Part shown: positions 1-64,000 of the stretch, piece by piece | Numbering within the stretch: position 1 is the stretch's first letter | How the letters are laid out: the number at the start of each line of letters is the position of its first letter | Program-made: the position numbers and the translations under genes | Notes under the pieces: generated by a model | The model's input: the letters and a program-made list of their open reading frames with translations, nothing else | Told to the model about the DNA's origin: nothing | The model's database searches: none | Origin: an uncultured bacterium | Lineage (GTDB): Bacteria > Chlamydiota > Chlamydiia > Chlamydiales > SM23-39 | Assembly (NCBI GenBank): GCA_963716985.1 | Contig: OY970323.1 | Coordinates: 384,001 to 448,000, forward strand | DNA length: 64,000 bases | Direction of reading: 5' to 3'

Positions 1-2
1 AG

Positions 3-371
3 ATGGTCAAAATTCCCTATGAGCTAAATCAGGGTTTTGTCATCGAAGTAGAGACGGATTTTGGAAAAAAGAAGTTTTTGCTGGATACCGGTCTTGCTCT
101 AAATAATGTCATTAGAGATTCTCTTGTGGATGAAAAATTTCCCACGCAAGTTGTAGACAATTGGAAATTGGTCACTTCTTCCAAATTTCAGTTTGGTGAT
201 AAGGATTTTGGAAGTGAAAATTTTTTTCCATTCGCTATCAGCCCTATTATTGAAGGCATCGACGGTATTTTAGGGATGAGCTTTTTTAGGAAATATGCAG
301 TTTTATTGGATTTGCAAAAAAAGGTAGCCTATATCTGCCCAAGTCAAACAACGAACAATTCAAGGAGATAA
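3..371 (+). CDS. Retropepsin-like aspartyl protease domain protein (probably 5'-partial)
   Basis: FLLDTG catalytic motif and downstream DGILGMSFF motif; ORF starts at the window edge. Confidence 0.75.
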   Translation: MVKIPYELNQGFVIEVETDFGKKKFLLDTGLALNNVIRDSLVDEKFPTQVVDNWKLVTSSKFQFGDKDFGSENFFPFAISPIIEGIDGILGMSFFRKYAVLLDLQKKVAYICPSQTTNNSRR

Positions 372-373
372 AT

Positions 374-814
374 ATGAAAAAATTATGTCTCTTACTTGTT
401 TTTTTCTGTTTTGCCACAAGCCTATTTGCCAAAAAGGATCAGCATCATTCATCCGAAAATCAAAAGAGTTCCCATGAAAAAGTGAAAGAGAAAACCATCG
501 AGGATCATTGGAATGATTGGAAAAAAGATCCCTATTCCAGTTTCAATGAGACATCCTCTTCAAAACAGGGCAAGGTTCAGAACTCAAAAAAAGGGGAGAA
601 GGATTTTTATCAATGGGATTTCAAAAAGAATTGGCAGGATTCCCCAGATTTTTCTTTTAAAGAGCAAAAAACCTCAAATGGCAAAAAGATCGGCCCCGAC
701 AGCTATGAAAGAACTCTTTATAAAAATAAGAATAACGAAGTGACCGTTCAGGCCAAAAAAGATGAAAAGAATAGTGTTTCCGTTTCAGTTAGGCACAAAT
801 GGAATTCTGATTGA
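374..814 (+). CDS. Secreted hypothetical protein
   Basis: Signal peptide MKKLCLLLVFFCFATSLFA; AAGGAG SD upstream; hydrophilic mature part. Confidence 0.65.
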   Translation: MKKLCLLLVFFCFATSLFAKKDQHHSSENQKSSHEKVKEKTIEDHWNDWKKDPYSSFNETSSSKQGKVQNSKKGEKDFYQWDFKKNWQDSPDFSFKEQKTSNGKKIGPDSYERTLYKNKNNEVTVQAKKDEKNSVSVSVRHKWNSD

Positions 815-951
815 GGAGTGAGCCTTATCCTGCTTCTGTCTCAGCTGAAATCGCGAGCATTATCGGGGAAATTCTTTTCTATGCGGCGGCAGCGGGCATA
901 CTTTCATGTCATTATTCTAAAAAATAATCATGACTGCTCATAAAGTTGAGA

Positions 952-1487
952 GTGCGACACGAACTTAACCAGATCAAGGAGAAAGGGTTAAGGTGCTTTA
1001 AGAAAGATGAGGGAAGGCCCCTTGCATCAATCAGACCTAGAGGAGTTGCGTATAAAGGGAGAACGTTTACGGGATTTAATCCAGGCGTGAGCAATAAGGC
1101 AAAGAAGAAGATGTACGAGACTATCAGGAATTGGAGATTGCATCTGGCCACTCGGAAAACGTTGGAAGAACTGGCCAGTGAAATCAATCCGGTAGTACGA
1201 GGGTGGATCAATTACTATGGCAGATTTTTCAGATCTGAAATGAGCCCAGTCCTTTATCACATCAATGAGGAATTAACGAGATGGGTAAAAAGGAAGTATA
1301 AAAAGATGAGAGGACACTTTGGAAGAGCCATGAATCTGTTGGGGAAAGTTGCGAAAAACAATCCTCAGCTATATGTGCATTGGAAAATGGTGAAACCTCC
1401 TTGCTGAATAATAAGAGCCGTATGAAACGAGAGTTTCACGTACGGATCTGTGGGAGCCTAGGGGGAAGTTCCCTTGGGCTACCCGAC
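952..1487 (+). mobile_element. Internally deleted group II intron (5' end fused to 3' part of the IEP, plus domains V and VI)
   Basis: 5' GTGCG at 952; domain V GAGCCGTATGAAACGAGAGTTTCACGTACGGATCT at 1415-1449; domain VI ending ACCCGAC at 1487. Confidence 0.8.
1031..1407 (+). pseudogene. C-terminal fragment (end of RT plus X/maturase domain) of a group II intron-encoded protein
   Basis: INPVVRGWINYYGRF maturase motif; no YADD-containing RT core; 5' boundary approximate. Confidence 0.8.
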
Positions 1488-1685
1488 TATTAAACCGAGG
1501 GCATTTCTGCATTGTTCAAAGTGCCGATGGTCGAGGAAGCGTTGAGTTGAACAGAAATGGATCTTACCTCGGGAAGATGGAAAAATTGATGAAAAAACTC
1601 TTCGGTGCGGAAAAAAAGTGCGGAAAAAAGGATATGACATAAATATCGAGCATATATAAAATTTTTTTCCAAAATAAGGAGGGAT

Positions 1686-2141
1686 ATGAAAGCTGTTTCA
1701 GGAACGAAAGGTGGTTTTTTTGGGTTTGGGATTTTTAGAGAAACAGTTGCCATTTCGGTTCCGGCAACAATAGCTGCGGGAGTTGTTCTCGGTCCCATGG
1801 GTGCCATAATAGTAGGTTCGGGCGTCTTGTATGGGATACACGAACTTTGGCAAGTAAAGGTGGATGCAATCAATCAAGAGGAAGGGGGGAAAAAAGATAG
1901 AAGAGAAAAAGCCCTTGCCGATTGCTATCTTTACACCATTTTAATATGCGCGGCTTTTGGATTAACAATATTTTCAAAAATGGCGGAATCCAATTTTTGC
2001 GTTACCCATAGGGAAATTATGTGCGTTATCAACAAAATTGCTACTTTTACCCTACCCGCTTTCATTCCTTTCGCCCTGATTGGACTGGGATACAGATTTT
2101 GTAAATATATGTGGGGGCAAGATGCAAATATTACTAGTTAA
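1686..2141 (+). CDS. Hypothetical membrane protein, Inc-like hydrophobic hairpin
   Basis: Long bilobed hydrophobic stretch (AISVPATIAAGVVLGPMGAIIVGSGVLYG) plus two further TM segments; AGGAGG SD. Confidence 0.5.
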   Translation: MKAVSGTKGGFFGFGIFRETVAISVPATIAAGVVLGPMGAIIVGSGVLYGIHELWQVKVDAINQEEGGKKDRREKALADCYLYTILICAAFGLTIFSKMAESNFCVTHREIMCVINKIATFTLPAFIPFALIGLGYRFCKYMWGQDANITS

Positions 2142-2488
2142 CATTGGAACAACGCATTCCAATCGCTCTGCCTATAGAGCGCGAAAGATTCCTACAGAAG
2201 AACGTATATTCAATGTTGTGATTGTTGCAGTCGCAATATTTAGCATGATCATTGCTGGAGTTTGTTCGGTGAATGTGACGAATGTCCTTGCCATGCGAAG
2301 GATCGTTCAGATAATTTCTACACGTTAGTATTTGATGGCCTTTTGCCAGCGCCGGGAAAGGGACCCTCTTCCGGAGCCGTTGTTTTTGGAAATGTTTTGA
2401 CTCTATTTTCAGGTCTGTCGTTTCGATCTTTTTAAACGTTTTCGCGATCTTAAGCAGAGCGCAAATCTATCGATCCTTTTTGGAACAA

Positions 2489-3346
2489 CTACAATGTGGC
2501 CGGAGCTGCTTCTCGAATCGTTTTTTCGATCACCTGCAGCCAAGAGATCGATTCTTTGGAAAGCTGCGTCATCACGAAGTACCAGGCGACAGCCAAGAGC
2601 CCGAGGCCAATCCAGGATTTGAGCGAAATCCCTAAGAAAACAATCTGTACCTGGGGCGCCAGTCGATTGGTAATGCCTAAAAACATCTCGCCCATCAAAA
2701 TGCCGATGATCGAAGGGGCGCCGAGTTGAATAGAAATGGTGATGATCTGATCGATCAGGTGGAGAATAACCTTCCAAAAAGAGATGTTTAAGGAAAAAAA
2801 TGCGGGATTGATCACCTGATCAATCGGAATGAGTTGGAAAGACCTGGCGAGCGCATCGATGAAAAAAAGAGGTCCTCCAATAAAAAAAAAGGTGGCAATC
2901 AATACGTAGTTATAAAAAACACCTACGGGCCCCGTTTGCATATTGGTGGTGGGCTCTGTCAATTGCAGGGAGGAAGAGCCCCGAATGTGGTCGATGAGGC
3001 TTCCCGAAGATTGTGCGATGTAAAAGGGGGCGGCTGCAAGAAACGCTAAGATAAATCCAATGAGAATCTCCTTGAGCATAAAACCGATAAACACCATGTC
3101 AAAAGGAAGATTTTGTTTCAAAGTCAAAAGCGAGTGAGGAAGAAGAATGGCCGCAATCGAGATGCTGAACATGACGCGCACGCTGATCGGGACCATTTTC
3201 GTTCCAAAAAAAGGGACGAGCACCATGATGGGAAGCAAACGGGCCATCAGAAGAAAGAGCACGGACAAAAGAGTATTTGGAGAGAGGTTGGGAATTTGCA
3301 GAATAAGGGAGAGATAGCTGTCGGTGGAAAGGGCGATATTTTCCAT
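2489..3346 (-). CDS. sctT: Type III secretion export apparatus protein SctT
   Basis: ARLLP..VPFFG, KEILIG, GSLIDHIRG and NRLAPQVQI motifs; follows sctS. Confidence 0.95.
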   Translation of the reverse strand: MENIALSTDSYLSLILQIPNLSPNTLLSVLFLLMARLLPIMVLVPFFGTKMVPISVRVMFSISIAAILLPHSLLTLKQNLPFDMVFIGFMLKEILIGFILAFLAAAPFYIAQSSGSLIDHIRGSSSLQLTEPTTNMQTGPVGVFYNYVLIATFFFIGGPLFFIDALARSFQLIPIDQVINPAFFSLNISFWKVILHLIDQIITISIQLGAPSIIGILMGEMFLGITNRLAPQVQIVFLGISLKSWIGLGLLAVAWYFVMTQLSKESISWLQVIEKTIREAAPATL

Positions 3347-3349
3347 TTT

Positions 3350-3619
3350 TTAAGGATTCCACTTAGGGAAATTCGTAAAAATATTCATCGCAAAATTTAT
3401 CACCTGCGCTCCGAGCCATCCTCCCATGAGGATCAGGGAAATCACGACGGCAAAAAGCTTGACCGTAAAGGAAAGCGTCTGCTCTTGAATCTGCGTGGCT
3501 GCCTGAAAAATGGCAACGAGTAGGCCGAGCACCATACTGATGATGATCGGGGGCCCCGATAGTATTAGAATGAGGAGAAGGGCCTGATAGGTGAGTTGAT
3601 AGATTTCGTTCGAAAACAT
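3350..3619 (-). CDS. sctS: Type III secretion export apparatus protein SctS
   Basis: FQAATQIQEQTLSFTVKL signature. Confidence 0.97.
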   Translation of the reverse strand: MFSNEIYQLTYQALLLILILSGPPIIISMVLGLLVAIFQAATQIQEQTLSFTVKLFAVVISLILMGGWLGAQVINFAMNIFTNFPKWNP

Positions 3620-3634
3620 TCCCTTTTTCCCTTC

Positions 3635-4387
3635 TTATTTAAAGGTCATGACAAGGCCTTGCACCAGGATCGTCCAACCATCAATCATCACGATCAAAAG
3701 CAGTTTGATGGGCAAAGCAATGGTGAGGGGTGAGAGCATCATCATCCCCATAGCAAGGAGAATATTGGAAGTGACCAGATCAATGACGAAAAATGGTAAG
3801 TAGATCAATACGCCAATCTCAAAGGCCCCTTTGAGCTGGCTGGTAATAAACGAAGGGATCATCACGATGAAGTCGGTGGGTTTGAGTTGCGTGCGGTAGG
3901 GTTCGGGAAAGACGCGGTTTGCCAGCTGGTAAAAAGAGGTCTGGTGCTTGGTGATGGTATTGCGAATGAGAAATTGACGGAGCGGCTCTTTGGACTTGTC
4001 GATCATTGCGATGATAAAAGCTGCCGATTCTTCGGAAAAGGCTTCCTTGGGAGCTTTGGGGAGCAGGTCCTTTGAGGCTTCATACATCGCAAGGCCCGTC
4101 GGAAACATGACGTAGATGGTCAAAAGAAGGGCAATGCCGTTAAGTACCTGGTTGGGCGGTGTTTGCTGGATGCCAAGAGCGTTGCGAAGAAGAGATAGGA
4201 CAACGATCATTTTGACAAAGGACGTTAAGAGCATGATGGCAAAGGGAAGCAGGGCAAGGCCTGCAAGCAGGGTCATTTTGGAGATGATCGTGGTCTCATT
4301 GGGGCCGGTCGCTTCTTGCGCATAGGCAGAGGAAAAAAAGAGAAGAAAAAGAGGGAGGAGAAAAAGGGTGGTTTTCCAAATGCGCAT
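3635..4387 (-). CDS. sctR: Type III secretion export apparatus protein SctR
   Basis: TSFVK..LRNALGIQQTPPNQVL and LLAMGMMMLSP motifs; start moved to ATG at 4387, just after the sctL stop. Confidence 0.95.
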   Translation of the reverse strand: MRIWKTTLFLLPLFLLFFSSAYAQEATGPNETTIISKMTLLAGLALLPFAIMLLTSFVKMIVVLSLLRNALGIQQTPPNQVLNGIALLLTIYVMFPTGLAMYEASKDLLPKAPKEAFSEESAAFIIAMIDKSKEPLRQFLIRNTITKHQTSFYQLANRVFPEPYRTQLKPTDFIVMIPSFITSQLKGAFEIGVLIYLPFFVIDLVTSNILLAMGMMMLSPLTIALPIKLLLIVMIDGWTILVQGLVMTFK

Positions 4388-4389
4388 GT

Positions 4390-5019
4390 TTACGACCTCT
4401 TTCCCTTGAACGATTTGAATGCGGACTCTAAAGCATTCCATTGATTTTCAAGCTGGGCATTGATGATGCCGGCTTCTGTTTCAATGATACACCCGCCTTT
4501 GAGCACATCGCTTCTTTCAAGAATGGAAAGGCTTTCCACTTCTTTTAAGATTTCTTTAATTCTGGGTTTTTCTTTTTCTAGGATCGCAAGATCTTCCTTA
4601 TTTGCATAGATTTTAATCTTTCTATGTTCTGTTACGGGTTTTAATGACTGGATGACAATGTCCACGATCCTTTCGGGCATCAGCTTGATCTCATTGCCTA
4701 AGATTTTTTTTGCCGCTTTCAGTGCGATCGGAAGGACCTGGTTTTGAAATTCGATTTTGAGGTTTTTGATCTCTTGATCGAGTTGCAGCAGGTGGGCATT
4801 GAAGCGAGACAGCCCCTCGTCAAAACCCTCCTTGGCCTTTCTTTCTTTGAGCTCAAGGCATTCCTTTTCTACTTCTTCTCGATACTTTTGTGCATCTTCT
4901 TGCGCCATTTTCAAGATTTCTTCGGCCGACAAAAGGGTAGAGCATGCGGACGCAGGGATGATGCGATCTTCAGCAGAGAGATGAATTTCCTCTTTCGAAA
5001 AGAGAGTAAAGAACTTCAT
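4390..5019 (-). CDS. sctL: Type III secretion stator SctL (FliH/HrpE family)
   Basis: AKEGFDEG coiled coil; GGCIIETEAGIINAQLE C-terminal motif; position in the cluster. Confidence 0.92.
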   Translation of the reverse strand: MKFFTLFSKEEIHLSAEDRIIPASACSTLLSAEEILKMAQEDAQKYREEVEKECLELKERKAKEGFDEGLSRFNAHLLQLDQEIKNLKIEFQNQVLPIALKAAKKILGNEIKLMPERIVDIVIQSLKPVTEHRKIKIYANKEDLAILEKEKPRIKEILKEVESLSILERSDVLKGGCIIETEAGIINAQLENQWNALESAFKSFKGKRS

Positions 5020-5379
5020 TAAATTGACATCGCGGAAACCGACAGCCTTGTGCTGTCGGAGGAAGCGATGCTCCTTTGTTAATTGTTAAATATAGGGGTC
5101 TTGCGACCCCTATTAATGCCCGTAAGGGCCTTGTAACGGAACCTTTCGGTTCTCTCCCCTCGGCAATGTTACATAGCGGCCCTATACTCTAATCCGTTTC
5201 GTGCTTACCCTATCGCTTGTCTGCAACTAGAGTTTCGAGAGGGCAGAACTGAGGAAGCATTCTGCCGTCGGTCTTTTTAGCCTCTATATAACGTAGTTCT
5301 CTTGCGAGAACTGAGCCTGGTCAACCAGGGCTTGTTAGTCTTCTTTCAAGCCTCTCCCTTTATGGGAGGGGTGATTGAC
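5020..5379 (-). mobile_element. Non-autonomous IS200/IS605-superfamily element consisting of a HEARO/omegaRNA-like scaffold with no iscB or tnpA
   Basis: Minus strand begins GTCAATCACCCCTCCCATAAAGGGAGAGGCTTG; contains GTTGACCAGGCTCAG, CTACGTT, TGCTTCCTCAGT and CATTGCCGAGGGGAGA; ends in hairpin TTCCTCCGACAGC-ACAAG-GCTGTCGGTTTCC before ATGAAG; removal restores an sctK/sctL ATGA overlap. Confidence 0.85.
5080..5379 (-). ncRNA. HEARO/omegaRNA-like structured RNA scaffold
   Basis: Recognisable HEARO blocks and several tetraloop hairpins (e.g. GTTCTC-GCAA-GAGAAC, GAACC-GAAA-GGTTC, GGGGTC-GCAA-GACCCC); 3' boundary approximate. Confidence 0.78.
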
Positions 5380-6245
5380 GAGCCGTCTTCTTGGTTAGTG
5401 TTGATCAGAGACAAAATCTCTTCAATATCGGCGACAATCTTGGAGGCAATTTTCGGTTCTTCTTTTTTTGTGGCGTTGCGAAACAAAAGATTGCCTCGTC
5501 CAATATCCAACCGGTGGCAAATATACCATATCAGATGCACGTGTTGAATGGAAAGAGCTTTTGCAAGGCGAAGAAGCCCCCGTTTGTGGAGCATGAGGCG
5601 CAGCGAGTCTTTCGTTTCGTCCCATTTTTCTAAACCGAGCGGAAGCGAGGTAAAAGACTCTTTAATAGAGCGCTTAGACTTTAAAAATTTGGCCTCGGCT
5701 TTTGTAAGCGAGCCTTCAATTTTTTTGAGGGTGGTTGTGGCGAGTATTTTTTTCATTTCGATCGCCAAATCATAAAGAGCCAGAAGATCGATGAGCTGCA
5801 AGAGCCTGTTTTTGCTAAAGGTAGAAAGGATGTTCAGAGAAGAGGGGGGAAGGTAGTTTTTCGGGAGTATCTCCTTTTCCTCTCCCAAAAGGCTGGAGAG
5901 GAGAATGTGTCGAAAGAATCGCTTGGCCGGCTTTGAGAGTTTTTCAATTCCCGGATGTATGTGAAGAAGAGGGGCAATTTTTTCCACGTAGGATCCGGGC
6001 AGGCTTAAAAGGAAAAGCGAGGCCTCTTTGTTCGAATAACTTTTTAGAGTTGGCAAAAACCAAGAATAGTGTGTTTCCAAAATCAGGGAATCGAAAACAA
6101 AGTCTTGGGGGTCGAAAGAGAGAGGGGAAATCTCGATTTTTTCCAGATCTTCTAAATCCATTTCTGGAAGAAACGCGGCGAGCTCATTTTTTCTCCCTGA
6201 GCGTTCCAACAGTACTTTGAGAAGGGTGAGTGAAGAGAGGTTCAT
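5346..6245 (-). CDS. Chlamydial T3SS protein between sctJ and sctL (SctK-position protein); last 10 codons supplied by the inserted element
   Basis: HYSWFLP and CHRLDIGRG motifs; synteny sctJ-X-sctL. Confidence 0.8.
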   Translation of the reverse strand: MNLSSLTLLKVLLERSGRKNELAAFLPEMDLEDLEKIEISPLSFDPQDFVFDSLILETHYSWFLPTLKSYSNKEASLFLLSLPGSYVEKIAPLLHIHPGIEKLSKPAKRFFRHILLSSLLGEEKEILPKNYLPPSSLNILSTFSKNRLLQLIDLLALYDLAIEMKKILATTTLKKIEGSLTKAEAKFLKSKRSIKESFTSLPLGLEKWDETKDSLRLMLHKRGLLRLAKALSIQHVHLIWYICHRLDIGRGNLLFRNATKKEEPKIASKIVADIEEILSLINTNQEDGSSITPPIKGEA

Positions 6246-6258
6246 CGAGGAGCTCTCT

Positions 6259-7116
6259 TTAAGGTTTATTTTCTTCTTTCTCTTTTCTTTCCTTTTGCAG
6301 GTAGGGATAAAACTTGTAAATGAGCCACCCTGTCATAAGGCCGAAGAGAAGGATCAAGCAAAGAAGAAGGGTAAAGAAAAAACGGAAGCGAGCAGAGGAG
6401 TCTTTGGTCATCACAATCGACCAGATGCTCACGTAATCATCTTTTTTATGGCCGAGGATTTTATTCCCTTTGAACTGAATGTCGGAGAAGCGCGAGCGAT
6501 CCGATATAACGGAAACATCTTCGAAATCAAGCCCTTCAATACTTCCGGCAACGAGTCGTTTGATTTTGGATTCGAGATGGTTGTTGGGATCGTCAAGCAC
6601 GCCTTGATGTTTGATATAGACGGCGGCTTTGATTTTAGGCTTTACCGCTCCCGGCAGAAGTCCTTCCGTGGAGGCAAAGGAGATCCGCACGTCGGCATCG
6701 AGAACGCCATCGATTTTACGGATGATGTTTTTTAGCTCCTCTTCCTGTCCTGCTTGATAGCGGATGGTTTCTTCCTTGTCGGAGGTCATGAGTCCTTGTT
6801 TGGCGAAAAGCTCTAAGAGAGTCGCTCCCTTTCTACGAGGAAGGCCATACTGGTTGAGGATGGCCATGGCCCCATTCATCTGCTTTTCTTCGACGGTGAT
6901 ATTCCATAGGTTGGCAGGCGTCCCTCCGGCGCCGGCGCTTTCTGCGGCCTTCATCTTCTGGGCATCGATTCCTTTAGATCCTAAAAAGACGATGATTTCA
7001 TTAGCTTCCCTCTCGTCAATATTATTTACGATCGGTTCATGTTTCTGACATCCGCCGAGAAATAAAGAAAAAAACAAGATAAGAACAAAAGAAAGGCGCA
7101 GAGAAAAGGAGTTCAT
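6259..7116 (-). CDS. sctJ: Type III secretion inner-membrane ring lipoprotein SctJ
   Basis: Lipobox LFLGGC; EREANEI, GLP and IDGVLDADVRI motifs; C-terminal TM. Confidence 0.95.
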   Translation of the reverse strand: MNSFSLRLSFVLILFFSLFLGGCQKHEPIVNNIDEREANEIIVFLGSKGIDAQKMKAAESAGAGGTPANLWNITVEEKQMNGAMAILNQYGLPRRKGATLLELFAKQGLMTSDKEETIRYQAGQEEELKNIIRKIDGVLDADVRISFASTEGLLPGAVKPKIKAAVYIKHQGVLDDPNNHLESKIKRLVAGSIEGLDFEDVSVISDRSRFSDIQFKGNKILGHKKDDYVSIWSIVMTKDSSARFRFFFTLLLCLILLFGLMTGWLIYKFYPYLQKERKEKEENKP

Positions 7117-7192
7117 AAAATGGTCATTTTTTGATTCCGGCTCCAGAAACCCCTTTATAGCATGTTTCCGGCTTTGAGCTGAATGATTTTTT

Positions 7193-8203
7193 TTAGCATC
7201 TCTTGGAATCTTCGGTTAGGAGGTTCGTAAATTTTTTTCCCGAAAGCCAAGAGGGCCCGATTCCAAAACGCCTAAGCACATAATCGGAAATTCCCTGGCA
7301 AGAAGCGCGGTGGCGCAAAAGCTTTTCCCTTTTCTGATTGTTCAGTTTTTTTGGGTTTAGGAGTTTTTGGAAAAAATATTGGAGCTCTTTGAGAGCGCGT
7401 ATTTTATAGGTGCGCAGGATCTCTTTTGCCAAAAGCGTAATATAAAGGGAGAAGAGCTCTCTTTTGCTGCAGTTTCTCTCCAGCCAAAGAAGGCGGTTTC
7501 TCCACCAGTAATATTGCAAATGGGGCTTGCCGGAAAAAGAAGAGGAGACCTTGTGCCAGATTTTTGCCTTGGGCGCCGTCCAAATTTCAAACCCGCTCTT
7601 TCTTGCCCGAGCGCAAAAATCGCTCTCTTCCCAAAGAAGAAAAAACCTCTCCTCAAGAAGGCCGATTGTTTCAAAGACCTCTTTTTTGACAAAGAGGGAA
7701 CATCCGGAAACATAATCTACTTTTTGCATCTCATTTCTTTCTTCGTCTTTGAAACCAAGCGAAGGAGAATCAAACTCTGCAATGGCAGGATTCCAAAGAC
7801 CTCCTAAGTGGTCGATGATTTTCGGCTCATGATAGCGAAGCACCTTGGTGCCCAAAATACCCGCTTGCGGCTTTAGGAGGGTTGCGGAGATCAGCTCTTC
7901 AAGAATAAGTGGATCGACGATGGTGTCATTGTTGAGAAGGAAGAGGTAGTCTGCCTTTTTTTGTAGGGCATAGGCAATGGCGACGTTATTGCCCCCGGAA
8001 AAGCCGAGGTTTTTTTTGGTTTCGATCAGATGAATCGCGGGAAATGCGCTTTCGATTTGGAGGACGGAGTTGTCTTGCGATCCATTGTCGACGACGATGA
8101 TCTCATGGGGCTGGTATTGAATTTTTTTCAGAGAGGAAAGGCATTCGAGGGTATCTTTCCACCCATTCCAATTGACAAGGATGATGGCAATCGATGGATT
8201 CAT
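7193..8203 (-). CDS. Glycosyltransferase family 2 (rhamnosyltransferase-like)
   Basis: IILVNWN, VVDNGSQD, GFSGGNN, LLNNDT, EESDFC motifs. Confidence 0.9.
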   Translation of the reverse strand: MNPSIAIILVNWNGWKDTLECLSSLKKIQYQPHEIIVVDNGSQDNSVLQIESAFPAIHLIETKKNLGFSGGNNVAIAYALQKKADYLFLLNNDTIVDPLILEELISATLLKPQAGILGTKVLRYHEPKIIDHLGGLWNPAIAEFDSPSLGFKDEERNEMQKVDYVSGCSLFVKKEVFETIGLLEERFFLLWEESDFCARARKSGFEIWTAPKAKIWHKVSSSFSGKPHLQYYWWRNRLLWLERNCSKRELFSLYITLLAKEILRTYKIRALKELQYFFQKLLNPKKLNNQKREKLLRHRASCQGISDYVLRRFGIGPSWLSGKKFTNLLTEDSKRC

Positions 8204-9300
8204 TGTTTTTTTCCTTTTAAAATATGCTTTGCTTTCTCAAAGACTACATCGACTTTGATTTTTTCCCAACAGTGGGGATTTTTACATTTTCTTTGCAGGC
8301 AGGGTGTGCAGGGAGGCTTTTCTGACACGACAGACCCATGAGATGTGTGAAAAGGACCGGTCGTTTTGGGATTGGTAGGAATAAAAAGAGCGAGCGTCTT
8401 GGCCTTTACTGCAAGCGAGAGGTGCATGGGCCCCGTATCGTTGGTGATGAGAAGGTCGCTTATTTTTAAAAGAGCTGCAAAATCACGTAAGGCAAGCGGC
8501 GGAAATAGGGGGATGCTTCCCTTGATTTTTGAAGAAAGGTGGTCGATGAGATTTTTCTCTCTGCCCACTCCGGAGATCAAGAGATGGCAATCGATCTGTT
8601 GCTTCAAGCGATTGCCAAGGTTTGCGAAGGAGTCTGCCGGCCATCTGCGATAGGGATCGGAGGCGCCCGGATGGAGAATGACGATGGGTTTTTTAGAGTC
8701 GATGCCTTTTTCTTTTAAGAAGAGAGAGACTCTTCTTTCTTCCTCCTTTGTTGTAAAATAAAGAAGCTCTTTTTTTTCCGAATCGATGCCGAGTACTTGT
8801 AAAAGATTGGCTCTGTTTTCAATTTCATGGACCTTTTCACGCTCAACAAGGTGGGAAAAAAAGAGGTCGAGCCCTTTATTTTTTCCTCGAAAGCCGATGA
8901 TTTTTTCTGCGTTTAACAGTGCGCATAGGGGAAAGACGAGCCTCTGCGAGGAGTGGAAGACGAAAATGGCTTGAAATTTTTTGGCCCTGAGTTGAAAGAG
9001 AAGAGAGAGAAAGGAAAAAAAGAGGGGTTCTTCAAAAGAAAAACACGCATCGACCAACGGTTGGTTTTCGAGAACGTCGCGCCCTGTCTTTTGGCATAAA
9101 AAAGCAAGGTAGCTATGGGGAAACCTTTTTTTTATGGCAGCAAGTGCTGGTGTTGCCCACAAAGTATCACCAAGAGCTGTTGTAGAGACAATCAGAATTC
9201 TTGGCGCTTTTGCGTCAAAAGCATTTTTCTTGCGCGGGTGGAAGGCGGAAATGAGCCATTCAATCAAGCGGTTCTTCAGACGATTTTTCCAACGGGTCAT
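8200..9300 (-). CDS. Glycosyltransferase family 9 (LPS heptosyltransferase-like)
   Basis: ALGDTL..TP, LHPGAS..RRWP, ITNDTGPMH motifs. Confidence 0.9.
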   Translation of the reverse strand: MTRWKNRLKNRLIEWLISAFHPRKKNAFDAKAPRILIVSTTALGDTLWATPALAAIKKRFPHSYLAFLCQKTGRDVLENQPLVDACFSFEEPLFFSFLSLLFQLRAKKFQAIFVFHSSQRLVFPLCALLNAEKIIGFRGKNKGLDLFFSHLVEREKVHEIENRANLLQVLGIDSEKKELLYFTTKEEERRVSLFLKEKGIDSKKPIVILHPGASDPYRRWPADSFANLGNRLKQQIDCHLLISGVGREKNLIDHLSSKIKGSIPLFPPLALRDFAALLKISDLLITNDTGPMHLSLAVKAKTLALFIPTNPKTTGPFHTSHGSVVSEKPPCTPCLQRKCKNPHCWEKIKVDVVFEKAKHILKGKKQ

Positions 9301-10295
9301 AGGATCGAGCTTCGTTCTTTGGATTGAAAATAAAGGAGCATCTGATTATTCACGAAATTTTTTTCTTTGAGTATGTCGAGACTGTTTTTTGCCCATTCGG
9401 GGTAAGAACCTACAGTGGGGATGCGAATGGCCAGAACCCCTTTCCTTTTCAAAAGAGGCAGATAGACTAGGTCCATCTCATATAGTGTCGAGAGACCCTC
9501 GGTGACAAAGCTTAAGGGAACGATCAAGAGCTTTTTTCTTTTTTCACACCATGTTTCGATCTCCCGGCAGCATTCATAGGTCGAAGGGGAAAGAGGGGAG
9601 GATCTGGTTTCGTATAAATTTTGATAAGAGAGCTTGCCGAGGGCAAAGGGAAAGGCTTTGAGTATCTCTTTAAAGGAGATTTCGCACTCGCTTTGATAAA
9701 TATCTCCGTTTTCTAGGTAGTTTGAATCGATGCCGGTGCAGGAAAATAAAAGAATTGCTTCCTCTTCTTTGATCGCATTTTTCTCGAGGGACTCTCGGAT
9801 GATTTTTTGATAGCCCTCGACGAAAGCGGGATGGGCGGCAAAAGATTTGATCCATCGAAAACGATGCAAAAGCTCTTTTTTTAGATTTGCGGCAAAAAAT
9901 CTGGCGATTTGTCCGGCATGGGCATAGCTAAATTGCGGAAAAGAGGGCAGGAGGATATATTCGTCGGCGTTGCAATTTTTGATCTCTTGAAAAAACTCCG
10001 CATGTGTAGATGGCAGGTGGAGAAAGAAACAAAAGACGGGTTCTTGCAAATACTTAGCCGCTTCTTCTTTCCATTGGATGAGTTGCTCATAGGCGGGAGA
10101 TGCGTCAATGATCTGGTATTCCTTTTTAATTCGAGCGATCTCCTTGCGTATCTTTCCCAAATGGAAAAGGCGGGCAATCCACCCCTTTTTTGCAAATCCT
10201 TCCTTTCTAAAGCAGCTCTCTGTATAGGAGGTAAGTTCTCTTTCGTTTCTCGGCTCTCCAAAAGAGACGAGAATAGATGCTTTCTTTTTTCTCAT
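9297..10295 (-). CDS. Ferrochelatase-like protein, catalytic residues apparently substituted
   Basis: LVSFGEP, LLPSFPQFS, GDIY..EC, PLSFV..STLYE fit the HemH fold; usual FSAHG reads FSCTG. Confidence 0.75.
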   Translation of the reverse strand: MRKKKASILVSFGEPRNERELTSYTESCFRKEGFAKKGWIARLFHLGKIRKEIARIKKEYQIIDASPAYEQLIQWKEEAAKYLQEPVFCFFLHLPSTHAEFFQEIKNCNADEYILLPSFPQFSYAHAGQIARFFAANLKKELLHRFRWIKSFAAHPAFVEGYQKIIRESLEKNAIKEEEAILLFSCTGIDSNYLENGDIYQSECEISFKEILKAFPFALGKLSYQNLYETRSSPLSPSTYECCREIETWCEKRKKLLIVPLSFVTEGLSTLYEMDLVYLPLLKRKGVLAIRIPTVGSYPEWAKNSLDILKEKNFVNNQMLLYFQSKERSSIL

Positions 10296-10506
10296 AGATT
10301 TTTTGCTTTTTGAGGAAATTGATTGTTTTCCATTTAGAAAAAAAAGCCAAGGAAAAAGAAAGAGCGTCTTTTGGTAAGGAATTCAACAGTGCTTGCGGCA
10401 ACCTCCGCAAAATTTTAAAAAGACCCAAGCAATCAAGCCTTGTTAGGCCTGGGAAAAAATTGGATCCGCAAAGAAAGATGATGTCGCGATCTTAAGCTGG
10501 GGATTT

Positions 10507-10803
10507 TTAGCTGCGAAAGTATCTATCTACGAAAGTCAATAATACCGATCCCATAACACAGCTTGCCAAAATAGTGGCCAATTGAGCCAGAACGCTTCCG
10601 GATGAAATAGTTCCGATGGCTATAAATTGGAGGTTTATTGCTGTGCTAACGATCGACCCAATGATTGCCATACAGATCAATATGACGAAAAAAGCTTTTC
10701 TTGCAGTTTCTATAAAGGGCTCTTGCTTTGATGAACTGCCCCATCCAAAAAAAGTTATCCCTGAAGTAACTTTGGAAGATGAAAAAACGGATAAACTGGT
10801 CAT
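10507..10803 (-). CDS. Small Inc-like membrane protein
   Basis: Ser/Thr-rich N-terminus followed by a bilobed hydrophobic domain. Confidence 0.55.
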   Translation of the reverse strand: MTSLSVFSSSKVTSGITFFGWGSSSKQEPFIETARKAFFVILICMAIIGSIVSTAINLQFIAIGTISSGSVLAQLATILASCVMGSVLLTFVDRYFRS

Positions 10804-11130
10804 AAAAAACCCCGCATTTTTTATTTAAAAATAAAATCTTACGAAACCTTAACCATTTAAGACAAGGAATAAGGTTCTTTGTGAGCTTTGTGCTTATGGA
10901 ATGTTCTCAAGAGTCTTTCCTCCAATGATATTCGCAGGGGATTTTCAACTTTCGTGCGGTTGGCATTCTCATGCGACGCTGCAAAGAACTTTCTTATTGT
11001 TTTTTCAACTACGCTACTCCCTATTTGGTGACAGTTTTTAGCTATCGGAAATCAAATTATTATTTGAGAAAATATTACTGTTTTTTGCACACTATAAGAT
11101 CTTTTTTTAACTAGGAAGGGGTCAGAAAAA

Positions 11131-11784
11131 ATGAGCACAACAGCATTTTCAATCATGGGCGTAGACGTCAATTCAGAAGCAAAATGGGCTTTCGGAATGA
11201 CTTTAAGTGCAATAACACTAACAGTGGGAACTGGCATTTCGCCCTACATTACGGTACCTATTGGTCTAGTAGCTGCACTAGGAGCAGGTGTTTTATTCCA
11301 TCCAACAATAGTAGAAACAAATAAACCTAAAAACGGCAGTTGAACCGCTCCGCATGACCTGAAAATTGTAAATTTCTCTCTCAGAAATAAATTCTATCTT
11401 GAACTTTCACGCCCACCCAATAGGTGAGTGGATAAATTTGAGCAATAACATTGATTTTTAGAGGAGAATCGCGAAAGTTTTGATTGTGCGGAGCGGTTCA
11501 ACTGCCGTTTTTAGGATAAAACAATACGAGCATCAAGGAAAGTGCTAAACACAGCTGCGTTTATGGGCGGAGGATGTTTGGCAATAATTTTGTCGCTTGG
11601 ATTGCTTTGGTCTGTGCAAAAATGTATTACTTCGCACATTCCTAAAATATGTGAGGGGGCTTATCTTAGCGGTTCAGGATTTTTTCTTGTAATGGGAGGT
11701 TCTCTTTTCTCGTATGGCGCTTATTACATCTGGAAATCCATACAGAAGCCCCCTCCAAAGAAACACTGGTATGGTTTTTGGTAA
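11131..11784 (+). pseudogene. Inc-like membrane protein gene split by a MITE (152 aa when restored)
   Basis: Deleting 11326-11520 (195 bp) joins ORF 11131.. in frame with ORF 11542..11784. Confidence 0.8.
11326..11515. mobile_element. 190-bp MITE with 29-bp perfect inverted repeats and ATAAA duplication
   Basis: CCTAAAAACGGCAGTTGAACCGCTCCGCA ... TGCGGAGCGGTTCAACTGCCGTTTTTAGG flanked by ATAAA on both sides. Confidence 0.9.
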
Positions 11785-12488
11785 AGAGGAGAGGATCTGA
11801 TTTTGTAAGGATTTTGATAAGAGAGCTTGCCGAGGGCAAAGGGAAAGGCCTTGAGTATCTCTTTGAAGGAGATTTCGCACTCGCCTTGGTAAAGGTCTCC
11901 GTTTTCTAGGTAATTTGGATCGATACCCATGCAGGAAAATAAAAGAATTGCTTCCTCTTCTTTGATCGCGTTTTTTTTGAGAGATTCCCGGATGATTTTT
12001 TGATAGCCCTCGACGAAAGCGGGATGGGCGACAAAAGATTTGATCCATCGAAAACGATGCAAAAGCTCTTTTTTTAGATTTGCGGCAAAAAATCTGGCGA
12101 TTTGTCCGGCATGGGCATAGCTAAATTGCGGAAAAGAGGGCAGGAGGATATATTCGTCGGCGTTGGCATTTCTGATCTCTTGAAAAAACTCTGCATGCGT
12201 GGATGGCAGATGGAGGAAGAAACAAAAGACGGGTCCTTGCAAATATTTAGCCGCTTCTTCTTTCCATTGGATGAGTTGCTCATAGGCGGAAGCTGCGCCA
12301 ATGATCTGGTATTCCTTTTTGATTCTCGAGATCTCCTTTCGGATCTTTCCCAAATGGAAAAGGCGGGAAATCCACCCCTTTTTTGCAAATGCTTCCTCTC
12401 GAAAACAGCTCTGCACGTAGGAGGGAAGTTCTTTTTCGTTTCTCGGCTCTCCAAAAGAGACAAGAATAAATACTGTCTTCTTTTTCAT
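11724..12488 (-). pseudogene. 3'-truncated second copy of the ferrochelatase-like gene
   Basis: Homologous to 9297..10295 up to RSSPL, then runs antisense into the Inc-like gene. Confidence 0.8.
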
Positions 12489-12724
12489 AGATTTTTTGCT
12501 TTTTGAGGAAATTGATTGTTTTCCATTTAGAAAAAAAAGCCAAGGAAAAAGAAAGAGCGTCTTTTGCTAAAAACAATAGCGAGCCTTGGGTGGGTCACAA
12601 GGAGCAGCATGGAAAATTGGGTCGTCAGTACAAAGAAGCCTTGCCAACAACACTTCTTGTGCTTCCTGAGATTTTTCTTCGATTAACATACACGTGAATA
12701 CCTCGCTCACTATCATTCAGGAAT

Positions 12725-13932
12725 TTATTGTCTGAGTTCTCGAGCACATTGAGAAATTACTGCAAAATAGGGCTGAATTTCATCGATCAACGCGATCCTG
12801 GCAGCTAGGCAACATCCTGCAAATTCGATATATGAAGAAGGTTCTTTCTGGAGAGAAAATCTTCTCTTTTGACCTTCTTTGAGGAGATCAAAAGCCCTGC
12901 GAAGCAAAAGGATGTCTTCTCGAGAATCATCATTTAAAAATGGAATTGCAGTCAAATCGGACCTCGATCGAATGAATTGTTCAATCATTGCTTTTACGAA
13001 TCGTTCTTGCGCACCATGCCTTTCGTCTCGATAAAGATTGTGTACAGCTGCTTGTGATGTGGGGTCGGCAGATAAAGAAAGAAGGTCGTTTAGAAGAGTG
13101 GCGTTAACAAAGGGTATTTTAGCTCGATTGCTTGAGTATCTATCTCCCTGCATTCGTGCAGCAGCGCTTTCCCTTCTACATGCTTGGGACATTGCTTCAT
13201 TTGCTGCAAATACGTCATGTGCTACTGGCTCTGCTCCACGTATTAGTGCGTCTGCAGCTAAAATTCCAACTCCTATTGGAAATGCTGATAATCCTACATT
13301 TACTGCTACTCTCGATACCTTCATTGCTGCTAAGCCTATTTCCGTTGTTATGATTCCTGCTACCCCCCTAATCCTACTCCTACCACGCCTGATACCAGTT
13401 CTGCTGCTGCCACTTGAAACACAATCCTTTCTGTTGCTTCCCTTATTCTCATGCCCGCTGCTGTTGCTGCAAACATTCCCGCTGTTGTTGTTGCTATTAA
13501 CATTCCTGCTCTTCCTACTGCTAATCCTCCATATACTAGTGCATCTCCTACCGCAGATGTTGCTCCTCCTGTTATTGCCACTATTTCTCCTATTATCATC
13601 CCTGCGAACGACGCTCCTGCTAATCCACCATTTGCTACTGCTTCTATTGTGGCTGTCTTAAGTGCCCTTCCAGCTAAGCTGGTATAAACGCACAATTTTT
13701 CTTTAAACGTTGAGTGAAAATTTGTTACAAATTTTCGAGCTGGATCGAATGGAAGCGTGTCTTTTGCTCGCGAGAGGAAGATTGCTCGGAGCGATTGATC
13801 GGTTGAGCCAAGAGCTCGAGTGCTTCTGGGATCTAAACCAGATTTAGAGGCAATGTGGTCCAGCATCTCTGTCGGAAGAGTTGAGAGCGTTATTGGACTT
13901 GGGCTTGTTTTAGTGGTTGTTGTTGTAGTCAT
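12725..13932 (-). pseudogene. F-box-like protein with hydrophobic domain, split by a frameshift in a G6 tract
   Basis: N-terminal LSTLPTEMLDHIASKSGLDPRSTRALGSTDQSLR resembles an F-box; one extra G at 13363-13368 joins ORFs 13360..13932 and 12725..13324. Confidence 0.7.
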
Positions 13933-13938
13933 GACATC

Positions 13939-14408
13939 CTGATCGCTGGAGTTTGGACTAATTTCTGGGACCAGGAGGCGCAGAAATCAGTCTAAATTAA
14001 ACGTCATCTCCTATGATTAACCTGCAGAACAAGAGCAACAAAGGATGTTGCAGTCGAATTATCTGGGGGTTTGAGATTTTTGGACAATTTTCTCAAACCC
14101 CCGAATAAATCAAGCAATATGGTTTTCCGACAGAAATCGCTATAGAGCACAAATCAAGATTTGAACTGATTTTGTACCAGATTCAGACGCGAAATTAGTC
14201 CAAACTCCAGATCGTTACCCACAAGTATATAACATATTTACATTCAAATATTTAGAATTATGCACGTCCAAAATTACAGCAATTGCTATTTTTTGCCCCA
14301 GAAGTCGTACTTTTTCTCTCGTGAAATAGAGAGCATGAAGCATCTGTTCAATCCATCTTTTTTTCCTATTTTTCCCGGAGGAAAACAGGACTTATGGGTA
14401 ACGATCAG
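13939..14408. mobile_element. IS4-family (IS50/Tn5-like ends) non-autonomous element with 9-bp TSD CATGACATC
   Basis: Reconstructed left end CTGATCGTTACCCACAAGT; right end ACTTATGGGTAACGATCAG; CATGACATC at 13930-13938 and 14409-14417. Confidence 0.88.
13946..14210. mobile_element. 265-bp MITE nested in the left end of the IS50-like element
   Basis: Perfect 20-bp IR CTGGAGTTTGGACTAATTTC / GAAATTAGTCCAAACTCCAG with 4-bp TSD ATCG. Confidence 0.9.
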
Positions 14409-14606
14409 CATGACATCTCCGAATAAATTATTTCTTTGTTATTATATAAGATTTTGTTTTTTATTGCAATTTAAAAAATCTGTATAATAAAAATGTTATA
14501 AAAATTATTTTACAGATATGATAGGCGAGAGGACATAAATAAAGATTTAATTTAATGGTCTCATGTCGTTAGTCAAATCTCTGGACTTTCAGTTATTTTT
14601 TTAATT

Positions 14607-14626
14607 CTATGAACTTCAGTTCATAG
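14607..14626. promoter_or_regulatory. Palindromic operator-like site (copy 1)
   Basis: CTATGAACT-TC-AGTTCATAG, upstream of the -35; identical copy at 15902-15921. Confidence 0.5.
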
Positions 14627-14660
14627 TGGTTTAATCTGTTAACATTTTTTCTAATTTAGG

Positions 14661-14689
14661 TTGATATTATAAAAGAAATAATATATAAT
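14661..14689 (+). promoter_or_regulatory. sigma70/sigma66-type promoter
   Basis: TTGATA-N17-TATAAT upstream of the GGAG SD and ATG at 14724. Confidence 0.7.
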
Positions 14690-14723
14690 ATGAAAAATAT
14701 AAATAATAATATGGAGAAATTTT

Positions 14724-15626
14724 ATGACAACAAGAGTTTTTAACATTGGTTATAATTTTGTATTCGGTTTGTTTCGTCCGATGCAACAAGAAAGTGGCTT
14801 GCCTTCATTCACTCCCACTTGGATGACTGGGACCTCTTCGTCCACGCTTGCAATGATGCTGGCGACGCATCGATCTGGGATCTTTGCTCAGCCAGCACTT
14901 ATGCCCGGAACTACATTGCTTGCGCATAAAATCGCCCCGCTAGCTGGGGAAAACGGCACTTGCGACTACATAGCTGGAGAGCCACTTGGTGAACACACAT
15001 GGCTTGTATGGAATTATGCGAAGATGGGATTAAAGGCCCCTGACCGTGATGAGCTTTTGGCAAAGGCTTTTCAATTCCCCGGGGAGGAGCCTTCAGCGTG
15101 CTGTGTTGGCTCTTATTTGCGAGCGCTTGAACTGAACGTCCTGCGCCTGTTGCAGATGGGCTTCTTGAACGATGCTTCTGAACGCGCTCGATTGAAAGAA
15201 CATCTAAAGAAGGTTTTGCAAATTTTTCAATCCGCAGAATCGATTCAAGAATATTTGTGGCCGAAAATCGGGAAAAGCTTTTTCAATTTAGGTGAATTTC
15301 AAGGAGAATACAATAAAGAGTTTCGAGATTGGTCAATAAAAAAAATTGAGCGTATTCTTTCTTTTTTCGAGGAAGTTAAGCCAATTAGCTTCAGCTTGGA
15401 AGAAATAGACCTGATCCAACGACCCTGTCCTATGGTGTTTGCTTCAAATACGCTTCATGGGGAAAATTGTGGCGGAGGTAGACCTGGAGAGTTGGGGGTA
15501 AAAACAGAGGCTCTTCTCAGGCGAGACATCCAGGTGATTTACACCACTGAAACAGACGTAGCAAGGATCAAAAAAGTGCTTGAGAGTTTTAAAGTGCATG
15601 TCTTGGTATACTGCCACCAACGGTGA
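14724..15626 (+). CDS. Hypothetical protein, candidate effector (paralog A)
   Basis: 300-aa ORF with promoter and SD; paralogous to 16028..16948. Confidence 0.8.
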   Translation: MTTRVFNIGYNFVFGLFRPMQQESGLPSFTPTWMTGTSSSTLAMMLATHRSGIFAQPALMPGTTLLAHKIAPLAGENGTCDYIAGEPLGEHTWLVWNYAKMGLKAPDRDELLAKAFQFPGEEPSACCVGSYLRALELNVLRLLQMGFLNDASERARLKEHLKKVLQIFQSAESIQEYLWPKIGKSFFNLGEFQGEYNKEFRDWSIKKIERILSFFEEVKPISFSLEEIDLIQRPCPMVFASNTLHGENCGGGRPGELGVKTEALLRRDIQVIYTTETDVARIKKVLESFKVHVLVYCHQR

Positions 15627-15676
15627 AATCACAAAGCAGCCCATGAGGTGGTCAGCCGTAAGAAAAATGGAAATTG

Positions 15677-15797
15677 TCATTCGTTACCCACATCTTTGTT
15701 AAGTGTCTCAACATTAAATGGTTGAAAACTTGCGCAGCAAAATGCAACACGTTGGTTATTAATGAGATGCGAAAGATGTGGGTTGGGTAAGGATCAG
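15677..15797. mobile_element. About 120-bp IS50-like MITE (degenerate left end)
   Basis: TCGTTACCCACATCT...GGGTAAGGATCAG; body nearly identical to the reverse complement of 38642-38743. Confidence 0.8.
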
Positions 15798-15901
15798 CGA
15801 ATAAACACATAAAAAAAATTTAATGTCTCATATCGTGAGTCAAATCTCTGGACTTTAGTCCAAGACTTTAGTAGATATAACTTTCAGTTATTTTTTTAAT
15901 T

Positions 15902-15921
15902 CTATGAACTTCAGTTCATAG
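15902..15921. promoter_or_regulatory. Palindromic operator-like site (copy 2)
   Basis: Identical to 14607-14626. Confidence 0.5.
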
Positions 15922-15962
15922 TGGTTTAATTTAATTTAACCATAGCCTTTTTTATAATTTAT

Positions 15963-15991
15963 TTGATATTATAAAAGAAATAATGTATAAT
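15963..15991 (+). promoter_or_regulatory. sigma70/sigma66-type promoter
   Basis: TTGATA-N17-TATAAT. Confidence 0.7.
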
Positions 15992-16027
15992 ATAAAAATA
16001 TTAATAATATATAATATGGAGAAATTT

Positions 16028-16948
16028 ATGACATCAAGGGTTTCTAGCATTGGTTATGATTCTGTAGACGATTTGTGTCCTTCGGCGCAAGAAGAAAGTG
16101 GCTTGCCTTTATTTACTCCCACTTGGATGACTGGAACCTCTTCGTCTACGCTTGCAATGATGCTGGCGACACATCGATCTGGGATTTTTACTTGGCCAGC
16201 ACTTATGCCGGGCGCTACATTGCTTGCTCATAAAATCGCCCCGCTAGCTGGGGAAATTGGCACTTGCAACTGCATATCTGGAGTGCCACCAGACCCCGAC
16301 TGCATAGGGATTGTATGGAGTTACGCGAATAGAAGATTAAAGGCTCCTAACCGTGATAAACTTTTAGCGCGAGCCTTTCTATTCCCCGCGCAAAGGTCTC
16401 CGGAAATCTGTATCGGCCCTTATTTGGAATCGATTGAACTGAATGTCCTGCGCTTGTTGCAGATGGGCTTCTTGAACGATGCTCCTGAACGCGCTCGATT
16501 GAAAGAACACCTGGAGAAGGTTTTGCAAATTTTTCAATCCGCAGAATCGATTCAAGAATATTTGTGGCCGAAAATCGGGTATTGCTTTTCCGGTTTAGAT
16601 GAATTTCAAAACAAATACAATGAAGAGTTTCGAGAATGGTCAGTAGAAAAAATTGAGCGTATTCTTTCTTTTTTCGAGGAAGTTAAGCCAATTAGCTTCA
16701 GCGCGGAAGAAATAGACCTGATCCAACGACCCTGTCCTGTGGTGTTTGCTTCAAATACAATCCAAGTGGAACATTATGGCGGAGGTAGATATGGAAAGTT
16801 GGGAGGTAGATATGGAGAGTTGGTGGTAAAAACAGAGGCTCTTCTCGAGCGAGACCTCCAGGTGATTTACACCAATGAAATAGACGTAGAGAGGATCAAA
16901 AGAGTGGTCAAGGACTTTAAAGTGTATGTATCCTTGGCGGGCTTTTAG
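16028..16948 (+). CDS. Hypothetical protein, candidate effector (paralog B)
   Basis: Start chosen by alignment with paralog A and the GGAG SD; the upstream ATG at 15983 lies inside the promoter. Confidence 0.8.
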   Translation: MTSRVSSIGYDSVDDLCPSAQEESGLPLFTPTWMTGTSSSTLAMMLATHRSGIFTWPALMPGATLLAHKIAPLAGEIGTCNCISGVPPDPDCIGIVWSYANRRLKAPNRDKLLARAFLFPAQRSPEICIGPYLESIELNVLRLLQMGFLNDAPERARLKEHLEKVLQIFQSAESIQEYLWPKIGYCFSGLDEFQNKYNEEFREWSVEKIERILSFFEEVKPISFSAEEIDLIQRPCPVVFASNTIQVEHYGGGRYGKLGGRYGELVVKTEALLERDLQVIYTNEIDVERIKRVVKDFKVYVSLAGF

Positions 16949-17217
16949 TGGGCTACGTGAAGAACGATACGTCAACAGAGGTTCAGTGTTATTCCTCTTA
17001 TTGATCCTTCCCTACCTGAGTGTTTCTCAGTACTTACTCGCAACATGCTCACTGTCAACGACTTTTGGTCGCAGCGTCTTTGGGCGGTTTGAAATCAGTA
17101 TTGTTGCGGCTCGTCACAAATGAGGCGCGCAACCATCTAATTTCGTTGGCTCCTGTAAGCTGATTGAAGGAAAAGGCATTTGCGTGTATCTTTCTTGCAA
17201 AAAACCCAAAAAATATT

Positions 17218-18153
17218 GTGTCCCCCATTCTTTCTGTTACTCATTTGCGAAAAGTTTATCCCGGACAAAAAGAGCGGCCGGCGGTCGATGGGATCTCATT
17301 TGAGCTGAGAGAGAAAGAGATTTTAGGGCTGCTCGGCCCCAACGGATCTGGCAAAACAACCACGATCCAGATGCTTTTGGGAACGCTTTCCAAAACCTCG
17401 GGATCGATCGTTTATTTTGGAAAGGATTTCGATCAACATAGATCTTGGATTTTAGAGAATATTACCTATGCGAGCACCTATACCAGCCTTCCTTGGCTCT
17501 TGTCTGTGGGGGAAAACCTGGAGGTCATCGGGCGGCTTTATGGACTCGCTCCCAAAGAAAGCGCAAAGCGATTCCTCCCGCTCTTGGAGCGTTTTGGAAT
17601 ACTGAACCTAAAAGATCGTCCCATCAAAGCTCTTTCGGCAGGACAGGTCACGAGGGTGATGCTGGTCAAGGCCTTTTTTATCGCGCCCAAAATTGTGCTG
17701 ATGGATGAGCCTACCGCGTCTTTGGACCCGAACATCTCAAGAGAAATTTGCGACTTCATACTCGAACAAAGAGAGAAAGCCGGCATATCCATTCTGTTTA
17801 CCTCTCATAAAATGGAAGAGGTGGCGAAGCTTTGCGATCGGGTCATCTTCTTAAAAAATGGAAAGATCGTTGCCGACGATCTGCCAAAAAATCTGGCGCG
17901 GCGCAATGCCCTGTTTTGTTTGCGGCTGACCTTCGTGCAATCGATGGACCTTGCAGTTGCTTTGGCAGAAAAAAATCATCTCGCCTATAAAGTCGACCAT
18001 CGCCTGCTGGAAATTTCTATAGAGGGGGAGCAGATCCCTTCTTTCTTAAATCGATTGGCGCAAGAGGGTATACTCTATCTCAATATCCAAATCGAAGAGC
18101 CTTCTTTAGAGGATTATTTTCACACTATTTCCGGAGCAAATGATGAGTCTTAG
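17218..18153 (+). CDS. ABC transporter ATP-binding protein (ABC-2/DrrA type)
   Basis: GPNGSGKTT, LSAGQ, MDEPT; GTG start inferred. Confidence 0.92.
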   Translation: MSPILSVTHLRKVYPGQKERPAVDGISFELREKEILGLLGPNGSGKTTTIQMLLGTLSKTSGSIVYFGKDFDQHRSWILENITYASTYTSLPWLLSVGENLEVIGRLYGLAPKESAKRFLPLLERFGILNLKDRPIKALSAGQVTRVMLVKAFFIAPKIVLMDEPTASLDPNISREICDFILEQREKAGISILFTSHKMEEVAKLCDRVIFLKNGKIVADDLPKNLARRNALFCLRLTFVQSMDLAVALAEKNHLAYKVDHRLLEISIEGEQIPSFLNRLAQEGILYLNIQIEEPSLEDYFHTISGANDES

Positions 18154-18925
18154 CCGCATGCGAGGGGTTTTTTTTCGCTACTTTCATGAATTGTATAAGG
18201 GCCCACGTGCTCTGGCCGATCTTTTTTATTGGCCGCTTGTAGACATCCTTCTTTGGGGGCTGACATCGGTTTGGCTCTTGAGCCAACACAACGTTTCCAA
18301 CCTTCCTTTGATTTTGATGACGGGCCTTGTTTTTTGGCAGATCACATGGAGGGGAGGGATCGATATTTCCGTGAACTTGCTGCAGGAGTTTTGGTGCCGC
18401 AATCTCGTGAATCTTTTTTCGACCCCATTAAAAATTTCCGAATGGTGCGCGGGCATTCTTCTCATTTGCTGTGCCAAGCTTTTGATAACGATTGCATTTT
18501 GCGCCGGCGTGGTCTATCTGCTCTATTCGCTCAACGTGTTTCAAATGGGCTGGACCTTTCTTCCCTTTGCTTCTTCCCTCATGATTTTTGGTTGGGTCAT
18601 CGGGTTTTTGACTGCCAGCGTCATTATCTACTGGGGACAACAGATGGAGGCGCTTGCTTGGATGACGGGATGGGTTTTTGCTCCTTTTAGCGCGGTTTTT
18701 TATCCGGTAGCGACTCTGCCCGAGTGGGCCCATACAATTGCTTGGTCTCTGCCGACGACCTATATTTTTGAAGGGATGCGGCAGATCTTGAGCACATCCG
18801 CTTTCCCGGCGCATTATTTTTGGATCAGCATGGCTTTGAATGCAGTCTATTTGACCGGATCGATTTTTCTTTTTAAATTTTCTTTTGAGAAAAGCCGCTC
18901 GAAAGGTCTTGCAAGGCTCGAATAA
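18140..18925 (+). CDS. ABC-2 type permease
   Basis: Six TM segments, FYPV..LP motif, overlaps the ATPase. Confidence 0.88.
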   Translation: MMSLSRMRGVFFRYFHELYKGPRALADLFYWPLVDILLWGLTSVWLLSQHNVSNLPLILMTGLVFWQITWRGGIDISVNLLQEFWCRNLVNLFSTPLKISEWCAGILLICCAKLLITIAFCAGVVYLLYSLNVFQMGWTFLPFASSLMIFGWVIGFLTASVIIYWGQQMEALAWMTGWVFAPFSAVFYPVATLPEWAHTIAWSLPTTYIFEGMRQILSTSAFPAHYFWISMALNAVYLTGSIFLFKFSFEKSRSKGLARLE

Positions 18926-18982
18926 AAATTTGAAAAAGATTCATCCGGAAGATAGAATAGATTGAGAGAAAAGGTGCGTTAA

Positions 18983-19723
18983 GTGAAAAAATTTGTTTTC
19001 CTGATCGTTCTTGTTTTTATCGGCCTGATCTTTTTCCACGTCAAGCATGAGGAGAAAGAAAATGGGTTTCGCATAGGAGTGGATCCCTATTTTTATTCTT
19101 TGAACTTTCATGGACAGGAAAAATGGATCTCCGCTTACCTCGGAGATCTTCTTTTGGAGCTTGCGGCAAAAGAGGGCGTGGAGTTTGAACGAGTGAATGC
19201 GAACTGGGATACGCTCTTGGAAGATCTGGGAAACCACTATGACGCCGTTGTGGGAGCAGTCCCCCCTTATAATTTTCTCGAGGAAAAATATACCTTTTCC
19301 CCCATTTTTCTTAGCACCGATCCCGTGCTGATCCTTCCGATCAACGCCCCAAATGACTCTTTGAAAAAAATGAAGGGGCTGATTGTCGGCATCGAAAAGG
19401 GGAGCCGCGATCTTTTGATCGTTCAGAAGTATCCGGAAGTATTTGTCAAAGAATTCAATTCGCTCGCAGAGCTTTTAGAGGCAGTGAACCTCGGGCAGAT
19501 CGACGGGGCGCTTGCCGGACAGGTTCCGGTTGCGACCTATATAAAAGATCTCTATGCCGGAAGGCTCAAAATGACCGAGCCTTTGTCTGAAGAAGAGGGG
19601 CTTCGATTCATTCTTCTCAAAAAAGAAAAGAAGGGATTGGCCTCTCTGTTGGAGAAAGGGGTGAAATCGCTGAAGAAGAAAAAACTTCTTGAGCTGCAGC
19701 GCAAGTGGAGCCTGCACCCTTAA
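18983..19723 (+). CDS. Polar amino-acid ABC substrate-binding protein (family 3)
   Basis: N-terminal anchor; RIGVDP, WDTLL..L, GQIDGAL motifs. Confidence 0.8.
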   Translation: MKKFVFLIVLVFIGLIFFHVKHEEKENGFRIGVDPYFYSLNFHGQEKWISAYLGDLLLELAAKEGVEFERVNANWDTLLEDLGNHYDAVVGAVPPYNFLEEKYTFSPIFLSTDPVLILPINAPNDSLKKMKGLIVGIEKGSRDLLIVQKYPEVFVKEFNSLAELLEAVNLGQIDGALAGQVPVATYIKDLYAGRLKMTEPLSEEEGLRFILLKKEKKGLASLLEKGVKSLKKKKLLELQRKWSLHP

Positions 19724-22281
19724 GTATAGAGAGAGTGTTCTTCAAATTCTTCTTGGACCTTTTGATAGATGGCGGTGTCGATCGGGCATTTTTCTAGGTG
19801 CCACACGGAATCTACGTAATTTTGGATCGAGCGGTCGGAAGAAAAATATCCCATCTTCGCGATGTTATGAATGGCCGTTTCCGCCCATCTGAGAGGAGTG
19901 GCCCAAAGATCCTCTACTTTCTTCTGCGCGTTATAGTAAGCGCGAAGATCTGCGATGACAAAATAGGGATCGGCAAATTCCTGTTGATATCCATCGAGAA
20001 GCTGGTCGTAAATTCGATGCAGCGCCTCATGTTCTTGCTGCGTCTTGGCCAGACTTCCGTCTTTTAAAGCGTCGACGGCTTTTTTGATGGCATCATCGGA
20101 GAGGTAGATCTCCCAAGCGGGGTTGCGCTTTTCTCTTCGGATCGTTTCGATCTCTTCGGCTTTCAATCCAAAGGAAAAGGGCCACCAGGCCTCCGTGACC
20201 TCTTTTTTCATTTCGATGTTAGCGCCATCTTCAGTTCCGAGGGTTAGAGCGCCATTCATGGTGAGCTTCATGTTGCCCGTTCCCGACGCTTCCATGCCGG
20301 CAGTGGATATTTGCTGCGAGAGGTCTGCGGCCGGGATGATGATTTCTGCTTTAGAGACATTATAGTTTTCAATGAAGGCGACTTTGAGACGGGGAGAGAC
20401 GACGGGATCGTTATTGATTGTTCGGGCGACGCAATTGATGAGACGAATGATGAGTTTGGCCATTTCATAGCCGGGGGCTGCTTTCCCGCCGATGATCGCC
20501 ATGCGCTTGATTTTTCGGGCTGATGGGTTATTTTGAATTTCGTGAAAAAGCATGATCAGATGAAGCGCGTTCATCAGCTGGCGCTTGTATTCATGAAATC
20601 GCTTGATCTGGACATCGACAAGGGCATCGACGTCGAGCGTTGTGGAGTGGTCCAGAATTTTTCCATTGAAGTCGCGGATGGGGTTTTCCTTAGAAAGAAA
20701 ATCAAAGAGATCTTTCTTGTTCTGTTTTTTGATCTCTAAAAACTCTTTCTGGCTCTCCTCATTGCTTGCAAATGCAGCCAATTTTTGAATTTGGGAAAAA
20801 TCATGGATCCAATCGCCCTGAATGCGCTTTGTGATGAATTGAGAGAGCCGGGCATTGCAGTGATGGAGCCATCTTCTTTGGGTGACCCCATTGGTGACGG
20901 AGAGAAATTTTTCCGGGAACAGGTCGACAAAATCGCGAAAGATCGACTTTTTTAACAGATCGGTATGCAGAGCGGATACGCCATTGATCTTTTTTGATCC
21001 GAATATGGCCAAATGGGCCATGCGGATCTGCCCGTTTTGGATAAGGGACATGCGTTCTACTTTTGCTTCGTCATTGGGGAAGCGAGAGCGTACCTGATTA
21101 CAAAAATCTTGGTTGATCTTTTGGATGATTTTGTATTGTCTTGGCAAAAGGTAGGCGACTCTTTTTTCGTTCCATTCTTCTAAGGATTCTTTGAGCATCG
21201 TATGGTTGGTGTAGTTGCAAATGTTTTGCGTTATCTCCCAGGCGCGGTTCCAGGAAAAATCATAATGGGTGATGAGCGAGCGCATGAGCTCTGCAATGAT
21301 GAGGGCCGGATGGGTATCATTGATTTGGATCTGCACTTTGTCTCCGAGAGAAGAGAGATCCCCATAAACGTGCAGGTGGTGTCTGAGGATGTCTTGGATG
21401 GATGCGGATACGAGCAAAAACTCTTGCTTCAGACGGATCCTTTTTCCCGTTTCGTGATTGTCGTTGGGATAGAGGACATCGGTGAGCGAAGTATTTTCCG
21501 ATGCTTGGTCGAGCTGTCCCGCATTGTACCTTTGCAGCTCGAAATTTTTCGGAGATTCCTTTGTGGACCAAAGACGCAGAGAAAGAACGGAAAATTTTTC
21601 TCCTTGGGGAGCATAGCCGATGATCGGAACATCATAGGGAAGAGCAAGCACTTCTTCTTGATCTTCGAGAGAATAGATTTCATCGCCGTGGCGGTTGGTT
21701 CCGGGGATGATCCTGCCTCGAAAGGAGACGTTTTGCGAGTGGGTGTCGGTCCGCCATTCCCAGGGATATTCATTCAAAAGCCAGCAATCGGGCCTCTCCA
21801 CTTGCACGCCATTCCAGATTTCTTGTTGGAATATTCCATACTGATAACGCAGCCCATAGCCCCATGCGGGATAATGCTGTGTGGCAAGTGTGTCCAAAAA
21901 ACAGGAAACCAGTCGGCCAAGGCCGCCATTTCCAAGGCCCGGTTCGGCATCATATTCTGCAACAGAGGAAAGAGATCGATTGGTTTTAGCAAGAATGGCT
22001 TGGAGAAGTTCTGTGGCATGGGTATTCGTCACTGCGGCAGAGCAGAGTTTGCCGGGGAGATATTCCATGGAAAAATAGTAGAGAGTGCGTGGTTTTTTCT
22101 CCTCATAGGTCTTGAGAGTTGCAAGCCAACGGAGCTTGACCTCTTCGCGAAGGGCCAAAGAGAACGCGCGATAGAACTGCTCATCGGAAGCATCTTTTTC
22201 CACCCTTCCCATATCGGTGATGAGAAAGTGCCTGATCTTTTGAAAAAGATGTTCGGCCGTCAAAGAAATAGGAATCGACAC
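19720..22281 (-). CDS. glgP: Glycogen/starch phosphorylase
   Basis: GLGNGGLGRL, INDTHP, KRFHEYKRQ, EASGTGNMK (PLP lysine). Confidence 0.97.
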   Translation of the reverse strand: MSIPISLTAEHLFQKIRHFLITDMGRVEKDASDEQFYRAFSLALREEVKLRWLATLKTYEEKKPRTLYYFSMEYLPGKLCSAAVTNTHATELLQAILAKTNRSLSSVAEYDAEPGLGNGGLGRLVSCFLDTLATQHYPAWGYGLRYQYGIFQQEIWNGVQVERPDCWLLNEYPWEWRTDTHSQNVSFRGRIIPGTNRHGDEIYSLEDQEEVLALPYDVPIIGYAPQGEKFSVLSLRLWSTKESPKNFELQRYNAGQLDQASENTSLTDVLYPNDNHETGKRIRLKQEFLLVSASIQDILRHHLHVYGDLSSLGDKVQIQINDTHPALIIAELMRSLITHYDFSWNRAWEITQNICNYTNHTMLKESLEEWNEKRVAYLLPRQYKIIQKINQDFCNQVRSRFPNDEAKVERMSLIQNGQIRMAHLAIFGSKKINGVSALHTDLLKKSIFRDFVDLFPEKFLSVTNGVTQRRWLHHCNARLSQFITKRIQGDWIHDFSQIQKLAAFASNEESQKEFLEIKKQNKKDLFDFLSKENPIRDFNGKILDHSTTLDVDALVDVQIKRFHEYKRQLMNALHLIMLFHEIQNNPSARKIKRMAIIGGKAAPGYEMAKLIIRLINCVARTINNDPVVSPRLKVAFIENYNVSKAEIIIPAADLSQQISTAGMEASGTGNMKLTMNGALTLGTEDGANIEMKKEVTEAWWPFSFGLKAEEIETIRREKRNPAWEIYLSDDAIKKAVDALKDGSLAKTQQEHEALHRIYDQLLDGYQQEFADPYFVIADLRAYYNAQKKVEDLWATPLRWAETAIHNIAKMGYFSSDRSIQNYVDSVWHLEKCPIDTAIYQKVQEEFEEHSLYT

Positions 22282-22424
22282 ATAGATCCTTTTTTTTCCC
22301 TTTTACTAGAAAGGGGGCATTTTTTAAAGAAGGGAAAATGAAGAAAGGAACTTTTTCTTCGAAAAAAATGAATGAGGAGATAAGATCATTGGTTTTTACA
22401 CCCTATGAGGGAGAATTTTTTTGT

Positions 22425-22616
22425 ATGAAGCTCTTAAGAATTTTCACTATTTTATTGAGTAACTTTTTCTTCATCTCTCTTAGCGCCGATGAAAATGGTC
22501 CGGCCTCTCTGGCGGATCATGCAATGATCTCCAATCTTGTGACCCAAGAAGAGAAAGAGATTGCGATCGAAGAAGAAGATGAGGAAGACGAAGAGGATGA
22601 CGAGGAGGAGGATTGA
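22425..22616 (+). CDS. Small secreted protein with acidic C-terminal tail
   Basis: Signal-peptide-like MKLLRIFTILL..; poly-E/D tail. Confidence 0.45.
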   Translation: MKLLRIFTILLSNFFFISLSADENGPASLADHAMISNLVTQEEKEIAIEEEDEEDEEDDEEED

Positions 22617-22622
22617 TCGGCG

Positions 22623-23363
22623 TTAGAAGAGCTTTTTTGGCTTTGGCAGAGCTTGCAGAAAGGGCTCGATTTCATGAGGCTTGAGTTCCCGGTAAGAACC
22701 CGGGGCAAGCGCGCCCAAAAGAAGGGATCCAATGCGTATTCTCTTGAGTTCCAGAAGAGTGAGGTTTGCGGCTGCCACAAGAAGGCGGATCTCATGCTTT
22801 TTCCCTTCTTTTACGGTGATTTTCATAGTGCCTTTTCGAACTTTGAGCACACGGGTGGGGCGGACGAAGCTCTCTTCCAGTTGAAGACCATCGGATAGTT
22901 GGGATAGATGTTCGTGAGAAAGGTCTTCTCGAACGCGAACGAGATACTCTTTGGCCACCTCGAACGAAGGATGCATGACTTTGTGGGCAAGGGTGCCGTC
23001 ATTTGTGACGATCAAGAGTCCGGATGTGAGCTTGTCCAGCCTGCCAATGCAAAAAAGACGGCCCTCTTTTTTCGGCAAGAGGTCGAAAATGAGCTTTTCT
23101 TTATTCAGGCGTCGATTGCTGCAAAGAAAACCTTCGGGCTTGTTGAGAAGGAAATAAAACTTTTTTTTGGCAGTATCTCTTGGAACCGGTGCGCCATTGA
23201 AGGAGATTTGATCCTTTTCTTCCACTTTTTGCTGGGGCAATAGAGTAACGACGCCATTGACGGAAATTTTTCCTTCGAAAACGAGTTTTTCGACCGATCT
23301 TCGAGAGCCAAGACCTAAACTTGCTAAAACTTTATTGAGTCTTTCTGCCATGTTCGGGACCAT
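22623..23363 (-). CDS. rluB: rRNA pseudouridine synthase (RsuA/RluB family)
   Basis: S4 domain ERLNKVLA; GRLDKLTSG; EGKKHEIR. Confidence 0.85.
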   Translation of the reverse strand: MVPNMAERLNKVLASLGLGSRRSVEKLVFEGKISVNGVVTLLPQQKVEEKDQISFNGAPVPRDTAKKKFYFLLNKPEGFLCSNRRLNKEKLIFDLLPKKEGRLFCIGRLDKLTSGLLIVTNDGTLAHKVMHPSFEVAKEYLVRVREDLSHEHLSQLSDGLQLEESFVRPTRVLKVRKGTMKITVKEGKKHEIRLLVAAANLTLLELKRIRIGSLLLGALAPGSYRELKPHEIEPFLQALPKPKKLF

Positions 23364-23439
23364 TTGATTTAAAAAGAATAAAGGCAGATCCTAGATAAAG
23401 GCAACCCAATTTTGGTTTTCAATTGAGGAAAAAAAATGT

Positions 23440-24141
23440 ATGAAGAAAAAATCGATTTTAATCCTTATGCGCCATGGCCAGTCGATCTGGAATGAGCGTA
23501 ATCTTTTCACCGGATGGGTAGATATCCCCTTGAGTAAAAAGGGAATAGAGGAGTCCATTGCAGGCGGAGAGAAAATGAAAGAAATCCCCATCGACTGCAT
23601 ATTTACATCCACCTTGATCCGCGGGCAGATGACCGCCTTTTTGGCGATGCTTTCTCACAAAAGCGGAAAAGTGCCCGTTTTTCACCACCCCAAAGAGGGA
23701 AAACGCGACAAGTGGGCAAAAATTTATTCGGAAGAGACGGAAAAACAGACGATCCCGGTCTTTGCTTCCTGGCATCTCAATGAGCGTATGTATGGGCAGT
23801 TGCAAGGTGTGAACAAAGACGAGATGCGGCGCAAATATGGGCCGCAGCAGGTGCAGCTCTGGCGGCGCAGTTATGATGTGGCCCCGCCGAAAGGAGAGAG
23901 CTTGCACATGACGGCAAAGAGGACGATTCCCTATTTTCGAAAAAAAATTCTTCCTCGTTTAAAAAAAGGAGAAAACGTTTTCATCGCAGCCCATGGAAAT
24001 TCCTTGCGATCGATCATGATGGATTTGGAAAAACTCTCCAAAGATGAGGTGGTCCACCTGGAACTTGTTACGGGCCAGCCGATCCTCTATCGATTTTTTG
24101 AGAATCGATGGGAAAAACTGAAAGAAAACGAGAGTGAGTAG
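23440..24141 (+). CDS. gpmA: 2,3-BPG-dependent phosphoglycerate mutase
   Basis: RHGQS.WN..N.FTGW, LNERMYG.LQG, AHGNSLR. Confidence 0.95.
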   Translation: MKKKSILILMRHGQSIWNERNLFTGWVDIPLSKKGIEESIAGGEKMKEIPIDCIFTSTLIRGQMTAFLAMLSHKSGKVPVFHHPKEGKRDKWAKIYSEETEKQTIPVFASWHLNERMYGQLQGVNKDEMRRKYGPQQVQLWRRSYDVAPPKGESLHMTAKRTIPYFRKKILPRLKKGENVFIAAHGNSLRSIMMDLEKLSKDEVVHLELVTGQPILYRFFENRWEKLKENESE

Positions 24142-24170
24142 AAAAATTTTGACAACGGTTCGGAGATAAC

Positions 24171-24434
24171 ATGAAGGAATGGAAAGATCTTACCCATGAA
24201 GAAAAAATCTCGAGCGTGGAACAGGTGCTTGAAGAGGAGATAAGGCCCTTTGTTGCAAGAGACGGAGGCGGCGTCAGACTGATCGAAATTCGAGGAGAGG
24301 ATCAGGTTGTCATCGCCTATGAGGGCGCTTGCAGGGGTTGTTTTGCCGCGACTACCTCGACGCTTGCTGTGATCCAGGAAATTTTGAGAGAAAAACTCTT
24401 TTCGAACATCGTCGTTGTTCCGGAGGAGTTTTGA
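24171..24434 (+). CDS. NifU C-terminal (Nfu) domain Fe-S carrier
   Basis: IRP...DGG and GACRGC CxxC motif. Confidence 0.85.
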   Translation: MKEWKDLTHEEKISSVEQVLEEEIRPFVARDGGGVRLIEIRGEDQVVIAYEGACRGCFAATTSTLAVIQEILREKLFSNIVVVPEEF

Positions 24435-25642
24435 AAAGAGAAGATTTTGCGTTTTGCGAAGAGAAAAATTGCAATCCCAATCGACTCATCATCGATCTTG
24501 CCGCGATTGGCAAGAACGTGGATTTGCTGAAAAACCATTTTCCAAAATCGACGCGCATGATGGCGATTTTGAAGGCCAATGCGTACGGAACAAACTATGC
24601 GATTTTGGGACAATATCTCCAAGAAGCCGGAATCGATATCGTGGGAGCTGCGAATCTGATCGAAGCTCTTTTCTTCAAGAGGATCGGAGTGGAGCAGGAG
24701 ATTTTTCTTCTGCATGCTTATGATCAAGAAGCCTCTCTTATCGTGAAGAATGGATTTGTTGTCGCAGTCGATGAGCCATGCCTGATTCAGGCGCTCCAAA
24801 AAGAGGCGAAAGAGAAAAAAAAGATCATAAAAGTACACCTGAAGATCGAAACGGGCATGGGGCGCTTTGGCTGTGACCCAAAAGAGGCTCTCAGTCTTGC
24901 CCTTCTCATGCAGCAATCCAGCCATCTTCATCTCGAGGGATTATCGACCCATTTTTCTTGTGCGGATGTGGAGGGAAAAGAGGATTTTACCTATGCCCAA
25001 TACGAAAAATTTTGCGCGGTATTGCAGCTCTTAAGAAAAGAGGGGATCGATCCGGCGTATCGCCATGCGGCCAATTCGAGCGGTTCGATGCGATTTGATC
25101 TGCCGGAGTGCAACATGGTGCGCATCGGTCTTGCCCTTTATGGCATACCGCCGTGCATATTTGGAGAAAAAACTCTGGCCCTAGAGCCCAGCTTGACGCT
25201 CCAATCAAGGATCGTCAAAATTGCTTCCTATGAAAAGGGGCACCCGATCGGCTACGGAGGCTCCTACGTTGTGCAAAAAGAAAAAGAGAAAATTGCCGTT
25301 ATTCCCATTGGCTATTTTGACGGACTCCATCAGCAATATCGAACTGCTTCTCTTCTCATTCGGGGAAAAAAAGCCCCCATTGTGGGAAAGATCTGTATGG
25401 ACTACCTCATGTGCGACGTGACAAGCATTCCCGAGGCGGTTGTGGGAGATAGAGTGGTTCTTTTCGGCAGAGATGGTTTTGGAAATGAAGTTTCTCCTCA
25501 AGTCTTTGCAGATCTTGGGAGATGCGACGTGCGGCAGTTTATCTGCTGTTTGGGGCCAAGAATCGAGCGCGTTTTGCTTCCTCTGCCGCCAAAAACCCAT
25601 CGGCTTTTTCAAAAGAGCAATCTAAACAACCAGCTCAGTTAA
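24431..25642 (+). CDS. alr: Alanine racemase
   Basis: ILKANAYG PLP lysine, HLKIETGMGRFG, IGYG, VGKICMD; TTG start overlapping the nfu stop is inferred. Confidence 0.9.
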   Translation: MKREDFAFCEEKNCNPNRLIIDLAAIGKNVDLLKNHFPKSTRMMAILKANAYGTNYAILGQYLQEAGIDIVGAANLIEALFFKRIGVEQEIFLLHAYDQEASLIVKNGFVVAVDEPCLIQALQKEAKEKKKIIKVHLKIETGMGRFGCDPKEALSLALLMQQSSHLHLEGLSTHFSCADVEGKEDFTYAQYEKFCAVLQLLRKEGIDPAYRHAANSSGSMRFDLPECNMVRIGLALYGIPPCIFGEKTLALEPSLTLQSRIVKIASYEKGHPIGYGGSYVVQKEKEKIAVIPIGYFDGLHQQYRTASLLIRGKKAPIVGKICMDYLMCDVTSIPEAVVGDRVVLFGRDGFGNEVSPQVFADLGRCDVRQFICCLGPRIERVLLPLPPKTHRLFQKSNLNNQLS

Positions 25643-26515
25643 ATAGCGCTCGCCGCGGTCGGGAAGAACCGTGACGACGTTTTTATATTTTTTCGTCAGC
25701 ATCTCGGCTGCGATCACATTCGCCCCCGAGCTCACTCCCACCAAAAGGCCATTTTCTTTGGCAAGTTCCTTGGTCCTTCGGAAAGCATCCGGACTCGAGA
25801 TGGCGATGACATCGTCGATCACAGCGCGATTATTCTTGATGATGTCGGGAATAAACCCCTCGCCGATTCCATAAATTTTATGAACTCCCGCTTTCCCTCC
25901 CGAGAGCACGGCAGATTCTTTGGGCTCGACGACGACGATTCTTACTTTCGGATTGATTTTCTTTAGCGCAAGTCCCACTCCGATGATCGTTCCCCCCGTC
26001 CCGGCTCCTGCAACGAAGGCGTCGACATGCCCTACCTGTTCGATGATTTCTTTCCCTAGGAATTTTTCGTTTTCTTCTATGTTGTCTTCATTGCTAAATT
26101 GTCTTGGGTAAAAGGCCGTTTTGTTTTTCTTGACGATCCGGTCATACTCTTCAAAAGCACCTTCAATATCTTTTTCGGCGGGTGTTAAAATGATTTCTGC
26201 GCCGAAGAGCTTCATGATTTTTACGCGCTCGACGCTCATCGAGCCCGGCAAGACGGCGATGAACTTGTAGCCTTTGAGGGCCGCAATCATGGCAAATGCG
26301 ATCCCGGTGTTCCCGGAGGTGATTTCGATGATGGTTTGTCCCTTTTTGAGCATTCCCGATTTTTCTGCTTTTTCGATGATATAAAGAGCCATTCGATCCT
26401 TGATGCTGCCGCTCGGATTGGTCGTCTCGAGCTTGGCATACACCTGGCCGATTTTGATCATGGGCGTATGGCCAATGGTTCCTAAGATATTGGGAAAAAC
26501 GGTGTTTGGGGGCAT
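25622..26515 (-). CDS. cysK: Cysteine synthase (O-acetylserine sulfhydrylase family)
   Basis: NPSGSIKDR, TSGNTG, GTGGT, DRGERY. Confidence 0.9.
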   Translation of the reverse strand: MPPNTVFPNILGTIGHTPMIKIGQVYAKLETTNPSGSIKDRMALYIIEKAEKSGMLKKGQTIIEITSGNTGIAFAMIAALKGYKFIAVLPGSMSVERVKIMKLFGAEIILTPAEKDIEGAFEEYDRIVKKNKTAFYPRQFSNEDNIEENEKFLGKEIIEQVGHVDAFVAGAGTGGTIIGVGLALKKINPKVRIVVVEPKESAVLSGGKAGVHKIYGIGEGFIPDIIKNNRAVIDDVIAISSPDAFRRTKELAKENGLLVGVSSGANVIAAEMLTKKYKNVVTVLPDRGERYLTELVV

Positions 26516-26583
26516 GGAACAATCCTTTTTTATTGGGTCCTAAAACTTGCAAATAGCTGAAGAGAACGTTTTTTGCACGTTTT

Positions 26584-27333
26584 TTAAATTGGGAAAAGGT
26601 CTCCGGAGAGAAAACTTTTCCTCTCGTTTGTTTTGGGAAAATAAAGGTTCAGAGATCCGTCTTCTCCTATTGAGTCCAGAATCCCTTCGTACTGGTTTTT
26701 GCCGTCAAAGAATCGAACCTTTTGTTTTTTATAGGCTAAAAGAGAGTCGAACAAGGGAAGGAAAGGGGCAAACCCCTTTTTCTGAAACGTCTTGATAGTC
26801 TTCGAAAACTCTTTTTGCAGCAGCCCCAAGAGATGGGAGCGATCCCATAGCTTCTCAGTTTCGACAAAAAGAGAGGTGGCCGGCTGATCGATCGTGGCGA
26901 GCAGCTCTTTGGACATGTTCACGTTGATGCCGATGCCGAGAAAGATCTCGACGAGCTTGTTTTGGAAAGAGGTTTCGCAAAGAACTCCGGCGAGCTTTTT
27001 ATGGGAAAGCAGAAGGTCATTGGGCCATTTAATTTGTGGAGAGAGCTTAAGTTCTAGAAGAACATTTGCCAGGCTGATCGCAATGAGATGTGAGAGGCAG
27101 GAGAGTTGGGGAGTGTTTGCGGGGAGGCAAAAATAAAAGGTGATGTAGAGATTTTGCCCTTTGGGAGAAATCCATTTTCGATCATATCTGCCGCGACCTT
27201 GCGTTTGTTCGTCGGCGAGAATGCAGGTGATGTGATCTTTGGGGAAAGATGCGCTATTTGCTTTTGCCCACGTTTGGGTCGAATCGATCGTGTCGAAAGA
27301 AATAATTTGCATGTTTTTTCTCTCAAATTGCAT
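26584..27333 (-). CDS. birA: Biotin-protein ligase (no HTH domain)
   Basis: QTQGRGR..R.W.SP, KWPND, KKLAGVLCE, GIGINVN. Confidence 0.93.
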   Translation of the reverse strand: MQFERKNMQIISFDTIDSTQTWAKANSASFPKDHITCILADEQTQGRGRYDRKWISPKGQNLYITFYFCLPANTPQLSCLSHLIAISLANVLLELKLSPQIKWPNDLLLSHKKLAGVLCETSFQNKLVEIFLGIGINVNMSKELLATIDQPATSLFVETEKLWDRSHLLGLLQKEFSKTIKTFQKKGFAPFLPLFDSLLAYKKQKVRFFDGKNQYEGILDSIGEDGSLNLYFPKTNERKSFLSGDLFPI

Positions 27334-27380
27334 TCTAATGCACCACTTGATTAGAATGCGAACGAAAAGCTTAAGAAGTT

Positions 27381-28514
27381 ATGTGGGATCATCGCACTCT
27401 TTGGAGAATAGATTTTCGTCTTTTGCTGGTGATCTTGGCGCTCATGCTGATCAGCCTATGTACCATTTCTTCCATGACAATGGAAGCAAATGAAGCGGGA
27501 CAAGAGAGTTTTTTGACCCATTATGTTGTGAATCAAATCCAGTGGTTTTTGCTCGGATGGGCAGTCTTTTTTTTCTTTGCGGGCTTGAATTATCGAATAT
27601 TTTCCGAGTGGGCATGGATTCTCTACATCGGTATGATTTTCTTGCTCTTGGGCCTTTATTTGGCCCGTCCCATCCAAAGCGTTCATCGTTGGTATCGCAT
27701 TCCTTTTTTGGGAGTGAATATGCAGCCCTCGGAATATGCAAAGCTGATCGTGGTCATTACGCTGGGATGGTTTTTGCAAAGAAAGGAGAGGGATCGCTCT
27801 TCTTTGCGCTGCGGTTTGCAGCTTTCCCTCATCGTCGGCATTCCTTTTGTGTTGATCTTGAAGCAGCCGGACTTAGGGACCGCCCTTGTGTTGTATCCGA
27901 TCTTTTTGGTCATGTGCTATTTTGGACAGATCCATCGCTGGATTTTACGATTTTTGATTGGCGGCGGAGTTGCGGCTCTCTTGATGGTGGCTCTTCTTTT
28001 TACAGGGACTCTTTCGCATGAGAAGATGTCTCCTTTTTTCTTGAGTTTTTTGAAGGAATATCAATATGAAAGACTCAATCCCAATACCTATCATCAAAGA
28101 GCTGCGCAAACGGCGATTGCCATCGGGGGGCTTACCGGGAGCGGTTGGCATAAGGGGGAGTTTTCGGCCAGAAAATGGCTGCCGGCGGCCCATACCGACT
28201 CCGTTTTTGCTGCTTTTGCCGAAGAATTTGGCCTTTTTGGCTGTTTGGCGCTCATCGCTCTTTTTTATATTTTTATCTATTTTTCCTTTCAAACCGTTGC
28301 TGTGGCGAAAGATGAATTCGGCCATCTTTTGTCTTCTGGCATTGCTGTTTATCTTGCAATGCATATTATTGTAAATATGGCAATGATGTGTGGTTTTTTG
28401 CCCATATCAGGGGTTCCTCTGGTGCTTGTGAGTTATGGAGGAAGTTCGACCCTAGCGACGATGGCTGCCTTAGGAATTTTACAAAGTATTTATACAAGAA
28501 GGTTTATGTTCTGA
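27381..28514 (+). CDS. rodA: SEDS family rod-shape protein
   Basis: QPSEYAK, QPDLGT, HTDS.F..EEFG, SYGGSS; chlamydial birA-rodA synteny. Confidence 0.9.
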   Translation: MWDHRTLWRIDFRLLLVILALMLISLCTISSMTMEANEAGQESFLTHYVVNQIQWFLLGWAVFFFFAGLNYRIFSEWAWILYIGMIFLLLGLYLARPIQSVHRWYRIPFLGVNMQPSEYAKLIVVITLGWFLQRKERDRSSLRCGLQLSLIVGIPFVLILKQPDLGTALVLYPIFLVMCYFGQIHRWILRFLIGGGVAALLMVALLFTGTLSHEKMSPFFLSFLKEYQYERLNPNTYHQRAAQTAIAIGGLTGSGWHKGEFSARKWLPAAHTDSVFAAFAEEFGLFGCLALIALFYIFIYFSFQTVAVAKDEFGHLLSSGIAVYLAMHIIVNMAMMCGFLPISGVPLVLVSYGGSSTLATMAALGILQSIYTRRFMF

Positions 28515-29023
28515 TGAATCCACATAACTTTATATTGATGCCCCATGCATGGATGGGAGAAGGGACAATCGTTTTAAACATGGTAGAGGAGGAGTTGAAC
28601 TTCTTTACCAAATGGCATGTTCAAGAGAAAAATAGCATAGGGACCATTTCCTCGATTCAAGAAATTCAGATTGCGGGGATTTCCGAGGTGATGCGCAATG
28701 AACTGACTTTTTTCGACTTTTCTTCGAAAGGGTTTTCCGTAGAAATGGAAAATGCCAATATTGGAAAAGTGGTAGGCATTGGAGTGATGGATGACAATCT
28801 AATCGCTTGGGAATTCCGCCAAAACGATCTCAATTTTGAAGGCTTTGAGACCTACCATCTGTTGAAAGACGGAAGCTATAAAATGCATGCAGAATATGTG
28901 ACAAGCGATCAGTTTCGCACGCAAATCAACGGTCGTATTTGGATCCCTCCTAATGGCTTTATCAGCAAAGAGATGGGCCCAACCGAAGAGGGGGAAAGCG
29001 AAGAAGAAGGAGAAGAAGAGTGA
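28514..29023 (+). CDS. Conserved hypothetical protein (beta-rich, acidic tail)
   Basis: TGATG overlap with the rodA stop. Confidence 0.7.
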   Translation: MNPHNFILMPHAWMGEGTIVLNMVEEELNFFTKWHVQEKNSIGTISSIQEIQIAGISEVMRNELTFFDFSSKGFSVEMENANIGKVVGIGVMDDNLIAWEFRQNDLNFEGFETYHLLKDGSYKMHAEYVTSDQFRTQINGRIWIPPNGFISKEMGPTEEGESEEEGEEE

Positions 29024-29364
29024 AGCGATGGTTCTTTTTGATTTTTTGTTTGCTCGGCGCCTGCAATACCCACATGGTGAGTATGGACAGGTATCAGGAC
29101 GTTTCCTTGGGATTTACCGCAGCCGATTTGGAAGAGCGTTTTGGCAAGCCCTATGCAACCCATTCCAAAAGCAATGGTGCCGTGGAATATGAGTATATCG
29201 AAAGGATTACTGCAGCCGGCCGCGTCCTCGTTCTTCGCCACTATTTCTTTGTCATCCAAGACGGCAAGGTCACGTCAAAAAGAATGATGACCGACAAAGA
29301 GGTTCCCCTAGACGATCGCAATAGCTTTGATTTGCAGACGTCGAAAAACTCGCTTTCTTTCTAG
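29020..29364 (+). CDS. Small lipoprotein, SmpA/OmlA(BamE)-like
   Basis: Lipobox LLGAC; G.T..DL..RFGKP ... YEY. Confidence 0.7.
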   Translation: MKRWFFLIFCLLGACNTHMVSMDRYQDVSLGFTAADLEERFGKPYATHSKSNGAVEYEYIERITAAGRVLVLRHYFFVIQDGKVTSKRMMTDKEVPLDDRNSFDLQTSKNSLSF

Positions 29365-29567
29365 AGGGATTGAAAAGAAGTTTAGGGAAGCTTCAGCGTT
29401 TGTGCCGAACCTAATCAACATTTGGCTTTGCATTCTCATTCGGCCTCTTTCACAATTCCCACACTCATCCCTGCTGAATCGTCAGTTTTTCTGACCGAGC
29501 TGAGTCTCTCCAGCTTCTTTGGGGGGCCTCTTCTAATTCGTAACCGTCTAATCTACCCATCTTTTTC

Positions 29568-30315
29568 CTATTTCTGAGTAAATTCTTTGGCGTATTTAGA
29601 GGTAATAGCATCGATTTCTTGCTCTACTTTCTGAATCATTTCTCCAATGTAACAAATGTGGTTCAGCGACTGCCGAATCAAAAAACTATGATGTTTCGTA
29701 ACCCGTCCGGTTAAAGCTCTGACACAATCTTCTTTGGAGTGCTTGACTCTACCATTGACGTGTTCTGTAAGTTTCTTAGGATCCGTGATCCCTTTGGCAA
29801 GATCTTCGATAATTCGACTCCCGCTTTCTCCAAAAACGTCAGAGAGAACTGAGGAAAGCTTGATATTCGCCGTTTCTAATACTTTGATAATCCTGTTTTT
29901 TTCGGAAGCCATGACAGCCACAAGCTTACTGCGATAACGAGTAAAATCTCGAAGATTGCGCATATCTTCAGGAGGGATAAAGTTTTTCTCAAGAAGTCCA
30001 TTTTTCAGCAGCTTGCACAACCATTCACTATCCTTCATGTCTGTTTTATGTCCTGGCACGTTTTTAACATGCCGTGCATTGACCAGCATAAAATCGAAGT
30101 TCTCTTCTGCCAAAACGTTAAAAACAGGTTTCCAGTACACACCCGTGCTCTCAATTGCTACATGAATAATTTCGTGTTCCTTGAGCCATGCGCCAAGAGC
30201 CTGAATGCCATCAGTAAAAGTTGAGAATTCTCTGATTTCCTTATAGAGCTGTTTGCCATGACTCTTCATAATGCAGGCGGTCAAACTCTCTTGATGAACA
30301 TCAATACCAGCAACT
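29568..30315 (-). pseudogene. Truncated IS110-family recombinase (DEDD domain only)
   Basis: GIDVH, IESTGVYW, KTDMKD; start lost at the adjacent MITE; C-terminal domain missing. Confidence 0.88.
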
Positions 30316-30418
30316 GCTCATAAAGTTGAGGTAAATCCCAATTTTTGGGCTTTAAGCAACGGTTTATCCATAGAGGACGGAAGCGTTCAAAAAAAGTTTA
30401 CGCCTCAACTTTATGAGC
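30316..30418. mobile_element. 103-bp MITE-like element with 16-bp IRs
   Basis: GCTCATAAAGTTGAGG ... CCTCAACTTTATGAGC; same end also occurs at 933-950; no clear TSD. Confidence 0.65.
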
Positions 30419-30558
30419 TCCTCACCGGGACTGTGTCTCTGGCAACATCTAAAAATAAGTGAGGTCACAAGAATACGGTAAAACCCCCAAAAAATGACAA
30501 ACCTCTGTAGAATGATCGACGCGATTATTTGAAACAACATCAACTAAAGAGGTTTGTC

Positions 30559-31986
30559 ATGAAAAAAAATACCAAAAAATATCCAAAAACTCAACCTGCA
30601 TCTGCATCTAATTTTAGATTGGCTCCCATAAATCCGTGTGTTGCCGGTATAGACATTGGAGCCAGCTCTGTATTCATTTGTATCGGTTTTCCCGATGGGC
30701 ACCAAGAAATACGCGAGTATTTAACCTTCACAGAGGATCTCAAGAACATGCTGTCCTGGATCCAACAGAATGAGATCCGGAGCGTAGCAATGGAATCTAC
30801 CGGAGTATACTGGATTCCGGTTTACGATATCTTGGCTCAGGCAGGGATAGATGTCATATTGGTAAATGCATATTACCTCAAAACAGTCCCGGGTAGAAAA
30901 ACCGATGTAAAAGATTGCCAATGGATCCAACAATTACACGCCTACGGATTACTTAGAGGATCATTTCGTCCCGATGATGAAGGAGTCATACTTCGCGGAT
31001 ATGTGAGGCAGAGAAGCCGTTTATTTGAATTGGCCTCTCAGCAGGTGCAATTGATGCACAAAGCCCTCGTGCAAATGAATCTCCAACTCAATCACGTAGT
31101 GAGTGACATTACGGGCGCTACAGGCATGAATATTATACGAGCGATTGTCTCTGGAGAACGATCTCCCTTAGTCTTAGCAAAATATCGAGATCCTCGATGC
31201 AAAAAAGATGAAAAAGAAATTGCAAAAGCTCTCGATGGCAACTATCGAGAGGAACATCTACTGGCGCTGAAACACGCTCTTGCAGCTTATGATTTTTTCC
31301 ATCAACAGGCTTTGGAGTGCGAAGAGGCTATAGAGCAAGTACTGAAGAAATGGGAAGAAGCGCAACCGAAAAAAAATATGCCGGCTCCAAGATCGACTCC
31401 TGCAGAACATTCAAGTAAAAATGGGCGAGGAACACAGAAAAAGACGAAATACAACCTCAGTCCATATCACTTTGAAGCAGAAGGTTCTCTCGAAAGAATT
31501 CTTCACGTCAACTTGACTGACATTCCCGGACTGGACGTGAATGGGATTATAAAAATTCTAGGAGAGATTGGCATGGATATGTCCAAATGGCCGAGTGCGA
31601 AACATTTCGCTTCTTGGCTTGGGCTTTGTCCCGGCAACAAGATTTCCGGTGGCAAGATTTTGAGCGGCAAGACCAAGCCAACTGCCAACAGGGCAGCACA
31701 AGCATTACGCTTAGCAGCCAATGCCCTTTACCGCTCCAAAACAGCCCTTGGCGCCTATTTTCGTAGGATGCGAGCAAGACTCGGTGCTCCAAAAGCGATC
31801 ACAGCGGCAGCACATAAACTTGCAAAAATTCTGTATACGATGCTGAAAGAGCGCAAAAATTTTACAGAAGTTGGACAAGCTGCATACGAACAGGCATATA
31901 AAGAAAGACAGCTATTGTCATTGCAGAAACGAGCACGAGAACTAGGATATGGGCTAGTGCTCTGTCACCCTTTAATTTTAGGATAA
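30559..31986 (+). CDS. IS110-family recombinase/transposase, full length; C-terminus altered by a MITE (native stop at 32066)
   Basis: GIDIG, MESTGVYW, KTDVKD (DEDD) and WLGLCP..ISGGK (serine domain), A.AHKL. Confidence 0.93.
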   Translation: MKKNTKKYPKTQPASASNFRLAPINPCVAGIDIGASSVFICIGFPDGHQEIREYLTFTEDLKNMLSWIQQNEIRSVAMESTGVYWIPVYDILAQAGIDVILVNAYYLKTVPGRKTDVKDCQWIQQLHAYGLLRGSFRPDDEGVILRGYVRQRSRLFELASQQVQLMHKALVQMNLQLNHVVSDITGATGMNIIRAIVSGERSPLVLAKYRDPRCKKDEKEIAKALDGNYREEHLLALKHALAAYDFFHQQALECEEAIEQVLKKWEEAQPKKNMPAPRSTPAEHSSKNGRGTQKKTKYNLSPYHFEAEGSLERILHVNLTDIPGLDVNGIIKILGEIGMDMSKWPSAKHFASWLGLCPGNKISGGKILSGKTKPTANRAAQALRLAANALYRSKTALGAYFRRMRARLGAPKAITAAAHKLAKILYTMLKERKNFTEVGQAAYEQAYKERQLLSLQKRARELGYGLVLCHPLILG

Positions 31987-32051
31987 ATTGACTTGAGTTT
32001 ATGCCGACCGTTGCCAAACTTATAATCCTAAATTTTAACTATGACAGAGCA
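31958..32051. mobile_element. 94-bp MITE, copy 1, CTAG duplication
   Basis: TGCTCTGTCA...TGACAGAGCA flanked by CTAG; nearly identical to 32790-32883. Confidence 0.9.
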
Positions 32052-32462
32052 CTAGTAGCTTGCTAAAAACAAAAATCAACTAAAACTTACAGGTAATCAA
32101 GCAAACTTTCAACGACTTTAAAGGCCGGAAATGCATTGGTGCTAAACGCCCGATTATGAGCTTGGTCTGCATCATCACCGATAACATCATTGGTGAGATC
32201 GTTTGTCGTAAGACCGACGATCATCCCGTTTTAGAAGAGTGCGCAGTATAGAGTGATGAGCAAGTTTAAAGAAAGTTTGTGTAACCATGGACAGGAGACC
32301 CACATGTGAACTTATTTAGAAGCAGTTGCCAATACCACAACATTTTTCTAAAAGCTCTTGCATAAATCCCTCCTGTTAAGATTGGAAGGAATATATTACT
32401 ATTTGTTGATCTTGGATCCAAGAGGGCTTTTCATGGATTATTGTGAGGCGACGAAGACGCAC

Positions 32463-32726
32463 TCATGGGCGTTTTAATAGAACAACTTTCATTCCCTGAC
32501 ATTCGATAGCAACGCCTGGGTCCGTCTTAGTTTCTTCATAGAGCTCTTGAAAAGAGTCGCGTGTTATCTGAGATTTTTCAGGGAAGCGCTTATCCCAATA
32601 CAGGAAAGAATTGTAATTTACCTGCTGCTCACGACACCAACGCGCCATGCTTAATCCGCTAATGCGTTGCGTCTGCACTTTTTCTTGCCAGATGCGTCTT
32701 TTTTCTTCTGGGAACGGTCTTGGCAT
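32463..32726 (-). pseudogene. tnpA: IS66 accessory protein TnpA (probably truncated)
   Basis: W...V...R.SGLSMARWCREQQV...F.YW motif; AAAGGAG SD; no tnpB or tnpC follows. Confidence 0.8.
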
Positions 32727-32789
32727 AACACTCCTTTGGTTAAGAAAAACCAGAGTGCCATGACGAAGGAAAACAAAAAAGATGGCTAG

Positions 32790-32883
32790 TGCTCTGTCAC
32801 CCTCTAATTTTAGGATAAATTGACTTGAGTTTATGCCGACCGTTGCCAAACTTATAATCCTAAATTTTAACTATGACAGAGCA
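32790..32883. mobile_element. 94-bp MITE, copy 2, CTAG duplication, inserted in the IS66 end
   Basis: Same IRs and body as 31958-32051. Confidence 0.9.
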
Positions 32884-34557
32884 CTAGATTAGACGATTAC
32901 TTTAATTCTTAACGGAAACCAATAGTTGGTATATTCCAAAAATATTCGCTGCACAGCACACTGTGTCTTTTTATCGATATTGCGCTTAGCCTCATCCCCC
33001 AACAGTTCGGAAAACACTTCAGGAAACGTTATATCTATAAATTGGTCCTGTGTTACCATGATCGCTAACGCAACGGCAGCTTCAGGGCGAAAAGCAAAAA
33101 AAGCACTATATTCTGGTTCATCTACTTTCGCTTTCAAGTCATTAGCCAGTTGAAGAAATTTTTTGTCATCTACTTTTGGCTCCAAGCCTTTAACCCGTTG
33201 TTGAAGATAGACTTTAGCCCGTTGAAGAAAGTCGTCAACGCGTTTAAGAATTTGTCTCGCCACGTTCAAAACAACATCACAATCAACCTCCAGTTTCTCA
33301 CGTTTAATGTATTCCGCAGCTTTATAACGAACTAAATCCAAAATTACTGACACAACAAAATCTCCTCGTTATTAATATATTATTATAACAAAAAACTATT
33401 TAATTAACAATAAACTATTAGTTTGTTTTTTAATATAAATAAACAATTTTGGTATACAAGTTTTTTATTATCAATATGATGCATTCTGGACAAATCCAGG
33501 CAACAGATCTAAATTGCTTATTTACATTCACTTATTAAGAAGTTTGTGTGTTGATTTTATGGCCAATATATTAAGATCCTAATCTTGTATTATTTCTGAA
33601 TATTAATAATTCAAGTTGTTGATGACGATTGATTTACGCAACAATTCTATCAACCGTCAGGTAAATGCCTGATCCTTTCCCACCTCTTGGAAACGATCAC
33701 GAAAGTGGACCCACCTTCGATCACATGAGTGATACCACTTGGAGATTCCATTTTTGGATCCCCCCCCCTCGATCACTTGAGTGATACCATTTGGAGATTT
33801 CATTTTCCGATCCCCGCCTTCGATCATGAAGGTGAGACCACCATAAAATTGACAATGCTCTTAATTTATACCTAATTTTGGGTTATTTCTTAATCTATTT
33901 TCGCCACCTTTTTGGGTTTCACATAAGATCTTTTTTTGAACTCTTCTAAACGATAACTTTTCCCCTCAATCACGACCTGTATACCTTTGTGTACTAAACG
34001 GTCTAAAGATGCCATGGCTAGAATAGGATTTGGAAAACAGCTTCCCCATTCATTGAAGTCTCGATTACTTGTGATAATCAAAGAACTTTTTTCATATTTC
34101 TCGGAGATGATTTTGTAAAGCTCACTTTGCTCCGTTTCATTGAAGGATTCTAAGCAAAAATCATCTAAAATGATAAGGGGTGTCTTGATGATGTTTCCCA
34201 TTCTTTTTTGATAACTGCCATCCCCCTTTCCATATTGAAGCCAATCAAAAAGTTGTCTCATTCCAAAAAAAATCACTTCAAAACCACGTCGACAGGCTTC
34301 GTATCCAAGTGACTGAGCTAAATGGCTTTTCCCAACACCACTAGGACCTAAAATAAAGATGTTCTGCTTTTGCAAAACAAAGTCACATCCTCCTAACTCT
34401 TTTAAAAAAGCAGCCTGGATTTTTTCATTAAAGCTAAAGTCAAATGTTTCCAGTGTCTTGCTTGGATCTAGGTGACTCTTGGCCAAGCGTTTAATTAATT
34501 GGTTATTTAGCCTGTTATCTACCTCATCAGTTATCAACATGTCTAAAAATCCATAGT

Positions 34558-36502
34558 GTGCGCTGGGCAGCGTGTAAATCAGGGGGGTTAAAGTCCCTCT
34601 CAGCGAGAGACCACTCGCTGATATCTAAAAGTGGGATTAGGCGTCTCACTGGCTAGACATGGTCTAGAGGACAGGGTGTCCACTGTGAAGTGGGATCCGA
34701 AGGGTATGAGGAGAATCACCGGGTTGTAATCGATGGAGAAATCCAAGGATAAATCGGTCGGCCAAAGATAGGAAATGGTTGAGCGGGCACTATAACCGCG
34801 AAAGCATATGGCTCCAACCTATCGTACCAAGGTGTTTGCGAGCGACACGGTGAGGAAGATTTACATGTGACCCCAGGAGAACTTTCTGGATCTTCGGAAG
34901 AAACAACCGAAGTAAGTAACTCTATAAGCGAAAGTGAAATGAGAAACGATGTCCAGGAAGTAGTCGGAGGACGTTTTAGTATCTATCAAGCGTGGAGATA
35001 ATCCATGTGACCTGAAAAGGCAGGTGTTTGACCTGGAGAAGAAACGTCCATGAATGATGTCGAGTGAGAGAAAACGCAAACAGAAAAGAAAGTATTGCGA
35101 AGATGGAAAATTCCCTATGTGAAAAACCCGAACGTCGCGATGCAAGGAGACTGTCTGACCATCTTAAACTCGACGGTAAGAAGAAGGTTCACTCATTAGT
35201 GGACAAAGTTTACCAACGAACAAATCTCAAGATAGCATGGAAACGTGTCAAAGCCAATCGAGGAGCTGGCGGGATAGATGGCGTTACAGTCAAGGAGTTT
35301 GAAAAAGATTTAGAAGCCAACTTAGAGCGACTACATCAAGAACTTCAAGAAGGACGATATCAACCACAGCCGGTAAGGCGACTGGAGATTCCAAAAAGAG
35401 GCGATCCTGGAAAGACAAGGCCATTGGGAATACCTGCAATTTTCGACAGGGTATGTCAACAAGCGCTTGTCAATCGTATAGAACCCATCTTCGAAGAAGT
35501 ATTCGACGCAAGTAGCTTCGGATACCGAAAAGGAAGACAGACAAGGGATGCTCTAAAGAAAATTTGGCACGAAATCGAGGAAGGCAACGAGTGGATCGTA
35601 GATGCAGATCTAAAGGACTATTTTGGATCAGTTGATCACGAAAAGCTCCTGACACTCGTGGCTCAAAGAATATCAGACGGCAGAGTATTAAAGCTGATAC
35701 AGCAAATGCTTGAAGCTGGGTACGTTGAGCAAGGAAAGCTTTTCCCAACATCACGAGGTACGCCCCAGGGCGGGGTAATTTCACCCTGCCTTAGCAATGT
35801 GCTTCTCACTCCTTTCGATAAGGAAATGAGGCGCAAAGGATATCGACTCACAAGGTGGGCCGATGATTGGGTGGTGACTTGTCGAACAAAAGCAGAAGCA
35901 GAGCAGGCTTTAGCAACGGCTACCAAGATACTTCAGAAGCTAGGCGTGACCCTCAACGCGAAGAAAACTCGCATTGTGAATATCAAGCAAGGCTTTGAAT
36001 TTCTGGGTTTCAAGATCAAGCAAGGAAAGGGAGTCTTGCGACTTCCTGCAAGCAAGATCAAGGCTAAACTAAATAAGCGCAACTTACTTGCGATTCCGAA
36101 AGACAAAACGGTAGCTCGCTTCAAAGATGCTGTTCGACAGAAAACGCGAAGGAAATCCCCGCTTACGACAGAGGAAATAGTCAAAGAACTCAATCCACTG
36201 ATTCGAGGCTGGGGAAATTATTACAAGCGGTCGCATGTTCGGGGATTGTTCAATCAGTTGGATGCATGGATCATTCGAAGGCTCTGGTCGCAACGAAACA
36301 AAAAGTGGCGAACAAATGGTTGGAGAACGCTCTCTACGCAACATCTGCGAGAAAATCTGAAATTGGTAAGTTTGGTCTGGCTAATACCCTCTCTTCAAGC
36401 GGCGAAAGCACGTTCATGAAAGCTGTATGCGGGAAAACTGCACGTACAGTTTGAGCGGCGGACGGAGGCAAGCTCTTAAATGAGCGTCTCCTCCGACCCA
36501 AC
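34558..36502 (+). mobile_element. Full-length group II intron
   Basis: 5' GTGCG; domain V AAGCTGTATGCGGGAAAACTGCACGTACAGTTT near 36420-36453; 3' ACCCAAC; exact in-frame restoration of istB. Confidence 0.93.
35064..36419 (+). CDS. ltrA: Group II intron reverse transcriptase/maturase, no endonuclease domain
   Basis: GAGGIDG, RPLGIP, GTPQGGVISP, WADD, FLGF, LNPLIRGWGNYY; start may be ATG at 35103. Confidence 0.93.
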   Translation: MRENANRKESIAKMENSLCEKPERRDARRLSDHLKLDGKKKVHSLVDKVYQRTNLKIAWKRVKANRGAGGIDGVTVKEFEKDLEANLERLHQELQEGRYQPQPVRRLEIPKRGDPGKTRPLGIPAIFDRVCQQALVNRIEPIFEEVFDASSFGYRKGRQTRDALKKIWHEIEEGNEWIVDADLKDYFGSVDHEKLLTLVAQRISDGRVLKLIQQMLEAGYVEQGKLFPTSRGTPQGGVISPCLSNVLLTPFDKEMRRKGYRLTRWADDWVVTCRTKAEAEQALATATKILQKLGVTLNAKKTRIVNIKQGFEFLGFKIKQGKGVLRLPASKIKAKLNKRNLLAIPKDKTVARFKDAVRQKTRRKSPLTTEEIVKELNPLIRGWGNYYKRSHVRGLFNQLDAWIIRRLWSQRNKKWRTNGWRTLSTQHLRENLKLVSLVWLIPSLQAAKARS

Positions 36503-36703
36503 AGGACCATTTCTGAGATCCTGCTTGCCTTAATTTTTCCTCAAGTGCCACTGCGACTCCTGATAATTTTAATTTCTTGAGTTTCTGTTGTATAAGTTGT
36601 AGATCTTCCATAAATCTCCTTGGGTTTTACGGCAGCTCTTGCTTTATCCTTCCTCATCCTGTAAGGTAAAAAAAGGGAAAAAAAAGAAGCCGGCCGTGTT
36701 TTT

Positions 36704-38386
36704 TTAATCGCGGCCAGCTTTTTCTATTTCTTGACAAAGCTGATCCATCTGTATCATTTGCGAACATGTTTTTGCCATCCCATTTCCATGAGATGAAAAT
36801 GGATGTTTTTTCTTTAAAATTTCTTCAAAAGTATTTTTCTCGAGATTATTCCCATATTCGTTAAAGCCTCTGAAGAAACGATAGTTTTTTATTTCTAAAA
36901 TCTTTCCCTTTTCTTCCATGATTTTGTCTTCTAAATTCTCTCTCAAAATGCGAGAAATGCTGACATAAGAAAAAGTCTTGTAATAGCAGGCTCGCTGACA
37001 TGCTTTTTCCAAGCGATCTTCCGAGTATTTCAAGCTCAACCTCAAAATATAACGAATGGGTTTCAACTTATTGATCTTTTTGTCTTCCAAAAGTGTTTGC
37101 ACAACTTTTTTTGTAAAAGGTCCTATTTCTTCTGCCATGCAAAGCAATCCTTGTCGAGAACATTGCAAAACAGTTTCCTTATCCGGAGGGGCATGCTCTT
37201 TCTTGCGAACATACTCCCACTTCTTCGAGGCTTTTTGGTGAAGAGCTATTTCTTGATGTGAGTAAAATATTTTCACAAAAGATTCAGTAGCGCAAACAAG
37301 GACTTTTTTTCCTATATATTCATAGGGAACAGAATAGTAAGCACTTTGGAAGCTAATCCTCCATTCTTTGTGAACAGTGCATTCTGCCCATGTTGTTTGC
37401 TCCCATCTTAAAAGAGGTAATGGCTTTAGAAGTTTTTGTTCCTCCTGAAAGAGCTCTCTTGGAGATCTTCCAACTTTTTGTATTATGTGAATATCGGCAA
37501 CTTCATCTCCCCATTTCTCTAGAGCCTTTTCCAAGTCAGCTATGGTAAGTTCTTGTCCTTTCTCTTTCTGACTTGCTTTGAAAAATGGAAGAAAATTGTT
37601 CTTCACATACTTCATGTCCGACTCGACTCCTCCCTTATGTTCCGGAGTGTAGGGAAGGCAGGGGTCAATGATAAATTGGTAATGGCGTGCCAAATCCTGA
37701 TAGGATGTCTGAATTTTTTCATTATCAATGGTGCTTTTAATAACTCCAGCTTTGAGGTTATCCAGGCATACCTGCACAGGAACTCCACGAAAAAATTCAA
37801 ATGCCAGAATGTGGCACAAGAAAAAAACATCCATTTTTTGATGAAACACAATTTTTCTAAAAGCTCTTCTGGAATAGCGAAGTCTTCCTGAAAAAATCCA
37901 AGTTTTTCTTAAAATCCGCCCTTCATCTAAAAAAAATCCCAAAAAGCCAAAATCTACTTCCATGACTTCTCCCGGAACAGCGGTTCGAATCATCACCGGA
38001 TCAGGAATGTTGGGGAAATTTTTTCTGATATATCTTCTTATTGCTTGAACGTCACAAGAACACTCTTTTTTAAGGAGGTCACAAATGACTACCGCAGAAA
38101 GCCCCTCTTTCTCCCATTCTTTGATTTTGTCATGATAAGGTTTAAGCACATGAGGTTTTCCAATTTCCGGAAAAGCTTGTTGAGTTTTGCTTATTAGCTC
38201 CTGCATGTTGGGTAATGACGTATCTGGATCTAACCAATGATGTTTTTTGGCTAGAACAGATACTTCTCGAACAGTCTTTCTTCGAACATGCATTTCTTTG
38301 CTGATTTTTCGGAAAGATTGTTGCTGTTTTAACCTGACAAGAATTTGTAATCCTTTTTCCACCATATAAATTATTTTGCTCCTCAT
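36704..38386 (-). CDS. istA: IS21 transposase IstA
   Basis: PGEVMEVDFG, DNLKAGV, PEHKGGVE, YSVP motifs. Confidence 0.93.
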   Translation of the reverse strand: MRSKIIYMVEKGLQILVRLKQQQSFRKISKEMHVRRKTVREVSVLAKKHHWLDPDTSLPNMQELISKTQQAFPEIGKPHVLKPYHDKIKEWEKEGLSAVVICDLLKKECSCDVQAIRRYIRKNFPNIPDPVMIRTAVPGEVMEVDFGFLGFFLDEGRILRKTWIFSGRLRYSRRAFRKIVFHQKMDVFFLCHILAFEFFRGVPVQVCLDNLKAGVIKSTIDNEKIQTSYQDLARHYQFIIDPCLPYTPEHKGGVESDMKYVKNNFLPFFKASQKEKGQELTIADLEKALEKWGDEVADIHIIQKVGRSPRELFQEEQKLLKPLPLLRWEQTTWAECTVHKEWRISFQSAYYSVPYEYIGKKVLVCATESFVKIFYSHQEIALHQKASKKWEYVRKKEHAPPDKETVLQCSRQGLLCMAEEIGPFTKKVVQTLLEDKKINKLKPIRYILRLSLKYSEDRLEKACQRACYYKTFSYVSISRILRENLEDKIMEEKGKILEIKNYRFFRGFNEYGNNLEKNTFEEILKKKHPFSSHGNGMAKTCSQMIQMDQLCQEIEKAGRD

Positions 38387-38826
38387 AAAGCTGCTCCTTG
38401 ATTAGCTTTTTGGTCATAAACGCAAGCTATCAAGAAAATTTTTGATTTAAATCTTTTATGGTGGGCTCACCTTCGTGATCGAAGGCGGGGATCGGAAAAT
38501 GAAATCTCCAAATGGTATCACTCAAGTGATCGAAAAGGGGGGATCCAAAAATGAAATCTCCAAGTGGTATCACTTGTGTGATCGTACCCCCTGGTTCCCA
38601 AAACTGATCTCCAAGTGGAGTCACTTTGGTGATCGTTCACACCTCTTTCGCAGATCATTAATAACCAATGTGTTGCATTTTGCTGAGTAAGCTTTCAACC
38701 ATTTAATGTTGAGACACTTAACAAAGATATGGGTAACGATCAGGGCAAATGCTTTCTGGATTTTTCGCTAATAATGTAAATTAAAAATTTTATTTAATAA
38801 ATGTCTTGCTTTGTTAAATTATTAAA

Positions 38827-38855
38827 TTGATTTTTATCTTAAAATTTTTTATAAT
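38827..38855 (+). promoter_or_regulatory. sigma70/sigma66-type promoter
   Basis: TTGATT-N17-TATAAT upstream of the AAGGAG SD of 38909. Confidence 0.55.
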
Positions 38856-38908
38856 TATAAAAACAAAAATAGAATAATTATATACATAAAAAATAAAAAA
38901 AGGAGAAG

Positions 38909-39859
38909 ATGATGACAACAAGTCAAATCACCACCTCGACTCTCTGCACTATATGTCGAGACACGCTCTCAGGCAATGAGAGCCAAGAAGTAACCCTTCA
39001 TTCACCAGACCATGCTGGACAAGAACCGCATCGATTTCATCGAGAGTGCATTACGCCCTGGGTCGCTGAACATCCTAGATGTCCACTTTGTAATCAAGAA
39101 GTGACTAAGGAAGTTCGAGGCGTGTTGTTCCAACCTCAACTAGTTACTGCAGCTGAACATGGCGCTTTGCTTGATGTCAATCGACTCCTTGCAGCTGCAA
39201 CCTTTTCTGATAAAGCTCGAGGGGAGGCGCTCAGGAAAGCAACTTTAAACGGACGCGCAACTATCGTCAATCGACTGCTTGCAGCCGGTGGCTCCATTTC
39301 TGCAGAAGATCGAGGCCTTGCAGTGCAAGGAGCAGCTTTCTATGGACGTCCTGATATCGTCATTCAACTACTTCATAGTGGTCCCATATCTGAAGAAGCG
39401 CGAGGCATTACTTTGCAAGGTGTAGCTTTCCATGGCTGTGAAGATATTGTCACCGAACTGCTTCAAAGTGCCCTCTTTTTTGATGCAGAAAGATTCCTAC
39501 ATCATCTAGGCAATGCTGTAGCAAATGCAGCTTCAAGTGGACATCTACCTGTTGTTAAACAACTACTTGCTGTCGGCCGCATTTCTGATGTAGATCGAGG
39601 CTCTGCTGTGATATGTGCAGCTTCAAATGGACATCTAGAGATCGTCCAACTACTGCTTGATAATGGCACTATTTCTAACGAAACACTAGATGATGCTGTG
39701 AAACGTGCAGCGTCAAAAGGACATCTACTTATCGTTAAGCAGCTGGCCGGTCGTGGCCCTATTTCTGAAACAGCTCGTCGTCAAGCCATCCGGAACGCTA
39801 ATGATCAGGGTCATACGGAAATCGCGGAGTTTCTGGATCAGAGTAGAAGCAAGCCCTGA
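38909..39859 (+). CDS. RING-finger plus ankyrin-repeat protein (candidate E3 ligase effector)
   Basis: CTIC..HRFHRECI..W..RCPLC followed by repeated AA.xGH..IV..LL units. Confidence 0.85.
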   Translation: MMTTSQITTSTLCTICRDTLSGNESQEVTLHSPDHAGQEPHRFHRECITPWVAEHPRCPLCNQEVTKEVRGVLFQPQLVTAAEHGALLDVNRLLAAATFSDKARGEALRKATLNGRATIVNRLLAAGGSISAEDRGLAVQGAAFYGRPDIVIQLLHSGPISEEARGITLQGVAFHGCEDIVTELLQSALFFDAERFLHHLGNAVANAASSGHLPVVKQLLAVGRISDVDRGSAVICAASNGHLEIVQLLLDNGTISNETLDDAVKRAASKGHLLIVKQLAGRGPISETARRQAIRNANDQGHTEIAEFLDQSRSKP

Positions 39860-39905
39860 CGTAGGATAGTGATCGCTATTTGGTCTATTGTGGGCCGCGA
39901 AGGAT

Positions 39906-40223
39906 TTATGCTTTGATCTTAATGTCAACGCCAGCCGCAACGGGCAGTACTTTGAGTTTATCGATTGTGTCGACGGTAGGATTCAAAATATCAAGAAGGC
40001 GGATATGGGTGCGGATTTCGAACTGTTCGCGGGATTTGCGGTCGATGTTGGGGGAGCGAAGGACCGTGTAAATTTCACGGCGTGTGGGAAGAGGAATAGG
40101 TCCGACCACTCGAGCGCCGGTGCGTTTGGCCGTTTCTACAATATCGGCCGTCGATCGGTCCAATTGTCTTGGATCGTACGCTTTGAGTCGGATTCTGATT
40201 TTTTGTCTGGGCTGCTTGGTCAT
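39906..40223 (-). CDS. rpsJ: 30S ribosomal protein S10
   Basis: [23 protein letters not shown]; start at MTKQ. Confidence 0.97.
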
Positions 40224-40230
40224 ATTTCCT

Positions 40231-42321
40231 CTATTTCTTGATGATTTCTTCTTGGATTTTTGTAGGTACTTTTTCGAAATGCGATGGTTCCATAGTATAG
40301 CTGGCTCTTCCTTTTGTCTGTGAGCGAAGAGATGTGGAGTAGCCGAACATTTCACTCAAAGGAACCTCTGCAGTGACGACTGCAATTCCCTTTGTGCTTT
40401 CCTGCCCTAAAATTTTTCCCCTTCTTCGGTTCAAATCACCAATCACATCGCCCATATAATCCTCGGGGGTTGTGACATCGACCTTCATGATGGGCTCAAG
40501 AATGATGGGCTTGCATTTACGGGCCGCTTCTTTGATCGCCATGGATCCGCAAATTTTGAAGGCAAGCTCACTTGAGTCCACTTCGTGGTAGGAGCCATAA
40601 ACAATCGCAACTTTCACGTCGACAAGGCTATAGCCTGCCAAGACGCCTGTTGCCAAACCATCTTCCACGCCATCGATGACCGCAGGAATATATTCTCTTG
40701 GAATGACGCCGCCGACGATTTTGCTGACAACTTCATTGCCTTTTCCCGGTTCGTTGGGTTCAATTTCCAATACCACGTGCGCATACTGTCCGCGGCCGCC
40801 GCTCTGCTTGACGAATTTGGTATCTTGCTTGCCCGGTACGGTAATGGTCTCTTTGTAGGCAACCTGTGGCTTGCCGACATTCGCATCGACTGAAAATTCG
40901 CGGAACATGCGGTCTTTAATGATGTCGAGATGCAGCTCTCCCATTCCGGAGATGATCGTTTGTCCTGTTTCGGGATCGCTTTTTACGCGGAATGTAGGGT
41001 CTTCTTCGGAAAGAGCGGAAAGTGCAATCGAGAGCTTTTCTCTTTCCGCTTTTGTTTTAGGTTCGATCGCCATCGAAATGACGGGCTCGGGGAATTCCAT
41101 TTTCTCGAGAAGAACAGGGAAATCTTCGGAGCAAAGAGTATCTCCGGTCGATGCAAATTTGAGTCCGATACAGCCTGCGATATCTCCGGTGAAGAACTCA
41201 TCGCGGTCTTTGCGCTGGTTGGCATGCATTTCGAGGAGGCGGGAAAGGCGCTCTTTTTTCCCTTTTGTTGTATTGATGACCGTATCTCCCTTGCGCAGAA
41301 CGCCGCTATAGACGCGAACGAATGTCAGCCTTCCTACATAAGGATCCGACCAGATCTTAAAGACAAGAGCGCTAAGCGGGCTCTCGTCCGAGGGGGTGAT
41401 CTCCATCGGTTCGTGCGAAGTGGGATTCTGTCCCTTGATGATTCCTCGGTCGAGAGGGGAGGGCATCCATTGCACGACCGCGTCCAGAATCTGCTGCACC
41501 CCTTTGTTTTTAAAGGCGCTTCCGCAAAGAACCGGATAAAGTTTGTTTTCGCATACGCCCTTGCGGATGGCTCGATGAATCTCCCCTTCGGTAAGAGATG
41601 CGGGATTCTCGAGAACCTTTGTCATGAAGGATTCGTTGGTTTCATCGATCGTGGCCAATTCTTCGAGGAGTTGAGCTCTCATTTTTTTGCACTGATCGGC
41701 CAGATGAGCGGGGATGGGCTCTACGACGTATTCTGAGCCAAGTGTTTCATCTTTAAAAACATAGGCGTTCATGGTGATGAGGTCCACCATTCCCAGGAAT
41801 TCGCTTTCTGCGCCGATCGGGCAATGGACGGCAATCGCGTTGGCGCCCAGCTTTTCTCTCATGGACTTGACGGCTGAGAAAAAGTCGGCTCCGGTGCGGT
41901 CCATTTTATTGACGAATGCAATCCGAGGAACGCCATAATGCGTGGCTTGCCTCCAAACGGTTTCCGATTGCGGCTGCACACCGGCAACGCCGCAAAAAAC
42001 CGCAACTGCGCCGTCGAGAACGCGAAGGGAGCGTTCCACTTCGATCGTAAAATCCACGTGGCCCGGAGTATCGATGATGTTGATCTTGCTCTGCTTCCAA
42101 TAGACGGTTGTGGCCGCGGATGTGATTGTGATGCCGCGCTCTCTTTCCTGTTCCATGAAGTCCATGGTGGTAGTGCCCTCATGTACCTCTCCCAGGCGAT
42201 GAAGACGGCCCGAATAATAGAGAATGCGCTCCGTAACGGTCGTTTTACCGGCGTCAATATGTGCCATGATGCCAATGTTGCGGACATGGCTTAATTCATC
42301 AGTTTCGGGTCGTTTGCTCAT
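40231..42321 (-). CDS. fusA: Elongation factor G
   Basis: [26 protein letters not shown]. Confidence 0.98.
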
Positions 42322-42353
42322 CGTTTATACCTAAATTTTTGAAAATGTTTGTC

Positions 42354-42827
42354 TTACCATTTATAATGCGCGAAGGCTCGATTGGCTTCAGCCATACGAT
42401 GCATATCATCTTTTTTCTTAATCGTCGACCCTTGATTTGTATAGCAATCGGCAAGTTCGATACTGAGGCCATCAATCATGCTGCGGCCCGGTTTGGATCT
42501 TGCGTTATCGATCACCCATCTCATGGCAATGGAAGTTCTGCGATCGGGAGGAATTTCAACGGGGACCTGGTAGGTGGCTCCTCCGATTCTTCGGGATTTT
42601 ACCTCCAGAGAGGGTTTGGCATTTTCAAGCGCCTGTTCGAAGGCTTCTAAGATATTTTCTTGTTTGGTTTTTTCCGCAAATTTTTTCAGAGCTTCATAGA
42701 CGATTTTCATGGCCGTTGATTTTTTTCCCTGCATCATGATTTTGTTGATGAACTTGGCCACAGTTTGGCTGTTGTAGGTGGGATCGGATAAGATCTTACG
42801 TTTTTCTGCTCTATGCCTTCTAGACAT
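42354..42827 (-). CDS. rpsG: 30S ribosomal protein S7
   Basis: SRRIGGATYQVP, HRMAEANRAFAH. Confidence 0.98.
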   Translation of the reverse strand: MSRRHRAEKRKILSDPTYNSQTVAKFINKIMMQGKKSTAMKIVYEALKKFAEKTKQENILEAFEQALENAKPSLEVKSRRIGGATYQVPVEIPPDRRTSIAMRWVIDNARSKPGRSMIDGLSIELADCYTNQGSTIKKKDDMHRMAEANRAFAHYKW

Positions 42828-42893
42828 CGCTCTTCTTCCTTTCTTTGTTGCTCAATTTCTATCACTCTTTCTTTTTAAAAGACTTGTCTAACA

Positions 42894-43262
42894 TTAGCTC
42901 TTTTTCGCGCCATAGCGGGAACGGCTTTTTTTTCTATCTTTGACTGCCGCGCAGTCGAGAGAACCTCGAACGATATGGTAACGGACGCCGGGGAGGTCCT
43001 TGACCCTTCCTCCGCGCACAAGAACGATGCTATGTTCTTGCAAGTTATGTCCTTCTCCCGGGATATAAGCAATGACTTCTTGGCCGTTAGAAAGGCGTAC
43101 CCAAGCGACTTTTCGCAGGGCAGAGTTTGGCTTTTTTGGTGTTTTTGTTTTCACCTGGAGGCAAACGCCTCTTCTTTGAGGGCTTTGCTGCAATGCAGGG
43201 GATTTTCTTCGTTTTCTGAGAGATTTACGCCCGTGTCGGACGAGCTGATTGATGGTCGGCAT
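42894..43262 (-). CDS. rpsL: 30S ribosomal protein S12
   Basis: [29 protein letters not shown]. Confidence 0.98.
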
Positions 43263-43584
43263 TAAAAACTTTCTCCTTTCCAAAGGGTAAAATAATACCA
43301 CATAGAGGAGCAATATATCGGGAAGGCCAATTATATGCAAAAGGATTTCCAAAACAAATCCTATACCTTGAAATTGTTCTAACTTTTTAAGGCTATTGCT
43401 GTTTAAAAACAAACTAAAATAAATAATTATTAATTAAATTAAAATTGAATAATTAATAATTTTACATTTATACTTAATTTGGGGGATAAAAGTAACAAGG
43501 CCATGCTTTCAACACTTTGTTGGACTATAGAGTTTGGACCTAAAAGAGCTTTTATCCCCGATTCATCAGTAGGAAAGAGGGTCT

Positions 43585-45567
43585 ATGAAGTGGCTTCGAT
43601 TTTTTTGCCTCGCGTTGATTTTCCCTCTCCTGCTTTTTTCTCAAAATTCCTTAGAAATCAAGGATATCAAAAAATGGACGCATCGTCTTTTTGAGTATCA
43701 TGTAGAACAAAAAAAGTTCTCCTCCCAGCAGATGCGTCGATTCGTTAAGCTCTATGTTGGGCAATTTGACAAAGAAAAGACCTATTTCCTAGAAGACGAG
43801 GTGCTCTCCTATTTCAATGTGACCGAGAACCAAGCGAATGAGATGATCGCGCGACTGGAAGGGGAAGATTATTCGGATTTCATGCAAATCAATGCAATTT
43901 TGGCGCGCTCTGTAGAGAGAGCTAGAAAAAACAGGAATTTGTTGAAAGAGTCGATTTTGCATGAAGCGGATATGAATGGACCTGTTTTGCGAAGCGAATG
44001 GTCGAGTTTTGCCAAAAATGAAAAAGACCTGCAGGAAAGGCAGAGAATAGAATTGAGACGGCTTTTTCTGAATTACAAAAGGAAAATGGAGAGCGCTTCT
44101 CGGGAAAGGGAGGAAAAGGCTCTTCGGATGATTGAAAAAAAGCTTGTCCGGGCGGAAAATCGTTACATCGAAAAAAACGAACATGAATTTTCCCTCAATA
44201 TTTTAAAAGCTTTTGCCAAAAGTTTGGATGCTCATTCTGCCTTTTTTAGCCCCGAAGAAGCATTTGAGATGCGCATGAGCCTTGAAAAACAGTTTGAGGG
44301 ACTCGGAGTCATTCTTACAGAGAGCGTTGATGGGGCAATGGTCACGGATCTCATCAAGGGAAGCCCTGCGCAAAGGTCCGGGAAGATTCAGATTCGCGAT
44401 CTCATTGCAGAGATCGATGGAGAAAACGTCCTTGACCTCTCCTTTGAAGAGGTATTGGAAAAGCTGAAGAGAAAAAATGGGGAGTGCGTGAGTCTTGGGC
44501 TGTCCCGCTTTTCCGTAGAAAAAAGAGAGTATTTGCCTTCCTGGCATGTGACGTTAAAACCTGAACCAATCAGCATGGAGGAAGAAAAATTACGATCTAG
44601 CTTTGAGCCCTTTGGCAATGGCATTATCGGTAAAATTACCTTGACCTCTTTTTATGAAAATTCCGATGGGGTGACCTGCGAGGGGGACCTCAAGAAAGCG
44701 ATAGATGATCTTCGAAAGAAGGGCAATCTTCTTGGATTAATACTCGACCTTCGCGAAAACTCCGGTGGTTTTTTGAATCAAGCAGTAAAGGTTGCGAGCC
44801 TATTTTTATCCAACGGGATTGTCGTGATTTCGAAATATTCGAAAGGAGAGTGCCGCTATCTGCGCAATACAGAAGGCAAACCCTATTTTTCGGGCCCATT
44901 GATTCTCTTAACTTCGAAGCTTTCCGCGTCCGCATCGGAAATCGTCGCTCAAGCGCTGCAGGATTATGGCGTTGCTCTGATCGTTGGAGATGAGCGGACC
45001 TTTGGCAAGGGAACCATCCAATACCAGACAGTGACGAACGACAAGGCAGAAGCCTATTTCAAAGTGACGGTGGGGAAATATTATACCGTTTCCGGAAAAT
45101 CGACGCAGATTGAAGGGGTGAAAGCAGACGTTCTTCTACCCACCGAATTTTCCATTTATCATTTAGGGGAGCGCTATTTAGAATATCCTCTTGCCCCAGA
45201 CTACATCTCATCGCTCTATATTGATCCTCTTTATGACCTCGACCAAAAGACCAAGCGCTGGTTTGAAAAAAACTATATGCCCCATCTGCAGCCCTACGTT
45301 ACTTTTTGGCAAAAACATGCGAATATTCTTCAAGAAAACAGCGCGTTTCGTCAAAGTAAAGATTCCAATTTTCAGCTTTTCTTGAAAAAACAAGAGATGG
45401 TGAGGGAATCGCAATCCACTGAGGATTTGAAAAACTATGGCGTCGAGAATCTGCAAATGCAAGAAGGCGTCCACATTCTCAAGGATATGATTCTTTTGGA
45501 AGCGGAAAGATCTCCTTCTTCCAAGCCGTTGCAGAAAAGTCTTTCTTCTTCCCATAAAAAAAATTGA
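43585..45567 (+). CDS. tsp: Tail-specific protease (S41 family, PDZ domain)
   Basis: LDAHSAFF, DLRENSGG, SASASE, TFGKG; divergent from rpsL as in Chlamydia. Confidence 0.92.
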   Translation: MKWLRFFCLALIFPLLLFSQNSLEIKDIKKWTHRLFEYHVEQKKFSSQQMRRFVKLYVGQFDKEKTYFLEDEVLSYFNVTENQANEMIARLEGEDYSDFMQINAILARSVERARKNRNLLKESILHEADMNGPVLRSEWSSFAKNEKDLQERQRIELRRLFLNYKRKMESASREREEKALRMIEKKLVRAENRYIEKNEHEFSLNILKAFAKSLDAHSAFFSPEEAFEMRMSLEKQFEGLGVILTESVDGAMVTDLIKGSPAQRSGKIQIRDLIAEIDGENVLDLSFEEVLEKLKRKNGECVSLGLSRFSVEKREYLPSWHVTLKPEPISMEEEKLRSSFEPFGNGIIGKITLTSFYENSDGVTCEGDLKKAIDDLRKKGNLLGLILDLRENSGGFLNQAVKVASLFLSNGIVVISKYSKGECRYLRNTEGKPYFSGPLILLTSKLSASASEIVAQALQDYGVALIVGDERTFGKGTIQYQTVTNDKAEAYFKVTVGKYYTVSGKSTQIEGVKADVLLPTEFSIYHLGERYLEYPLAPDYISSLYIDPLYDLDQKTKRWFEKNYMPHLQPYVTFWQKHANILQENSAFRQSKDSNFQLFLKKQEMVRESQSTEDLKNYGVENLQMQEGVHILKDMILLEAERSPSSKPLQKSLSSSHKKN

Positions 45568-45609
45568 AAATAAACAGCTCTTCGAGTTATTTTTACAAGC
45601 ATCTTCTTT

Positions 45610-45682
<73 letters not shown>

Positions 45683-45901
45683 AATTTTTTTTCAAAAAAT
45701 TTGGGCTGAAAGAAAGCCGATTGCTTGGCTTTTGTCTGGAGTCGAAGTGAAGCTCGATATAGCGAGCGAACCGGCGGAAAGCCCGAAGTAGCCAATTTCC
45801 TTACCTCGTCTAAAACAGTTTTTGAATAATTATTATAAGTCGAATTTAATAGGGCCAACAAAAAACCGATAGATTTTCTAGCATTTTGAACTGGCCCGTC
45901 T

Positions 45902-48900
45902 CTAATACTCTCGGCCGAAGCCCAGATAGAAGAAAGTGTCGTAGAAGAGGCTGTTGAGCTGATAACTCGCATTCAGTTCGACTTGCCAGCCATGCTTAGT
46001 TGTGGTGAGGAGATCGAGCGCTACAAGAAGGCTATTGCGTCCAGGAGATTCGGTTGTGATCGTGGTTGGCAATGCAGTTGAATTGATTGCGTTTAGGCCG
46101 ATTGAAAGGCTCCGATCGAGATATTCATACTGCCATCCGAGATCGAGTTCAGCTCGGAGAGTAGAGGAACCTGGGTGGAATAGATAATTGAATCGAGCAC
46201 CTAAAACCGATGTGAGCGAGTCGGGTGTATGGGAGGCAACTTGGAGGTCGTAAATGCCCGCTCCTGTTTCTGTATACCCATCGATGAAGTCAATGACATA
46301 TTGCAGTGTTGCAAGAGGTACGAAAGAGAAATTGGCTGGAAGCCAAGAATGTCTTCGGCCCGAGAGGGTATATTCAATTCCGAACAGGGTGTCTGCGGCT
46401 ACTTCATGGGTTTTGCCGATCGCAGTCAACTCTTGATTAATTCCTGTCTTGCGTTTGGTTTTGTCCCAATTGTAAGCGCATCCAACGATCGCTTCGAAAG
46501 CGAGGTCGGGCGCTTTTTTAGGGACGATTGTGCCGTAAAAGCTGCCGTGAAGACGGTCAAAGGTGCTGGTTCCCCAGTTATTGTCGGCAGTACCCCAGCT
46601 TTTTCTGTATTCAATAAGGGCTCCGAATCCAGCCCAAGCACTTCTCTCCTCTCGATCTTCTAGGATTCCATCGACGCCTGCAAGGACTCCCGCAGTCACG
46701 TATCCTAACCCTGCCTGATCTTTTTTTGAGTCCACGTTTCCAAAGGATGCGACGGGACCTAAATAAACGTTGTAGGGATGCTCTTTTCCTTGCGCAACTC
46801 TTTCAGAGAGCTGTTCGGTTTTTTGAAAGGTCTCGGAATTGAGTTGTTGAGCGAGCGAATCGGCGATGGGAAGGAGTTGTTCGTCATTCGAGGCGGTGAG
46901 TAAGTGTTCATCGAAGGAAAGCGATGAGGCGGCGACAAGAGGGGCATTTGAAAAATGTATCCGTTTGCGCATCTGAGATGTCTTCTGTGTAATGAAGGCG
47001 TTGTGCTGGCCAATGGAGGTGAAGACGAGATTGATTGTGCTTCCGTGGACTGGAGCAGGGTTCGCTTTGCGCACGTCGAGTTGAACGCCATCGGGAAGAT
47101 AGACGATACTTGGGATTAACGATCCTGGAAAATTGGTGAAGGAGACGTGCGCAAATTGCCCGGTTCTTCCACCGGTTGCATCGAGGAGTTCGATGGTATC
47201 GCCATTAGTTAATGAAATGCCGGGAAGGGCATTCACAACTAAATTGCCGTCGAGAGTTGCGGTTCCCGCGGCAGTCACTTTGCCAAAACTTGTCAGTGAA
47301 AGGATATTCGTTTGCAGCGTTCCCGAAGAGCTTTGTATATAATCATCGGCTAAAACCGAGCCAGCTGTTGTTAGAGTCCCAGCGCTGAGAGCGATATTGG
47401 CGTTTGAAGAGCCGAGCGTCGCGCCCGCATTGTTGGTGACAATGCCTCCAGACACAGTGAAGGTGCTGCCGCTTCCGGCCGCCATCGTTGCGCCTGAGTA
47501 GTTGGTCACTATACCCGTAACAATATTGAAGGTAGTGGTCGCGGTAGCCATTGCGTAGTTATTAAACGTCGTAGGGCCAGCAGCATTTCCGATAGTGAAT
47601 GTAGTGCCAGCCGAGAGAGTTGAGTGGTTATTTACTGTAACTGGATTGCTAATTCCTCCAAGACCGCTAATCTCTAATGCGCCAGTGGGGCTTATTGTTC
47701 CATTGTTTTCGATGACATTTCCTTCCAGAAGAAGATTTGCAGGAGAAAGAGTGCCGTAGTTATTCAAGGTTCCGCTGCCGGCCCCTTCGCTTACATTCCA
47801 AGTTCCGGTTGAAATAATTGATGATTCGGGTCCGAGTGTTAGGCTTCCGGCGTTGAGTGTAAATCGGGAGTCTTGCTCAAGAGAAATGGTTGTGTTGATT
47901 GTATGATCTCCCTGGAAGACGGTAATCGTAGGCTTGGTCGACATAGGAGGACCGTCGAGGAAAATGGTTCCCATACCACTGAAGTTCTCGATTGTGTAGG
48001 AAGTCAAGGAAGAGTCGAAGGTGAGATCGTGTAATGTGACGTTTTGCGCAATTGTTCCTGCGGAGTTTGCTAGAGTGACGGTGACAGACGAAGCGGCGAC
48101 AGTGGGAAAAGTGGCGGTATCTTGATTGGCGGCCATTCCGCCGATTCCTGGAACGCAGCTGCTCCAGTTCGCCATCGTGTCCCAATTGCCATTGGAGTCA
48201 GACGTCCAATCTCCATCGCAGTTTGCACTTGCGCCTAAGATGATGCGGTTTTCGCTGTAGTCATAGGTCAGCTTCCCGAAGGGGAGCGTGGTCGAAGAGA
48301 AGATTCCATGCAACTGCTTTCCAGTTCCGCTCGATTGGAAAAGAATCACTTGAGTGGCTGAAGAGGGGGTGAACATTCCCGTGTTTGTTACAACCAGCGT
48401 TCCATTCAGATTGATGCTTGCAGTGGTCGTTACATTTCCAACGGGAGCCGCAGCGTTCATAGGAAAATTAAAGGTGGTTGTTCCGCCTGAATTTTGAGTA
48501 AAGGCTGTGGCTGAGATAGTTGCGCTGCTGGCGACATTGCCTGAATTGGTAATGCTGCCAATGGTATTGGCAAATGTTTGAAAATTGAGAGTCGCCCCGT
48601 TTGCTACAGTGAGAGCGCTTGTACCAAAGGCCTGAGTCGAACCAGCGAGGAGAGAACCGCCATTGATAGCGGTGGGGCCGCTGTAGCCATTTGTACCGCT
48701 GAGGGTCAGGTTGCCCGTGAGCGTGAGTCCGCCAGTTCCTGAGATATTACCCGAAAACGTAAGGCCCGATCCATTGTCAATTGTAAGCGTTGCCGATCCT
48801 AATGTGACATTGCCAGATCCGGCTAGACTACGAATCGTGTTATTGAAATTATTGAGAGAGAGGGTTCCGCTAGCTCCAACTGTGAAGGCCGAGCTGCTTG

Positions 48901-51900
48901 CAAAAGCGGTTGTCGATCCGGCCCTTAAGATGCCCCCGTTGATCGCAGTGGCTCCGGTGTAGCCGTTCGTTCCGCTGAGAGTCGCTGTGCCTGTCGTGAG
49001 GGAGAGGCCTCCTGTTCCATTGATCGCTCCGGTGAAGACTTGGCTATTGCCGTTGGCAATTGTTAAAGTGGCCGATCCAAGAGCGACTGTGCCAGCTCCG
49101 GCGAGACTTCCCACGGTATTATTGAAGTTATTGAGAGCCAGCGTTGAGGTTGATCCCAATACAAAATGAGAGGCAGGGGCAAAAGCGCTTATCGAGCTAG
49201 CTTGGAGAGTTCCGCCATTTAGCGTTGTCGCTCCAGTGTAGCTGTTTGTCCCGCTAAAAATTTGCATTCCTGTGGTCAGGGTGATTCCGCCGCTCTCAGA
49301 AATATTTCCTGCAAATGTTTGGCTGTTGCCATTGTTAATGCTTAAGGTTCCAGAGCCAAGAGTGACAAAACTGCCCGAAGCGCCGGCAAGGCTTTGAATG
49401 ATATTGCTGAAGTTATTGAGATCTAAAGTTGCGCCAGAGGATAGAGTGACGGCTGAATTGACTCCAAAGGCGCCGCTCGTGCTGGTAGTAGAGACTCCTG
49501 CTTGGAGCGTTCCGCGCGTTACATTGGTAGGGCCTGTGTAGATATTGGCGCCGTTAAACGTGAGTGTTCCATCTCCAGCTTTCGTGAAAGAATTCGTCGA
49601 GAGACCCGCAACAACTCCAGTGACAGTGACATCGTTGCTATTCGTATCGAACGTTCCGTTTGCCATCAAGACAATCGAAGAGGTCATTGGCGTGAAGGCG
49701 CTTGACGCTTGGAAGGTAGAAGAACCTGAACCTGCGAACACAATTTGGGTTCCGATCGGAAGCGAACTGGGGGAAGCGACGAGTGTACCTCCCGAAATCG
49801 TAGTTCGCGCTTGATAAGTATTTGCCCCTGTCAATGTCAGGGTTCCGGCTCCGGCCTTAGTAAATGGATTCGCTGTGGAGATTGGTCCACTGATTGAAAC
49901 ATTGTGGCCATTCGTATCGAGCGTGCCTGGGGCAGAGAGAGTAATAGATTGCGAGATGGAGAGATCTCCACCGGCTTGGAGAGTTCCTCCAAAGATGTCA
50001 AATAAAATCGATGTCGCTGAACCAAGGCTGTTTGTATTTAGATTGAGAACGCCCCCTTCGATTGTGATTTGGCTGGCCAACATGTTGCTACCCGTCAAGG
50101 TGAGCGTACCTGGGCCGATTTTTGTGAAGGGAATCCCCACTATTCCAGTAATATCGCCCGATAGTGTTATGTCAAAGGTATTCGATCCGATTGTTGCAGG
50201 ACCGTTGATCGTGATCGGCGCTGAAGAAGAAGTGCTGCTGCCAAATTCGAGATTGCCGCCGTCGGTTCCGAAAATCAATTCAGAAGTATCACCGAGAGTC
50301 GGCGTATTTAGTGTGGCGCCTCCCTCGATGGTTGTCGAGCCAGTGAAGGTATTAGACTTCATCAAGGTCAACGTTCCGCCGCTTGCTACGACATTTCCTG
50401 TAGCTCCTGAAATGACACCATAAAAAGCGTCGTCTGTACTCGCTTGCGATATCGTCAGCGTTCCAGAACCGAGATCAACCGAGCTTCCCACGGCTCCATT
50501 CAAACTGCCGATTGTGATATTTTCATCGTTTACATCGAGGACCGATGCACTGCTGCTCAGACTGACAAATGAATTCGTTCCAAATGCAGTGGATGTGCCC
50601 GCTCGCAGAGTACCCGTCTGTACTTGTGTGGCGCCGGTATATCCGTTCATCCCGTTTAGAATCAGGATTCCTGTGCCAGCCTTCGTGAAAGCGCCCGAAC
50701 CAGAAACAGTTCCTCCGAGCGTGATCGTTTGACCATTCGTATCGATGGTCCCTGCAGAACTCAAAGTGACTGTGTTGCTGTAGGTGAATCCTATCGTATT
50801 GGCTTTTAGGGTCCCTCCACCATTTACGAATAAAAGGGAGCTAGATGATGAGATCCCATTCGTGACAAAGGTACTTCCACCTTGGATTTGCGTTTGTCCG
50901 CTATATCCTGCAGAGCCGTTTAAAGTCAAAGTTGCGGCAGTTAAGGTAAGGCCTCCCGTACCTGAGAGCGCTCCAGAGAAAGCGCCTCCTTGGGAACAGG
51001 TGATTGTTCCGGAGCCGAGAGCAATAGTTCCCGCTCCTGCAATCGTGCCAAAGGTTGCGTTGAAATTATTTAAATTAAGGGTAGATCCGCTCGCGACGGT
51101 CAGATTTGAGTAATTTCCGAACGCGTTTGCAGATCCGGCGATCAACGTTGCTGCATTGACCGTAGTCGATCCTGGATGCGCTTGTGAGCTATACGTGTTA
51201 TTTCCAGTCAGGGTTAATGTACCTGTGCTCGAGGCTCCGAGAGTAAATCCTCCGCCAAGATTGACCGATTCAATCGTCCCGGGATAGGTAACTGTGCCGC
51301 TATTGGTCACTGACAGGGTGCCGTTTCCAAGAACGACTAAACTCGCTGAAGTTCCTGTTAAGACGCCTATGGTGTTATTGAGTCCTGCTCCAGAAGTTCC
51401 ACTTATATCGAGAGTCGCGCCGTTTGCAAGCGAAACATTGGAAGCGGCAGAAAACGCGGTCGCCGATCCTGCTTTAAGTGTAGCACCAGTGCCGAGTGTT
51501 GTAGTCCCTATGTAGGAATTGTTTCCAGAAAGAATCAGATAAGAGCCGTTGACGACAAGATTCCCTCCGCCCGAAATATTGCTTTGGATCGTATTACCAG
51601 GAGAGGCTCCAACGCCAGAGACTTGCCACGTTCCTGTTAGAGTAACGCCTCCGACATTGATATTCGATCCAGAAGCTCCATAAGTGAGCAAATGAGTGCC
51701 GGATGGAACGGCAAACGTTCCTCCTGTGAAGGCATAAGTGTCGGATATCGTCAGATCGCCAAGTGTATACGTTCCGCCTACTAGATTATTTAAAACCGAT
51801 TTAGAAAATGTACTTGATGTTGGGAAAATAAGGTCGTCGGTATTCACTGGAACTTGCTGGGGGCTCCAGTTAGTGCTTGTATTCATAGAATTTGTTGTCC

Positions 51901-51973
51901 CTTGCCATGTCAAGGGGGCTGCGAGTAAAATGCTATTTTGGAGAACAAGCGCTGGTAAACAAATCCACTTCAT
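45902..51973 (-). CDS. Large autotransporter (type Va) with passenger-associated repeats
   Basis: Signal peptide; many KAG.GTLTL.G.N.Y.G.T.I.GGTL repeats; C-terminal beta-barrel ending YLGFGREY. Confidence 0.92.
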   Translation of the reverse strand: MKWICLPALVLQNSILLAAPLTWQGTTNSMNTSTNWSPQQVPVNTDDLIFPTSSTFSKSVLNNLVGGTYTLGDLTISDTYAFTGGTFAVPSGTHLLTYGASGSNINVGGVTLTGTWQVSGVGASPGNTIQSNISGGGNLVVNGSYLILSGNNSYIGTTTLGTGATLKAGSATAFSAASNVSLANGATLDISGTSGAGLNNTIGVLTGTSASLVVLGNGTLSVTNSGTVTYPGTIESVNLGGGFTLGASSTGTLTLTGNNTYSSQAHPGSTTVNAATLIAGSANAFGNYSNLTVASGSTLNLNNFNATFGTIAGAGTIALGSGTITCSQGGAFSGALSGTGGLTLTAATLTLNGSAGYSGQTQIQGGSTFVTNGISSSSSLLFVNGGGTLKANTIGFTYSNTVTLSSAGTIDTNGQTITLGGTVSGSGAFTKAGTGILILNGMNGYTGATQVQTGTLRAGTSTAFGTNSFVSLSSSASVLDVNDENITIGSLNGAVGSSVDLGSGTLTISQASTDDAFYGVISGATGNVVASGGTLTLMKSNTFTGSTTIEGGATLNTPTLGDTSELIFGTDGGNLEFGSSTSSSAPITINGPATIGSNTFDITLSGDITGIVGIPFTKIGPGTLTLTGSNMLASQITIEGGVLNLNTNSLGSATSILFDIFGGTLQAGGDLSISQSITLSAPGTLDTNGHNVSISGPISTANPFTKAGAGTLTLTGANTYQARTTISGGTLVASPSSLPIGTQIVFAGSGSSTFQASSAFTPMTSSIVLMANGTFDTNSNDVTVTGVVAGLSTNSFTKAGDGTLTFNGANIYTGPTNVTRGTLQAGVSTTSTSGAFGVNSAVTLSSGATLDLNNFSNIIQSLAGASGSFVTLGSGTLSINNGNSQTFAGNISESGGITLTTGMQIFSGTNSYTGATTLNGGTLQASSISAFAPASHFVLGSTSTLALNNFNNTVGSLAGAGTVALGSATLTIANGNSQVFTGAINGTGGLSLTTGTATLSGTNGYTGATAINGGILRAGSTTAFASSSAFTVGASGTLSLNNFNNTIRSLAGSGNVTLGSATLTIDNGSGLTFSGNISGTGGLTLTGNLTLSGTNGYSGPTAINGGSLLAGSTQAFGTSALTVANGATLNFQTFANTIGSITNSGNVASSATISATAFTQNSGGTTTFNFPMNAAAPVGNVTTTASINLNGTLVVTNTGMFTPSSATQVILFQSSGTGKQLHGIFSSTTLPFGKLTYDYSENRIILGASANCDGDWTSDSNGNWDTMANWSSCVPGIGGMAANQDTATFPTVAASSVTVTLANSAGTIAQNVTLHDLTFDSSLTSYTIENFSGMGTIFLDGPPMSTKPTITVFQGDHTINTTISLEQDSRFTLNAGSLTLGPESSIISTGTWNVSEGAGSGTLNNYGTLSPANLLLEGNVIENNGTISPTGALEISGLGGISNPVTVNNHSTLSAGTTFTIGNAAGPTTFNNYAMATATTTFNIVTGIVTNYSGATMAAGSGSTFTVSGGIVTNNAGATLGSSNANIALSAGTLTTAGSVLADDYIQSSSGTLQTNILSLTSFGKVTAAGTATLDGNLVVNALPGISLTNGDTIELLDATGGRTGQFAHVSFTNFPGSLIPSIVYLPDGVQLDVRKANPAPVHGSTINLVFTSIGQHNAFITQKTSQMRKRIHFSNAPLVAASSLSFDEHLLTASNDEQLLPIADSLAQQLNSETFQKTEQLSERVAQGKEHPYNVYLGPVASFGNVDSKKDQAGLGYVTAGVLAGVDGILEDREERSAWAGFGALIEYRKSWGTADNNWGTSTFDRLHGSFYGTIVPKKAPDLAFEAIVGCAYNWDKTKRKTGINQELTAIGKTHEVAADTLFGIEYTLSGRRHSWLPANFSFVPLATLQYVIDFIDGYTETGAGIYDLQVASHTPDSLTSVLGARFNYLFHPGSSTLRAELDLGWQYEYLDRSLSIGLNAINSTALPTTITTESPGRNSLLVALDLLTTTKHGWQVELNASYQLNSLFYDTFFYLGFGREY

Positions 51974-52008
51974 GTTTCAAAACTTAAATTAAAAAAAAGT
52001 TTTTGTCT

Positions 52009-52041
52009 AAAAAAAAGCGTTTGTCTTAGGAGACAAACGCT
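52009..52041 (-). terminator. Intrinsic terminator downstream of the GH64-like gene
   Basis: 11-bp stem AGCGTTTGTCT/AGACAAACGCT followed by a U run on the minus strand. Confidence 0.8.
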
Positions 52042-52059
52042 GGCGCACGCCTAAAATGG

Positions 52060-54045
52060 CTAACCTGGCCATGGAGGGGGAGTACTATTGTAAGAGAGGA
52101 CAAAAGAGGGGCTTCCTTGAGGACCTGATACTGTAAAGGTGAAGCTCCCTTGGAAATGTTCATCGGCGGTTGTATAGGTGCTTGTTGGAGACGATGGCGT
52201 GACGATTTGTCTTTGCAGGTTGATATTGTAGAGATACTCGGTCGAATCGAACGTGAATCTCACTTGAAATGGGTGAATTGCGTTGACCACGACATTTCCG
52301 AGCGCGACAGGCACTGAAGTAGAAGCGGGAGTCGTCACTGTGCTCGCTCCATTATAGTAAATAAATTCGACAGCCACTCCGTTCGGCGCTGCGTTCACAG
52401 TGACTGGATAGGTATAACTATCCTGCGAGATATTGGGAATTGTCGTTCCAGACATGCTTTCGAGTGTGATTACAAAATAAGGTTGGGTTTCTCCGGTTGT
52501 TTGAGACGGATTGCCATGGAGGTCTTGAATATCAATCGCCATCAGACCTGCAAGGTTGAGTAGGTCATCGTAGTCATATCCGTAGCCAAGTCCAAGCGTT
52601 GGATTGTGACCAGAGGGAACTTGTCCATTGCTGATCAGCAGTTTATGGAGATTGAGATCATAGAGGTTGTACCATGGCCCATTCGAATAACCTGGAGGAT
52701 TTGAAAAATAGGTCAATGTCGAATAGCCTCCTGGGGCCGCTGTGCTATTATACTGACTATTGACGAAAGGGGAATCAATCGAGGTGGCATAGGCAGTAAA
52801 GGGGAGCTGCCCAATTGTAAATAGAGCGCTGAACAGCTTAGATAGTTCATTGGTATAAGCTGCAGAGTCGGTCCCTGAAGTGAGCGTATAAGGCCAGGGT
52901 CCACCGCTATTTGCCCCGCTCAACAGCTGTTCCATCGTCAACGCTGCGAGATTGAGAGTATAGCTAGGAGCTCCGCCACTGCCACTGAGTTCTAAAGTGA
53001 GAGCTGTTGAAGAAGCTGTAATCGAGTAGACAACAGCATTTATATTCGCAGGCTTGATCTGTGCATAGAACGTATGGGGTGTGTTGTAGTAATTGTACAC
53101 TGCTTGTAAAAAACTTGTGCTTGCCTGAGGTCCCGTCGACGAATTCGAGACATATGTTGTAGGGAAGTAACCTTGTGTGACTTTGGCTCCTTGAAAGTTA
53201 TTTGCACTTTCTCCAAGACCGATACTATTCTTGGCGGCCAACACGCGCAAGTAGGACGTTGGAGTGCTATCCGTATAGGGATTGTTGTAATAAGGCAGAG
53301 CGAGAGTTCCCCAAGTAGTTGGATACGTATTTAGGCTTGTGCTAAACGCGGTGAGAACTTGATCTCGTGTTTGAGTCGACGTGGTACCTGAAGGGAGTCC
53401 TGAATATTGGACTGAAATTTGGGTATTCGAAGGATATTCATTCGCATAAAGTTCCATCGGAAGACAGAAATAGTCGACCCATGAAAGGTTAATGAACATC
53501 GTTGTTTTTGAATTTGTTACGTCCGAATTCACAAGTCCGAATTCAAAATCTTGGTAGAGCGTATAGAAATTCGGATCGGTCAGAGAGGTTACGGACGAAT
53601 CGCTAATCCCCAAGACTCCAAGGGCAGGATTAAGAGAGGTCGCAAGATACATCGGAGAATTGATCGAAAAATAGCCCCTCGAAGCACTATCGATGGGTAA
53701 ATAGATCAGATAGGCGGGATCGTTGATGCCCGTTCCAGTTGCAGTCGGCAGTTCGCTCAGCGTCACGCTCGATCCGGCGGAACTGGGACTTCCTGTAGGA
53801 GTTGGATAAGCGATTTGGCAAACCCCATTCATATCGGGCACGAGAAAGCAGGGAATTCCATCAGGATCGTTTCCGTGAGCGACGAAGTAAATCGTATTGG
53901 CGGAAAGCCCCGTTCGGTTGACTACAACAACCGGACAATAGTTTTGTAATGGAGCAGGAGCAACGGCAAAGGCCTCAGACAAGCCTACAATAAAACACAT
54001 TACCAGTGCCGCGATTTGTGCGAGAGAAATTCGATTCAATAGCAT
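52060..54045 (-). CDS. Secreted GH64-like beta-1,3-glucanase
   Basis: Signal peptide; DPN..LY..FEF, INLSWVDYF.LPM and YGYDYDD resemble GH64 motifs. Confidence 0.65.
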   Translation of the reverse strand: MLLNRISLAQIAALVMCFIVGLSEAFAVAPAPLQNYCPVVVVNRTGLSANTIYFVAHGNDPDGIPCFLVPDMNGVCQIAYPTPTGSPSSAGSSVTLSELPTATGTGINDPAYLIYLPIDSASRGYFSINSPMYLATSLNPALGVLGISDSSVTSLTDPNFYTLYQDFEFGLVNSDVTNSKTTMFINLSWVDYFCLPMELYANEYPSNTQISVQYSGLPSGTTSTQTRDQVLTAFSTSLNTYPTTWGTLALPYYNNPYTDSTPTSYLRVLAAKNSIGLGESANNFQGAKVTQGYFPTTYVSNSSTGPQASTSFLQAVYNYYNTPHTFYAQIKPANINAVVYSITASSTALTLELSGSGGAPSYTLNLAALTMEQLLSGANSGGPWPYTLTSGTDSAAYTNELSKLFSALFTIGQLPFTAYATSIDSPFVNSQYNSTAAPGGYSTLTYFSNPPGYSNGPWYNLYDLNLHKLLISNGQVPSGHNPTLGLGYGYDYDDLLNLAGLMAIDIQDLHGNPSQTTGETQPYFVITLESMSGTTIPNISQDSYTYPVTVNAAPNGVAVEFIYYNGASTVTTPASTSVPVALGNVVVNAIHPFQVRFTFDSTEYLYNINLQRQIVTPSSPTSTYTTADEHFQGSFTFTVSGPQGSPSFVLSYNSTPPPWPG

Positions 54046-54386
54046 GAGAATCCTTTTTTTTCAGAGGAAGGTATTTTATCAATGTAAAGAAAATATTTCA
54101 ATTGAATAAAATTTTTTCAATTTCAAGCAAGAAGGGACGATTTACTTACAGGATCAAAAATGACGGACTATTGTCGGAGTAGCTAGTGTCTGGTTTCTTC
54201 AATCGATCGACCGCAATTGCCAATATTTCTTGGGGAAAATCAGATTTTTTCCTACATACTTTGGCAAGCAAAGGTGATTTAAGGCCATCTAAAGAATTGG
54301 GTGGAGTCAGCTTCGCAGGGCTGAAAATCCTTAGTGTCGCTTTCGATTCCAGTTCGAGCCGCATTTCTTTTTTTATCGAAAAAAAT

Positions 54387-56099
54387 TTAATAGCTAAAAG
54401 TAGCTCCACCATGGAAACGGCAGACGTGGCGATCATTTCCGACCGAGCTTTTGATGACTTGAAAGCCCAGATCGGCTCTTGCGGAAATATATTGGCTGCA
54501 TTGATAGCGCACGCCCGGTCCGGCTCCGAGAAGGTGGTAGCGTTTTTTAAATCCAGGAACCGTTCTGTGCTCTTGCCCATATCCATAATCGATAAAGGAG
54601 AGGAAGGCGAGGTGGTTTTGTTTTCCCGATTTAAAGGATATTTTGGGCGCATGGATTTCAAAGTTCGCTAAAATCGCGTTGTCGGCATTGATCTCGCGTT
54701 CGCGATAGCCCCTGACAGAATCATACCCTCCAAGGCCAAACTGTTCGGAGGGAAGGAGGCTGGTATTGGAAATCTGTCCCTCTAATCTCGTGATGATCAT
54801 CATTTTTTTCGGCAGGCTGAAGTGGGCCCAAAGATGGGTCTTGCCATAAACATAGTGTGCTTTTGCAAAGGGATTGATCTCTTGGTAATAGCGATTTTTC
54901 TGTTCGGATGTGATTTTTAAAGGAGAGGCAAACGCCTCTATGCCAAAGAAAAGTTTGTGTGCGCCAAAGGTGTGGTCGAGGAAATAGGCGCAAGTAAACT
55001 GGTTGATTTCAGGATGGTTTTGAGAAAAAATAAATTCATCAAATTCGAGCGCGTTGTTCGTCTTTTTGTAATCATATCCGCATTCGACTCTTTGCAGAAT
55101 ATTGCCATAGGTGGGTTGCAAGGGAATGATGTAGCGGCCGCTGATCTGCGAACTAAATCCATGCATCAGGATAGGCATGGGTATGTTGACATTTTGAAAA
55201 TTGCTTTCGACCCAAGCATATCCCCCAAAGAGTTTGCATTCATGCCTCCAGGGAAGGCGCATGAGATAGCTTGCAGAGTGGGCGATCAGAGAATCAAAAT
55301 CACCGGACGCGGTGAATTGATAGGAAAGGGTTTGATCCAAACCGAACGCATGGTCCCAGCTAAAGCCCGTATAGATTCTTGCATTTCCCGTCAGTTGATT
55401 GCCCGTATTGTCTGCTCCTGCATAGACCAAAAGAGGAAACCGGTCTTGGGTGGTTAGGGTGAGATCGGTCTCGGTGCTTTTTTCTCCGGGGGCAAAGATG
55501 AGATCCGATTGATGGAAAGGGGTGCGATTGAGCCAAGCGAGATCTTCCATCAATTTAAGGGTATCGATCCTGTCTCCTTTTTTCACTTGAAGGGATTGCA
55601 GGAACTTTTTTCCCGACGTCCAGTGATTTCCTTTGGCTTCGATTGTTCCGACTTTTCCTTCTATGATCACGATCTGGATCACCCCTGCAGATACTTCTTG
55701 CTGCGGAACGATAACGGTCACGATCGGATGGTGGTTTTTTTGATAATAATGACAGATCCGTTTGCGAATCTCTTCTAACGAACTCTGGGTGAGCGGTTCA
55801 TTCAAAAAGGGGAGAATCTTAGAGATAAGTTTTTGTTTTTTTCCGGGCAGATGGATGGTCGGATCGATCGAAATCCCTTCGATTTTTTTAAGATCGATCT
55901 CCTGTAACAGCGAATAGCTTCCTAAGAGAGCAATGGCGCGAAGGCGGGGAAGAATCACTTGCGGGGAGGGTTTTTCATCTTCTTTCTTTTCCCGGATCTC
56001 CTGATAGGCGATCTCTTCCGAGGAGCTTGCATCGTCGGCATAGATGGGTGAAAAGGAAGAGAGGCAGAGGGAAAGAGCGAGGGTTGCGAATCGTTTCAA
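54387..56099 (-). CDS. TpsB (ShlB/FhaC/HecB) two-partner secretion transporter
   Basis: POTRA VPQQEV..G, DNTG, LGGYDSVRGYRE motif, terminal aromatic residue. Confidence 0.92.
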   Translation of the reverse strand: MKRFATLALSLCLSSFSPIYADDASSSEEIAYQEIREKKEDEKPSPQVILPRLRAIALLGSYSLLQEIDLKKIEGISIDPTIHLPGKKQKLISKILPFLNEPLTQSSLEEIRKRICHYYQKNHHPIVTVIVPQQEVSAGVIQIVIIEGKVGTIEAKGNHWTSGKKFLQSLQVKKGDRIDTLKLMEDLAWLNRTPFHQSDLIFAPGEKSTETDLTLTTQDRFPLLVYAGADNTGNQLTGNARIYTGFSWDHAFGLDQTLSYQFTASGDFDSLIAHSASYLMRLPWRHECKLFGGYAWVESNFQNVNIPMPILMHGFSSQISGRYIIPLQPTYGNILQRVECGYDYKKTNNALEFDEFIFSQNHPEINQFTCAYFLDHTFGAHKLFFGIEAFASPLKITSEQKNRYYQEINPFAKAHYVYGKTHLWAHFSLPKKMMIITRLEGQISNTSLLPSEQFGLGGYDSVRGYREREINADNAILANFEIHAPKISFKSGKQNHLAFLSFIDYGYGQEHRTVPGFKKRYHLLGAGPGVRYQCSQYISARADLGFQVIKSSVGNDRHVCRFHGGATFSY

Positions 56100-56100
56100 G

Positions 56101-59100
56101 TTATCCCTCTACTTTTCGGTTTTTCTGATAGGTTTTTTCTTTGACTCGGTAGCATTTTTTTCTCTCTTTTTCAAAAGGAGAGCTTTTTTCAAAAGAGATC
56201 CATTTTGCGATATTGTTTGCGTTTGATAAAGCGCTCATTTGCGATGGGGAAGCAAAATGCTCTTTTATCTTAGACAAAGGAAGTGGCGACCCTTTTTCTT
56301 TTTCATAGGAAATGCAAAAACTGCTTTCCCATGGGAAGAAAAACCCTTCAAGAATGGAAATGATGTCAGATTCGTCTCCGAGCGTTTGTGGAATTCCAAA
56401 AAAGTTTGTGGGGGTGGGAGGAATAATAGGCGTTCCGAAAGGTGTTTTGTAGAAGACGGTAAAGAAACGTCCCGGATCTGCTTCCGGGTAATAGACGTTA
56501 AAGACTTCCGTTCGACTGAGATAAGGATGTCCTTGCAATGTTCCGGATGCATTATTTTGCGAGGGCCTTGCGGTGAAAATTTTTAATAGGCCGGTGGCAG
56601 AGATGGTGGTTTTTGAGCTCATCAGAAAAGCGCCGGGTCCGATTTGGGGACGGGTGGGAAAGTTGTTGTCAACGACTAGAGTCACAGGGCCGGGAGATCC
56701 TGAGATGTTAATAATGGCACTATTGCCTTCAAGGTCGATGTTCTGACCTGCTTTGACGAGAAGGGCTCCCGAAGAGCCGTTGGCTTGCAAAAGAGAGGTT
56801 TGGAAAAGAGAAAGATTATTGGCGGTCAGGGTTAAATTTGCTCCGCTTGTAATATTGGTGGGAGAGTTTCCTTGCGATGTGAGCGCCACATCTCCTCCGG
56901 CATTGAACAAAAGATCTCCGCCTGTTGTATAGATGGAGGCAAATCCAGATCCCCCGACGGCATTATTATTGAGATTCGCATTTCCGGTAATCGCGAAGTT
57001 CAAGGAATTGGAATGGATGAATAGATTGCCGTGGGGACTATTGTTGTTCATCACGAGACTGTTTGCGGTTATATTCAATGGAGCATTGTTCATTTCGATC
57101 AATGACTGGCTGATGGCGGAAGCATCGGTTTGCATAAGAAGCGGGCCGGCCGTGGTTAATGTGCTTAAAGAGCTGGATCCCGGATTGATTGTGATCAGAG
57201 CGGTTCCTCCTTGGTTTGCGTTGAATGTAATTCCTGTTGTTGCATCGACGTTCATGAGGGAATCCACTTGGATGATGCTCTGGCCGCTTGTGGCGGTTAC
57301 ATTGATTGTTTGGGCATTAATGGTTAGGTTGTTTGCCTGAATGGAAGCTAGGTCTGCAGCTCCGTTGGCAAAAAAAGAAAGCGTGTTGCAATTCAGAATG
57401 ACATTGGGATGAGAAGAGGTAGAGGTGTTCCCTATCAAACATTGGCCAGTAAGGGCTCCACCGCCAGACTCTTCTAAATTAATGTTGTTCGCAGAGATGT
57501 TGACCAAGTGGTCAGAAGACATTGAGAAATAATTGTTGTTCGCTGCAGTGCTTTCAAAGAAAAAGTCTTGGGTTGTGATATTTAATGCATCGCTTCCGAA
57601 GAGAGCAGGGGTTGTGCCTCCAGGGATAGAAGATATGAAAAGATAACTCAGAGTGTTTGCAAGTGTTAATGTGTGGTGAGACTTTAGAAAGCCCTTGCCA
57701 ATGAGAAATATTTGCCCGTTGACAGAGGCCGTAATATTGCCGGCAATATCTACCAAATCGGAAATACCCAAAGGTCCTGCAAGCGTAGTGAGAATCAAAT
57801 CACCGGAACCGGTGATGGGACCCCCTTCTACGATGTTCATGACATTTCCGTAAAGCGTCAAAGAATGTGTGGTGGACCATGTAACGGGCGCTTGGACACG
57901 AATCTCTCCGGTTCCACCTCCTGCACCATTAACAGCATCAACGATCACATTGTTAAGGGCCAGGGCAGCTTCAAGATCGGTATTGAGAAGATTTGCGGTT
58001 CCGACTCCGCTTGGTTGATAGGTATAAGGAGGATAGATAAAAGCAGGGAATGTTGGAGGGGTTGCCGTAATGTCAATGTCTGGGGGATCTAAAAAAAGCA
58101 TTCCCGTTTTTCCATGAGAAGAGCTTGTATCGACCTTGCCATGAAAGACAAAAGCTTTTTTCGAAGACACCTCCACAAAACCGCCATCTCCCTCTTGATT
58201 GCCGCCTTTTGCCTCTATTTTTCCTTGAAAGTTCATCGAATCGTCGGCAAAAAGAATAACCTTTCCGCCATTTCCCCGTTCCAGAGAAGAGACGGAGATC
58301 TGCGCTCTTTCTTCCATTTCGATCTGTTTGGGGTTGGCAGGGGAAGAATCGGTCTGATCGCGAGGAGCAAGGCCGATGATGACCTCCCCTCCATTAAAAG
58401 GTGAGGAGGCGTCGATGGAAGAGTCGTTTTTTAAGGAAATAGGATCGCCGGCAACGGTAATGTGGCCGCCGGGAGAGTGGAGCGTTCCTCTATTTTCTAT
58501 GCGGCCATCTAGGGCTACGAGAAAAATTTTGCCATTTTCGTTGGCCATGCCGTTGGCCTCCACGATGCCCGATTGATTCATGGCAAGAGAGTAGGCAGAG
58601 CCTTGCGCTCCTAAAAAGACATTTTTTGCTTCAATTGTACCAAGATTTTCAACGCCTACATCCAAAAGGGGTTTGTCTAGAAGCGGCTGGATGAAGAGCC
58701 CCTCTTCTTTGTCCGGCTGCAGAAGAATGCGATAGCCCGCAGCTGTTTGCGCAACTCCGTTTTTTGCCTCAATGACCCCCTCGTTTCGAATGCGCGTGGC
58801 AAAAAGCGCTACATCGCCCTCGAGGGCCCGAATGGTCCCTAAATTCACGATTTCTTTGCTCTGTCCTCCATCTTGAAAGAAGAGGTTTGCCCCTTTCAGA
58901 AAGTCTTGGTTCAGAATGTCGAGAGTAGAGGCAATGAAACCGGAGGTTTGCACACACCCTTCTTTACTGATGAGTATGCCGTTTTGATTGATCAGAAGAA
59001 CCTTGCCATTTGCTTCTAAAACTCCTTGGATCAGAGAGGGGGAATAGCCCGTGACGCGATTTAAAACAGAAGAGGTGGTATTTTGCTGAAGAAAACGGGT

Positions 59101-59316
59101 GATTTCTCCTTTGTCAATGGAAAAATCTTTCCAGTTGATAATGCTCTTGTCTGAGGCATGGATCTCCAAGAGCTGATTTTTCGAAGAGACAATATCCACC
59201 TGCCCGGCGATGATTTCGGGACAAGAGGGATTTGACCAAAGAGATAGGCCAAAAAAAACAGAGGTGAAAAAAAGAGTAAAAAAACGCATTGCATCCCCGG
59301 AATTCTTCTCTTTCAT
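56101..59316 (-). CDS. TpsA filamentous haemagglutinin-like exoprotein
   Basis: INWKDFSI..GE, VLNRVTG, ANGKV.LINQNG, GGFVEVS, LFLDP; start may be MRFF at 59289. Confidence 0.9.
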   Translation of the reverse strand: MKEKNSGDAMRFFTLFFTSVFFGLSLWSNPSCPEIIAGQVDIVSSKNQLLEIHASDKSIINWKDFSIDKGEITRFLQQNTTSSVLNRVTGYSPSLIQGVLEANGKVLLINQNGILISKEGCVQTSGFIASTLDILNQDFLKGANLFFQDGGQSKEIVNLGTIRALEGDVALFATRIRNEGVIEAKNGVAQTAAGYRILLQPDKEEGLFIQPLLDKPLLDVGVENLGTIEAKNVFLGAQGSAYSLAMNQSGIVEANGMANENGKIFLVALDGRIENRGTLHSPGGHITVAGDPISLKNDSSIDASSPFNGGEVIIGLAPRDQTDSSPANPKQIEMEERAQISVSSLERGNGGKVILFADDSMNFQGKIEAKGGNQEGDGGFVEVSSKKAFVFHGKVDTSSSHGKTGMLFLDPPDIDITATPPTFPAFIYPPYTYQPSGVGTANLLNTDLEAALALNNVIVDAVNGAGGGTGEIRVQAPVTWSTTHSLTLYGNVMNIVEGGPITGSGDLILTTLAGPLGISDLVDIAGNITASVNGQIFLIGKGFLKSHHTLTLANTLSYLFISSIPGGTTPALFGSDALNITTQDFFFESTAANNNYFSMSSDHLVNISANNINLEESGGGALTGQCLIGNTSTSSHPNVILNCNTLSFFANGAADLASIQANNLTINAQTINVTATSGQSIIQVDSLMNVDATTGITFNANQGGTALITINPGSSSLSTLTTAGPLLMQTDASAISQSLIEMNNAPLNITANSLVMNNNSPHGNLFIHSNSLNFAITGNANLNNNAVGGSGFASIYTTGGDLLFNAGGDVALTSQGNSPTNITSGANLTLTANNLSLFQTSLLQANGSSGALLVKAGQNIDLEGNSAIINISGSPGPVTLVVDNNFPTRPQIGPGAFLMSSKTTISATGLLKIFTARPSQNNASGTLQGHPYLSRTEVFNVYYPEADPGRFFTVFYKTPFGTPIIPPTPTNFFGIPQTLGDESDIISILEGFFFPWESSFCISYEKEKGSPLPLSKIKEHFASPSQMSALSNANNIAKWISFEKSSPFEKERKKCYRVKEKTYQKNRKVEG

Positions 59317-59364
59317 GCATTGTATGAATTTGAAAGAATATGTCTCTATTTTTTTTAGAGAAAG

Positions 59365-60408
59365 TTAAGCGAAAACAAGAGGGGAGCATTGCGCAGCGGC
59401 CGGCGGCGCTTTTGTAGTAGATGACATACGCTGAATGGCTCGTAGAAGATCGGACAGCCCCTCTGAGGATAGAGCCGATATTTCAAAGAGGGAATCTACT
59501 GCAAAAGGGTAGCGTTTTTTGAAAAGAAGACAGGCCTCTTTTGCATTTTCCATATCGATTTTGTTCAAAACAACGAGAAAGGGCTTTTCGAGGATCTCTT
59601 TTCGATAACATTCAATTTCTTGTCGAAGAAGGAGAAAATCTTCAAAGGGATCTCTTCCTTCTTGCCCGGAGATATCGACGACAAAGAGGAGAAGAGAGGT
59701 GCGCTCAATGTGTTTTAAAAAAGAAAGCCCCAAGCCTCGATCGGCGTGTGCGCCTTTGATGATCCCCGGAATATCGGCAAAGCGGAGGCGAGAAAAATCT
59801 TCAAAGGCCACCACTCCCAGATTGGGATAAAGCGTTGTGAAAGGATAGGATCCGACTTTGACTCTCATATTTGCAAGCGATGCGAGGAGGGTGGATTTGC
59901 CTGCATTCGGCATGCCAATCAAACCGACGTCGGCAATGAGCTTGAGCTCCAGTTCGATCTGCTTTTCCTCGCCATTCGTTCCTTCCGTGCAAATGTAGGG
60001 AGCCTGGTTCGTTGCGGTTTTAAAACAGGTATTTCCTCTGCCGCCGATCCCGCCCTTGCAAACGAGAAATTTTCGGTTTGGCTCGATGCATTCAAAAAGA
60101 ATTGCAGAAGTGGCTGTGTCTTTTACAATGGTGCCCAGGGGAACTTTTAAGATGATGTCTTGCCCATCGGCCCCTTTTCGATTGCTTGACGCTCCGTTTT
60201 TTCCACTTTGAGAATGAATGATTTTTTGGTTGCGGAAAGAATCCAAGGAGAGAAGCTGGGCATCTGCTTCGAGGTAGATATGGCCACCCCTCCCGCCGTC
60301 TCCTCCGGCAGGCCCACCTTTAGGAATGTATTTTTCCCGTCTCCAAGCAACGACCCCATTGCCTCCTTGGCCGGCGATGAGACTCAGTTTAATGTGATCC
60401 AGAAACAT
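59365..60408 (-). CDS. obgE: GTPase ObgE/CgtA
   Basis: GGPAGGDGGRGG, GMPNAGKST, YPFTT, DIPG, NKID. Confidence 0.96.
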   Translation of the reverse strand: MFLDHIKLSLIAGQGGNGVVAWRREKYIPKGGPAGGDGGRGGHIYLEADAQLLSLDSFRNQKIIHSQSGKNGASSNRKGADGQDIILKVPLGTIVKDTATSAILFECIEPNRKFLVCKGGIGGRGNTCFKTATNQAPYICTEGTNGEEKQIELELKLIADVGLIGMPNAGKSTLLASLANMRVKVGSYPFTTLYPNLGVVAFEDFSRLRFADIPGIIKGAHADRGLGLSFLKHIERTSLLLFVVDISGQEGRDPFEDFLLLRQEIECYRKEILEKPFLVVLNKIDMENAKEACLLFKKRYPFAVDSLFEISALSSEGLSDLLRAIQRMSSTTKAPPAAAQCSPLVFA

Positions 60409-60438
60409 AGGTCTTGCTCGAAGAAGGAGGAAATCCCT

Positions 60439-60696
60439 CTATCGATCCTCGCTGGGCAGGACGGAAACAAAGGTTTTGTTGGCTCTGCGAAAGGAAACAA
60501 TCCCATTGATCAGAGCAAAAAGAGTGTAATCTTTTCCGACGCCGACGTTTTTTAAAGGATGCCACTGGGTGCCTCGTTGACGAACGAGAATACTTCCGGC
60601 AGTGACAAATTCTCCTTGAGCGACCTTGGTTCCAAGCCGTTGTGATTGAGAATCGCGACCGTTGCGCGTGGAGCCTTGTCCTTTCTTATGAGCCAT
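60439..60696 (-). CDS. rpmA: 50S ribosomal protein L27
   Basis: [16 protein letters not shown]. Confidence 0.98.
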
Positions 60697-60711
60697 TCTA
60701 TCCTCTTGATT

Positions 60712-61026
60712 TTAAGCTTTTTTGATATCGGTAATTGTGACTTTCGAATACTTTTGTCTGTGTCCTACCGTCCTTCGATAGTTTTTGCGCTTTTTGTATT
60801 TGTAGGCAATGACTTTTTCCCCTTTAACTTCTCCGAGAAGCTCGCCTAATACCGTGCATCCCGCAACATAGGGACCTCCTACTAGAGTTTGATCTTCCTG
60901 GTTCAAAAGAAGCACATGGTCAAATGATACTTGGTTGCTTGCCTGGGCCTCGACAAGTTCAATTGTGATCGTGTCGCCTTTTTGCACGCGGTATTGTTTC
61001 CCGCCAGTTTCGATGATCGCGTACAT
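60712..61026 (-). CDS. rplU: 50S ribosomal protein L21
   Basis: MYAIIETGGKQYRV, GHRQ. Confidence 0.98.
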   Translation of the reverse strand: MYAIIETGGKQYRVQKGDTITIELVEAQASNQVSFDHVLLLNQEDQTLVGGPYVAGCTVLGELLGEVKGEKVIAYKYKKRKNYRRTVGHRQKYSKVTITDIKKA

Positions 61027-61124
61027 TATCGTCCTCCAAGACGTCGAATTTTGGATACCGATCTTACGATAACTTGCCCTGTTTTGTCAACTTTAAAAGG
61101 GGAGTTTTTTAAAGAAAAATTTTC

Positions 61125-62399
61125 TTAACAAGGGGGTAGTTTTTCAAAATGAGTGTGCACTTTGTTTTTCCGGGTGTTGTGAAAAAGAAGGATGATCAGC
61201 ACGCCGAGAGAGGAAAGGATGCCGAGAATGACAAATCCCGTGCGGAAGCTTCCCGTGAGGTCAACGAGCCATCCTGTGATCGCCGGAGAGACGATGCCGG
61301 CGATGGAGAAGACAGTCGATGTGATCCCCTGCGCGGCCCCTGCCTGGCTTTTCGCAACTTCGATATTGACATGGAAAAAAATGGCAAGCGGAAGAAAGCC
61401 AAAACCTACCCCCAGGCTCAAAAGAATGAGGGTGGTGGAGAGAGAATGGTTGGTGCTCAAGAGAAGAAAACAGATTGCCGTCAGAAGCTGGCTCACCCAG
61501 ATGACGTGGGAATGGGAGACGCGATAGCTTTTGGTTCTTTTGTAGAGCCAATCGGAGAGAAATCCTCCCAAGGGCAAAAAGAAAGAGGCGGCCAGCCAGG
61601 GAAGGGTCAAATACCACCCGATGCTCTTGAGGTTGAGCTGAAATTGAAAGGATAGATAGCCGGGAAGCCAGAGAGTGGCGAAAAAGACCATATAGCCAAA
61701 GGCAAAATAGGAAAGATTGCTGGCAATGAGAGTGGGATGGGTGAGAAGAAAACGCCAATTCGCAGTGGTTTTTTTCATTGGATGTCTTTTCTCTTCTTCT
61801 TCGCACGTGGTTTCTACGACGGGCATGCGAAAAATAGCATACCAGAGAATGGCCCAAAAGATTCCAATCGAGCTGATGATGATAAACATCCAGCGCCAGC
61901 CAAAATCGGTTGATAAATAGGAGATCAAAGGGGCTCCAACGACGCTGGATACCGGGATAGCGGCAAGCCCGAACGAAAGGGCTTTTGCTCTTGCTTCCGG
62001 AGGAAGTAGATGGTTGATGGTACAGGAAACCGCAGGGTAGTGAGGCCCTTCGGCAACCCCCAAAAGAAAGCGCAAAATGACGAAGCTCCACAGTCCTGTA
62101 GCAACACTTAAAAGACCTAAACAGGTGGACCATGCGATAGCTGAGATGGGCCAGGAAATGCGGGAGCCATATTTGTCCACAATCCATCCTCCCATGCCGG
62201 AGAGAAGGAGGTATCCGATGCCAAAAGAAGAGAGGATCATGCCGAATTGGGTATCGGTGAAGTGAAATTCTTTTTTTAAAGGCTCGATGATGAAGGAGAT
62301 GGCCGTGCGGTCGATAAAATTAACAAGAGTGATGGCGAAAATTAAGCTGACGATAAACCATGGATAAAAAGAAGATTTTTTTTCATTCATAAAAAACAA
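61125..62399 (-). CDS. MFS transporter (anion:cation symporter-like)
   Basis: NFIDR, GWIVDKYGSR, RFLLGVAEG; about 12 TM segments. Confidence 0.88.
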   Translation of the reverse strand: MFFMNEKKSSFYPWFIVSLIFAITLVNFIDRTAISFIIEPLKKEFHFTDTQFGMILSSFGIGYLLLSGMGGWIVDKYGSRISWPISAIAWSTCLGLLSVATGLWSFVILRFLLGVAEGPHYPAVSCTINHLLPPEARAKALSFGLAAIPVSSVVGAPLISYLSTDFGWRWMFIIISSIGIFWAILWYAIFRMPVVETTCEEEEKRHPMKKTTANWRFLLTHPTLIASNLSYFAFGYMVFFATLWLPGYLSFQFQLNLKSIGWYLTLPWLAASFFLPLGGFLSDWLYKRTKSYRVSHSHVIWVSQLLTAICFLLLSTNHSLSTTLILLSLGVGFGFLPLAIFFHVNIEVAKSQAGAAQGITSTVFSIAGIVSPAITGWLVDLTGSFRTGFVILGILSSLGVLIILLFHNTRKNKVHTHFEKLPPC

Positions 62400-62463
62400 A
62401 GGCTCTTTGAAGGGAAAATTATCATTTTTTTGATTGCCTGTCTATGAGAATTGCCGGGAGTTT

Positions 62464-63705
62464 TTAAGAGAACGAACATTCCCAAAGAGTTGATAATGGA
62501 ATCGCAATGCGATTTTTTTGAAAAGCAACGACTTCTTTGCCGGGATAAAGAATAATGCCTCGAATCATTTTATCTCCCATCTCGTCGCCTAAAATATTCA
62601 ATCCTTTCCAATCCTCTGCAGAGATTGTTTCCGATGATTTCACCTCGATGCCAACAATTTGTCCGGCGCGATTTTCTAAAACAATATCTACTTCAGCCCC
62701 TGTTTGCGTGCGATAATGATAAAGTTCAATGGGTTGGAGGGCCCAGGTGGAAAGCTTTTTTAATTCGAGAAAAACAAAATTCTCCAAAATAGATCCTAGC
62801 AATCTTCCGTTTTCTAATAAGAGATCGTTCCCAACCCTGAGTTGGTTCATTAATAATCCCGTGTCTCCAAAATAAAGCTTGGGCATCTTAATTAAACGTT
62901 TTGTTCGATTCAGATGCCAGGCAGGTTGCCGTATGATCAGAAAGAGAGATTCTAAAAGAACCATGTAAAAATTTAACGTTGTATAAGGGATGGAGGAAAT
63001 GCGGCTCAGTTCGGACAGATTTAATAAATTTGCGCTACGGGTTGCTAAAATATTGAATAATTTAGCAATGTCCCTGGTCCGAGAAATATTTGCGATATCC
63101 TGAACATCTCTTTCTATAATTGTTGTTAACAAATTGTTATACCATCGATCGCGCATGACGGGGTCCAAAGGGAGAGCATCGGGATATCCCCCTCTGGCAA
63201 GAACTTCGATCATCTCTTTGCGATTCCAATGGGTTCCTTCAGAAAATACCGCAGCAGAATCGAATGCGAGCTCTAGAAAATGAGATTTTTTTTGTTGGAT
63301 TTCGCTCATGGAAAGCGGCCACAAATGGAGAATAAACATCCTGCCGGCTAATGAATCATTCAACTTTGGCGCTACCAGAGGATTGGCCGATCCGGTGAGG
63401 CCGAAAAAACCAGGGACTCTCTTTTGATCAACGCTTAATTTAATCGGAAGGGCGATTTGAGGAACTCGTTGCACTTCATCGATAATCACCGGCTTCGAAA
63501 GCGCTCCAATAAATCCTTCCGGGTCCTCTTGGGCCGCTGCAAGCTGTTTGAGCGTGTCGAAAGTGAGATAATCCATCCCAAGCTCTTCGCCAATGGCTTT
63601 CATTAAGGTTGTTTTTCCGCACTGACGTGGCCCAATAAGGAGCGTTACGGGACTGACCTTAAATGCTTGTAAGAGGCTGTCTTTTAGATGCCTAGCATAT
63701 ATCAT
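62464..63705 (-). CDS. AAA ATPase with C-terminal DUF4143-like nuclease-fold domain
   Basis: GPRQCGKTT, IDEVQ, LTGS, GGYP, KLYFGDTG, EVD...IEVK. Confidence 0.85.
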   Translation of the reverse strand: MIYARHLKDSLLQAFKVSPVTLLIGPRQCGKTTLMKAIGEELGMDYLTFDTLKQLAAAQEDPEGFIGALSKPVIIDEVQRVPQIALPIKLSVDQKRVPGFFGLTGSANPLVAPKLNDSLAGRMFILHLWPLSMSEIQQKKSHFLELAFDSAAVFSEGTHWNRKEMIEVLARGGYPDALPLDPVMRDRWYNNLLTTIIERDVQDIANISRTRDIAKLFNILATRSANLLNLSELSRISSIPYTTLNFYMVLLESLFLIIRQPAWHLNRTKRLIKMPKLYFGDTGLLMNQLRVGNDLLLENGRLLGSILENFVFLELKKLSTWALQPIELYHYRTQTGAEVDIVLENRAGQIVGIEVKSSETISAEDWKGLNILGDEMGDKMIRGIILYPGKEVVAFQKNRIAIPLSTLWECSFS

Positions 63706-64000
63706 GCAAAATTATCCATGTTTTAATTAAATATTATCCAAACTTTCGATAATTTTACATAAATATTGTAAGTTATTGAAAATTAATGACAAGTGGAGCT
63801 TTTTTGAGAGATGCGATAGGCCGTCAAAAAAAAGTTATCTTATAGCGGTTTCTTTTAGCAAAGTTTCGTTACCTTTTTTTCCGCTTGCCAAGCATAAATT
63901 TGGGCACGGTTTAAAGGTTCGCAGGGAAGTTTCTGCTTGGAAGCCCAAATGACCAAAATGGCCAGAGTACTGCTTGCGATTCCAAGAACGGGATCGATTT

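Follow-up and report, generated by a model that had tools for sequence, protein, structure and literature searches.

In the type III secretion operon of an uncultured chlamydia-like bacterium, the junction between an SctK-like gene and sctL is occupied by a 360-nt insert that is very probably a gene-less, non-autonomous derivative of an ISC transposon, i.e. an IscB-type member of the IS200/IS605 group. It would have arrived by the normal insertion route of its family, has been tolerated by the operon and is most likely a stranded passenger. All positions given below refer to the window, the whole stretch of 64,000 nucleotides that was analysed (Table 1).

The sequence of events that we favour is as follows. 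An ISC element would have lost most of its iscB gene but retained a full omegaRNA scaffold, the last ~10 iscB codons and the terminal hairpin module, and would have inserted directly 5' of an ATGA(A) motif without duplicating its target. The landing site was most probably an ATGA overlap of the SctK-like gene and sctL, where both genes would remain whole: the former would lose its TGA and continue for 10 codons into the element, while the target motif would begin with the ATG of sctL. The insertion would be tolerated because the landing site and the element ends keep both frames and the downstream start usable. Since element and operon have the same orientation, the omegaRNA should arise by read-through, with a predicted guide of ~16 nt taken from the last part of the SctK-like gene. 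The element would nevertheless be stranded, with neither a cognate IscB nor an intact cognate TnpA evident in the genome.

Table 1. Features of the insert and of the neighbouring operon genes (all on the minus strand)
Feature	Position	Strand	Description or basis
Whole element, non-autonomous ISC (IscB-type IS200/IS605), very probable	5020..5379	minus	360 nt, without own protein-coding gene
omegaRNA scaffold	5149..5379	minus	Rfam HEARO (RF02033), model positions 1-211 of 211
Predicted guide-encoding flank	5380..5395	minus	final 16 nt of the SctK-like frame as it was before the insertion; from the published IscB omegaRNA layout
GC hairpin GGGGTC-GCAA-GACCCC	5095..5110	minus	at the deletion junction; alignment of copies
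3' terminal module	5020..5076	minus	alignment A1 and RNA fold
AAGGAG	5076-5071	minus	start of the 3' module
Outer helix CATCGC/GCGATG	5070-5065 with 5033-5028	minus	then 8 nt to ATG
Inner imperfect hairpin CCGACAGC-ACAAG-GCTGTCGG	5059-5039	minus	
ATGAA, target/transposon-adjacent motif	5015..5019	minus	includes sctL start codon; ATGA[AT] after 15 element ends of the genome
SctK-like gene, 299 aa	5346..6245	minus	last 10 codons and stop (5346-5378) element-derived
sctL, 209 aa, intact	4390..5019	minus	NCBIfam NF004968 HrpE/YscL family, 233.1 bits vs cut-off 220; Pfam FliH
sctJ, 285 aa, upstream operon gene	6259..7116	minus	TIGR02544, 183.5 bits vs cut-off 161.95; Pfam YscJ_FliF

The insertion and its site

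The boundaries of the element were set from the alignment of copies in the same genome. Read from the sequence of the minus strand, the junctions are ...GAAGACGGCTC / GTCAATCACCCC ... GCGATGTCAATTTA / ATGAAG, or in short form ...GGCTC/element/ATGAAG; the element thus runs from 5379 to 5020 and the ATG of sctL follows directly at 5019-5017. Inspection of the sequence around the 360 nt revealed no direct repeat or target-site duplication. An earlier note, made from the letters of the window, had placed an insertion without duplication at precisely this junction, 5' of ATGAA, and the sequence and the map of open reading frames agree with it. The same is true of its claim that the upstream protein is extended: the reading frame ends with ...NQEDGS followed by SITPPIKGEA, which makes the 10-residue tail a contribution of the element. 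In an AlphaFold model of the SctK-like protein (mean pLDDT 87), residues 286-299 score below 50, and the added tail comes out as disordered.

Removal of the insert would most probably yield an ATGA stop/start overlap of the two genes. We infer this exact pre-insertion junction from the flanks, because the comparison yielded no close strain with an empty site; the SctL of the nearest genome (G001) is 80 % identical, and there one base separates stop and start, with no overlap.

Among relatives the site is free. The element is absent from all 29 relatives' genomes and from all 74 metagenome contigs examined, i.e. from 103 homologous loci at which the SctK-like gene abuts sctL, the same-genus genome G001 being one of them. 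The largest unaligned gap between the two genes is 122 nt, at a locus where the alignment ended 49 residues before the C-terminus. The 74 contigs derive from a search with SctL that returned 80 loci, six of which had no detectable SctK-like match and were omitted from the junction count. The best metagenome SctL is only 59 % identical, so this set contains no close strains; likewise, exact 20-nt words from the 3' end of the SctK-like gene found 0 matches in genome contigs. The comparison called for by the earlier note thus gives an empty site in every case and no ancestral spacer.

Contigs of at least 99 % identity, assembled from soil and peat runs that may include the genome's own sample and whose independence is uncertain, span the element. 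One of them (X4 record 17) bridges the junction with the SctK-like gene (5290-5478), and those that bridge the 3' junction have fewer than 31 letters on one side. In RNA runs, ~0.06 of the sampled words were present.

The identity of the downstream gene is clear from its family match, and its alignment with the sctL of relatives extends from end to end. The SctK-like gene has its place between sctJ and sctL, a gene order that is kept in relatives. Its best structural match among 48,161 chains is PscK (6uie_B, Z 9.6, rmsd 4.1, 162/179 aligned), although for helical proteins a Z below ~13, this one included, may reflect only a common arrangement; FliG chains come next (Z 5.2-7.5). Foldseek returned weak FliG matches only and nothing at E <= 0.001. 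No Pfam or NCBIfam family was found at E <= 0.01, and a profile of 19 SctK-like homologues had 0 matches to PDB chains at E <= 1.

The omegaRNA scaffold and the copies of the element

The first 231 nt of the insert match the complete HEARO covariance model at 114.1 bits (gathering score 83, E 2e-24), which is far beyond chance, and a search of the whole genome recovers the same match. This bears out the proposal of an ORF-less HEARO/omegaRNA cassette. There is no iscB directly downstream of the scaffold, which is separated from sctL by 129 nt; since an intact IscB accompanies two other copies of the genome, the copy in the window is an ORF-less derivative. Copies of HEARO without an ORF were reportedly noted already in the original description of the family. 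The insert resembles that family in its full-length match above the cut-off and in the presence of several copies in one genome, whereas the family name ties the RNA to an HNH-endonuclease ORF, which is missing here.

The similarity of the flanks of HEARO matches is lost entirely at the GTCA terminus, so that the scaffold starts at the transposon end. The guide of IscB is 16 nt long, and by analogy the 5' flank of the scaffold would serve as guide. The scaffold itself is undecayed. In the window copy, 64 of the 65 consensus pairs of three B-lineage sequences are canonical; compared with a sister copy (c35378), nine pairs have changed on both sides and two are broken, which means that changes are mostly compensated. 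Such a state of preservation is expected of an RNA that still works, but equally of a relic that is young. The first stem of the HEARO model contains a 5' hairpin, CCCTCCC-ATAAA-GGGAGAGG; together with the imperfect hairpins near the 3' end it takes the place of terminal inverted repeats.

The genome contains 11 HEARO matches, nine of them above the cut-off. Two copies are located directly upstream of intact genes for a 442-aa IscB at C1:166410-167738 and C1:1818858-1820186 (NCBIfam guided_IscB, 437.7 bits vs cut-off 175; Pfam RRXRR). In 9/11 matches the likeness of the flanks ends exactly at a 5' terminal word, GTCA in eight and GCCA in one; for c1003298 the GTCA terminus lies one base ahead of the start of the match, and the weak match c1222537 is without the word. 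At the other end, 15 element ends of the genome have a ...GTCAA(n)TAGG-like finish with ATGA[AT] next to it; in the window copy this reads ...GTCAATTTA/ATGAAG. Multiple copies with two matching ends are thus found at unrelated loci.

The gene-less copies share a single internal-deletion junction, at which the scaffold is followed by the GC hairpin, by AAGGAGCAGC... and by the terminal hairpin. In full-length copies AAGGAGCAGC... encodes the last residues of IscB, ...KRSSASSHP and stop. The occurrence of an identical deletion derivative at several loci implies that it moved after the loss of iscB. The GC hairpin is common to six of the seven gene-less copies that have a 3' end (the exception is c1222537) and absent from full-length elements. 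A terminator/promoter scan called no terminator within the element on the minus strand, the GC hairpin at 5095-5110 included. The scan marked one weak promoter-like pair (5116..5089), which by eye is missing from the aligned copies and from which nothing is drawn. Sequence divergence between the two full-length copies is 3.5 %, and since no identical copies of the element exist there is no sign of recent movement; in contrast, copies of a group II intron in the genome are 99.6-100 % identical.

Much of this organisation has precedents. ISC transposons insert at N/ATGA without duplication and have 5'-GTCA termini, and mobilisation in trans is expected of them because most are without tnpA (Kapitonov, Makarova and Koonin 2016, PMC4810608). 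The family in the window is like ISC1-1_MA of Microcystis aeruginosa in its GTCA terminus, its insertion 5' of ATGA without duplication, its subterminal imperfect hairpins and, in full-length copies, an IscB with RuvC and HNH domains. It differs in that the window copy is without iscB and that the host is chlamydia-like; the string “chlamyd” has 0 occurrences in that paper. For GstIscB, the transposon-adjacent motif (TAM) is TTCAT, which on the opposite strand reads ATGAA; the 5' flank provides the guide, and the omegaRNA requires read-through from an upstream gene in the same orientation; gene-less PATEs, which “often encode omegaRNAs”, would depend on a nuclease supplied in trans (Meers et al., bioRxiv 10.1101/2023.03.14.532601). 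In the ISGst5 system of Geobacillus stearothermophilus it was shown experimentally that a single TnpA excises the elements and that IscB cuts the donor joints (10.1101/2023.03.14.532601). The window element shares with ISGst5 and the PATEs the predicted 5'-flank guide, read-through layout and TTCAT/ATGAA motif; unlike ISGst5, its lineage has no evident cognate TnpA or IscB here. The background given in the earlier note (no duplication, 5'-flank guide, ATGAA-type TAM) is accordingly in print (Meers et al.; Kapitonov et al.).

Start codons as landing sites

Insertion at a start codon is not peculiar to this locus. In the genome, 13/15 ATGAA sites that follow element ends open an ORF of at least 80 codons, compared with 23 % of all 7,252 ATGAA sites, and in relatives the ATGA next to 7/10 element ends is the start of a long ORF. 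For four of ten copies, including both that bear IscB, a long upstream ORF enters the element in the frame predicted by an ATGA overlap. Furthermore, in the relative G008 a related element end abuts the start codon of an SctK-like homologue (38 % identity, E 1e-54), which means that the type III secretion operon carries insertions in two genera. That elements land on ATGAA start codons or at ATGA overlaps is thus a general habit of the family and is not specific to secretion genes. Full-text literature searches found no paper that links IscB/HEARO elements to landing on start codons; the term “start codon” has 0 occurrences in the text of Kapitonov et al. and one in that of Meers et al.

This habit could be more than a by-product of the target motif. 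The chlamydial ISC family may be built to sit harmlessly on start codons or ATGA overlaps of (essential) operons, an idea that we consider tentative and rather less likely than not to be correct. At its 5' end the element would supply a nearby stop, so that the upstream frame ends after a few codons; in subfamily A, reading on from an ATGA overlap indeed leads to a stop after six codons. At the 3' end, a covarying helix would bring an inherited Shine-Dalgarno (SD)-like AAGGAG to ~8 nt from the host ATG, so that sctL would still be translated, and in return the read-through transcription of an essential operon would supply the omegaRNA and its guide. The target ATGAA itself would encode Met-Lys/Asn. 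The secretion operon would have been colonised independently in two genera, at the start of sctL here and at that of sctK in G008, and this double hit speaks for the idea, as does the enrichment described above, since start codons make up only 268 of the 1,191 non-disruptive ATGAA sites according to a crude gene call. However, the enrichment may largely be due to survivorship, insertions elsewhere having been lost from a compact genome.

Further arguments for such an adaptation come from the 3' module. In the alignment of 24 ends (A1), 97 % of the cells of the outer helix are paired and five of its six pairs have changed on both sides, values that none of 500 shuffles reached. On the mRNA-sense strand the helix has eight G-U cells vs four unpaired cells. 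The inner hairpin is paired in 82 % of cells, and the RNA fold of 4990-5110 (minus strand) has a z of -5.65. A GGAG, GAGG or AGGA core lies directly 5' of the outer helix in 23/24 ends, and the only end without it (c1230768) is followed by an ORF of just 28 codons. SD motifs are in use in the genome and are most frequent 8 to 14 nt ahead of the start codon. Ribosome-binding sites bridged by a hairpin (“split” sites) are known, for example in phage T4 gene 38, and hairpins at the left end of IS200 control the translation of tnpA. The module in the window would be comparable to these as a stem-loop between an SD-like motif and the start that sets their effective spacing, but its role as a spacing device is hypothetical and the helix may instead serve recognition by the transposase.

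Several points weaken the case. The AAGGAG goes back to the final IscB codons, and the distance from the helix to the end of the element is fixed by the transposon end; conservation of both could therefore serve coding or TnpA recognition on DNA and not translation. In the minimum-energy fold of the window copy, AAGGAG pairs with early sctL codons, although in the centroid fold it does not. Moreover, an SD may not be needed, because an SD core precedes only about one in four crudely called gene starts of the genome.

Partner enzymes and a possible lock or switch

Three tnpA loci are present in the genome, two identical ones of the IS200 type and one of the IS605 type. The IS200-type copies are intact and have terminal hairpins unrelated to those of the element; each is interrupted right after its ATG by a group II intron, and splicing is needed. 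The only IS605-type tnpA is frameshifted and adjoins a tnpB. Near it lies a hairpin, CCACCAGC-ACGAG-GCTGGTGG, that resembles the inner hairpin of the window element. When this tnpA was considered as a candidate former partner, the boundary and target motif of its element gave no consistent placement.

The earlier note had seen in the element either a selfish lock or a reversible switch: an IscB acting in trans would cut element-free chromosomes and a TnpA acting in trans would excise the element precisely, which would make it a lock or a reversible regulator of sctL coupling. We consider this improbable. The activities that it demands, excision by TnpA and guided cleavage of the donor joint with a shared TAM, are published for IscB elements (Meers et al.). 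The search for other copies, iscB and tnpA that the note suggested was productive: besides the 11 HEARO matches and the two intact iscB genes, tnpA genes are present, two of them with intact reading frames. The scaffold is also structurally intact and its orientation permits read-through transcription. However, the omegaRNA in the window and the two that are linked to IscB in this genome share only ~61 % identity, and the nearest IscB-linked relative of the former belongs to another genus, with an IscB that is 47 % identical to the resident ones. The available TnpAs are either associated with unrelated hairpins and dependent on splicing or broken, and the placement of the element is generic for its family. 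As to excision, which the note had also asked about, no joint that skips the element was seen in contigs from four DNA runs, a type of data in which rare events are not visible. Judged from sequence alone, it is possible that the resident IscBs use the window omegaRNA, or that an IS200-type TnpA mobilises the element. The lock or switch is thus not borne out, while the identity of the cassette, its site, the lack of a duplication and the empty loci of relatives stand.

Finally, the sense orientation inside the operon and the strong fold might suggest a native intergenic regulatory RNA or spacer, or even an assembly artefact, but this can practically be dismissed given the absence of the 360 nt from 103/103 homologous loci, the presence elsewhere in the genome of the same element with both its ends, the match to the full HEARO model, and the contigs from public runs that cover the element, one of them bridging its 5' junction.

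The stranded passenger therefore remains our preferred reading. The type of element, its target and the logic of its guide are already published, and its location in a secretion system is an instance of the normal behaviour of the family. What the locus offers is a natural example of an RNA-guided transposon that sits inside an essential operon of a bacterium of the obligate intracellular type and leaves the operon unbroken; it also puts IscB/omegaRNA elements, two intact nucleases among them, on record for chlamydia-like genomes. If the 3' module indeed restores translation of the gene on which the element has landed, it would represent a new adaptation among IS200/IS605 elements and a compact design for an “insulated” insertion.

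The insert and its neighbours

On the minus strand, the frame of the SctK-like gene reads ...GAAGACGGCTC and runs on without break into GTCAATCACCCC at 5379, where the 360-nt insert begins. The insert closes with ...GCGATGTCAATTTA at 5020, and the next bases, ATGAAG, are the start of sctL. As the earlier note had read from this junction, the upstream protein gains SITPPIKGEA after ...NQEDGS, the ten residues and the stop codon all being encoded within the insert; a direct repeat was found at neither flank in the sequence as read. An Infernal scan of window positions 4500–6000 against all of Rfam returned one strong match, to HEARO (RF02033), the omegaRNA of IscB, which spans the whole model (1–211 of 211) with 114.1 bits against a gathering score of 83 (E 2e-24). 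The element and its junction had thus both been correctly recognized. It is an omegaRNA-bearing, gene-less element of the ISC type (IscB-type IS200/IS605 transposons) with an N|ATGA target, and adds one more example to a kind already published.

The anatomy of the family, namely its ends, target and gene-less forms, is already in print. Kapitonov et al. (PMC4810608) describe ISC transposons as mostly non-autonomous, with 5'-GTCA termini and N|ATGA insertion without duplication. Meers et al. (bioRxiv 10.1101/2023.03.14.532601) report that IscB elements show a bias toward a same-orientation gene upstream, that the transposon-adjacent motif of GstIscB is TTCAT (reverse complement ATGAA), and that gene-less relatives (PATEs) often bear omegaRNAs.

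Features in the window, in the host genome (G000, contig C1) and in the relative G008
Feature	Position	Strand	Remarks
sctL	4390–5019	-	NCBIfam NF004968, 233.1 bits (cut-off 220); Pfam FliH
sctR, sctS, sctT homologues	downstream of sctL		Pfam FliP, Bac_export_3, Bac_export_1
Inserted element	5020–5379	-	360 nt
Sigma-70-like hexamer pair	5089–5116	-	weak; TTAATA, 16 nt, TATATT
HEARO match	5149–5379	-	RF02033
SctK-like gene	5346–6245	-	299 aa; between sctJ and sctL
sctJ	gene two upstream of sctL		TIGR02544, 183.5 bits (cut-off 161.95)
Repeat of ~102–117 nt, two copies	31953–32069 and 32785–32893 (G000:C1:415953–416069, 416785–416893)		
IS605-type unit	G000:C1:54950–56650		frameshifted tnpA and divergent tnpB, 401-aa open frame
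IS200-type units	G000:C1:755320–757856 and 1969993–1972529		identical, 2,537 bp
Gene-less copy c1919348	G000:C1:1919208–1919348		
Locus L144 with an ISC element end	G008:C152:438–2033	-	next to SctK-like homologue

The 299-aa upstream protein matches neither a Pfam nor an NCBIfam family, and no PDB sequence was found with a profile built from 19 homologues. Its AlphaFold model, based on these homologues, is confident, with a mean pLDDT of 87.3 and a pTM of 0.84, residues 286–299 falling below 50. Foldseek gave only weak FliG matches (E 0.05–0.5), while an all-against-representatives search placed the sorting-platform protein PscK first (6uie_B; Z 9.6, rmsd 4.1, 162 residues aligned) and FliG chains next, at Z 5.2–7.5. 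Because the search tool warns that Z values of this size are common among helical proteins, the label “SctK-like” is unproven, but fair given this ranking and the place between sctJ and sctL. The PscK-then-FliG ranking of this chlamydia-type protein's model would be consistent with SctK and FliG sharing an origin, at the syntenic position.

Insertion at a probable stop/start overlap

By comparison of orthologous loci, the 360 nt are an insertion and not an ancestral spacer. SctL was searched in 40 relatives, and in all of the best 29 loci a SctK-like homologue abuts sctL; from where the SctK-like alignment ends, the sctL start is at most 122 nt away, in a locus whose alignment stops 49 residues short of the C-terminus. 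Both genes were detectable in 74 of 80 metagenome loci and contiguous in all 74, with raw gaps of at most 82 nt and extrapolated ones of -34 to +13 nt. The aligned sctL start is ATGA in 18 of the 29 genome loci and another sequence in two (GTGAAA, ATGGGA), the other nine aligning from residue 2 only. In G001, a relative of the same genus whose SctL is 80% identical, ATGAAG directly follows ...AAAGAAGAGTGAT, and no HEARO was found.

The pre-insertion junction was probably GGCTC + ATGAAG, which would create a TCA-TGA/ATG overlap. Its exact sequence is deduced: no close strain with an empty site was found, an exact 20-nt word search of genome contigs giving 0 matches and the best metagenome SctL being 59% identical. 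Soil and peat run contigs, possibly including the source sample of the genome, cover the element at ≥ 99% identity, and one (X4 record 17, 5290–5478) bridges the 5' junction with 0 differences. None of the run contigs, which are unable to show rare excision, skips the element.

The host genome, a single contig of 2,067,739 bases, holds 11 HEARO matches, 9 of them above the cut-off. The word GTCA stands at the match start in nine (GCCA in one), one base earlier in copy c1003298 and is absent from the weak match c1222537; similarity among the flanks vanishes at this word. Two copies, C1:166141 and C1:1818584, are each followed by an open frame for a 442-aa IscB (Pfam RRXRR, 237 and 234 bits; NCBIfam guided_IscB, 437.7 bits, cut-off 175). 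The gene-less copies share the order scaffold, ~45 nt, GC hairpin with a GCAA loop, AAGGAGCAGCGCTTCCTCCCACCCCTAAAGGG... and terminal hairpin. The GC hairpin is missing from the full-length copies and from c1222537, and in the full-length copies AAGGAGCAGCGCTTCCTCCCACCCCTAAAGGG... is coding sequence for the C-terminal IscB residues KRSSASSHP plus the stop. Given this architecture, with scaffold, IscB C-terminal codons and terminal hairpin in common, the gene-less copies are internal-deletion derivatives in which the guide-RNA scaffold is complete and neither transposon end is lost; since one and the same derivative occurs at several loci, it must have moved after the loss of iscB. Other repeats also occur: the family of ~102–117 nt present in the window has about 30 genome copies (94–100% identity, some in tandem), and a separate 124-nt family elsewhere matches in both orientations.

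Placement at start codons and stop/start overlaps is a habit of the family. In the genome, 15 element 3' ends, solo ends counted, are followed by ATGA[AT]. Of the 15 ATGAA sites that lie next to element ends, thirteen start an ORF of 80 codons or more, many with signal-peptide-like starts, versus 23% of all 7,252 ATGAA sites. A crude gene call puts 268 of all sites at first start codons, 923 in intergenic regions and 6,061 inside genes, so that avoidance of gene disruption alone would not yield 13/15. In four of ten copies, including both with IscB, a long upstream ORF (104–435 open codons) enters the element, its last codon having two bases outside, as insertion into an ATGA overlap predicts. 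This frame stops after 6 codons in subfamily A, but only after 10 residues in the window copy, owing to an extra A. In copy c1919348 the end, ...GATAGAATGATG, lies immediately 5' of a candidate tRNA gene, apparently at no protein start.

HEARO was found in 6 of 40 relatives searched. In the relatives G008, G013 and G029, seven of ten element ends lie next to an ATGA that begins at least 75 open codons. One of these, in G008, belongs to a related ISC element inside which the contig breaks, and directly adjoins ATGAAT, where the SctK-like homologue starts (38% identity, E 1e-54); sctL comes next. In another genus the secretion operon was thus struck independently, at the gene upstream.

The 3' module and its possible role in sctL translation

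A possible though rather doubtful reading makes the 3' module a portable ribosome-binding site, whose SD-like core and outer helix would keep sctL translated. Among 24 aligned element ends, 23 have such a core (GGAG, GAGG or AGGA) directly 5' of the outer helix. The helix (CATCGC/GCGATG in the window copy, CAGCGC/GCGCTG in most) encloses an inner imperfect hairpin and leaves ~8 nt to the host ATG; 97% of its cells are paired and 5 of 6 pairs have changed on both sides, values matched by 0 of 500 shuffles, slid versions being only 31–41% paired. Eight G-U cells versus 4 unpaired ones on the mRNA-sense strand are a weak hint that this strand folds, and the RNA fold z of the window element's 3' region is -5.65. 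SD motifs are in use in this genome and peak at 8 to 14 nt ahead of start codons. However, a core precedes only ~25% of crude starts against a background of 7–11%, so SD-independent initiation is common too. Moreover, the minimum-energy fold of the window copy pairs AAGGAG with early sctL codons, whereas the centroid leaves it free, and helix and AAGGAG may equally be retained for transposase recognition and IscB coding. The hexamer pair overlaps the GC hairpin just 5' of sctL and, judged by eye, is not shared by the aligned copies.

Partners for a lock or switch, and the meaning of the location

The earlier note had further proposed that a trans-acting IscB would cut the empty allele and a trans-acting TnpA could excise the element from the operon, making it a lock or a switch. 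We consider this highly improbable, and neither partner is evident in this genome. The genome does contain two IscB frames and three tnpA loci, and the window scaffold is undecayed, with 64 of 65 consensus pairs canonical; its differences from the sister copy C1:35378 comprise 9 pairs altered on both sides, 3 altered on one and 2 broken. However, with the two IscB-linked omegaRNAs of the host genome it shares only 60.6–61.5% identity. Its identity is 82.5% to the gene-less C1:35378 and 74.6% to an IscB-linked omegaRNA of G013, from genus g13. Between the IscB of G013 and the resident IscB, identity is 47%; no cognate IscB is therefore evident in the host. Two tnpA loci are the IS200-type units, with terminal hairpins unlike those of the ISC family. 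Both carry a group II intron (Rfam Intron_gpII match and a 452-aa ORF) immediately after the tnpA ATG, so that TnpA synthesis would hinge on splicing. The third, IS605-type tnpA is frameshifted. Behind it lies a hairpin, CCACCAGC-ACGAG-GCTGGTGG, that is similar, with paired changes, to the inner one in the 3' end of the window element. The ISC family looks old and currently immobile, because its copies have all diverged (96.5% identity between the two full-length ones, 74–95% to the nearest copy for gene-less ones) while the five intron copies are 99.6–100% identical.

The element lies in a secretion operon because the target motif of its family coincides with start codons and stop/start overlaps. 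A possible though rather doubtful reading is that this amounts to adapted parking, in which the elements would be suited to landing at start codons with the downstream gene still translated.
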